A DNA stretch of 33,763 nt from an uncultured Anaerolineaceae bacterium (GTDB lineage: Bacteria > Chloroflexota > Anaerolineae > JAAYZQ01). The stretch lies in assembly GCA_964452125.1 (NCBI GenBank), contig CAYVLO010000002.1, positions 1-33,763 on the forward strand, given 5' to 3'. Below the pieces are notes generated by a model. The model saw nothing but the letters and a program-made list of their open reading frames with translations, was not told the DNA's origin and ran no database searches. Positions 1 through 33,763 of this stretch are shown here, one piece after another (position 1 is the stretch's first letter; the number at the start of each line of letters is the position of its first letter). The position numbers and the translations under genes were made by a program.

Positions 1-74
1 CTACTCACCACCCAAAGGGCGTAACGAAGTCACCCAGAAAGTTGAAATACACCCGGTGAGGTGCGGTCCGATAT

Positions 75-103
75 TTGACTTGGCGGGCAGGTTGTGTCAT
101 AAT
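75..103 (+). promoter_or_regulatory. sigma-70-type promoter TTGACT-17-CATAAT upstream of tig
   Basis: TTGACT at 75-80, 17-nt spacer at 81-97, CATAAT at 98-103. About 105 nt upstream of the tig start. Confidence 0.55.
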
Positions 104-215
104 GTCGGCTGGCGTACGATACCCCGGATGCCTCAGCCGACTGCTGGGGCATTTTGCTGTGCCTATTGGGACGGGCACCGCGCGATATGACCAGAAAAAA
201 GAAGGAAGGATGCAC

Positions 216-1619
216 ATGAAAGTTACAAGCGAACGGTTGGAGGACTGCCAGGCCAAGATTCGGGTCGAGTTGGATGCGGCCGAGGCGGACAAGCGGCTGC
301 GGGATACGGCCCGCAAGTTGTCTCGAGAATTTAACGTGCCTGGTTACCGCCGAGGGAAGGCCCCCTTTGCCGCCATAGTGCGCACCTTTGGCCTCGAGGC
401 GGTTCAACAGCAGGGCATTGAAGACTGGGGCAACGATCTGTACGAGATGGCTATGAAAGAGATCGACGTCGAACCGTACGAGGTGGGTGAGCTGCAGGGC
501 GTCGAATGGGATCCCTTTGCCATGACGGTTCTGGTTCCCCTCCAACCCGAAGTCGATCTGGGAGACTATCGCTCTGTGCGCGTGCCCTTTGAGGTGGAAG
601 AGATCACCGACGAAAAGGTGGACGAGGCCCTGGCTGAACTCCAGCAGCGGTACGCTCAGTGGGTGCCTGTGGAGCGGCCGGCCGAATACGGCGATCAGGT
701 GATTCTGGACATGGAAGGTCGCGCCGGCGGCAAGGTCTTTATGAGCAATCAGGAATACGAGATGGTGCTGGAAGAGGGCGCCACCTATCCAATTACTGGG
801 TTTCATGCCCAGGTCGTAGGCCTGTCGGCGGGCGAGGACAAGACCTTTACCTTGAATGTGCCTGAAGAGGATGAGGATCAAGACGTCGCGGGCCAAGAGG
901 GGACGGTCACCGTCCATGTCCATTCGGTCAAGGCCGAGGAATTGCCCCCCCTCGACGATGACCTGGCGATGATGGTTGGCGATTACGACACGCTGGCGGA
1001 CCTCAGGATCGCCACCCGCCAGAACTTGGAGACCGAGGCTAGCCAAAAAGCAGATTCCGAGTACCTGGACAAGGTCTTTGACGCCATGATCGAGGCTGCT
1101 CCCAAGATCGAGTATCCGGCCCAGGCCGTCGACTATGAATCGGACATGGCCCTGAGCCAGATGGAGCGCAACCTGGCGTCTTCGGGGATCGACTTTGATA
1201 CCTACCTGAGGATCGTCGGCAAGACCCTAGAATCGTACAAGCAGGAGCTGTATCCGGTTTCGGAAAAGCGGTTGCAGAGGCGCCTGGTACTGACCGAGGT
1301 CGTGTCCCGGGAAAAGCTTTCCCTTGAGGATGACGAGATCAAGGCCGAGATCGATCGGCTGGTCGAATCGATGGGCGAGCAGGGCGACGAAATGCGCGAG
1401 ATGCTGGAGAGCCCGATGGGCCGCATGTCGATCGCCGAGGATCTGATGATTCAGCGAGTTCAAGAGCGCATCGTCCAGATCGCCAAGGGCGAGGCTCCGC
1501 CGCTGAAGGAAGACAAGACTGAGCCTGAGACCGAGGCCGCCGACGACGCAGAGGGCGAACCCGAGGCAGCGGCTGAGGAGATCGGCGCGGACGAGGGCCC
1601 GGAATCGGAGACGGACTAG
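216..1619 (+). CDS. tig: trigger factor (ribosome-associated chaperone/PPIase) with an acidic C-terminal tail
   Basis: In the ORF 75-1619 frame. [20 protein letters not shown] is a trigger-factor-like N-terminus. SD GGAAGG at 204-209. ATG at 216 chosen, but ATG at 210 is equally possible. Sits in the conserved tig-clpP-clpX order. Confidence 0.9.
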
Positions 1620-1747
1620 GTCTCTGCGCCTGCCTTGGGGAGACATCTTACAGACCCCAGGCCGTTCCGGATGTACACTGGGCGGGAGCAAAGGGAGTCA
1701 TTCCCATTTGCTCAGTCTTGATGGAAGGACATCCAGGAGGTAACTCG

Positions 1748-2383
1748 ATGCACAATAGTTTGATCCCAATGGTCATAGAGACGACAGGGCGCGGCGAGCG
1801 AGCCTACGACATCTATTCGTTGTTGCTCAAAGAGCGCATTGTCTTTCTCGGCACACCCATCAACGACCAGGTTTCGAACCTGATCGTTGCTCAATTGCTT
1901 TTCTTGGACCGGGAGAATCCCGACAAGGAGATCCAGCTCTATATCAATTCGCCTGGAGGCGAGATCTATCCGGGGTTGGCGGTCTATGACACCATACAGA
2001 TGCTGCGCGCCCCGGTCTCGACCATCGCGGTGGGTTGGACGGCGAGCCTGGGCACGGTGCTGCTGGCGGCGGGTACCAAGGGCCGGCGGTTTGCGTTGCC
2101 CCACGCGACGATCCACATGCACCCGGCCGGCGGCGGTGCTCGGGGGTACGCGCCCGATGTCGAGATCCAGTACAAAGAGCTAAAGCGCATGCAGGACATG
2201 CTGCACAAGATCCTGTCCAAGCATACCGGACAGACTTCGGAAAAGATCGCCGACGACTTTGACCGCGACCATTTTATGGACGCCTATTCTGCCGTCGAAT
2301 ACGGATTGATCGACGAGGTATTGACGGTGGCCGACGAGACACCGAAAGAGGAAACCTCTTCGGAAGCGGAATCGGAGGCGTAG
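1748..2383 (+). CDS. clpP: ATP-dependent Clp protease proteolytic subunit ClpP
   Basis: SD AGGAGG at 1735-1740 and ATG at 1748. ClpP motifs seen: [24 protein letters not shown] (Ser nucleophile) and HATIHMHP (His). Short acidic C-terminal tail. Confidence 0.92.
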
Positions 2384-2394
2384 GAGAACAGCGG

Positions 2395-3696
2395 ATGTCA
2401 CAGCAAAAAGTAGGCGCGGTACAAACCTGTTCCTTTTGTAGCAGGCGCGCCGAAGAGGTGAACAAGCTGATAGCGGGCCCCGATGGCGTCTTTATCTGTG
2501 ATGACTGTGTCGGGCTTTGCGTCGAGATCCTGGAGGAGGAGCGGCTGCTGGAGCTGAAAGAGGGCTCTGATGGCGGGGTTACCGATCTGCCGTCGCCTCG
2601 AGAGATCTTTCAGCGACTGGAAGAATATGTCATCGGCCAGGAACCGGCGAAAAAGGTCCTGTCGGTGGCGGTCTACAATCATTACAAGCGGATCAATGCC
2701 GGGTCTGCCGTGGATGAGGTGGAACTGCAAAAGAGCAATATCCTACTCGTCGGCCCGACCGGTTGCGGCAAGACCCTGCTTGCCCAAACCCTGGCGCGCA
2801 TTCTGGACGTGCCCTTTTCCATCGCCGACGCCACGGCCCTCACCGAGGCCGGCTATGTGGGCGAGGACGTAGAGACGATCCTGCTCGGGTTACTCCAGGC
2901 TGCCGATTTCGACATCGAGCGGGCTTCCAAGGGCATTATCTACATCGACGAGATCGACAAGAGCGGGCGCAAGTCGGGCGACAACCCCAGCATCACCCGC
3001 GATGTTTCGGGAGAAGGGGTGCAACAAGCGCTTCTCAAGATCGTGGAGGGGGCTGACGTGAATGTACCGCCTCACGGCGGGCGCAAACATCCCCAGCAGG
3101 AGTTTATCCAGATCAACACCACCGATATCCTGTTCATTTGCGGCGGCACCTTTGAGGGGCTGGACCAGATCGTCGCCGAGCGGGTGGGCGTCAAGGGTCA
3201 GGTGGGGTTCTCGTCGGGACGCGACGAGCGCCATCGCCGGGAAATGACGTCGGCCGAGCTGTTGCGGCAGCTCACCCCCGATGACCTGATGGCCTATGGG
3301 CTGATTCCCGAGCTGGTGGGCCGTCTGCCGGTGGCCGTCAGCATCGATCCGCTGGATAAGGAATCGATGATGGCTATTCTGACCGAACCCAAGAACGCGC
3401 TGACCAAGCAGTTCAGGCGCATGTTGGATCTGGATGGGGTGGAGTTGGTGCTCACCGAAGACGCGCTGGAGGCCATCGCCGAAGAGGCCCTGGGCCGCAA
3501 GACCGGCGCGCGTGGTCTGCGCACCATCATCGAGGACACGCTGCTGGACGTGATGTACGAGATCCCCTCTCGATCCGACGTGGTCAAGTGCGTGGTGAAC
3601 GGGGACACCATCCGGCGAAGAACCAGGCCGCTGCTGTTGAACAAGCAGGATCGGCCCGTGGCGTGGGAAGACGAAGGCCTGCAGGAATCGGCCTAG
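2395..3696 (+). CDS. clpX: ATP-dependent Clp protease ATP-binding subunit ClpX
   Basis: N-terminal zinc ribbon CSFCSRR...FICDDCV. Walker A GPTGCGKT. Walker [10 protein letters not shown]. Starts 12 nt after the clpP stop. Confidence 0.95.
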
Positions 3697-3719
3697 ACTC
3701 GTCCCATCTCGTTTGTCTG

Positions 3720-3753
3720 AAAAGCCCGCTGGCATGATCGCAGCGGGCTTTTT
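3720..3753. terminator. bidirectional intrinsic terminator between convergent clpX and the U32 peptidase gene
   Basis: AAAAGCCCGCTG (3720-3731) pairs with CAGCGGGCTTTT (3741-3752). 9-nt loop. A-tract on the left and T-tract on the right. Confidence 0.8.
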
Positions 3754-3757
3754 GCAT

Positions 3758-5632
3758 TCAATCGCCTGTCTGGTTTGGGACGGATGGGGGGTTTTCGTAC
3801 AGGATTTCCATTTCGCAGTCGGAGCAACGGAAACGCAGCCGGTAACGACGCCCCTCTTGATCGACCAGAAAGAGGGGTTCTCGCAGCCTTTCGGTCTTTT
3901 GGACGCCATCGCAGTAGCCGAGTTGGTGTTGGATGCAGTAGCGGGTCCGCATCACAACCCTGCCATCCATGTCGAGCCCCGATTCGGCGGCCGGCTCGAT
4001 CTCTGCCACACCATGGCGCCGGTAAAAGGCGGCGGCATGGCGGTTCAGGACGTTGCCGCGATAGGTGAGGGTTTTCTCCGGGTAGGGCGCGTCGTTCGGC
4101 GTGATGCCGCCGGGCAGGCGGGGGCGGTTTTGGGCGCGGACCTCGATCAGCCGGTCCAGCGCCTGGCGGCGAAGGGCATTGAGGACCGAAACCGGCAAAA
4201 AGTAAGCCTGGTCCCAGACCAGGTCCACCTGCGTGCAGTCAAAGATCGTGCCGCCGGTTTTGGCGAGTTGGGTGCGAACGGTGCTCTCGGCCCGGTCGGG
4301 TTGCGTGGCTGGCGCTTTTTCGGCGTCGAGGGTGGCGGTGGCCTCATTGCCGTCTGGGTCGACTACGTGTAGGGCAAACCCCTGGGCCGAGCTCTCGAAC
4401 CGCATCTGTATGGGGATCTTGCGCGCGGGTTGGCTGCGTTCCACCTGGCGCAAAAAGCTATGGTCGCGGTTGCGATAGATGTGCTGCCCCTGGCAAAGGG
4501 GGACCACGCCTTCGGGAGTGATGAGCCACTGATGGGGGTGCTGGGCCGTGGGCGTAGCCGCATTGACCACGGTGCCGTCGAGTTCGCCGTTTTCGTCGAA
4601 CCAGCACAGGCCATCGCCGTTGTTCAGGACGGCCTGGGTGTCCAACAGGAAGCGGGGACCCTGCACCGCGGTGACGGTGCCCAGGTACTCGCCCACCATT
4701 TTGGGCGAGTCCAGGGCGCCGGGCGGTTCCTGCCGGCCCTGGAGGAAATGGGTGGTGTACCCCCGGTTAAAGGTCTTGGCCAGGTCGGGCTCAAAATCGA
4801 CGACGCTGTGCCCTGAAGAGCTGCGGAGCCAGCCCCGTGCTGCCAGGGCCTGATCCAGCCGCTGCCGATACCCGCTTACGACGTTGGTCACATAGGCCTG
4901 GTCTTTGAGGCGGCCCTCGATCTTGAACGAGGTCACCCCGGCGTCGAGCAGGTCTTCCAGGTGGTCCGAAAGGTTCAGGTCGCGCAGGGAAAGCAGGTGG
5001 CGGTCTCGGGCGAGGATCTGGCCGTCGCGGTCGATGAGCGAGTAGCGGCGGCGGCAGGGCTGAGCGCACTCGCCCCGGTTGCCGCTGCGGCCTCCCAGGG
5101 CGTAGCTCATGTAGCATTGGCCGCTGTAGCTGACGCACAGGGCGCCGTGGACGAACGATTCCAGTTCCATGTGCGTTTGGGCGCGGATGGCGCGGATCTG
5201 CTCCAGGCTCAGCTCGCGGGCCAGGATGACGCGCCGAAAGCCCACCTGCTCGAGGAAGGCGATTCGCTCGGGGGTGTGGTTGTGCATCTGGGTGCTGGCG
5301 ATCAGGGCGATGGGCGGCAGGTCGGCTTCCAGCAACCCCATGTCCTGGATGATGATGGCGTCGACGCCCATGTCGTACAGTTGATGGATCAGCCGCACGG
5401 CCTGGGGCAGTTCCTCGTTGTAGAGGAGGGTGTTCACCGTCACATAGACCCGGGCCCAATAGAGATGGGCGTGGGCCACCAGCGAAGAGATATCCTCGAG
5501 GGAATTGCCTGCTTTGGCGCGCGCGCCAAACTGCGGCCCGCCAATATAAATGGCATCGGCGCCGCTATCCAGGGCCGCCAGACCGCTGGCCCGGTCTTTG
5601 GCCGGGGCCAGCAGTTCAACTCGGGGGATCAT
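3758..5632 (-). CDS. peptidase U32 family protein (collagenase-like/PrtC-type, long form)
   Basis: IPRVELLAPAKDRASGLAALDSGADAIYIGGPQFGARA is a typical U32 N-terminus. GECAQPCRRRY Cys motif present. ATG at 5632 preferred over the TTG at 5635. Confidence 0.85.
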   Translation of the reverse strand: MIPRVELLAPAKDRASGLAALDSGADAIYIGGPQFGARAKAGNSLEDISSLVAHAHLYWARVYVTVNTLLYNEELPQAVRLIHQLYDMGVDAIIIQDMGLLEADLPPIALIASTQMHNHTPERIAFLEQVGFRRVILARELSLEQIRAIRAQTHMELESFVHGALCVSYSGQCYMSYALGGRSGNRGECAQPCRRRYSLIDRDGQILARDRHLLSLRDLNLSDHLEDLLDAGVTSFKIEGRLKDQAYVTNVVSGYRQRLDQALAARGWLRSSSGHSVVDFEPDLAKTFNRGYTTHFLQGRQEPPGALDSPKMVGEYLGTVTAVQGPRFLLDTQAVLNNGDGLCWFDENGELDGTVVNAATPTAQHPHQWLITPEGVVPLCQGQHIYRNRDHSFLRQVERSQPARKIPIQMRFESSAQGFALHVVDPDGNEATATLDAEKAPATQPDRAESTVRTQLAKTGGTIFDCTQVDLVWDQAYFLPVSVLNALRRQALDRLIEVRAQNRPRLPGGITPNDAPYPEKTLTYRGNVLNRHAAAFYRRHGVAEIEPAAESGLDMDGRVVMRTRYCIQHQLGYCDGVQKTERLREPLFLVDQEGRRYRLRFRCSDCEMEILYENPPSVPNQTGD

Positions 5633-5660
5633 CAAAGAACCGACTCAAAGGTATCCAGTA

Positions 5661-6548
5661 TCAGGCGTACCGGCTCCCAATGGGCATGTCGGCAAAGATC
5701 TCTTGGGCGGCATAGGCAACGCCGACCATGCTGCGGCCGGTGTGAGCGCCCAACACCAACGACATGGGCCCGACGGGCAGCCAGGTGCAGTCGAATTGGG
5801 GTTCGATATAGTGCCGGAGCAGCTCGGCCCCTTCGGGGTTGAAAGCGTGGAGTACCTGAACCTGGAGCGCGCTGCCGGGCGCATGCTGGCGGGTCATCAG
5901 GGTGACCAGGTGCTGCACGGCCCGTTCAAAGGTGCGTGCCTGTCCCATCTGGACGTAGGTGCCGTTGACCTTTTCCACACCGATGATCGGTTTGATGTTC
6001 AGGATGGAGGCGATCAGGCCTTTCATGTGGCTGATGCGTCCGCCGTGGATCAGGTATTTGAGTTCCTTGAGGGTATAGATGCTTTCCGTGGCGTCGCTGA
6101 TGCGCTGGGCCAGAGCCAGGGCTTCTTCCAAAGGCCAGCCGGCCTTCAATGCTCGAGCCGCCGCTTCGACCTGCCAGCCTGCTCCTGCCGACAGGGTTTT
6201 GGTGTCAAAATAGGTGATGCGGGCTTCGGGAACCAACTCTTCTGCGGCCTTGGCCGAGTGATAGGTGCCGCTTAGGCCCGAAGTCATGTGGATGGAGAGG
6301 ATGTCGGGGTCCTCGGCCGCCAGTTTCCGATAGAGTTCCGCAAAATCGCCCACCGAAGGCTGCGAGGTGGTAGGCAGGTTGTCGCTCGCTTCCAAGATAG
6401 GATAGAAATCCTCAGCCTGAAGGTCGATTCCCTCCCGATACGAGATGCCGTCGAGGGTGACGACCAAGGGGACAACGTGAATGTTCAGGTCGGCAGCTTC
6501 CTCCGGAGAAAGCCAAACGTCGGTTCCACTGTCGGTTACAATTTGCAT
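5661..6548 (-). CDS. DegV family fatty-acid-binding protein
   Basis: MQIVTDSGTDV start. TSQPS and SGLSGTY DegV hallmarks. SD GGAGGG lies 5 nt before the ATG at 6548. The ORF-track start at 6584 lacks an SD. Confidence 0.85.
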   Translation of the reverse strand: MQIVTDSGTDVWLSPEEAADLNIHVVPLVVTLDGISYREGIDLQAEDFYPILEASDNLPTTSQPSVGDFAELYRKLAAEDPDILSIHMTSGLSGTYHSAKAAEELVPEARITYFDTKTLSAGAGWQVEAAARALKAGWPLEEALALAQRISDATESIYTLKELKYLIHGGRISHMKGLIASILNIKPIIGVEKVNGTYVQMGQARTFERAVQHLVTLMTRQHAPGSALQVQVLHAFNPEGAELLRHYIEPQFDCTWLPVGPMSLVLGAHTGRSMVGVAYAAQEIFADMPIGSRYA

Positions 6549-6789
6549 TTCTTCCCTCCTGGTAAGGTGTACCCTGTCTGGCAAGCCTCCATAAGTGCGT
6601 TGCCTTTTTTACGAGTGTAGTGGGCCGGGCGCTTGTGCATTCTCTTGGGATGGAACAAACAGAGCACGGAAAACAACAAAAGGCACTCCGCCAAGTTGCT
6701 ATTTGGGTGGGGTGCCATACCAGCCCATAGTATAGAGTACTAGCCCAGAGAAGTCAAATCGGGTACTGGGAAAGTGAAAGGGAAAAGAA

Positions 6790-7950
6790 CTATCGGGTTC
6801 TGTCTTTGGGAAGGGCCAGTCGATAGGTTCCAGGGTTTACCAGCGGGTCGCACTCGACTTCCAATCCGAGGCTTTCGGCCAGGGCGCTCAGGCCCACGAC
6901 CATTTGATCGGGATGGATGGCCAGGCGGCCCGGCTTTTGGCCTCCGGTCCATTCCTTGGATTGGAAAAGGTCGATGGCCCGTTGGAGAAAGGCCGCCAGG
7001 TCAAAGGATGGGGGATTGTGGCCTACGTCCTGGCGGGGGTCCAGCCACAACCAGCGCCCGGCATCATCCTGACGGATGGACGGCTCATCAGATGGGGGTG
7101 GTTCTACCGGGGCAGGTTGGGTACTGCTCAGCCAAGCGGGTGTCCCGGAGATTGGGGAAATACTCGCTCCAGTCTCTTCTTCGTCTTGGTCTGTTTCATC
7201 CAGCCACTCCTCGTCGGGTTCCTGGGGCCACAAAACCGCCTGTACCGGCGGTTCGTAGGATTCCTCGGACCCCTCGTCAAGGTCCAAGAGATCAAGGGAC
7301 TGCTCGACCGGGTAAAGGTCGGCTTTTGGTGGTGGTGGTTCTTTCATCGTCGGTTGGTCGGCTACCCGATACTCCTCGGGCGCTCTCACGATCGGATCGG
7401 GCGGGGGCGAGCCTGACGGCGCCTCGGCAGCGAAGGCAGGCGATTCGGTCACGATCTCCGGCTTGGTAGTCGCTTCCGGCGGATGGTCTTGCTCTCGCTT
7501 GCGAATGAGAAAGGGCGGCAGGGACTTGGGTTCTTGCACCGGCGGCGGCTCGGGCGTAATAATCGGCTCGGGGGCGCCGCGCAGGTGTTCGAGAAAGGGG
7601 GGCAGAGGTTTGGGCTCTGTCCTCGGGGAAAGGGCGGCGGGCGGCTGTTCAGGCTGAGTGGCGGCGGATGGAGTGGGAGTGGGAGTGGGCTTTGGTTCTT
7701 CAGGCGGTGTCGCCGGCTTTGGGGGCGCCGATGGCCTGCCGGGGGACGGTTGTTCGGTCAGGATCTGCGGTGGAGAGTCTGTCGCCAGAGGACGGGGTGG
7801 TTTTCTGACCGACGGTTTCCGGGCCGATTCCCCGGCGCTGAACCAGGCGCGGACTTCGGACTCGGTCGCCATGCCCAGGAACTCGCCGTCGGGCGATATT
7901 TTGGCATACCGCCCGGGTCGAAACTCGATCAATGCCCAATCCCTTGCCAT
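6790..7950 (-). CDS. hypothetical proline-rich cytoplasmic protein (no signal peptide or TM seen)
   Basis: Long ORF with its own strong promoter. SD GGGAGA before the ATG at 7950. About 200 aa of Pro/Glu-rich low complexity, with the repeat EPK(P/S)LPPFL twice. Globular-looking N- and C-terminal ends. Confidence 0.6.
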   Translation of the reverse strand: MARDWALIEFRPGRYAKISPDGEFLGMATESEVRAWFSAGESARKPSVRKPPRPLATDSPPQILTEQPSPGRPSAPPKPATPPEEPKPTPTPTPSAATQPEQPPAALSPRTEPKPLPPFLEHLRGAPEPIITPEPPPVQEPKSLPPFLIRKREQDHPPEATTKPEIVTESPAFAAEAPSGSPPPDPIVRAPEEYRVADQPTMKEPPPPKADLYPVEQSLDLLDLDEGSEESYEPPVQAVLWPQEPDEEWLDETDQDEEETGASISPISGTPAWLSSTQPAPVEPPPSDEPSIRQDDAGRWLWLDPRQDVGHNPPSFDLAAFLQRAIDLFQSKEWTGGQKPGRLAIHPDQMVVGLSALAESLGLEVECDPLVNPGTYRLALPKDRTR

Positions 7951-7994
7951 CCGTTCTCCCTTTGGCAGGAACCCTCTCACCGGTCAACGAGTAC

Positions 7995-8023
7995 ATTATA
8001 GCACGAAACCGTGGAAAAGGCAA
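7995..8023 (-). promoter_or_regulatory. promoter TTGCCT-17-TATAAT for the proline-rich protein gene
   Basis: The reverse complement of 7995-8023 reads TTGCCT TTTCCACGGTTTCGTGC TATAAT. Confidence 0.6.
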
Positions 8024-8051
8024 GGAAAAAGAGGCACGCTTGGCTGGGTCG

Positions 8052-8819
8052 TTAGTGGAGGGCGGTCCCTTCGCCGGGCTGGAGGACTTGCACCGTGGTT
8101 TGCGGCGAAAGGTGCCCGGCATGTTGGGCAAAGAGGTGGGGTGGTTGGCTGAGATAGTCGGCCCGTTTCCAAAGCGCTTCGGGGCCCCAATAGCGGAGGG
8201 AGCCCCAGTGAATGGGCACAGCCACGCGGGGTCGCAGGTGATTCAGGGCCTGGGCAGCCGTGAACGGGGTCAGGTGTCCTTCTCCCAACCGGTGACCATA
8301 GCCCCAAACGGGAATCAGGGCCATGTCAAGGTCGAAATCCTGCCCTACTTCTTTCATGCCCTCGAACAGGTCGGTGTCTCCGGCAAAGTAGACCGACAGG
8401 CGATTCTGCATGACATAGCTCAAGCTAGGGCTCGTGGGGCGGGAAAACGAGTGCCCGTTTCCATGGTCTGCGGGCAGGGCCGTGATTTCGACGTCGGCCA
8501 CCTGTACCTTGTCCCCTTCGACGACCTCATGAACCGGAACGCCCGTAGAACGTTCCAGGAACTTGCCGCTGCCCTTGGGGGCGATGATCGTGCTCGACGG
8601 GGAAAGCATCCGCAGCGAAGGAAGATCGGCGTGATCGTAATGAAGATGGGAGATCAGTACAATATCGGGGGCGCGTTCTTTGAGCAGGTCGGGCGCAGAA
8701 TTTTGGCCATGACGTTGCAGAAAAAACAGGTGATCTCGCAAAATCGGGTCGGTCAGCACACGGACCTGGCCGATGTCCACCAGCACGGTGGCATGTCCAA
8801 TATAGTGTAGATAGGCCAA
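8052..8819 (-). CDS. MBL-fold metallo-hydrolase
   Basis: HYIGHATVLVD and SHLHYDHAD (HxHxDH) motifs. A consensus promoter at 8872-8900 lies inside the ORF-track N-terminus, so the start is moved to the TTG at 8819 (M-AYLHYIGH). The exact start is uncertain. Confidence 0.72.
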   Translation of the reverse strand: MAYLHYIGHATVLVDIGQVRVLTDPILRDHLFFLQRHGQNSAPDLLKERAPDIVLISHLHYDHADLPSLRMLSPSSTIIAPKGSGKFLERSTGVPVHEVVEGDKVQVADVEITALPADHGNGHSFSRPTSPSLSYVMQNRLSVYFAGDTDLFEGMKEVGQDFDLDMALIPVWGYGHRLGEGHLTPFTAAQALNHLRPRVAVPIHWGSLRYWGPEALWKRADYLSQPPHLFAQHAGHLSPQTTVQVLQPGEGTALH

Positions 8820-8871
8820 ACGCTCACTCTTTCCGACTGCTTGGGGTCTGCGGCCTTGAGAAGCTGGGCGC

Positions 8872-8900
8872 ATTATACGTGCAGATCCAAAGGGTGTCAA
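8872..8900 (-). promoter_or_regulatory. perfect consensus promoter TTGACA-17-TATAAT for the MBL-fold hydrolase gene
   Basis: The reverse complement of 8872-8900 reads TTGACA CCCTTTGGATCTGCACG TATAAT. Confidence 0.65.
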
Positions 8901-9012
8901 TTTCCTGGAGGGCATTGACGGTGGACCTCAATTTGGCGGTGGGGTAATCTGGTTCTGTCTATGTGCTCGCTTACCCGCCGCCCGTTGCGCGGGATCCGGC
9001 GGGAGCAGGAGC

Positions 9013-9032
9013 GGGCGACGCATGCGTCGCCC
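9013..9032. repeat. REP-like perfect palindrome GGGCGACGCATGCGTCGCCC
   Basis: 20-bp perfect palindrome in the divergent intergenic region, followed by CTAC. Family member with 22830-22849 and 24161-24180. Confidence 0.8.
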
Positions 9033-9188
9033 CTACGATGCGCGGCTGCGGCCTTTGGAGTGCGGTCCCTGTCCCTTTGCTCGGCCTGGGTCGTCAGGCC
9101 CAGGCCATGAACCCCCGCTTCCGCCATGTCTGCTGTGAGTACCCACGCACAAGCGCCTGTGTGCCTGCGGGCATCCCCTGAGCACGAT

Positions 9189-9217
9189 TTGCCAAAAAAT
9201 TCCGCTTATGCTACAAT
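9189..9217 (+). promoter_or_regulatory. promoter TTGCCA-17-TACAAT for the 997-aa glycoside hydrolase gene
   Basis: TTGCCA at 9189-9194, 17-nt spacer, TACAAT at 9212-9217. Leaves a leader of about 200 nt. Confidence 0.6.
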
Positions 9218-9426
9218 GCTCGCTATGCTCGTAGTATTGGCGCTATGACGGCTGCAGCAAGATCTGCAGGAAACCGTGCAGAATCGTACGATCCGCCCCA
9301 GTGCTTGTGGACCCCGGGCTGAGCCAGTGTGGATTGGGCTCGGCTTCGGGGTGTTTTGACGTGAAGCGCAGGATAGTGTAAAGTGGTTGTTGGTGCTGCG
9401 GGACGGAAAGGAATCGGAGGAGGACA

Positions 9427-12420
9427 ATGGAACAGAAAACAAATCCCTTGTTGGGTGGACTGAACGGTTTGCTGGAAGGCAAACAAGGCGGCTGGGTTCT
9501 CAATGTGATGATTGCCGTGTTGATGATTTCGGCTCTGCTCTTGCCGCCCGTTTCAGCCCAAGACCGCCTTTTGAACCGAGGTTTTGTGGACATCGATCAG
9601 AAGGACGGCGGATCGGTCCTCGATCCGGATGGGATGCAGGTGGTCGTTCTGTCCGAGGGGTTGGCGGACGATGTCAAGTTGAAGGAAGAATCGGTGCCCA
9701 TGGCCAGTTTCATGGATGGTTCGGCTGGCAAGGAATTGGTCGAAGCCGCCAAGGCGCTTCCCGCTCATTTGCACATCAAAAGCCCCATTTATCAGATGAG
9801 CGTCAAGGGACCGATGCCGACGCAGACGGTGCTCTCGATACCCATTCCAAACAACGCCGAGCCGTACGAGACCCTGTCTGTGTACGAGTGGACGGGCGAA
9901 GGCTGGACCTTTGTGCCTAGCCACGTGATCTATGAGGATGACGTCCTGGAATCGCGCCTGGACTATGTGCCGGGCTCCATTGCTGTGGCATCGAGCACCG
10001 ACCTGCCTCCGCAGGTGAGCGCTGAGCTGCCCGATTATGTTTCCCTTCCCAGCTTGGGCGAGCGAGCCCTAACCGAGTTGAACCCCCTGGGCTACTACCT
10101 GGGGGCCGAAAATGGCATCGAAGGAAGCCTGATCAGCTTGCCCGAGACGGCGGGGCAGGAATCGTACCGTGTGTTGCCCACCCTGAGAAACTGGACGGAC
10201 GACGGCGTGGTGCGCAGTGACCTGCTGGACAATATGCTGGTGGTGGCCGAATCCCGCCAGGCTCACGCCCAGGCCATCGTCGATCGAGTGGTGGCCGAGA
10301 TGTACGCCGGGATCGACCTGGACTATCGCGGCGCGAACCCGAGCTTGCGCGCCGAGTTCACCCAGTTTGTTCAGGTGTTGGCCGAAGGATTGCACGCCAA
10401 TGGCAAGCGCCTTACTGTCCATGTCGAATCGCCTGTTCAGATCGCCGAAGATCGGTGGGAGACCGGTCCCTACGACTGGCGCAAGTTGGGCCAGGCAGCC
10501 GATGCCCTCAAGTTCCCGGCCATTCAGGATCCGGCGGCCTATGCCGTAGGGGGCCAGATGCAGCAGTTGCTGTGGTGGGCCGTGGGCGAGGTGGAGCGCT
10601 ACAAGCTCCAACCCGTGTTCACCACGCGCAGTGTGGAGAACGCCGGCGGCGTGTTGTTGGAACGAACCTACCGGGACGCTCTGGCCGAGTTGAGCAAGGT
10701 GGTGGTCAACACGACTGGAGAGGTTCTGGTGCCAGGCGACCAGGTGGTCGTCAGCCTGGATACGGTGGGCATCCAGTTCGATCCGATCATAGGCCGCTAC
10801 TGGTTTTCCTACATCGATGAAGCCAGCGGTCAGGAGAGAAAGGTTTGGTTGGAGGACGCCAGCAGCCTGAGCCGCAAGTTCGACCTGCTCTCCCACTATA
10901 ATGTGGGGGGGGTGGGGCTGCGGGCCATGTGGGACGACGGCAACGACCCCCGCATTTGGGATCTGGTGCGCGAGTATCAGTCCTCGGTGCAATCCGATGT
11001 GGTTCCTGTAGACAGCAATTTCTCGGTGGTTTGGAGTGTGGAAAACACCGCCAGTGGCCAACGCCTGGAAGAGGCCAGCAGTCTGGATCAGCATAGCTAC
11101 ACCTGGACGGCGCCCAGCGAACCGGGCCAGTATGAAATCGGCGCGTCGATTGTGGCCAATAATGGGCAGACCGTGGCGGGTGACAACCGGGTGGCGCTGG
11201 TCGTCGCCCAGCCCACTTCCACCCCGACGCCTACCCCCAGTCCTACGCCGATCCCGACGGAAACCCCGACGCCGGTGCCCACCGCGACTCCGGCGCCGAC
11301 GGCCAAACCTCAGACCCAAACGACGGCGCCCAAGGCCACGGCTGTGCCCCAAACGAGCAGCGGCGCCAACCGGGTCAACACCAATTTTGGTTACGGTATC
11401 CAGGCCCACATGGTGCACAATGGACAGGCCGGAACGGTGATGGCCAAGACCAAGGAAATGGGCTTTGGTTGGGTCAAGCAACAGGTCGAATGGAAGCACT
11501 TTGAACCCGACAAGGGCAACTATCAATGGCCCGCGTTGGATGAGATCGTCGCCGCCGCCGACGGCGCCGGGATCAAGATCTTGTGGAGTGTGGTCAACGC
11601 GCCCTCTTGGTCCCGTGGCGGCCAAGATCTGGGAGTGGGTGGCCCGCCCAACAACCCGGCCGATATGGGCGATTTCCTGGGCGCCATGGCAAGCCGGTAT
11701 TGCGGCAGCAGCGTCAAGGCCATCGAGGTCTGGAACGAGCAGAACTTGCATTACGAGTGGGGCAACATGAAGATCGACCCTGCCGCCTATATGCAACTGC
11801 TCAAGGTAGGCTATAACCGAATCAAGCAGGCGTGCCCGAGCATGATCGTGGTCAGCGGTGCACTGACGCCCACCGGCGCTCCACCGCCCAAGGCTATGGA
11901 CGATTATGCCTATCTGGAAGGCATGTATCAAAACGGGCTCAAGCAGTATAGCGACGCCATCGGCGCCCACCCCAGCGGCTTTAACGTTGCGCCTTCCATC
12001 AAGGGGGGGCAAGCGGCGTGCGACTTTATCACGCAGCAGGGCTCGTCGTTCCGGGGTCCCTGCAACACGCTCCACCATTCCTGGAGTTTTTACGCCACGC
12101 TGAATGGCTACTACAACATCATGAAAAAGTACGGCGATGGCGGCAAAAAGATCTGGCCGACCGAGTTTGGCTGGGCCACGAATTGGATTGGCGATGCCAG
12201 CTATGGCTATGCTCAGGACAATTCGCGGGAGGAGCAAGCGAACTGGACCGTCGAAGCGTACAAGCTGATGAAACAGTGGGGCTTTGTGGGTACGGCTTTC
12301 TTATGGAACCTCAACTTTGAGGTCGTGGCTCCGGGCACCGAAAAAGCCCAGTGGGCCATCCTGAATGGCGATTGGAGCCATACTCTGACCTACAACAAGC
12401 TTAAAAGCATGGCCAAGTAG
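9427..12420 (+). CDS. membrane-anchored multidomain glycoside hydrolase: GH18-like domain, PT linker, clan GH-A (GH5-like) TIM-barrel domain
   Basis: SD GGAGGAGG before the ATG at 9427. N-terminal TM anchor GGWVLNVMIAVLMISALLL. GH18-like GIDLDYR segment. PTSTPTPTPSPTPIPTETPTPVPT linker. C-terminal domain has VWNEQN (acid/base NE) and PTEFGW (nucleophile). Confidence 0.8.
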   Translation: MEQKTNPLLGGLNGLLEGKQGGWVLNVMIAVLMISALLLPPVSAQDRLLNRGFVDIDQKDGGSVLDPDGMQVVVLSEGLADDVKLKEESVPMASFMDGSAGKELVEAAKALPAHLHIKSPIYQMSVKGPMPTQTVLSIPIPNNAEPYETLSVYEWTGEGWTFVPSHVIYEDDVLESRLDYVPGSIAVASSTDLPPQVSAELPDYVSLPSLGERALTELNPLGYYLGAENGIEGSLISLPETAGQESYRVLPTLRNWTDDGVVRSDLLDNMLVVAESRQAHAQAIVDRVVAEMYAGIDLDYRGANPSLRAEFTQFVQVLAEGLHANGKRLTVHVESPVQIAEDRWETGPYDWRKLGQAADALKFPAIQDPAAYAVGGQMQQLLWWAVGEVERYKLQPVFTTRSVENAGGVLLERTYRDALAELSKVVVNTTGEVLVPGDQVVVSLDTVGIQFDPIIGRYWFSYIDEASGQERKVWLEDASSLSRKFDLLSHYNVGGVGLRAMWDDGNDPRIWDLVREYQSSVQSDVVPVDSNFSVVWSVENTASGQRLEEASSLDQHSYTWTAPSEPGQYEIGASIVANNGQTVAGDNRVALVVAQPTSTPTPTPSPTPIPTETPTPVPTATPAPTAKPQTQTTAPKATAVPQTSSGANRVNTNFGYGIQAHMVHNGQAGTVMAKTKEMGFGWVKQQVEWKHFEPDKGNYQWPALDEIVAAADGAGIKILWSVVNAPSWSRGGQDLGVGGPPNNPADMGDFLGAMASRYCGSSVKAIEVWNEQNLHYEWGNMKIDPAAYMQLLKVGYNRIKQACPSMIVVSGALTPTGAPPPKAMDDYAYLEGMYQNGLKQYSDAIGAHPSGFNVAPSIKGGQAACDFITQQGSSFRGPCNTLHHSWSFYATLNGYYNIMKKYGDGGKKIWPTEFGWATNWIGDASYGYAQDNSREEQANWTVEAYKLMKQWGFVGTAFLWNLNFEVVAPGTEKAQWAILNGDWSHTLTYNKLKSMAK

Positions 12421-12442
12421 GGAGTTTTGCATCGCATCGGAC

Positions 12443-12469
12443 CAGGGCACGGGCAAGTCCCGTGCCCTG
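12443..12469 (+). terminator. GC-rich hairpin just after the 997-aa gene stop
   Basis: CAGGGCACGGG (12443-12453) pairs with CCCGTGCCCTG (12459-12469). Loop CAAGT. No clean U-tract. Confidence 0.5.
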
Positions 12470-12552
12470 TCACGTCTGTTGCCAGTGCCTCACGGTATGT
12501 TTGATAGATAGGCCTTCCATAGCCTGTGGGGGGTCGATGGCGGGTGAAAACC

Positions 12553-13983
12553 ATGACACGAGACATTGATTTGAAACCTGAAAAGAACGCCAAGCCCAAT
12601 GGTGGAAACCGGATGATGCTCGCGATCACGATCCCTTTGGTCGTCAGCATCGTGGTGGCCTTGTTGTTCTTGGGCGGGGTCATCGTATCGCGCCTTGCGG
12701 CCAAACCGGAACCCACGGCCAGCCCGACCGTTACCCTGGTGCCGACCTTTACGGCGACGGCTGTGGCTGAGGAACCTCTGCCCCCTGCCACCGAGACGCC
12801 TGCCGAACCTTTGGCTACACCAGAACCGGTCCAGACCTCGACGGGAGAGAACGTGGAGCCAACCGCCTCACCGTCCGTGCAGCCCCCCTCTTCGGGGCCG
12901 GTGCAGGTGGCCTCGCCCGACTATGGCATTCAGGCCTTTTTGTGGTGGCAACCCGAAGTGGCCCACCGAGATCTCAGTCTGATCCGCGATGGGGGGTTCA
13001 CTTGGGTCAAGCAGTGGTTCGCCTGGAGCGATATCGAGGGGCAGGGCAAGGGCCAATATGACTGGAGCACGGCCGATCGCGTCGTGGATATGGTGGACGA
13101 GTTTGGGTTGAACCTGCTGGTGCGGGTGGATCACGCCCCGGCCTGGGCGGGCGCACCCCCCGAAAACCTCGATCACTTTGCCGACTTTTTGACTGCCCTT
13201 GCCACCCGGTACAAGGGCCGCATCGACGCTTACCAGATCTGGAACGAGCCCAACCTGGCCCGCGAGTGGGGTAACAATCCGCCCAACGCCCAGGAATACA
13301 CCCAGATGCTCAAGCGTGGCTACGAGACCATCAAAAGGATCGATCCCAATGCCCTCATCGTGAGCGCGGGCATGGCGCCCACCACCGAGCTGAGCCAGCG
13401 GGCGGTGCCCGATACCCAGTTTGTCCAGTCTATGTACAAGGCCGGGGCGCAGCCCTACTTTGATATGTTGGGCGCCCATGGGGCAGGCTACAAGGCGCCG
13501 CCCGAGATGGATCCGGGCGATGTGGCTAACGATCCCAACTATTATAATGTGGGCGATCCCAACTGTCCGGGTGCGGGCTGCCGCATTTACTGCTTCCGCC
13601 ACGTCGAGGACTTGAGGCAGATCATGGTGGACAATGGCGATGCCAACAAAAAGGTGACCGTGTTAGAGTTTGGCTGGACCATGGACGAGCGACCCGATAG
13701 CCCCTATTACTGGCACCGGGTGGCCGACCAGTTTGTGCAGGGCGACTATATGGTGCGCGCCTACAAGTATGCCAAGGAACACTGGCAGCCCTGGATCGGC
13801 ATCATGAGTGTGATCTATATGCCCGATGCCAAGTGGACCCAGGCCGACGAGCAGTACTGGTGGTCAGTGATGGAGCCCAGCCAGGTGGATGAGTTGTTCC
13901 TCAAGGCCCCCTACGTCATGCTCTGCGAGTACCTGAATGAGGTGCGGGGCTTGCCCCGTTGCCGCTACCTGCCCGCGAACTAG
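12553..13983 (+). CDS. membrane-anchored clan GH-A (GH5-like) glycoside hydrolase, paralog of the C-terminal domain of the 997-aa protein
   Basis: TM anchor MLAITIPLVVSIVVALLFLGGVIV. Pro/Thr/Glu linker. Catalytic-domain motifs IWNEPN and LEFGW. The start is uncertain: ATG at 12553 is used, but the GTG at 12526 and ATG at 12613 are also possible. Confidence 0.75.
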   Translation: MTRDIDLKPEKNAKPNGGNRMMLAITIPLVVSIVVALLFLGGVIVSRLAAKPEPTASPTVTLVPTFTATAVAEEPLPPATETPAEPLATPEPVQTSTGENVEPTASPSVQPPSSGPVQVASPDYGIQAFLWWQPEVAHRDLSLIRDGGFTWVKQWFAWSDIEGQGKGQYDWSTADRVVDMVDEFGLNLLVRVDHAPAWAGAPPENLDHFADFLTALATRYKGRIDAYQIWNEPNLAREWGNNPPNAQEYTQMLKRGYETIKRIDPNALIVSAGMAPTTELSQRAVPDTQFVQSMYKAGAQPYFDMLGAHGAGYKAPPEMDPGDVANDPNYYNVGDPNCPGAGCRIYCFRHVEDLRQIMVDNGDANKKVTVLEFGWTMDERPDSPYYWHRVADQFVQGDYMVRAYKYAKEHWQPWIGIMSVIYMPDAKWTQADEQYWWSVMEPSQVDELFLKAPYVMLCEYLNEVRGLPRCRYLPAN

Positions 13984-14010
13984 CGCCAGCGCTCAATCGA
14001 TCTGGAAATA

Positions 14011-14047
14011 AAAAGAGGCCATCGGCACACCGTCGATGGCCTCTTTT
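14011..14047. terminator. bidirectional intrinsic terminator between convergent genes
   Basis: AAAAGAGGCCATCG (14011-14024) pairs with CGATGGCCTCTTTT (14034-14047). 9-nt loop. Confidence 0.8.
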
Positions 14048-14062
14048 GGATCTTGCGATTGG

Positions 14063-14764
14063 TCAGTAGGTGCGCTGCCAGTCGACGCGAAAGGCGTTCG
14101 CCACACTGGGATCGAATTGGATCTGCACCTTGGGGCTGATGGGATTCCCCGCCGCATCCAGCACGACCAGATCCCAGGCGACCACGTCGTGGCCGATGGG
14201 GATGTTGTACTGACCGCTCTCGGCGCCGCCCTTGGTGGGGGCCGGCGGCAGCGTGTTCCACTCGTTGAGCGCCTGCACCTGGATGCCTTCCAGGCCGTTG
14301 CCGGCGGCATCTCGAACGGTGCCGACCAGGTAGCAGCAGTTGGGATAGGCAGAATCGGCTTTGGGCGGGCCGGCCAACCGGAAGGGGTAGGTCGGCGCGG
14401 GGGCCACGGTTGGCGGTTGGGGCGGCAAGGTCACCGTCGGTAACGGCTCGGTGGGCTCTGGGGGGGGCTGGGTGGCAGCCGGTGTCTCGGCGTCTGCTGT
14501 CGGGCTGGGCAGGTCCACCGGCAGGGTGACCACTGCCGTGGATGTGATCGCCACGGTGGGCGTGACCACCATCACGGTGGGAATGAGGGTGGGCGACGGC
14601 GTCACGGTAGGTCGCGCCGATTCGCTTACTTCGGTGCTTGGCGGTTGGGTGGGCAGGGCGCGGATGGCGTCGCGGCTCGATACAAAGCCGGTGTAGGCTA
14701 CGTAACTGCCCAGGACGAGCACGAGCAAGACAAGAAAGAATCCGAATGCGTATCCTTTATTCAT
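14063..14764 (-). CDS. membrane-anchored secreted protein with a PT-rich linker and a small beta-rich C-terminal domain (carboxypeptidase-regulatory-like fold suspected)
   Basis: N-terminal TM FGFFLVLLVLVLGSYVAY. A long Pro/Thr linker. C-terminal segment is CCYLVGTVRDAAGNGLEGIQVQ. Has its own promoter at 14821-14849. Confidence 0.6.
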   Translation of the reverse strand: MNKGYAFGFFLVLLVLVLGSYVAYTGFVSSRDAIRALPTQPPSTEVSESARPTVTPSPTLIPTVMVVTPTVAITSTAVVTLPVDLPSPTADAETPAATQPPPEPTEPLPTVTLPPQPPTVAPAPTYPFRLAGPPKADSAYPNCCYLVGTVRDAAGNGLEGIQVQALNEWNTLPPAPTKGGAESGQYNIPIGHDVVAWDLVVLDAAGNPISPKVQIQFDPSVANAFRVDWQRTY

Positions 14765-14820
14765 AAAACCAACGTTTTTCGCGAGTTCCAGCGTGGGCGT
14801 GCCGCGCCGTTCTTGCAGGC

Positions 14821-14849
14821 ATTATACTCGAAAAGACCTCTGCGGGCAA
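14821..14849 (-). promoter_or_regulatory. promoter TTGCCC-17-TATAAT for gene 14063-14764
   Basis: The reverse complement of 14821-14849 reads TTGCCC GCAGAGGTCTTTTCGAG TATAAT. Confidence 0.6.
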
Positions 14850-15005
14850 ACAGGTGGGCGGCAGGGGAAAAAGCTCTTATGGTGGCAGTTTGCGAGCCTA
14901 CCTTCGATCATTCGCGTGGATCGGATTGCCGGATCCGGACCCTGACGCCGGACGGATCGGAGAGCCTGATGTGCGCGTTTTTCGAGTTCCCAGGTCTAAA
15001 GCGAT

Positions 15006-17474
15006 TTAGGTCTCAGGGCTGCCCAGGGCGACCTGGACGTGGACCTCGGCCCGGCCCGGGGGCGGGAACGGCACAACGTCGCCGGAGATGGGGCAATCCT
15101 CTACTGTCAGCGCTACCCGATTTCCCAGTCCCACCCGATGGACCGAAATGTGGTAGGTGACCCCTCGAAAGACCCGTTTGGCTTCCAGGTCGCGCCATTC
15201 GCTGGGCAGCACAGGGGCAATTTGCAGTCCGGTAAAGGTGGATCGGATGCCCAAGATCCATTGGGTGATGGCTACATAGTTCCAAGCCGCGGTGCCGGTG
15301 AGCCACGAGTTCTTGGCCTCGCCATGGGTGGGCGCATCGCGCCCGGCGATCATCTGCGCGTACACATAGGGCTCGCAGCGGTGCAGGTCGCTCAGCTCCT
15401 CCCGCGCAGAGGGCTGAATCCGCAGGTAATAGTCGTGGGCCTGGTCGCCGTGGCCCAACAGCGTCTCGGCGATCATGATCCAGGGGTTGGTGTGGCAAAA
15501 GATGCCGGCGTTCTCCTTGTAGCCCGGCGGGTAGGACGAGATCTCGCCCAGGTGCAGATAGTACTGGGAATAGGCCGGTTGCAACAACACGATGCCATGC
15601 TCGGTCGCCAGGCGCTCCCCCACGGAGGCCAGAGCCTTTTCTGCCAGGCCATCCTCCAAGCCGATGCCAGCCATCACACAGATGCCCTGGGGCTCGATGA
15701 AAATCTGGCCTTCCTCGCACTCCCGCGAGCCGATCTTGCGCCCGGCGTCGTCGTAGGCGCGCAAGAACCAGTCGCCGTCCCAGCCATGCCGGCGCACGGT
15801 GGCCTCCATCCGAGCCGCCTCCCGCTCGTAACCCCGCGCCTCCGCCTCCAGGCCCTGTTCGCAGGCGATGGCGGCCATCTCTTTGGCCGCCAACACAAAC
15901 AGGCCGGCGATAAAGACCGATTCGGCGGTTTGGCCGTCTTTGGTGGTGGTGGTTTGAAAGGACTCACCCGGCTCCCGCGAAAAGGTGTTGAGGTTCAGGC
16001 AGTCGTTCCAGTCGGCGCGCCCGATCAGCGGCAGGCCGTGGGCTCCCAGGCGATCCAGCGTGTACTGCACGCTGCGCTGCAGATGTTCGTACAGCGGCTG
16101 TTCAGAGCCTGGTTGATTGTCGTAGGGGACCGGTTCGTCAAGGATGCTTCCGTCGCCCGTCTCTTTGAGGTAGGCGGCCGCGCTCAGGACCAGCCACAGG
16201 GGATCGTCGTGAAAGTTGCCGCCGATGGCGTCGTTTCCCCGTTTGGTGAGGGGTTGGTATTGGTGGTAGGCGCCGCCTGTTTCCAACTGGGTGGCAGCCA
16301 GGTCCAGGATGCGCTCGCGAGCCCGCGCAGGGATCAGGTGCATAAAGCCCAGCAGGTCCTGGTTCGAATCGCGAAAGCCCATCCCGCGGCCAATGCCCGA
16401 TTCGAAATAGGAGGCCGAGCGGGAAAGGTTAAAGGTCACCATGCACTGATAGGCATTCCAGATGTTGACCATACGGTTGGTGTGCACGTCGGGGGTCTGG
16501 ACCTGGAGGGTATTCAGCAGGGTATCCCAATGGGCGCGCAGGGCGGCAAAGGCCGATTCGACATTCTCGCCGTTGCGGTACCGGTCGATGATGGGCAGTA
16601 CCGTCTGCTTGTGGATGGTCTGCGAGCCGGGCGGATCGAACTTGGCGTCGTCCGGGTTCTCGTGGTAGCCCAGCACAAAGGTGAGGGACCGGGTCTCTCC
16701 CGGTTCGAGAATTACCTCCACATGATGGGAACCGATGGGCGCCCAGCCGTGGGCAATCGAGTTCGCCGATTGGCCCCGCTCGACGACGACCGGGTTCTCC
16801 CAGCCGCGGTAGGCCCCCAAGAAAGCATCCCGTTGGGTATCGGCGCCTGCCACGGCCTCGGAGCAGGCAAAGTAGGCAAAGTGGTTGCGCCGCTCGCGGT
16901 ATTCGGTCTTGTGGTAGATCACGCCGTCGACCACTTCGACTTCGCCGATGTTCAGGTTCCGCTGGTAGTTGGTCGAGTCGTCCCACGCATCCCACAGGCA
17001 GAACTCGATGCAGGAGAATACCGATAGGTGGGCCGTGTCCGGGCGATGGTTGGCCACCGCTAGCTGCCATATCTCCAGGGTTTCGCCCAGGGGCACGAAA
17101 TAGCGGGTGTGGGCCTCGATCCCGCGGTAGGTGGAGCCGATGACGGTGTAGCCCAGGCCGTGACGACAGCGATAGTCCTCCAGATCGTGCCGGGTGGGCA
17201 TCCACGACGGCGACCAAAAGGCGCCCGCCTCGGGCCCCGGCCCATCGTCCCGCAGATAGAGGTAGCGCCCGCCGAGATCGAGGGGGACGTTGTTGTATCG
17301 ATAGCGAGTGAGCCGGCGCAACCGCGCGTCGCGGTAAAAGGAATACCCTCCGGCGGTGTGGGAAATCAGCCCGATGTAGGCGTCGGTCCCCAGGTAGTTG
17401 ATCCAGGGCAGAGGGGTATCGGGCCGGGTGATCACATACTCTCGCCGCTCGTCGTCGAAAAATCCGTACCGCAT
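15006..17474 (-). CDS. GH94 cellobiose phosphorylase (cellobiose/chitobiose phosphorylase family)
   Basis: MRYGFFDDERREYVITRPDTPLPWINYLG N-terminus. Internal blocks MVNIWNAYQCMVTFNLSRSASYFESGIGRGMGFRDSNQD and GRADWNDCLNL are characteristic of GH94. SD GGAGGG before the ATG at 17474. Confidence 0.88.
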   Translation of the reverse strand: MRYGFFDDERREYVITRPDTPLPWINYLGTDAYIGLISHTAGGYSFYRDARLRRLTRYRYNNVPLDLGGRYLYLRDDGPGPEAGAFWSPSWMPTRHDLEDYRCRHGLGYTVIGSTYRGIEAHTRYFVPLGETLEIWQLAVANHRPDTAHLSVFSCIEFCLWDAWDDSTNYQRNLNIGEVEVVDGVIYHKTEYRERRNHFAYFACSEAVAGADTQRDAFLGAYRGWENPVVVERGQSANSIAHGWAPIGSHHVEVILEPGETRSLTFVLGYHENPDDAKFDPPGSQTIHKQTVLPIIDRYRNGENVESAFAALRAHWDTLLNTLQVQTPDVHTNRMVNIWNAYQCMVTFNLSRSASYFESGIGRGMGFRDSNQDLLGFMHLIPARARERILDLAATQLETGGAYHQYQPLTKRGNDAIGGNFHDDPLWLVLSAAAYLKETGDGSILDEPVPYDNQPGSEQPLYEHLQRSVQYTLDRLGAHGLPLIGRADWNDCLNLNTFSREPGESFQTTTTKDGQTAESVFIAGLFVLAAKEMAAIACEQGLEAEARGYEREAARMEATVRRHGWDGDWFLRAYDDAGRKIGSRECEEGQIFIEPQGICVMAGIGLEDGLAEKALASVGERLATEHGIVLLQPAYSQYYLHLGEISSYPPGYKENAGIFCHTNPWIMIAETLLGHGDQAHDYYLRIQPSAREELSDLHRCEPYVYAQMIAGRDAPTHGEAKNSWLTGTAAWNYVAITQWILGIRSTFTGLQIAPVLPSEWRDLEAKRVFRGVTYHISVHRVGLGNRVALTVEDCPISGDVVPFPPPGRAEVHVQVALGSPET

Positions 17475-17560
17475 TGTCCCTCCTCGCAGTGGGTGGTCTC
17501 TGGGGCCTGCGGTGGGCTCATGCGCCCGACAGGCCGCTGGGTTCCCTGCCGTCGATTGCA

Positions 17561-17589
17561 AGTATACTTGGAGATGGGGCGCTCGTCAA
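17561..17589 (-). promoter_or_regulatory. promoter TTGACG-17-TATACT for the GH94 gene
   Basis: The reverse complement of 17561-17589 has -35 TTGACG (17584-17589) and -10 TATACT (17561-17566) with a 17-nt spacer. Confidence 0.55.
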
Positions 17590-17632
17590 ACTGGCCCGCG
17601 CGATGGAGCAGGGCTTGGGTGAGAGAGGGTTC

Positions 17633-17661
17633 TTGCCTTCACAGTCAATCTGTGATACAAT
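17633..17661 (+). promoter_or_regulatory. promoter TTGCCT-17-TACAAT of the AbrB-PIN operon, with an inverted-repeat operator in the spacer
   Basis: TTGCCT at 17633-17638 and TACAAT at 17656-17661. The whole spacer (17639-17655) is the inverted repeat TCACAG-TCAAT-CTGTGA. Confidence 0.6.
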
Positions 17662-17700
17662 GGAAGCCGAAAATCGGAAATGCTTCCCAGGAGGTATCAG

Positions 17701-17976
17701 GTGGGTACAGTCAACATTCGGCTCCGGCGTAAAGGAATCCTCACATTACCCGTGAGCCTACGGCGAAAGTATAACCTGGAAGAAAACGATGTCTTTACTC
17801 TAGAGGATCTGGGGAATGGTTCCTTTCTGCTCATACCCAAGGTCTCCAAGGTTGTGAGCCTTGGCAATCGCGTGGCAGAAGTGATGGCTGAGGACGACGT
17901 AAGCCTGGAGGAAATGCTGGAGGCATTGGACAAAGAGCGACAGGACTATTACCGGGAACACTATGGCCAGTCCTGA
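17701..17976 (+). CDS. AbrB/MazE/SpoVT-family antitoxin
   Basis: SD GGAGG at 17691-17695 and GTG at 17701. VNIRLRRKGILTLPVSLRRKYNLEENDVFTLED is a swapped-hairpin AbrB-type DNA-binding domain. Overlaps the downstream PIN gene by 14 nt. Confidence 0.75.
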   Translation: MGTVNIRLRRKGILTLPVSLRRKYNLEENDVFTLEDLGNGSFLLIPKVSKVVSLGNRVAEVMAEDDVSLEEMLEALDKERQDYYREHYGQS

Positions 17977-18418
17977 GCTTTTCTTTGACAGTAGCGCCCT
18001 TTTCGCTGGCATTGTCTCGGCCAGCGGTGCGAGCCGTGCTCTACTACTTCTGGCTGAGGCTGGACAGGTTGCGATCACCATATCCGAACAAGTGGTGGCA
18101 GAAACGGAGCGGGCCGTTGCTCGCAAGATTCCCCGAGCCTTGCCCGAGTTCCGGGAAGCAATCCGCGCCACTGGCCTGCGCATGGTCCGAGATCCCACGC
18201 CCGACGAGATGGAGGCATATGGGAACATCATTTCCCATCGGGCCGATGTGCCCATTCTCGTGGCTGCCATGCGAGTAAAGACAGACTATCTCGTGACCCT
18301 CAATCGTCGCCATTTCACCGATGATCCCGCCGTGGCCGACCGTTCAAACCTCCGCATTGGTACGCCAGGGGACGCACTCATGTGGGTGCGGCGAACCTTG
18401 GCGGAGACACGAACCTGA
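17963..18418 (+). CDS. PIN-domain ribonuclease toxin (VapC-like)
   Basis: LFFDSSALFAGIV (first acidic residue), EQVVAETERAV, ADVPILVAA, and the C-terminal LVTLNRRHF motif. Translationally coupled to the antitoxin. Confidence 0.8.
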   Translation: MASPELFFDSSALFAGIVSASGASRALLLLAEAGQVAITISEQVVAETERAVARKIPRALPEFREAIRATGLRMVRDPTPDEMEAYGNIISHRADVPILVAAMRVKTDYLVTLNRRHFTDDPAVADRSNLRIGTPGDALMWVRRTLAETRT

Positions 18419-18639
18419 GTGATGACCGGGACTCTGTCCATCGAGTCGGGCGTGGAACTCGAGCCGCACTGCCACGGGGCGATACTGTGCGCAGGTGATT
18501 GTCCTCGGCCCGCTTGTACTCACCCTCACCGTATGCTATCAGACGCAATTGATAACGGGTTTAGCCTGACCACATGCTTTGATCTGACGGGGAGGGCCAT
18601 GTGACTATCAATGTCTGCTCGTCAGTGACGGCTACGCCT

Positions 18640-18668
18640 TTGCTTCCCGGCGGCTTCTCGGGTATAAT
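18640..18668 (+). promoter_or_regulatory. promoter TTGCTT-17-TATAAT of the second PIN module
   Basis: TTGCTT at 18640-18645, 17-nt spacer, TATAAT at 18663-18668. Confidence 0.6.
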
Positions 18669-18715
18669 GTTATTGTGGGCCATTGGTCACCAGCCAAACA
18701 GGCAGGAGAGGAAAG

Positions 18716-19165
18716 GTGCCAACGCTCTACCTCGACATGAACATCTACAAGCGGCCGTTTGATAACCAGCGCCAGATGCGCATCCGCTTGGAGACCGTCG
18801 CAATCACGATGATCTTTGCCTTGATCGATGATGGTCAACTCTCTGCCCGTTGGTCCTTTGTGCTGGACTACGAGAACAGTCGCGATCCTGTCCCGCAGCG
18901 CCGGGAGTTCGTACAGTACCTGTCGCGGTGCTGCGAGACCACCATCGCACCTGATGAATCCATCAGGAAGTTGGCGCGACATCTGTCCGAGACATATCAG
19001 ATTCGAGGTCGAGATGCACTGCACTTGGCCATCGCCGAGACATCTGGTTGCGATTACCTGGTCACGTGTGACGATAGGCTAGTGCGGCAGGGAGAACGCG
19101 TACGGGAACAGGGAGTGATAAGTGTGCACCTGATCAACCCTGTGGATTTCGTGCAGGAGGAGTGA
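18716..19165 (+). CDS. PIN-domain protein (second, distinct VapC-like toxin family)
   Basis: SD AGGAG at 18704-18708 and GTG at 18716. LYLDMNIYKRPFDNQ, RGRDALHLAIAE and DYLVTCDDRLV supply the PIN acidic residues. Confidence 0.75.
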   Translation: MPTLYLDMNIYKRPFDNQRQMRIRLETVAITMIFALIDDGQLSARWSFVLDYENSRDPVPQRREFVQYLSRCCETTIAPDESIRKLARHLSETYQIRGRDALHLAIAETSGCDYLVTCDDRLVRQGERVREQGVISVHLINPVDFVQEE

Positions 19166-19166
19166 G

Positions 19167-19394
19167 ATGACAGTGGCTGAGCAGCAGTTCGCTCGTACTG
19201 AAATGGCCTTAAGGCAGACTGGCTACATGGCTTTGATACAGTCTCTTGGGTACGCTGACGCGATCCGATTCTTGGTGGAACTGAGTCCCGGGGAGGGAGA
19301 CTATCTGGAATGGCAGGATCGCCTCTTTGGCGATGCGAGTGTAGACGAGCTCTACGAGCAGGCCCAGAAGCACTGGAGGCACTCTCAGGAATAG
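19167..19394 (+). CDS. 75-aa hypothetical protein, translationally coupled to the upstream PIN gene (candidate cognate antitoxin)
   Basis: SD GGAGGAG overlaps the PIN stop. The ATG is 1 nt after the TGA. Followed by a terminator at 19431-19470. I recognise no motif in it. Confidence 0.55.
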   Translation: MTVAEQQFARTEMALRQTGYMALIQSLGYADAIRFLVELSPGEGDYLEWQDRLFGDASVDELYEQAQKHWRHSQE

Positions 19395-19430
19395 GTTTCG
19401 CCAACCGCATACTGGTGCCTGTCGCAACGC

Positions 19431-19470
19431 CGAGGGGTGGGAACTGAATTCCTGCCCCTCGCTTCGTTTT
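19431..19470 (+). terminator. intrinsic terminator after the PIN + 75-aa operon
   Basis: CGAGGGGTGGGAA (19431-19443) pairs with TTCCTGCCCCTCG (19449-19461), including two G-U wobbles. Followed by CTTCGTTTTCTC. Confidence 0.65.
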
Positions 19471-19500
19471 CTCTACGTTGCGAGCGCAGGCGGCGGCCGT

Positions 19501-19529
19501 TTGGCGCAGTTGCGGAGGTATGCTATACT
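19501..19529 (+). promoter_or_regulatory. promoter TTGGCG-17-TATACT for gene 19563-20234
   Basis: TTGGCG at 19501-19506, 17-nt spacer, TATACT at 19524-19529. Confidence 0.55.
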
Positions 19530-19562
19530 CTGCCCACAACCTGAACAGAGGATCGTAAAGCG

Positions 19563-20234
19563 GTGAGACCCATAGGGATTGTCTTGAAACTGCTGTATCG
19601 GCTGCAGAATCATCATTGGGCGGGGTGGCCCCTGTCGCGTTGGGTAGGCTTTATGCTGGTGGCGGGGGGGCTGGCCGCGTTGATCGCCCGTTGGCCGCGG
19701 ATCGAGCTGGCCCTGCTCCTGGGGTTGGCCTGGCTGCTGTATGTCCTCCTGTTAGCCTGGGCGGGACGGCGCCGTTTTGCCCACTTTGTGCCCCTTGCTC
19801 AGAGCGACGTCCCTCCCGAACCGGGCCTGCCCCCCCTGGACAAGGCCGAACGGGTGCCGATCCGCGCCTGCGGTTGGTTCAGCGTGCAGGGCAAGGAGCG
19901 GCGCCTGGCCGACATCGAGGCAGACTATGAATCGGTGGGGACGCGGGAACACATCATCCTGGGCCGCTTGCGCCCCTCTCGTTTTCTGGGACTGGGACGG
20001 TGGCCCGCAGAAGAGCTCGGTTGGTGGTACATCTTTTTTCAGCCGGCCATGATCCGGCGCCTGCGGGTGGGCCATCTCTGCTTTGGCGCGCGGCCGCGCC
20101 TGGCCTTGCAGGTGGTCTATGCGGTCGATGAGGAAAAGCAGGAAACCGTCCACCTGATTTTTGAGGACGCGCAGACGCTGCACCGGGTGTGGAACGATCT
20201 GGTCAAGGATGCGCCGCCGGGAGCGGCAGGCTGA
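19563..20234 (+). CDS. hypothetical membrane protein (two or three N-terminal TM helices plus a soluble domain of about 140 aa)
   Basis: GTG start. Hydrophobic segments WVGFMLVAGGLAALIA and ELALLLGLAWLLYVLLLAWA. Has its own promoter and a terminator at 20259-20295. No recognisable catalytic motif. Confidence 0.55.
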   Translation: MRPIGIVLKLLYRLQNHHWAGWPLSRWVGFMLVAGGLAALIARWPRIELALLLGLAWLLYVLLLAWAGRRRFAHFVPLAQSDVPPEPGLPPLDKAERVPIRACGWFSVQGKERRLADIEADYESVGTREHIILGRLRPSRFLGLGRWPAEELGWWYIFFQPAMIRRLRVGHLCFGARPRLALQVVYAVDEEKQETVHLIFEDAQTLHRVWNDLVKDAPPGAAG

Positions 20235-20258
20235 GGGCGCGCATCTCTTGGATAGCAA

Positions 20259-20295
20259 CAAGCCCCTGCCAGGTGGACAGGGACTTGTGATTTTT
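20259..20295 (+). terminator. intrinsic terminator after gene 19563-20234
   Basis: CAAGCCCCTG (20259-20268) pairs with CAGGGACTTG (20278-20287) with one mismatch. Followed by TGATTTTT. Confidence 0.55.
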
Positions 20296-20316
20296 GGCGA
20301 CAGATACTGTGGGGCG

Positions 20317-20919
20317 TTAGAGCAGGCTTTGCTGTTGCGTTTGGTGAGCGAGGATGATGGCCTCGGCCACTTCTTTCATCGGCTTGCGCGTGTTCATGCT
20401 CATCTTTTGAATCATGCGAAAGGCCTCGGCTTCTGTCAGGTTCTGGGTATCGGTGAGGATACCCTTGGCCCGGTCGACGAACTTGCGGGTCTCGAGAGCC
20501 TCGCGCAGATCGCCCACCTGTTTTTCCATGGCCTCGAACTCGCGGAAGCGGGCCAGCGCCACCTCAATGGCCGGGATCAGGTCCGATTCGCGGAACGGTT
20601 TCACCAGGTAGCCGACCACCCCGGCTTCGCGGGCGCGGACCACCAGCTCTCGCTGGCTATAGGCCGTCAGGAGCAACACGGGGGCGATGCGCTCTTCGGT
20701 GAGCATGCGAGCCGCGTCGATGCCGTCAAATTCCTCCCCCTCGAATTTGATGTCCATGATGACGACGTCGGGCTTGAGTTCGCGGGCCAGGTTCACGGCA
20801 CTGCGCCCGTCCCCCACCTCGCCGATCACCAGATACCCCAGATTGTTTAGCATCTCTCGCAAATCCATGCGAATAATCGACTCGTCGTCTGCAATGACCA
20901 CTCGTGTTCGCTCTGCCAT
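20317..20919 (-). CDS. response regulator with a C-terminal ANTAR RNA-binding domain (PdtaR/AmiR-type antiterminator)
   Basis: Receiver domain VVIADDESIIRMDL...VVIMDIKF. ANTAR segment LETRKFVDRAKGILTDTQNLTEAEAFRMIQKMSMNTRKPMKEVAEAII. Its ATG overlaps the kinase stop (TAATG). Confidence 0.85.
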   Translation of the reverse strand: MAERTRVVIADDESIIRMDLREMLNNLGYLVIGEVGDGRSAVNLARELKPDVVIMDIKFEGEEFDGIDAARMLTEERIAPVLLLTAYSQRELVVRAREAGVVGYLVKPFRESDLIPAIEVALARFREFEAMEKQVGDLREALETRKFVDRAKGILTDTQNLTEAEAFRMIQKMSMNTRKPMKEVAEAIILAHQTQQQSLL

Positions 20920-22409
20920 TACCTACCTCCTTGGGTCTGTTTGGGAAAAGTCACGACTGCTGAGACCCCTTTGTCTCTTCCAATCAACTCGAACTTGCCT
21001 TTCAAATCGCCTTCGGCCAGGGCCTTGACGATCTGCAACCCCAGGCTACCGGTGCGCGCCAGGTCAAACTCTTCGGGTAACCCAATGCCGTCGTCGTCCA
21101 CCGAGATGGTGATGTACTCGCCATTGTCCTTGATGTTCACAGTGACAGTGCCGCCCTCTTGCCGCTCGTAGCCATGCTCCAGGGCGTTCTGCAGCAACTC
21201 GTTGATCGTGAGGGCGCAGACGGTGGCGGGTTGGGTGGGCAAATAGATATTCGGTCCCCGAAGCTCGAGGCGAATGCTTTTCTCGCGATCCAGAATCCCT
21301 TCCTGGATTTGATGAATAATCCGTTGGCTGACATCCCGGATGTTGATGACGCGGGCATCCTGATGGGCCAGGAATTCGTGAATGACGGCCACGCTCAGGA
21401 TGCGATTGATGCCTTCTTGTAAAGCGCGCTTGGTTTCCTCCGACTCGACGCGGCGCGATTGCAGGCGCAGCAGCGAAGCGATGGTCTGCATATTGTTCTT
21501 GACCCGGTGATGGATCTCTTGGATCATGGCTGCCTTGACCCGCAGTTCTTCACCCTGGCGGCGTGCGTCGGTCGCGTCGTGGATGGTGAGCAGCAGCCCC
21601 GCCAATTGCGGAGATGTCCGGCGGTTAGGCAGGAGTCGTTCGATGCCCTTGCTCGATGAGTACAGGGGAATGGCCCTTTTGATCCAGACAAGCCCGCCAG
21701 CCTGGGACTCGCTCTCGACGCAGCGCTCCTCTTCCAGGGCCCTCGTCACCAGTTCGTTATCGTCCATCTCGAGATCGTGGATGTGGCGCTTGAGCAGGTC
21801 GCCGGCATAGCCCAATTTGCGGTAGAGATTGGTGGCGATGCCGCTGAGGTACTGAATGCGAAGCTGGTCATCGAGCACGAGGATGCCGTCATGTTCGGCA
21901 AAGGGCGACAGATCGCTCGCGCCCTGGAGCTGACCGCTCACGATCGTTGCTTGGAGCTGCTTGAGGGCCCGCTGAAAGACCTTACTGCGGCGCCGGTGGC
22001 GTTCGCGCTCGATCAGGATGGTCTCGATAGAAATGGCTGCGATGATGCGGTTATCGCTGGCGCGGATGGGAAAAATCTGCTGCATAATGGGGGCGCCGTG
22101 CACAGGCAGCCCCGAGCTTCCGCGGCGCACCTCTGCCATGCCCCGGCGGCCCTCGGTCAGGGCTCGTAGCACGCCGGGTTCCTCGTAGGGGCCGACTTCG
22201 CGCCCGACGAGGGTCTCTTCATGGATGGGAAGGATCGAATGGGGGCTTGCCTGAGAGATGATAACCGCCCGGTCTGCCGACAGGGGGCAATACATGAGGA
22301 CATCTGCCCGACTTAGATCGGCCAGGATCCCCAGGTCGCCCTCGATCTTTTCCAGAAAGAGGATATCGTTTTCTGTCAGACGGTCACAACTGTGAACGAC
22401 GGTGTCCAT
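20919..22409 (-). CDS. cytoplasmic sensor histidine kinase, HisKA_2/PdtaS-like, with N-terminal GAF/PAS-type sensor domains
   Basis: H-box EIHHRVKNNMQTIASLLRLQ. N-box ELLQNALEHG. DDGIGLP and GSLGLQIV motifs. No TM segments. The ORF-track extension to 22604 overlaps tRNA-Pro, so the start is set at the ATG at 22409. The exact start is uncertain. Confidence 0.8.
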   Translation of the reverse strand: MDTVVHSCDRLTENDILFLEKIEGDLGILADLSRADVLMYCPLSADRAVIISQASPHSILPIHEETLVGREVGPYEEPGVLRALTEGRRGMAEVRRGSSGLPVHGAPIMQQIFPIRASDNRIIAAISIETILIERERHRRRSKVFQRALKQLQATIVSGQLQGASDLSPFAEHDGILVLDDQLRIQYLSGIATNLYRKLGYAGDLLKRHIHDLEMDDNELVTRALEEERCVESESQAGGLVWIKRAIPLYSSSKGIERLLPNRRTSPQLAGLLLTIHDATDARRQGEELRVKAAMIQEIHHRVKNNMQTIASLLRLQSRRVESEETKRALQEGINRILSVAVIHEFLAHQDARVINIRDVSQRIIHQIQEGILDREKSIRLELRGPNIYLPTQPATVCALTINELLQNALEHGYERQEGGTVTVNIKDNGEYITISVDDDGIGLPEEFDLARTGSLGLQIVKALAEGDLKGKFELIGRDKGVSAVVTFPKQTQGGR

Positions 22410-22559
22410 CCCCTTCTCAGCTCTGAGAATGCGCCAGCCAGGCCTCGTCCAAGACGAATCCGCGTGCATGCTCTGGTGCGTGATGGCGACTCTCCAACCC
22501 TTGCCACTTTGGTTGCATAAACGAATGGTCGATAGCGGTACGCCATCGACCATCGCCTC

Positions 22560-22636
22560 TGGTCGGGGCGGCCCGATTTGAACGGGCGGCCACTTGAACC
22601 CCATTCAAGTGCGCTACCGGACTGCGCTACGCCCCG
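22560..22636 (-). tRNA. tRNA-Pro (anticodon GGG), CCA encoded
   Basis: The reverse complement folds by hand as a 77-nt cloverleaf. Acceptor CGGGGCG/CGCCCCG. D stem GCGC/GCGC. Anticodon stem CTTGA/TCAAG with loop AUGGGGU (U33, GGG, G37). T arm GCCCG-TTCAAAT-CGGGC. Discriminator A, then CCA. Confidence 0.9.
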
Positions 22637-22829
22637 ATGTCAGTTACAAAGCGGAGCCATTGTAACAGATGCAGCCCCATTTGTCAAACTCGCAGCAAGC
22701 CACTGCCTTGCCCGCTATAGACCGCGATCGTCGCTGCGGGCGAGGCATTCCAGGGGATCCTTTAGCCAGGGCGCCACTTTTGCCGGAATGCCGCACCCCT
22801 ACCATACGCACCTGGGATGAAATTTGTAG

Positions 22830-22849
22830 GGGCGCGGCATGCCGCGCCC
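22830..22849. repeat. REP-like perfect palindrome GGGCGCGGCATGCCGCGCCC
   Basis: 20-bp perfect palindrome preceded by GTAG, downstream of the FAH gene stop. A second hairpin, GGGCATG-CTACAC-CATGCCC, lies at 22858-22877. Confidence 0.8.
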
Positions 22850-22904
22850 AAAGCCCAGGGCATGCTACACCATGCCCGATAGAACGGCGCTGTGTGGGTC
22901 TGAT

Positions 22905-23756
22905 TTACGGTTCGACAGAGCACACGTTGCGCAAGCGACCGATGCCCTCGATTTCGCACTCGACGACGTCGCCATCGCCGAGGAACACCTGCGGGTTGCG
23001 GGCTGCACCGATGCCGTGGGGTGTGCCGGTCAGGATGAGGTCGCCGGGCAGGAGGGTAAAGGCCTGGGAGAGAAACGAGATGAGGTGGGCCACGCCAAAG
23101 ATCATCTCGCGGGTGGTTGAGTCCTGCATCGGCACACCGTTCACCCGGCAGCATAGAGCAAGATTCTGGGGATCGGGGATCTCGTCGGTGGTGACGATGG
23201 CCGGACCCAGGGGGCAAAAGGTGTCCAATGACTTGCCGCGCACCCACTGCCCATCCCCATGCTGGATCTCTCGGGCGCTGACATCATTGGCTACCGTATA
23301 GCCCAGCACGGTCGCCAGGGCCTCTTTTTCTGCCACGCGGCGGGCCGCCTTGCCCATGACGATGGCGAGTTCGACCTCCCAATCGACCATCTGGGTCAGA
23401 GCGGTGCGCCACCGAATCGGATCGCCTGGCCCGATGATGGTCGAAGGGAACTTGGCAAAGGCAATGGGGTAGCGGGGAACCGGATGTCCGGTTTCGCGGC
23501 AGTGGTCGTAATAGTTCAGGCCGATGGCCACGATCTTGCGCGGATTCTGGAGCGGCGCAGCCAGGCGGACGTCTGTCAGCGGGAAGGTTGGGGCGTTGCG
23601 GCGGTCGATCAGGGCCTGCAATGCATCGGGGGAAGCCTCCCCCCGCTGAATCCAGGCGTCCAGGGTGGGGGCCAGGGCGGTCGCGCCATAGACCCGCTCG
23701 CCTTTTTGTACGCCCCACAGGGATTCTCCATTGTGTACAAAGCTTAACAATCGCAT
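22905..23756 (-). CDS. fumarylacetoacetate hydrolase (FAH) family protein
   Basis: MRLLSF start with SD AAGGAG. Blocks KIVAIGLNYYDHCRE, WEVELAIVMGK and PGDLILTGTPHGIG are typical of FAH/2-keto-4-pentenoate hydratase-like enzymes. Confidence 0.85.
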   Translation of the reverse strand: MRLLSFVHNGESLWGVQKGERVYGATALAPTLDAWIQRGEASPDALQALIDRRNAPTFPLTDVRLAAPLQNPRKIVAIGLNYYDHCRETGHPVPRYPIAFAKFPSTIIGPGDPIRWRTALTQMVDWEVELAIVMGKAARRVAEKEALATVLGYTVANDVSAREIQHGDGQWVRGKSLDTFCPLGPAIVTTDEIPDPQNLALCCRVNGVPMQDSTTREMIFGVAHLISFLSQAFTLLPGDLILTGTPHGIGAARNPQVFLGDGDVVECEIEGIGRLRNVCSVEP

Positions 23757-23827
23757 GCTGGATCTCCTTTTGTCTATAGCCGGCGGTTGCCAGGCAAGGC
23801 TGCCCTTGCGAGGTAGCCTGGGAGGCA

Positions 23828-23856
23828 ATCATAGCCGAAGGGTGCGAGAAACGCAA
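23828..23856 (-). promoter_or_regulatory. promoter TTGCGT-17-TATGAT for the FAH-family gene
   Basis: The reverse complement of 23828-23856 has -35 TTGCGT (23851-23856) and -10 TATGAT (23828-23833) with a 17-nt spacer. Confidence 0.5.
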
Positions 23857-24156
23857 ACGGGCCAGGCGCTGGAGCCTGGGCCAATGGGCTGGCCAGGCTC
23901 CGCACAACGAGACAGGGCGGGGAGGCCTGCTAGGCGTTAAGGCCACCCCTGTGGACGGGGGTGGCAGGCAAAAGCAAATTTTTGCGCGGAGGATGAATTG
24001 GTTTTCGGTGGACCCCTTTGCGCGGGGGTGACGTAATGGGCGCAGGTCACGGGCAGGCGGTGGCTGGGACGTCGTCCGCCGGGACGTCCTCTAGAGCCCT
24101 TGCAGCCGAGCGCTCCAGCGAGGGCATCCTCGGTTGCAAGGGCTGGCGCTTGCCAC

Positions 24157-24184
24157 GTACGGGCGAGGCATGCCTCGCCCGTAC
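24157..24184. repeat. REP-like 28-bp perfect palindrome GTACGGGCGAGGCATGCCTCGCCCGTAC
   Basis: Perfect palindrome centred at 24170/24171. Its core, 24161-24180, matches the GGGCGnnGCATGCnnCGCCC family. Confidence 0.85.
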
Positions 24185-24324
24185 CCAAGTTGCCTATTGG
24201 CGCAATGCCCCTGATGCTCTGCCCCCGATGCTCGCCGCCCCCATCTCGGGGGCGGCTTTCATTCCTGTCAGACCTCCTGGGCTGGGAGCGCGACGTGCTT
24301 TCCGAGGGTCTGTCGCCCCGTCGC

Positions 24325-26031
24325 TCAGGGCCTCACGACCGTCTGATCGGACAGGTCTACCTCGACAGTCTGCATGCCCGCTCGTTCGTGTCGGGCCGTC
24401 ATGCGGACCCGTCCCCCCTTTGGGGCGTGCACGACCCATTCCACCTTGGCCCGATCGTCGCTCGGGTCGCTGATGGTAAAGCCGACCGCTGCCGGGGGTT
24501 TGTACGCGCGGCCTTCCAACTGCCCGCCATCGACGCGCGGCTCCCCGGCTTCGAGGGTGGCCCCTTCGGGCAGTTCGATCTCAAAGATGACACCGCGCAC
24601 CAGCTTTTTCTCCAACGCCCGTTTGGTGACATAGCTGGGCAGCCAGCCCGTGTTGTGCACCACCAGGCGCAGGTGATAGGTGTCTTGGCCCATCGGTCGG
24701 GCCGTCACCTGGTAGATTTCCAGCCGGGGCGAGATGAGCAGGTGCCACACCAGCCAGTCGGCAAAGGGGGCAATCTCGGCCTCCAGAAACTGGGGCGGTG
24801 GATTGCGAAAAGCATACTGCGAGTTCCATCCGCCCAGCTCGATGGCGCCCAACTGGGGGTGTTGGTAGGGATACCAGTCGATGTATCCCTTGCCCTCCAG
24901 AACCTCGTCGCTCCAGCGAAGAAGCGCCAGGTCGTCTTCCAACGGGTGCTCCCGGTACCAGTCCATGTACTTGTACTCTTTGATCCCCGCCTGGCGCTGG
25001 GGGCTCCAGATCTCGACGGTCCAGGCAAACATCCCCAGGTGATCGTACAGCCAATCGTCAAACCCACCGGTGGTCACCTCCCCGGGATGGTAGAGGAACT
25101 CGTGATAGGTCGACACGGCGGGGTAGCCGGTCAGATCCGTGCCCTTTTTGCCGATGGTCTGAAAGGTCCACAGGTCGTGGGCGGGCATTTCCTTGTCGTC
25201 CCGGTCGGACAGGGGCCGCAGCAACACCCCACTCCAGGTGTGAAAGGCGACCCCGCCGGTGATGTTGGGGTGCTGGGTGATAAAGCGAGCCAGGGCCATC
25301 GCCTCGGGTTCCGATGTGGGGTAGGGACCGGCGCCCTCCTGCTGATACTCCTGGCGCCAATTCACCGGAAAGTTGCGGTTCAGATCCAACCCCTCTTTGT
25401 TGGGCTGGAGGTGGAGGGTCACCCCGTCATAGTTCTCCAGGCGTCCCTCGGGAAAGAGGCGGTAATAGGTCCCGCCTGTTTCGATGGGATCGCGGCGCAC
25501 CAACAGCCGCGGCTCGTCGGGGCTTACCTTCCACGGGCCGTTGAGATCGGGGATGCGCATCATCAACATCCGCCCGTCGCCGTCCATGTCCTCGCGCACC
25601 AGGCCGTCGATGGGCTCCTCGTCGTAGGGGTAGGGACGGGTGCTGGAGCGCAGAATGCGCGGTTTATCGGCCAGGGCCAACTCGGCGCCGTCGGGGTTGA
25701 CCCGGGGGCAGATGTAAAAAGCCCTCGTGTCGAGGCAGCGGGTCACGTCGGGGTCCGAGCCGTAGCTGGTGACCAGATGGCGGATGAGGTACAGGCAGGC
25801 GCTGGAGGGCGAGATTTCGCTGGCGTGAATGTTGCCGTCGACCCACAGCGCGGGCTTGGTTTGATCCTCGCCGGTGGCTGTGTGGGTCACTGTCGCCAGC
25901 CAGATGTCGCGGCCTTCGTAGCTGTGGCCGATGCTCTCCAGGCGAACGAGTTGCGGATATTCGGCGGCAAACCCCTTCAGGATGGCGGTCAGCTCGTCGT
26001 AACGGTAGTAGGTGTCAAAGCGAACGTCCAT
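24325..26031 (-). CDS. M14-family zinc carboxypeptidase (cytoplasmic; no signal peptide seen)
   Basis: MDVRFDTYYRYDELTAILKGFAAEYPQLVRLESIGHSYEGRDIW N-terminus. Zinc motif NIHASE (HxxE). SD AAGGAG before the ATG at 26031. Confidence 0.82.
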   Translation of the reverse strand: MDVRFDTYYRYDELTAILKGFAAEYPQLVRLESIGHSYEGRDIWLATVTHTATGEDQTKPALWVDGNIHASEISPSSACLYLIRHLVTSYGSDPDVTRCLDTRAFYICPRVNPDGAELALADKPRILRSSTRPYPYDEEPIDGLVREDMDGDGRMLMMRIPDLNGPWKVSPDEPRLLVRRDPIETGGTYYRLFPEGRLENYDGVTLHLQPNKEGLDLNRNFPVNWRQEYQQEGAGPYPTSEPEAMALARFITQHPNITGGVAFHTWSGVLLRPLSDRDDKEMPAHDLWTFQTIGKKGTDLTGYPAVSTYHEFLYHPGEVTTGGFDDWLYDHLGMFAWTVEIWSPQRQAGIKEYKYMDWYREHPLEDDLALLRWSDEVLEGKGYIDWYPYQHPQLGAIELGGWNSQYAFRNPPPQFLEAEIAPFADWLVWHLLISPRLEIYQVTARPMGQDTYHLRLVVHNTGWLPSYVTKRALEKKLVRGVIFEIELPEGATLEAGEPRVDGGQLEGRAYKPPAAVGFTISDPSDDRAKVEWVVHAPKGGRVRMTARHERAGMQTVEVDLSDQTVVRP

Positions 26032-26108
26032 GGGATGATCTCCTTTCGTGGGTCCTCTTCTTTGATCGGTGGGCGCCCCCCGGTCAGTCTCCCCGATGGG
26101 CGCGGGTA

Positions 26109-26137
26109 AGTGTACCACCAATCGAGGTTGACGACAA
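26109..26137 (-). promoter_or_regulatory. promoter TTGTCG-17-TACACT for the M14 carboxypeptidase gene
   Basis: The reverse complement of 26109-26137 reads TTGTCG TCAACCTCGATTGGTGG TACACT. Confidence 0.5.
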
Positions 26138-26187
26138 GTCTGTGCTGGGGCGGCATTTGCGCGGCCCTAATGGTCGGCCGCTTGCAC

Positions 26188-26216
26188 TTGACATCCAACA
26201 CGAACCGCGTTATCAT
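26188..26216 (+). promoter_or_regulatory. promoter TTGACA-17-TATCAT heading the copper-type two-component operon (long leader)
   Basis: TTGACA at 26188-26193, 17-nt spacer, TATCAT at 26211-26216. About 355 nt upstream of the regulator start. Confidence 0.6.
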
Positions 26217-26577
26217 TTCACTGAGCAAGGTGCCGATAGGCAGTGTTTGCCCAAACTGGCCGGTGCCGATTTGCACTCCAAGGGGCAGGGCCAACCTCGG
26301 CGAGATCACAGTCAAACAAACCAGAGGGGGGATCGTCAATGCACAAACATTCCTGGCCCAAAGCTTCTTGGCCCAAGGCTTCTTGACAACTGTCTGTTGT
26401 TCTGTTCTTGGCATTGGTCGGATGGCTGTTGCGGACCCAAAGTTTGGTAGCAAACAGCGTACTGATGATCGGTGCGCTGGAGCGTTTCAGCGCCTGGGCG
26501 ATGGCGCGGCGGTTCAAGGGGTTGGCAAATGTCGCAGCCCGGGATGGAGTTGCTACCAGCTCTCATGGGAAAACACA

Positions 26578-27264
26578 GTGTCGACGACAAGAATCTTGCT
26601 GATTGACGACGAACAGAACATCCTCGACTTGGCAGGGGCCTATTTGCGCCAAGAGGGCTACGAGGTCCACACGGCTAGCGATGGACCGGGCGGACTCGAG
26701 GCAGCGCGCGTCCTCAAGCCCGATCTGATCGTCCTGGACATCATGCTGCCCGGCATGGACGGCCTGGAGCTGCTGACCCGGCTGCGGCGCGAGTCGGACG
26801 TGTACGTCATTATGCTCACGGCCAAGTCGGAGGAGACAGACAAGATCGTCGGCCTGTCGGTAGGGGCTGATGACTATCTGACCAAACCCTTTAGCCCGCG
26901 CGAGCTAGTGGCTCGCGTCAAGGCAGCGCTGCGTCGCCTCCACGCCGACGTCGGCCCGGCCGAAGCGTCCGTTCTGACCTTTCGTCGACTGCGCATCGAC
27001 GCCGGCCTCCGCCAGGTGTGGGTTGACAACGAACCGGTAGACCTGACCGCCACCGAGTTCGACCTGCTCCAGACTCTGGCTGAACATCGAGGACGGGTCC
27101 TCAGCCGCGAGCAGCTCTTGCAGCAGGTGTGGGGTCACGATTTCTACGGCGAGGAGCGGGTAGTGGACGTGCACATCGGCCACATCCGGCAGAAACTAGG
27201 CGACAGCCGATTCATCGTAACCGTGCGCGGCGTGGGCTACCATTTCGAGGATGAGGAGGTGTGA
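26578..27264 (+). CDS. OmpR/PhoB-family response regulator (CopR/CusR-like by context)
   Basis: The GTG at 26578 gives M-STTRILLIDDEQNILDL. Phospho-acceptor context LIVLDIMLPGMDG. Winged-helix segment LTATEFDLLQTLAEHRGRVLSREQLL. The ORF-track N-terminal extension is non-homologous. Confidence 0.85.
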   Translation: MSTTRILLIDDEQNILDLAGAYLRQEGYEVHTASDGPGGLEAARVLKPDLIVLDIMLPGMDGLELLTRLRRESDVYVIMLTAKSEETDKIVGLSVGADDYLTKPFSPRELVARVKAALRRLHADVGPAEASVLTFRRLRIDAGLRQVWVDNEPVDLTATEFDLLQTLAEHRGRVLSREQLLQQVWGHDFYGEERVVDVHIGHIRQKLGDSRFIVTVRGVGYHFEDEEV

Positions 27265-27266
27265 CG

Positions 27267-28394
27267 ATGCCAAGGCTCATTCGCCGGCACCTGAGCTGGA
27301 AGCTGTTTCTGTCCTACCTAGTTGTCATCCTGGTGGGTATCGTGGTCCTGGCCACGGCCGCGGAGTTGGCGGTGCCGACCGCTTTTGAGCGACACATGGC
27401 CGCCATGGCCGAGATGATGGGCGGCATGTCCATGATGCTGGAACTCGATTTGTTTAGCAACTTTCGCAATGCGGTGACCGAGGCCCTCCTCCTCGCTGGG
27501 TCGGCTGCCTTTGTCGCGGCTCTAGTTCTAAGCGTGTTCGTCAGCCGGAGAGTGGTATTGCCGGTACAGGAGATGCAGACTGCGAGCCAGCGCATCGCCG
27601 ATGGCCACTACGAGGAGCGAGTAGGTGTGCCTGGTAAGGCAGGCCGGGAGGACCTGGACGAGTTGGGCCGGCTGGCCCTCAGCTTCAACCAGATGGCCTC
27701 TCGGCTGGAAAAGACCGAAGCCCTCCGCCTGGAACTGATCGGCAACGTGGCTCACGAACTCCGTACTCCGTTGGCATCGATCCAGGGCTACATGGAAGGC
27801 CTGATCGATGGTGTTCTGCCGGCCGAAGCGGCGACGTTTCAGCGGGTATACCGCGAAGCCGATCGGCTGCAACGGCTGGTCCACGACTTGCAGGAACTCA
27901 GCCGGGTAGAGGCAGGCGCTTATGAGTTGAACCTGCGTCCCACAGCGCCAGAACGCCTCGTCGATAGCGTCGTGGCCCGCCTGGGACGCCAATTCGAGGA
28001 AAAGGGCGTGACGCTGGAGTTCGACGTGCCCCCGGATCTGCCCCTGGTGTGCGCCGACGAGGATCGCATGAGCCAGGTGCTGCTCAACCTGATGGGGAAT
28101 GCGCTGCAATACACGCCGACCGGCGGGCAGGTTTTTCTCTCGGTCCGTCGCGAAGGCAAGGGTGTACAATTCTCTGTGCAGGATACAGGCCTCGGCATCG
28201 CGCCCGAGCACATTCCGCACGTCTTTGAACGTTTCTACCGGGTGGACAGGTCGCGCTCGCGGGCCGGGGGCGGCAGTGGCATCGGCTTGACCATCGCCCG
28301 TCACTTGGTTGAAGCCCACGGCGGCCAGATTGAGGCCGCCAGCGATGGGCCAGGGCGGGGGAGCACATTCTCGTTTACCTTGCCCACAGCCTGA
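27267..28394 (+). CDS. sensor histidine kinase (two TM helices, Met-rich external loop, HAMP, HisKA, HATPase); CopS/CusS-like by context
   Basis: SD GAGGAGG at 27253-27259 and ATG at 27267. H-box HELRTPLASIQGY. N-box NLMGNALQYT. DTGLGI and GGSGIGLTIA motifs. The loop between the TM helices reads ERHMAAMAEMMGGMSMM. Confidence 0.85.
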   Translation: MPRLIRRHLSWKLFLSYLVVILVGIVVLATAAELAVPTAFERHMAAMAEMMGGMSMMLELDLFSNFRNAVTEALLLAGSAAFVAALVLSVFVSRRVVLPVQEMQTASQRIADGHYEERVGVPGKAGREDLDELGRLALSFNQMASRLEKTEALRLELIGNVAHELRTPLASIQGYMEGLIDGVLPAEAATFQRVYREADRLQRLVHDLQELSRVEAGAYELNLRPTAPERLVDSVVARLGRQFEEKGVTLEFDVPPDLPLVCADEDRMSQVLLNLMGNALQYTPTGGQVFLSVRREGKGVQFSVQDTGLGIAPEHIPHVFERFYRVDRSRSRAGGGSGIGLTIARHLVEAHGGQIEAASDGPGRGSTFSFTLPTA

Positions 28395-28414
28395 CTCCAA
28401 ACTCCTCGTTTGCC

Positions 28415-28451
28415 AGGAGCGATGTCCCGACATGAGGCATCGCTCCTTTTC
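28415..28451 (+). terminator. intrinsic terminator after the kinase gene
   Basis: AGGAGCGATG (28415-28424) pairs with CATCGCTCCT (28438-28447). Followed by TTTTCTTT. Confidence 0.7.
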
Positions 28452-28496
28452 TTTACCAAATCTTTAAGCTGGCTTCATCGTTCCTTTAACCCGCCC

Positions 28497-28505
28497 TGTT
28501 ATACT
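28497..28505 (+). promoter_or_regulatory. extended -10 promoter element TGtTATACT upstream of the SHOCT gene triplet (no good -35)
   Basis: TG at 28497-28498 and TATACT at 28500-28505. Phased CTTTA(A/C) repeats at 28451, 28462 and 28484 lie upstream of or overlap it. Confidence 0.45.
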
Positions 28506-28577
28506 ATCTTTAGCAGTGACAACAAGGGGGCAGTCAACATACTGCCCCTGGAGAAGAATGAAAGGGAGGATGACGTG

Positions 28578-28856
28578 ATGGGTGGAGGTATGATGGGTGG
28601 TTTTGGAGGCAGTTTGGGTGGCCTGGGGCTGGTCGGCGGTCTGTTCAGCACGCTCCTGACAATAGGACTGTTGGTGGGCCTGGTGTTTCTGGGCGTCTGG
28701 CTATGGCGCAGGGTCGGCACATCACAAGGAGCCGGTACCGGGACGTTTCCTCAAGAGACCCGGCAGACGCCGGTCCGCGAGATTCTACAGACCCGGTACG
28801 CTCGCGGTGAGCTGACCCGCAAAGAGTACCAGACCATGCTGCAGGACCTGGCCTGA
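28578..28856 (+). CDS. small single-pass membrane protein with a C-terminal SHOCT domain (paralog 1)
   Basis: SD AGGGAGGA and ATG at 28578. N-terminus MGGGMMGGFGGSLGG, then one TM helix, then the SHOCT-like ILQTRYARGELTRKEYQTMLQDL. Confidence 0.75.
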   Translation: MGGGMMGGFGGSLGGLGLVGGLFSTLLTIGLLVGLVFLGVWLWRRVGTSQGAGTGTFPQETRQTPVREILQTRYARGELTRKEYQTMLQDLA

Positions 28857-28922
28857 GAAAGTCTGTACGTTTGACCTCCAAAGGGTCATGCTCCTTGGAG
28901 GTCGGAGAATTGGAGGCGTTGA

Positions 28923-29285
28923 ATGAACACACGAACCATTGTTATCGGCATTGGCATCGCGCTGGTTCTGGCGGCCCTGCTGGGCGGAGGCTGGCTTCTG
29001 GGCAGCCTGTCTTGGGCCGGGGGCTGTTGTCAGGCAGGCTTTGGGATGACAGGCAACTACGGCTCCCCCTGGGGGATGCACACATTCGGTGGAGGGATAC
29101 TCATGTTTCTGTTCTGGGGTGTGATCATCGGCGGCATTGTCTTGTTGGTCGCCGGTCTGGCCCGACAGGGTACGCAGCGAGTGAACTGGGGCGAATCGCC
29201 CCTAGACATTCTCAAGCGCCGCTACGCCAGCGGCGAGATTGACCGCGAAGAGTTCGAGCGCATGAAAGAGCTGTTGTCGAGCTAG
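28923..29285 (+). CDS. two-pass membrane protein with a C-terminal SHOCT domain (paralog 2); Cys-Cys/Met/His-bearing external loop
   Basis: SD GGAGG at 28912-28916. Two TM helices flank the loop SWAGGCCQAGFGMTGNYGSPWGMHTFGGG. SHOCT-like ILKRRYASGEIDREEFERMKELL. Confidence 0.75.
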   Translation: MNTRTIVIGIGIALVLAALLGGGWLLGSLSWAGGCCQAGFGMTGNYGSPWGMHTFGGGILMFLFWGVIIGGIVLLVAGLARQGTQRVNWGESPLDILKRRYASGEIDREEFERMKELLSS

Positions 29286-29298
29286 ATGGAGGTGCGGC

Positions 29299-29529
29299 AT
29301 GATGGGTTGGGGAATGGGACTCGGCGTGCTGTTCATGGTCCTCTTCTGGGGGGCGCTGATCGCGCTGGCTGCCTGGCTGATCCGGGCGCTGTTTCCGTCA
29401 GCCGGTCAGTCACCAGCCCCGCCGACCGGACGGGACCTGAACGCCCGCGATATCCTTGATAGGCGTTTGGCGCGGGGTGAGATCACCCGGGAAGAATACG
29501 ATTTGATGAGAGAAACGCTCTCCCAATAG
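29299..29529 (+). CDS. small single-pass membrane protein with a C-terminal SHOCT domain (paralog 3)
   Basis: SD GGAGG before the ATG at 29299. MMGWGMG N-terminus, one TM helix, then ILDRRLARGEITREEYDLMRETL. Confidence 0.75.
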   Translation: MMGWGMGLGVLFMVLFWGALIALAAWLIRALFPSAGQSPAPPTGRDLNARDILDRRLARGEITREEYDLMRETLSQ

Positions 29530-29795
29530 GGGACGGTCAACAGACTGAGAACGGAAGGAAAAGGGACAAAGCGACAGCCTCTCCGAAAATGCCGGGAGTG
29601 TGGCCCAGCGCTGGCTGGATGCCAATTTGGGCCCACCAGACCAAAATCCACAACGAGGTGGCTGGAACGTCCGGTCACCCCATTGTCCTGTGTGTACAGG
29701 TGTTGGTAATCTGCCGTGTTCAACCTAAATCTAACTCCTGTTAGCCAAGGAAACCATGATTTAACCAAGCCCGGTGATACAGCAGCTAATTTGTA

Positions 29796-29804
29796 TGGTA
29801 CAAT
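29796..29804 (+). promoter_or_regulatory. extended -10 promoter element TGgTACAAT upstream of DoxX-copB
   Basis: TG at 29796-29797 and TACAAT at 29799-29804. Weak -35 (GATACA). Lies in a visibly AT-richer stretch. Confidence 0.4.
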
Positions 29805-30036
29805 AGATAATAGGGGATTGTGTGGGGCAGTATGCCGAAAGCCGTGGAAATTGTAGGGGGGGCGCGGCGGTGCGCCCTGCCAAGGGCGAATTCACACAGG
29901 ATTCGCGACATCACCTGTGTGGCCGGTTGGCTGACTTTGCTCTAGCGTAGCCTACATGGAGCGGCAGTTTACCTGGCAGAGGAAATCGATGGCCTATTTG
30001 ATAGGCCTGAAACTGATTCAAACGAGGAGGAACAAT

Positions 30037-30660
30037 ATGACAGATATTCTTGATACCAAGCAACAAAAACAAGAGATCGAACGTTTGGACGATCCGCCGG
30101 TGGCCCGGGCCCTGTTCGGCCAGGTGCGGTGGGCCTGGATCTGGCTCATTGTACGCCTGTACGTGGGCTGGCAATGGCTGACGGCCGGCTGGGGTAAGCT
30201 GGGCAGTCCAGCTTGGACCGGAGACAACGCCGGCGCCGCTATCACCGGCTTTGTCCAAGGCGCATTGGCTCAGACTTCTGGCGAACACCCCAATGTTCAG
30301 GGCTGGTACGCATGGTTCTTGCAGAACCTGGTCCTGCCCTACGCCGACGTGTGGGGCTATGTGGTGACCTTTGGCGAGATCCTGGTGGGTATCGCCCTCA
30401 TTCTGGGTATCTTTACCGGGGTGGCAGCCTTTTTCGGCGGTTTCATGAACATGAATTACCTGCTGGCCGGGACGGTGAGCACCAACCCCATGCTGTTGAT
30501 CCTGGCCGCTCTGCTGGTGTTGACTTGGAAGACGGCCGGCTGGTGGGGGCTGGACCGGTGGGTATTGCCCCTTCTGGGCACCCCGTGGCGGCCGGGCCTG
30601 ATTTTCCGCGAGGAGTCCAGGGGCAGGCGGTCGTTGACGGGACGCCCGAGAGAGAGCTGA
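30037..30660 (+). CDS. DoxX-family integral membrane protein
   Basis: SD GAGGAGG and ATG at 30037. RLYVGWQWLTAGWGKL followed by several TM helices (GEILVGIALILGIFTGVAAFFG) is typical of DoxX/DoxD-like proteins. Confidence 0.7.
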   Translation: MTDILDTKQQKQEIERLDDPPVARALFGQVRWAWIWLIVRLYVGWQWLTAGWGKLGSPAWTGDNAGAAITGFVQGALAQTSGEHPNVQGWYAWFLQNLVLPYADVWGYVVTFGEILVGIALILGIFTGVAAFFGGFMNMNYLLAGTVSTNPMLLILAALLVLTWKTAGWWGLDRWVLPLLGTPWRPGLIFREESRGRRSLTGRPRES

Positions 30661-30902
30661 ACAATCAGACTGGGAGAGGAGATCAACACGAGCAAGGACA
30701 TCAAAGACGTTGTAGGGGGCACGGCTGGACCTGTCTCATGAAAAGGCTATGGAAAGAGTGACGAAAGCCCTGAGCAAGGAAGGCTTTGGGTGACGCCGAC
30801 GCTCAGGGCCATCACGCTGGCAGTTGTCTCGTTTGTGGCCTGGCGATCCCGGCGACGGGGCATATAGTGACGTAAGTGTAAGTTTCGATGGAGGAGGACA
30901 CA

Positions 30903-33074
30903 ATGACACATGGCAATCACCACGAGCACGAGGAGAAAGCACGGCACCGCCAACACGAAGGTCAGTCCGTGCAGGACATGGAACACATGGAGCACGCTGG
31001 AGGCGAGCACACCACTCACGAGGGAGGCCACGAAGCACGCGTGGGCCAAGCTGATCACAGCGAGGAACACGCTGCCCGCGGCAAGGATCATGGTGGTCAT
31101 GGCGTGAGTCACGTTGGTCACGAAGAGATGTTCCGCCGGCGCTTTTGGGTTTCGCTGCTGCTGTCGATCCCGGTGCTGGTATTCAGCAGCGCTGTGCAGG
31201 ATTTCCTGGGCTACAGCATTCCCACTTTTCCCGGCAGCGACTGGATCACACCGGTATTTTCGGTGATCATTTTTGCCTACGGAGGGATACCGTTCCTGCA
31301 GATGGCGGTACCCGAGCTGCGCAATCGCAAGCCGGGCATGATGACCCTCATCTCCTTGGCCATCTCGGTCGCCCTCGTATACAGCCTGGCCACGCTCTTT
31401 CTGCCAGGCCAGACCAGCTTCTTCTGGGAACTGGTGACCCTCATCGACATCATGCTCTTGGGCCACTGGATCGAGATGCGCAGCGTGCGCCAGGCCTCGG
31501 GGGCTTTGGACAAGCTGGCCAAGCTCATGCCCGATACCGCCGAGCGGGTGCTGCCCGGCGGCGACACCGAGGAAGTACCGGCCACCCAATTGCAGGAGGG
31601 CGACCTGCTCCTCGTGCGGCCCGGTGCCAGCGTTCCCGCCGACGGTGAGGTGGAGAAGGGCGAGTCCGAGGTCAACGAGGCCATGATCACAGGCGAATCG
31701 AACCCAGTACTCAAAGAGCCGGGCAGCAAGGTCATCGGCGGGACGATCAACGGCGACGGCAGCCTGCGCGTGCGAGTGACGGCTACCGGCGAGGAGACGG
31801 CCCTGGCCGGCATCATGCGCCTGGTGGAAGAAGCGCAGCAGAGCAAATCCGATACGCAGATTCTGGCTGACAAGGCCGCCGGTTGGCTCTTTTACGTGGC
31901 TCTGGGGGTGGCGGCGATAACGGCCATCGCCTGGGTGATAGCCGTGGGGTTCGACGTAGACGTCATCGCCCGCGTCGCCACGGTGCTGGTCATTGCCTGC
32001 CCCCACGCTCTGGGGCTGGCGGTACCTCTGGTCGTGGCTATCACTACCTCGATGGCCGCCAGCAACGGCGTATTGGTCCGCGACCGGCTGGCGCTGGAGG
32101 AAGCGCGTGAGGTCGACACCGTTATCTTTGACAAAACCGGCACCTTGACCGAAGGGCGGTTCGGCGTGGTGGACATCGCCACCGCTAACGGCCTGCAAGA
32201 GGAAGAAGCACTGGCCTTGACCGCAGCCATAGAAGGCGACTCGGAGCACACCATCGCTCGGGGAATTCGCCGCGCCGCAGAGGAAAAGGGACTATCGCTG
32301 CCCAAGATCTCGGACTTTGAGGCGATCAAGGGCCGGGGCGTACGGGCCAGCCGCGATGGCCAGACCATATACGTTGGCGGCCCGCGCCTTCTGGAGATGC
32401 TAGAACTCGAGATACCGGAGCTTCTGGTCTCCTTTCGCAAAAAGGCCCAATCCAAGGGCCAGAGCGTGATCTATTTGGTGCAAGAGGAGCAGGTGGCGGC
32501 GGCTTTTGCTCTGGCCGACGTCATCCGCCCCGAAAGCCAGCGGGTTGTCGACCGCCTGCACGACATGGGCATAGAGGTGGCCATGCTGACGGGCGACAGC
32601 GAGGCGGTTGCCAAAGCTGTGGCTGATGAGCTGGGCATCGATCAGTACTTTGCCGAGGTCCTGCCCGAACACAAGGACCAGAAGGTGCAGCAGTTGCAGG
32701 ACAAAGGGAAACGCGTGGCCATGGTCGGCGATGGCGTGAACGACGCGCCGGCTTTAACCAGAGCCGACGTGGGCATTGCGATTGGCAGCGGCACCGACGT
32801 GGCCATCGAGTCGGCGGGCATCATCCTGGTCAGGAGCGATCCGATGGACGTGGTCAACGTCGTCGAGCTCAGCCGGGCCAGTTACCGCAAGATGATCCAG
32901 AACCTGTGGTGGGCGGCGGGCTACAACATCGTGGCCCTACCCCTGGCAGCCGGTGTGTTGGCGCCCGTGGGCATTCTGCTCTCTCCGGCCGTGGGGGCTC
33001 TGCTCATGTCGCTGAGCACGGTCATTGTGGCCATCAACGCTCAGTTGCTGCGACGGGTCCAGTTGACTGGATAG
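30903..33074 (+). CDS. copB: copper-translocating P1B-type ATPase, CopB-like (His-rich N-terminus, CPH transmembrane motif)
   Basis: SD GGAGGAGG and ATG at 30903. N-terminal stretch of about 75 aa rich in His, Glu and Met. [15 protein letters not shown] (CPH), DKTGTLT and [10 protein letters not shown] motifs. Confidence 0.9.
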
Positions 33075-33135
33075 CCGAAGGTTGCAGGCCAGAGATGAAT
33101 AGTTTATGGTATCAGAGAGAAAGGAAATGTGCATC

Positions 33136-33378
33136 ATGACGATGGGTGGCGGTTTGTTGACGGGCTTGCTTGTGCTGATTCTGCTCGTGTTGGTCATCGG
33201 CGGTGCTGCTGCAGCCGTCGTGTGGTTTGCCAGACAGGGTTCCGGTAGGCAGGGCGCGGGCCAGGGACAGGATTCTCGTACAGGCGACGATGCCCTGGAG
33301 ATCCTGCGCCAACGCTACGCCCGCGGCGAAATCGACCGCGAGGAATTCGAGCGGATGCGCGAGGAGATCAAAAGCTGA
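33136..33378 (+). CDS. small single-pass membrane protein with a C-terminal SHOCT domain (paralog 4)
   Basis: SD GAAAGGA. ATG at 33136 chosen; 33127 and 33142 are possible. MTMGGG N-terminus, one TM helix, then ILRQRYARGEIDREEFERMREEI. Confidence 0.72.
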   Translation: MTMGGGLLTGLLVLILLVLVIGGAAAAVVWFARQGSGRQGAGQGQDSRTGDDALEILRQRYARGEIDREEFERMREEIKS

Positions 33379-33383
33379 CGGGA

Positions 33384-33412
33384 TTGGCTCATCAACAGGG
33401 ACGAATTATCAT
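33384..33412 (+). promoter_or_regulatory. promoter TTGGCT-17-TATCAT directly downstream of the last SHOCT gene
   Basis: TTGGCT at 33384-33389, 17-nt spacer, TATCAT at 33407-33412. The predicted start site falls on the first base pairs of the 33418-33523 helix. Confidence 0.5.
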
Positions 33413-33418
33413 GTATTG

Positions 33419-33562
33419 GCCGAAAATACGCATCCGTTCTAATACCCGTCGCGCAGGGTAGGTAATCCTTTTGTGTTAATCGGGCTGACCCGCTGGTTCA
33501 TGCACGGATGACATTTTTCGGCCAGGATAGCAAAGACCGAGAATCACTCTCGGTCTTTCATT
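33419..33562 (+). ncRNA. candidate structured small RNA or riboswitch-like leader (closed by a long helix, ended by an intrinsic terminator)
   Basis: 5' arm GGCCGAAAATACGCATCCGT (33418-33437) pairs with 3' arm ACGGATGACATTTTTCGGCC (33504-33523) as 9 + 7 bp. Two internal hairpins at 33443-33460 and 33481-33492. Then a terminator at 33532-33558. No class recognised. Confidence 0.35.
33532..33562. terminator. intrinsic terminator (bidirectional-looking)
   Basis: AAAGACCGAGA (33532-33542) pairs with TCTCGGTCTTT (33548-33558). Loop ATCAC. Followed by CATTTATT. Confidence 0.7.
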
Positions 33563-33716
33563 TATTATCATATCTTTTCACACAATTATACTTTGTTTAG
33601 TGCCCCCTATGGAACCTTCAACACCACGAGAGCCGCCAAGTTCAGACGCCAGCAGCCTGGGTGACCTAGAGTGGCACCCGGCTCGGTGCCGGGTTCGTGG
33701 TGAATACAGGCTCGAG

Positions 33717-33751
33717 AGGCAGGGCATTGACTCCTCTGCCCTGCCTTTTTC
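33717..33751 (+). terminator. strong rho-independent terminator on the + strand
   Basis: AGGCAGGGCA (33717-33726) pairs with TGCCCTGCCT (33737-33746). Followed by TTTT. Confidence 0.7.
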
Positions 33752-33763
33752 CGTAGGAAAACC

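Follow-up and report, generated by a model that had tools for sequence, protein, structure and literature searches.

Four small membrane proteins with a C-terminal SHOCT domain are encoded together with a two-component system, a DoxX protein and a copper ATPase in an uncultured Anaerolineaceae bacterium (Chloroflexota; GCA_964452125.1, contig CAYVLO010000002.1, locus 26188–33378). The window, that is, the whole stretch of DNA that was analyzed, comprises 33,763 nucleotides. Do these proteins take part in copper defence, and in what capacity? An earlier note on this DNA had suggested that they may be dedicated accessory components of copper export and sensing, a role of a kind not known to have been described before. 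Our literature search agreed on the latter point: no functional study was found, and the adjacency is mentioned in passing for Cuniculiplasma and Mia14, in which SHOCT and DUF302 genes adjoin copper islands (PMC5498576). Haloferax responds to 0.25 mM Ag by inducing a SHOCT membrane protein (PMC10694973).

Gene content of the locus

The ORF check gave eight genes, all of them on the + strand: regulator, kinase, S1, S2, S3, DoxX, CopB and S4. The co-oriented block claimed earlier was thus recovered in full (8/8 genes) and its content is directly supported, the domains being matched by Pfam or NCBIfam profiles. SHOCT, DoxX and E1-E2_ATPase were all found by profile-HMM search, with S1 alone under the SHOCT gathering score. 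A sigma-70-like promoter (TTGACA-17-TATCAT, 26188–26216, + strand), placed by its match to 11 of 12 consensus positions only, precedes the regulator gene.

The response regulator is of the OmpR/PhoB type (~26581–27264; Response_reg 112.6 bits, Trans_reg_C 101.7 bits in Pfam). Its GTG start, read from the sequence (MSTTRILLIDDE...), coincides with the onset of homology to the orthologues. The histidine kinase gene (27261–28394; HAMP, HisKA, HATPase_c) overlaps the end of the regulator gene by 4 nt and encodes two TM helices separated by a short (~27 aa), His/Met-rich external loop. The Met-rich character attributed to this loop is real (AFERHMAAMAEMMGGMSMM), and orthologues conserve the loop, AFERHMAAMAEMMGG. 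MMGG recurs in the kinase loop, in the tails of S1 and S3, and in "c10", a Met-rich protein encoded in sister loci. The name "copper-type two-component system" is suggested by the surroundings, but both proteins missed the curated heavy-metal families of NCBIfam: the kinase scored 164.8 bits with TIGR01386 (CusS/CopS/SilS, cut-off 292.55), where the generic WalK, PnpS and BaeS models scored higher, and the regulator 183.6 bits with TIGR01387 (CusR/CopR/SilR, cut-off 279.2), so the label is one of context.

The ATPase (30888–33074), which had been described as a His-rich P1B enzyme with a CPH motif, showed features of the P1B-3 (CopB) type: CPH at residue 371, DKTGT, 17 His among residues 1–85, CxxC nowhere in the protein, and scores of 172 bits for E1-E2_ATPase and 618.3 bits for TIGR01511 (cut-off 397). 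The DoxX protein (30037–30660, 207 aa) scored 31.5 bits with PF07681 (gathering score 23.6) and 29.9 bits with DoxD, and its gene is 84% identical in nucleotides to the DoxX gene of locus L024. The family given to it earlier stood, and the longer ORF was probably over-extended; the start at 30037 has a strong Shine–Dalgarno sequence (gaggagg).

Between S3 and DoxX lies a non-coding, strandless spacer of 507 bp (29530–30036), at the place where sister loci have the c10 gene. No c10 remnant was found in it; an extended −10-like element, TGGTACAAT, occurs near 29795, and homology to L024 starts only at the DoxX start codon. S4 (33136–33378) starts 62 nt past the copB stop codon, and a terminator-like hairpin of 11 pairs followed by a T-run (33532–33558, + strand) ends the locus.

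Control region ahead of the first SHOCT gene

The kinase gene is followed by an intrinsic terminator (28416–28454, + strand; stem GGAGCGATG...CATCGCTCC, then TTTTCTTT), whose 15-bp stem showed compensatory changes at 6 pairs in a five-sequence alignment analyzed with RNAalifold. Next come four direct repeats, CTTTAC, CTTTAA, CTTCAT and CTTTAA, phased exactly 11 bp (28451–28494, + strand), and an extended −10 element, TGTTATACT (28497–28505, + strand), invariant or nearly so in the orthologue alignment. A conserved hairpin in the 5'-UTR of S1, GGGGCAG-N8-CTGCCCC (28527–28548, + strand), had compensatory changes at two pairs. The terminator, the four 11-bp repeats and the extended −10 persist even among AT-rich relatives. 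As CTTTAC-N5-CTTTAA, the box precedes the leading SHOCT gene of loci L002, L004, L007, L029, L094, L099, L111, L127, L132 and L133, and it was kept in every orthologous locus checked. The conserved terminator after the kinase and the four phased repeats ahead of the first SHOCT gene are new here. The OmpR-type regulator, we infer, would bind these repeats.

Within the clade, the SHOCT genes are the first genes past this box, and their tie with CopB is looser than that with the two-component system; in L127 and L132, two SHOCT genes and CopB form one single unit (S-S-CopB). The search of the window gave no further repeat box upstream of DoxX or CopB, and the box-based case for co-regulation in the window therefore does not reach CopB.

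Architecture of the SHOCT proteins

S2 (28923–29285, 120 aa), S3 (29299–29529, 76 aa) and S4 (80 aa) scored 40.6, 29.3 and 40.9 bits with SHOCT (PF09851, previously DUF2078, COG3462). S1 (28578–28856, 92 aa), at 25.4 bits, is slightly under the gathering score of 27; it aligns with the other paralogues, and its SHOCT-coding segment belongs to a four-copy DNA repeat of 60–77% identity, which bears out the view of the four proteins as one design. A Pfam scan of S1–S4 at E ≤ 0.01 returned SHOCT, GvpG and DUF1707 only, and NCBIfam nothing meaningful.

S1 consists of an MGGGMMGG tail, one TM helix, a basic stop-transfer and SHOCT, and its orthologues retain MMGG. In S3, for which orthologues were also found, an MMGWGMG tail precedes a TM helix bearing FMVLFW and the SHOCT domain. 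The MTMGGG start of S4 is backed by its L024 orthologue. S2, with 261 homologues, has a first TM helix, a disordered Gly/Met/Cys loop, a second TM helix bearing LMFLFW, and SHOCT. AlphaFold, run on a single chain, predicted helices at 3–32, 55–89, 93–103 and 108–119, the last two as a C-terminal SHOCT hairpin (pLDDT ~77–85), and gave the loop a pLDDT <50. A search by sequence for a solved SHOCT structure found none.

TM plus C-terminal SHOCT is the commonest architecture in the SHOCT family, with 3611 clusters at 50% identity, nearly all of 60–145 aa. Its external tails are rich in Gly, Met and Trp (consensus MM..GWGMGFG; the 16 residues preceding the helix are 30% Gly, 14.6% Met and 10.6% Trp), and 79% of 82 proteins have a Met four residues ahead of the anchoring Trp (−4). 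This M-x3-W motif lies in the helix's outer half and is conserved in the family; it is present in S2 and S3, and absent from S1 and S4. Of the soft-metal ligands proposed for the external parts, Met is enriched in the tails family-wide, but His and Cys are at background level there, and the CC...M...MH loop of S2 is conserved only in part: Trp commonly replaces the second Cys, and distant members have neither Cys. The helix and SHOCT are the best-conserved parts of the proteins.

Direct support for the topology came from a fusion in the haloarchaeal plasmid metal islands, Tat-cupredoxin::GGGMMGPGMGRGPGMM::TM::SHOCT, with a Met-rich segment ahead of the helix, which also connects the module with a copper protein. 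This fusion fixes the orientation, and the SHOCT proteins are therefore placed N-out/C-in.

Linkage of TM+SHOCT genes to copper ATPases

The linkage was tested in both directions. Among 80 diverse TM+SHOCT loci from at least nine phyla, a P1B ATPase (match of at least 200 bits) lay within 10 kb in 18, in 13 of these on the same strand. Per 100 kb, the density of ATPase genes was 3.2–5.7 within 2 kb and 0.34–0.40 at 4–10 kb, roughly a ten-fold difference. In the reverse test, 16/80 CopB relatives had nearby SHOCT ORFs. E1-E2_ATPase was the joint-top Pfam family, with 10 matches among the 424 neighbours within three genes. ATPase and SHOCT genes are tightly spaced or overlapping (0–66 nt) in Pelolinea, Desulfobacterales, a Methanobacteriota archaeon, Chromatiaceae and Alkalispirochaeta, and likewise tight or overlapping in L093. 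The linkage spans Bacteria and Archaea, at least nine phyla, with differing gene orders. All six plasmid matches examined, out of 12, sit in metal islands with genes for P-type ATPases, HMA chaperones and DUF302 and with as many as 4 SHOCT genes, some of them paired with DoxX; as annotated plasmids of cultured organisms, they support the copper linkage independently. Islands on haloarchaeal plasmids reach this number of SHOCT genes and include the DoxX-SHOCT pairs.

The proximity to copper P1B ATPases is thus non-random, but the "dedicated" of the earlier note was too strong a word: the association is facultative, seen in ~20% of loci in either direction. Since ~80% of the TM+SHOCT loci have no nearby ATPase, and many carry the same GWGMG tail in other, partly sulfur-type contexts (ArsR-rhodanese in 16 loci; DsrE, Pyr_redox_2, cysteine desulfurase, methyltransferase), the family is not specific for copper. 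Because it adjoins copper pumps far above chance in many bacteria and archaea, it is probably an overlooked component of copper defence.

Proposed role and alternative explanations

Our preferred reading, a tentative one that falls somewhat short of an even chance, takes the block as a module against Cu(I)/Ag(I) stress, in which the SHOCT proteins would be clustered, membrane-tethered binders of these ions. It would comprise two or three transcription units. The first, regulator and kinase, would end at the conserved terminator; the kinase would sense through its very short external loop, and we infer that copper is the signal. In the second, the four phased repeats would replace a −35 element, the layout of OmpR/PhoB-type activators, and drive S1-S2-S3, which would put these SHOCT proteins first among the outputs that the system regulates. 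The third would be DoxX-CopB-S4, after the spacer, with CopB exporting cytoplasmic copper. Inserted N-out/C-in, the SHOCT proteins would expose their short tails at the outer membrane face, and in S2 and S3 the half of the helix nearest to it has a Met and a Trp at i/i+4. Several chains may be clustered by the hairpin in the cytoplasm, and the gathered Met/Trp tails may form low-capacity Cu(I)/Ag(I) sites at the membrane surface, which would capture or buffer metal near the external loop of the kinase and the exit of CopB. Against this reading, the tails are very short, with only 2–4 Met each, and a juxtamembrane segment rich in Gly, Trp and Phe may do no more than anchor a protein at the interface. 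The loci with no nearby ATPase, the background level of His and Cys, the absence of M-x3-W from S1 and S4, the failure to find a repeat box ahead of DoxX or CopB and the low heavy-metal family scores of kinase and regulator count against it as well.

The gene order in the clade suggests another possibility, which we regard as rather doubtful, namely that the SHOCT proteins bind no metal and are single-pass regulatory or assembly subunits whose helix docks onto the short-loop kinase and/or CopB and tunes it, with SHOCT setting the stoichiometry. The models are SaeP/SaeQ on SaeS, MgrB on PhoQ, and phospholamban, sarcolipin and KdpF on P-type ATPases, which resemble the SHOCT proteins in their very small size, their single membrane pass and the pairing of their genes with those of a possible target. 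The order from kinase to SHOCT gene is almost invariant, regardless of the position or presence of CopB, and L024 (RR-HK-S1-DoxX-DUF302-S4) has no ATPase at all. Short-loop, intramembrane-type kinases, to which this one belongs, commonly require accessory membrane proteins; the spacing to ATPases resembles translational coupling in several phyla, and conservation peaks in the helix and SHOCT. The terminator and separate regulated promoter between the kinase and S1, however, suit an output better than a stoichiometric co-sensor, and SaePQ/MgrB/KdpF-type proteins are not homologous to the SHOCT proteins, which differ from them in having a regulated promoter of their own. Most family members lie near neither a two-component system nor an ATPase, TM-SHOCT serves as an anchor where it is fused to the exported cupredoxin, and the Met/Trp enrichment of the tails would be left without explanation.

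The mixed contexts of the family could also be accounted for, though we think it unlikely, if the SHOCT proteins were general protectants of the membrane or envelope, induced under thiophilic stress, whether from Cu, Ag, reactive sulfur or metalloids. The hairpin would then lie on the inner leaflet, oligomers would stabilize the bilayer, and copper would be one inducer and not a ligand. The contexts are promiscuous yet related (copper ATPases, rhodanese/ArsR, DsrE, SQR-like Pyr_redox_2, cysteine desulfurase, together with RND/LolA-like, cytochrome c and redoxin neighbours), the family is very large and minimal, and, in a comparative study of PSP systems, SHOCT-like domains are predicted to hold proteins at the inner leaflet and to occur alongside systems for envelope stress (PMC11237479). 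Yet PspA, PspC and Toastrack are absent from the top neighbour families, the SHOCT consensus read from the alignments is highly charged and not obviously amphipathic, and neither the conserved Met/Trp pair nor Met-rich tails would be expected for lipid packing.

A bolder form of metal binding seems very unlikely: S2/S3-type chains would form a small bundle of helices with a cytoplasmic SHOCT collar, in which stacked rings of the tail Met, the helix Met (−4) and Trp (0) would provide the outer leaflet with a Cu(I)/Ag(I) site or conduit akin to that of Ctr1. If true, this would be a minimal metal-binding membrane pore or sensor, previously unrecognized, in bacteria and archaea, and the first defined role for the SHOCT domain. 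That the SHOCT genes are mere passengers of metal-resistance islands or of local duplication, as the mosaic nature of the window locus (its modules occur separately in L024 and L036), the IS element past the SHOCT genes in L001 and the near-identical proteins shared by haloarchaeal plasmids might suggest, is extremely improbable given the recurrence of the linkage in at least nine phyla with differing gene orders, the conserved regulated promoter dedicated to these genes, the conservation of the proteins and the cupredoxin fusion.

Comparison with known systems

The description of the SHOCT family proposes oligomerization alone, and copper is absent from it (PMC3581485); the linkage to copper and two-component systems, the Gly/Met/Trp tail and M-x3-W are additional here. 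The gig operon and the bufferin/MNIO RiPP clusters (HvfX) likewise have a DoxX gene within a copper-responsive locus, and the haloarchaeal islands pair DoxX with SHOCT. The DoxX protein of the window fell short of the HvfX model (23.6 bits with NF050144, cut-off 80), and the ORF list of the locus contained no MNIO or precursor genes.

Met thioethers with Trp (CusF) and Met at i/i+4 on an oligomeric helix (MxxxM of Ctr1) are established sets of Cu(I) ligands. The likeness of the SHOCT proteins to these is one of motif only (Met at −4 from Trp), without homology. The pcoE and silE genes have their own regulator-dependent promoter and are a first-line output of copper/silver two-component systems. 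Their products are small, disordered, Met-rich extracytoplasmic peptides encoded beside such a system, and the promoter layout is comparable; they have no sequence relationship to S1–S4 in the Pfam scan. The SHOCT proteins differ in being membrane-anchored, with very short Met/Trp rather than Met/His tails and a cytoplasmic SHOCT domain.

CopL of Staphylococcus aureus binds Cu(I). It is also a membrane-tethered, surface-exposed accessory beside a His-rich P1B-3 copper ATPase, although it is a folded lipoprotein domain, whereas the SHOCT proteins would be helix-anchored peptides with a cytoplasmic oligomerization motif, and S1–S4 had no DUF1541 match in Pfam. This DUF1541 lipoprotein is reported to be encoded with the ATPase CopB/CopX (PMC5947656, PMC10233261). 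By capturing metal at their Met/Trp tail sites, the SHOCT proteins would be the tethered counterpart of the soluble PcoE/SilE sponges and of CopL.

Gene content of the locus

The eight genes from 26581 to 33378 were all co-oriented. Pfam profiles identified an OmpR/PhoB-type regulator (26581-27264), a HAMP/HisKA/HATPase kinase (27261-28394), and a DoxX protein (30037-30660; 31.5 bits), which was not of the HvfX type in the NCBIfam profile comparison. The earlier note had described a His-rich CPH ATPase and a kinase with a Met-rich external loop, and both were recovered. CopB (30888-33074) matched the P1B copper ATPase model TIGR01511 with 618 bits; its CPH motif starts at residue 371, 17 of its first 85 residues are His, and CxxC is absent. 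The kinase carried AFERHMAAMAEMMGGMSMM between two TM helices, a loop kept in the orthologues. The small membrane proteins S1 (28578-28856), S2 (28923-29285), S3 (29299-29529), and S4 (33136-33378) scored 25.4, 40.6, 29.3, and 40.9 bits with Pfam SHOCT (gathering score, 27 bits); S1 fell below this score, but the tails of all four could be aligned with each other and were detectable even in DNA as a four-copy repeat with 60-77% identity. NCBIfam had no model for these proteins. Gene content, profile scores, tail alignment, and orthologue conservation thus confirmed the block as first noticed, and the starts of the regulator, S1, DoxX, and S4 were refined.

The closest relatives of the locus were in Anaerolineae metagenome-assembled genomes. 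The remainder of the window was ordinary chromosomal housekeeping, with trigger factor, ClpX, U32 peptidase, GH94, and M14 peptidase upstream; the Pfam survey of the upstream ORFs revealed no further metal genes and no integrase or other island signature. A tRNA gene about 4 kb upstream of the locus (22563-22636, minus strand; RF00005, 61.4 bits) was the only match of an Rfam scan of the window. Downstream of S4, the arms of a 21-nt inverted repeat (33417-33437 and 33504-33524) were 81% complementary and separated by 66 nt, and a strong terminator-like hairpin (33532-33558) came after them.

Linkage of SHOCT genes to copper ATPases

Scanning one genome per species confirmed 382 relatives, of which the best 80, all with the TM+SHOCT form (a TM helix plus a C-terminal SHOCT), were analyzed. 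They belonged to Chloroflexota, several proteobacterial classes, Desulfobacterota, Nitrospirota, Actinomycetota, Spirochaetota, Bacteroidota, CPR lineages, and three archaeal groups, and their proteins, all of 55-90 aa, had one common design. A P1B ATPase (at least 200 bits), of either CPC or CPH type, was present in the fetched flanks of 18 of these best 80 loci. Enrichment near copper ATPases, which the earlier note had raised, was evident: ATPase genes numbered 3.2-5.7 per 100 kb at distances of up to 2 kb from the SHOCT gene versus 0.34-0.40 at 4-10 kb, the internal control. Genomes carry roughly one P1B ATPase gene per 1-2 Mb. These counts were taken from phmmer scores because single-linkage clustering had merged the P-type ATPases with an unrelated Pyr_redox_2-type family of about 380 aa, and that cluster was rejected.

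Among 424 neighbors within three genes, E1-E2_ATPase and Rhodanese were jointly the most frequent Pfam families (10 each), followed by two-component genes, UbiE-type methyltransferases, cysteine desulfurase, Pyr_redox_2, and DUF302, and also by cytochrome c, cupredoxin, DUF305, HMBD, and MerR. The reverse test, in which flanks were often short, found SHOCT ORFs near 16 of 80 metagenomic CopB relatives: 15 of 46 with at least 62% identity and 1 of 34 below 62%. A tblastn search of 72,556 plasmids returned 12 records, and the six inspected were all metal islands. They encoded P-type ATPases, HMA chaperones, adjacent DoxX-SHOCT pairs, DUF302-SHOCT, and thioredoxin, with up to four SHOCT genes per island. 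The forward test, the reverse test, and these plasmid islands of cultured organisms show that the SHOCT-copper link is real and cross-domain; it is ancient or repeatedly re-created, and facultative.

A second context, of sulfur type and not copper, was about as frequent. In Gallionellaceae and relatives (loci L021, L033, L053, L061, L068, L071-L073, L076, and L084), SHOCT genes whose GWGMGFG tail was unchanged recurred with an ArsR-HTH::rhodanese fusion, DsrE, Pyr_redox_2, cysteine desulfurase, a UbiE-type methyltransferase, and a LolA-like/DUF1302-like/RND-like trio. Such neighbors suggest a connection with reactive sulfur or the envelope. The proposal that the SHOCT proteins are dedicated copper components therefore stood only in part: linkage to P1B ATPases is non-random (18/80 and 16/80), but it is facultative, and sulfur contexts are about as common. 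The S4 query matched one protein, P0127 (1337 aa), at 11 separate sites, so this protein carries SHOCT-like repeats in a long array.

Regulatory DNA ahead of S1

Conservation of the 183-nt interval between the kinase gene and S1 exceeded that of much of the coding DNA. It contained, in order, a terminator (28416-28454) with a 15-bp stem showing compensatory changes and then a T-run; four direct repeats, CTTTAC, CTTTAA, CTTCAT, and CTTTAA (28451-28494), phased at exactly 11 bp; an extended -10 element; a second conserved hairpin; and a ribosome-binding site. The CTTTAC-N5-CTTTAA box lay 5' of the first SHOCT gene in all orthologous loci inspected, also in AT-rich relatives and in a locus with the SHOCT genes before the regulator. 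OmpR/PhoB regulators classically bind direct repeats that are phased at 11 bp and stand in place of the -35 element. Because the conserved repeats take this position, S1-S3 would be the first genes to respond to the two-component system.

In the window the CTTTAC box was found only ahead of S1 and not before DoxX or copB, apart from one weak reverse-strand match ahead of copB; a common operator was sought across the four intergenic regions and not found. In two comparison loci (L127 and L132) the SHOCT genes and copB abut, and copB would share the box promoter with them. The 12-mer GTCAACAnACTG occurred upstream of S1 within the UTR hairpin (28533-28544) and again at 29536-29547, starting 7 nt past the S3 stop codon; with one mismatch allowed, the window had 3 matches versus 0.24 expected.

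A mosaic locus and the c10 protein

The locus is a mosaic that joins two gene sets. Comparison loci L036, L001, and L092 had the order RR-HK-S1-S2-S3-c10-CopB (RR, regulator; HK, kinase), and a related Anaerolineae genome (L024:551-5197) had RR-HK-S1-DoxX-DUF302-S4. The latter lacked an ATPase in the 5 kb upstream and the 10 kb downstream of it; therefore, the two-component/SHOCT/DoxX unit can exist without the pump. Homology between the window and L024 began exactly at the DoxX start codon. Before it lies a 507-bp non-coding spacer (29530-30036), unique to this locus, at the place of c10 in other loci; no remnant of the c10 gene was found in it. The spacer has an extended -10-like TGGTACAAT near 29795, and its GGGGCAGTATGCC (29824-29836) is complementary to the 5'-UTR hairpin arm 28529-28548.

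The Met-rich c10 protein, absent from the window (examples: L036:5276-6199, L054:12199-12939, L006:171-1034, and L046:3158-3742), has about 200-300 aa, is exported or anchored, and carries GMMGGGMMGG repeats and a conserved C-terminal domain (PGPNMMWN...FYGYYT.H...GMLSVNGY.GQ.WYH.WHG). It belonged to no Pfam family (best match, a weak PepSY of 19.7 bits), and a PDB sequence search found no solved relative. In sister Anaerolineae loci c10 lies between the SHOCT genes and CopB, at the DoxX position, and in Methanosarcinales and Bathyarchaeia it adjoins SHOCT genes. The MMGG motif is common to the S1 and S3 tails, the kinase loop, and c10, which is likely an uncharacterized copper-binding protein.

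Topology and tails of the SHOCT proteins

In the AlphaFold model of S2 (52-sequence alignment, mean pLDDT 68), a disordered loop separates TM1 from TM2, and SHOCT follows as a two-helix hairpin; a PDB sequence search found no solved SHOCT relative. In the plasmid islands, a Tat-signal cupredoxin is linked to SHOCT by a GGGMMGPGMGRGPGMM segment and a single TM helix, so the TM+SHOCT form is N-out/C-in. RefSeq names this fusion (L085:5374-6117, Haloarcula marina plasmid; also plasmid matches H10-H12) only as a plastocyanin/azurin family protein.

Of the external residues proposed as soft-metal ligands, Met was enriched, and His and Cys were not. In the 16 residues before the helix (120 non-redundant members, stop-to-stop ORFs), Gly made up 30%, Met 14.6%, Trp 10.6%, and Phe 7.8%, with the consensus MM..GWGMGFG; His (2.8%) and Cys (1.3%) were at background levels. 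A result in which Met was barely enriched was rejected as an artefact of start codons placed too far downstream. When 82 proteins were anchored on the conserved Trp, 79% had Met at -4, 70% had Phe at -1, and 74% had Ile at +4; a basic residue occupied +12. This Met/Trp helix motif is present in S2 and S3 and missing from S1 and S4, which belong to divergent subtypes. As a conserved metal ligand, the CC pair of S2 was discarded: its second Cys is often Trp, and distant members lack both.

Discussion

To our knowledge, SHOCT is a widespread domain whose function has been unassigned since 2013, and the minimal TM+SHOCT form alone comprises thousands of sequence clusters. No functional study of these proteins (DUF2078, COG3462) was found in the literature. 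The SHOCT family paper does not mention copper (PMC3581485); SHOCT and DUF302 genes adjoin copper islands (PMC5498576), and a SHOCT membrane protein is induced by silver (PMC10694973). Both the association of SHOCT with copper and the layout of the regulatory DNA are solid. The evidence best supports a reading in which the SHOCT proteins serve a Cu(I)/Ag(I) module as regulated accessory parts.

As to mechanism, we tentatively favor the inference that SHOCT-driven clustering may create membrane-tethered Met/Trp metal-binding sites, a possibility we hold at somewhat under even. Its main weaknesses are the sulfur-context members and the shortness of the tails. It is unlikely, though conceivable, that the proteins are helix-docking regulatory subunits of the kinase or the pump. 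Slightly less probable is that they are general membrane-stress protectants, which agrees with an inner-leaflet prediction (PMC11237479). That the genes are passengers is very improbable.

In many phyla, the TM+SHOCT form is now connected with copper ATPases as well as with copper-type sensing. With a conserved putative operator, a fixed topology, and candidate ligand residues, the family becomes a directly testable candidate component of copper/silver defence, relevant to metal resistance islands and to how the cytoplasmic membrane is protected on its outer face. Its occurrence in sulfur-handling loci as well hints that its role may be broader and include stress from soft metals and reactive sulfur.

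The locus varies an established theme, the copper ATPase locus under two-component control, by including an uncharacterized, widespread accessory family. Copper-stress operons (gig, bufferins) are known to include DoxX genes. As tethered metal binders, the SHOCT proteins would function like PcoE/SilE and CopL, but anchored in the membrane.
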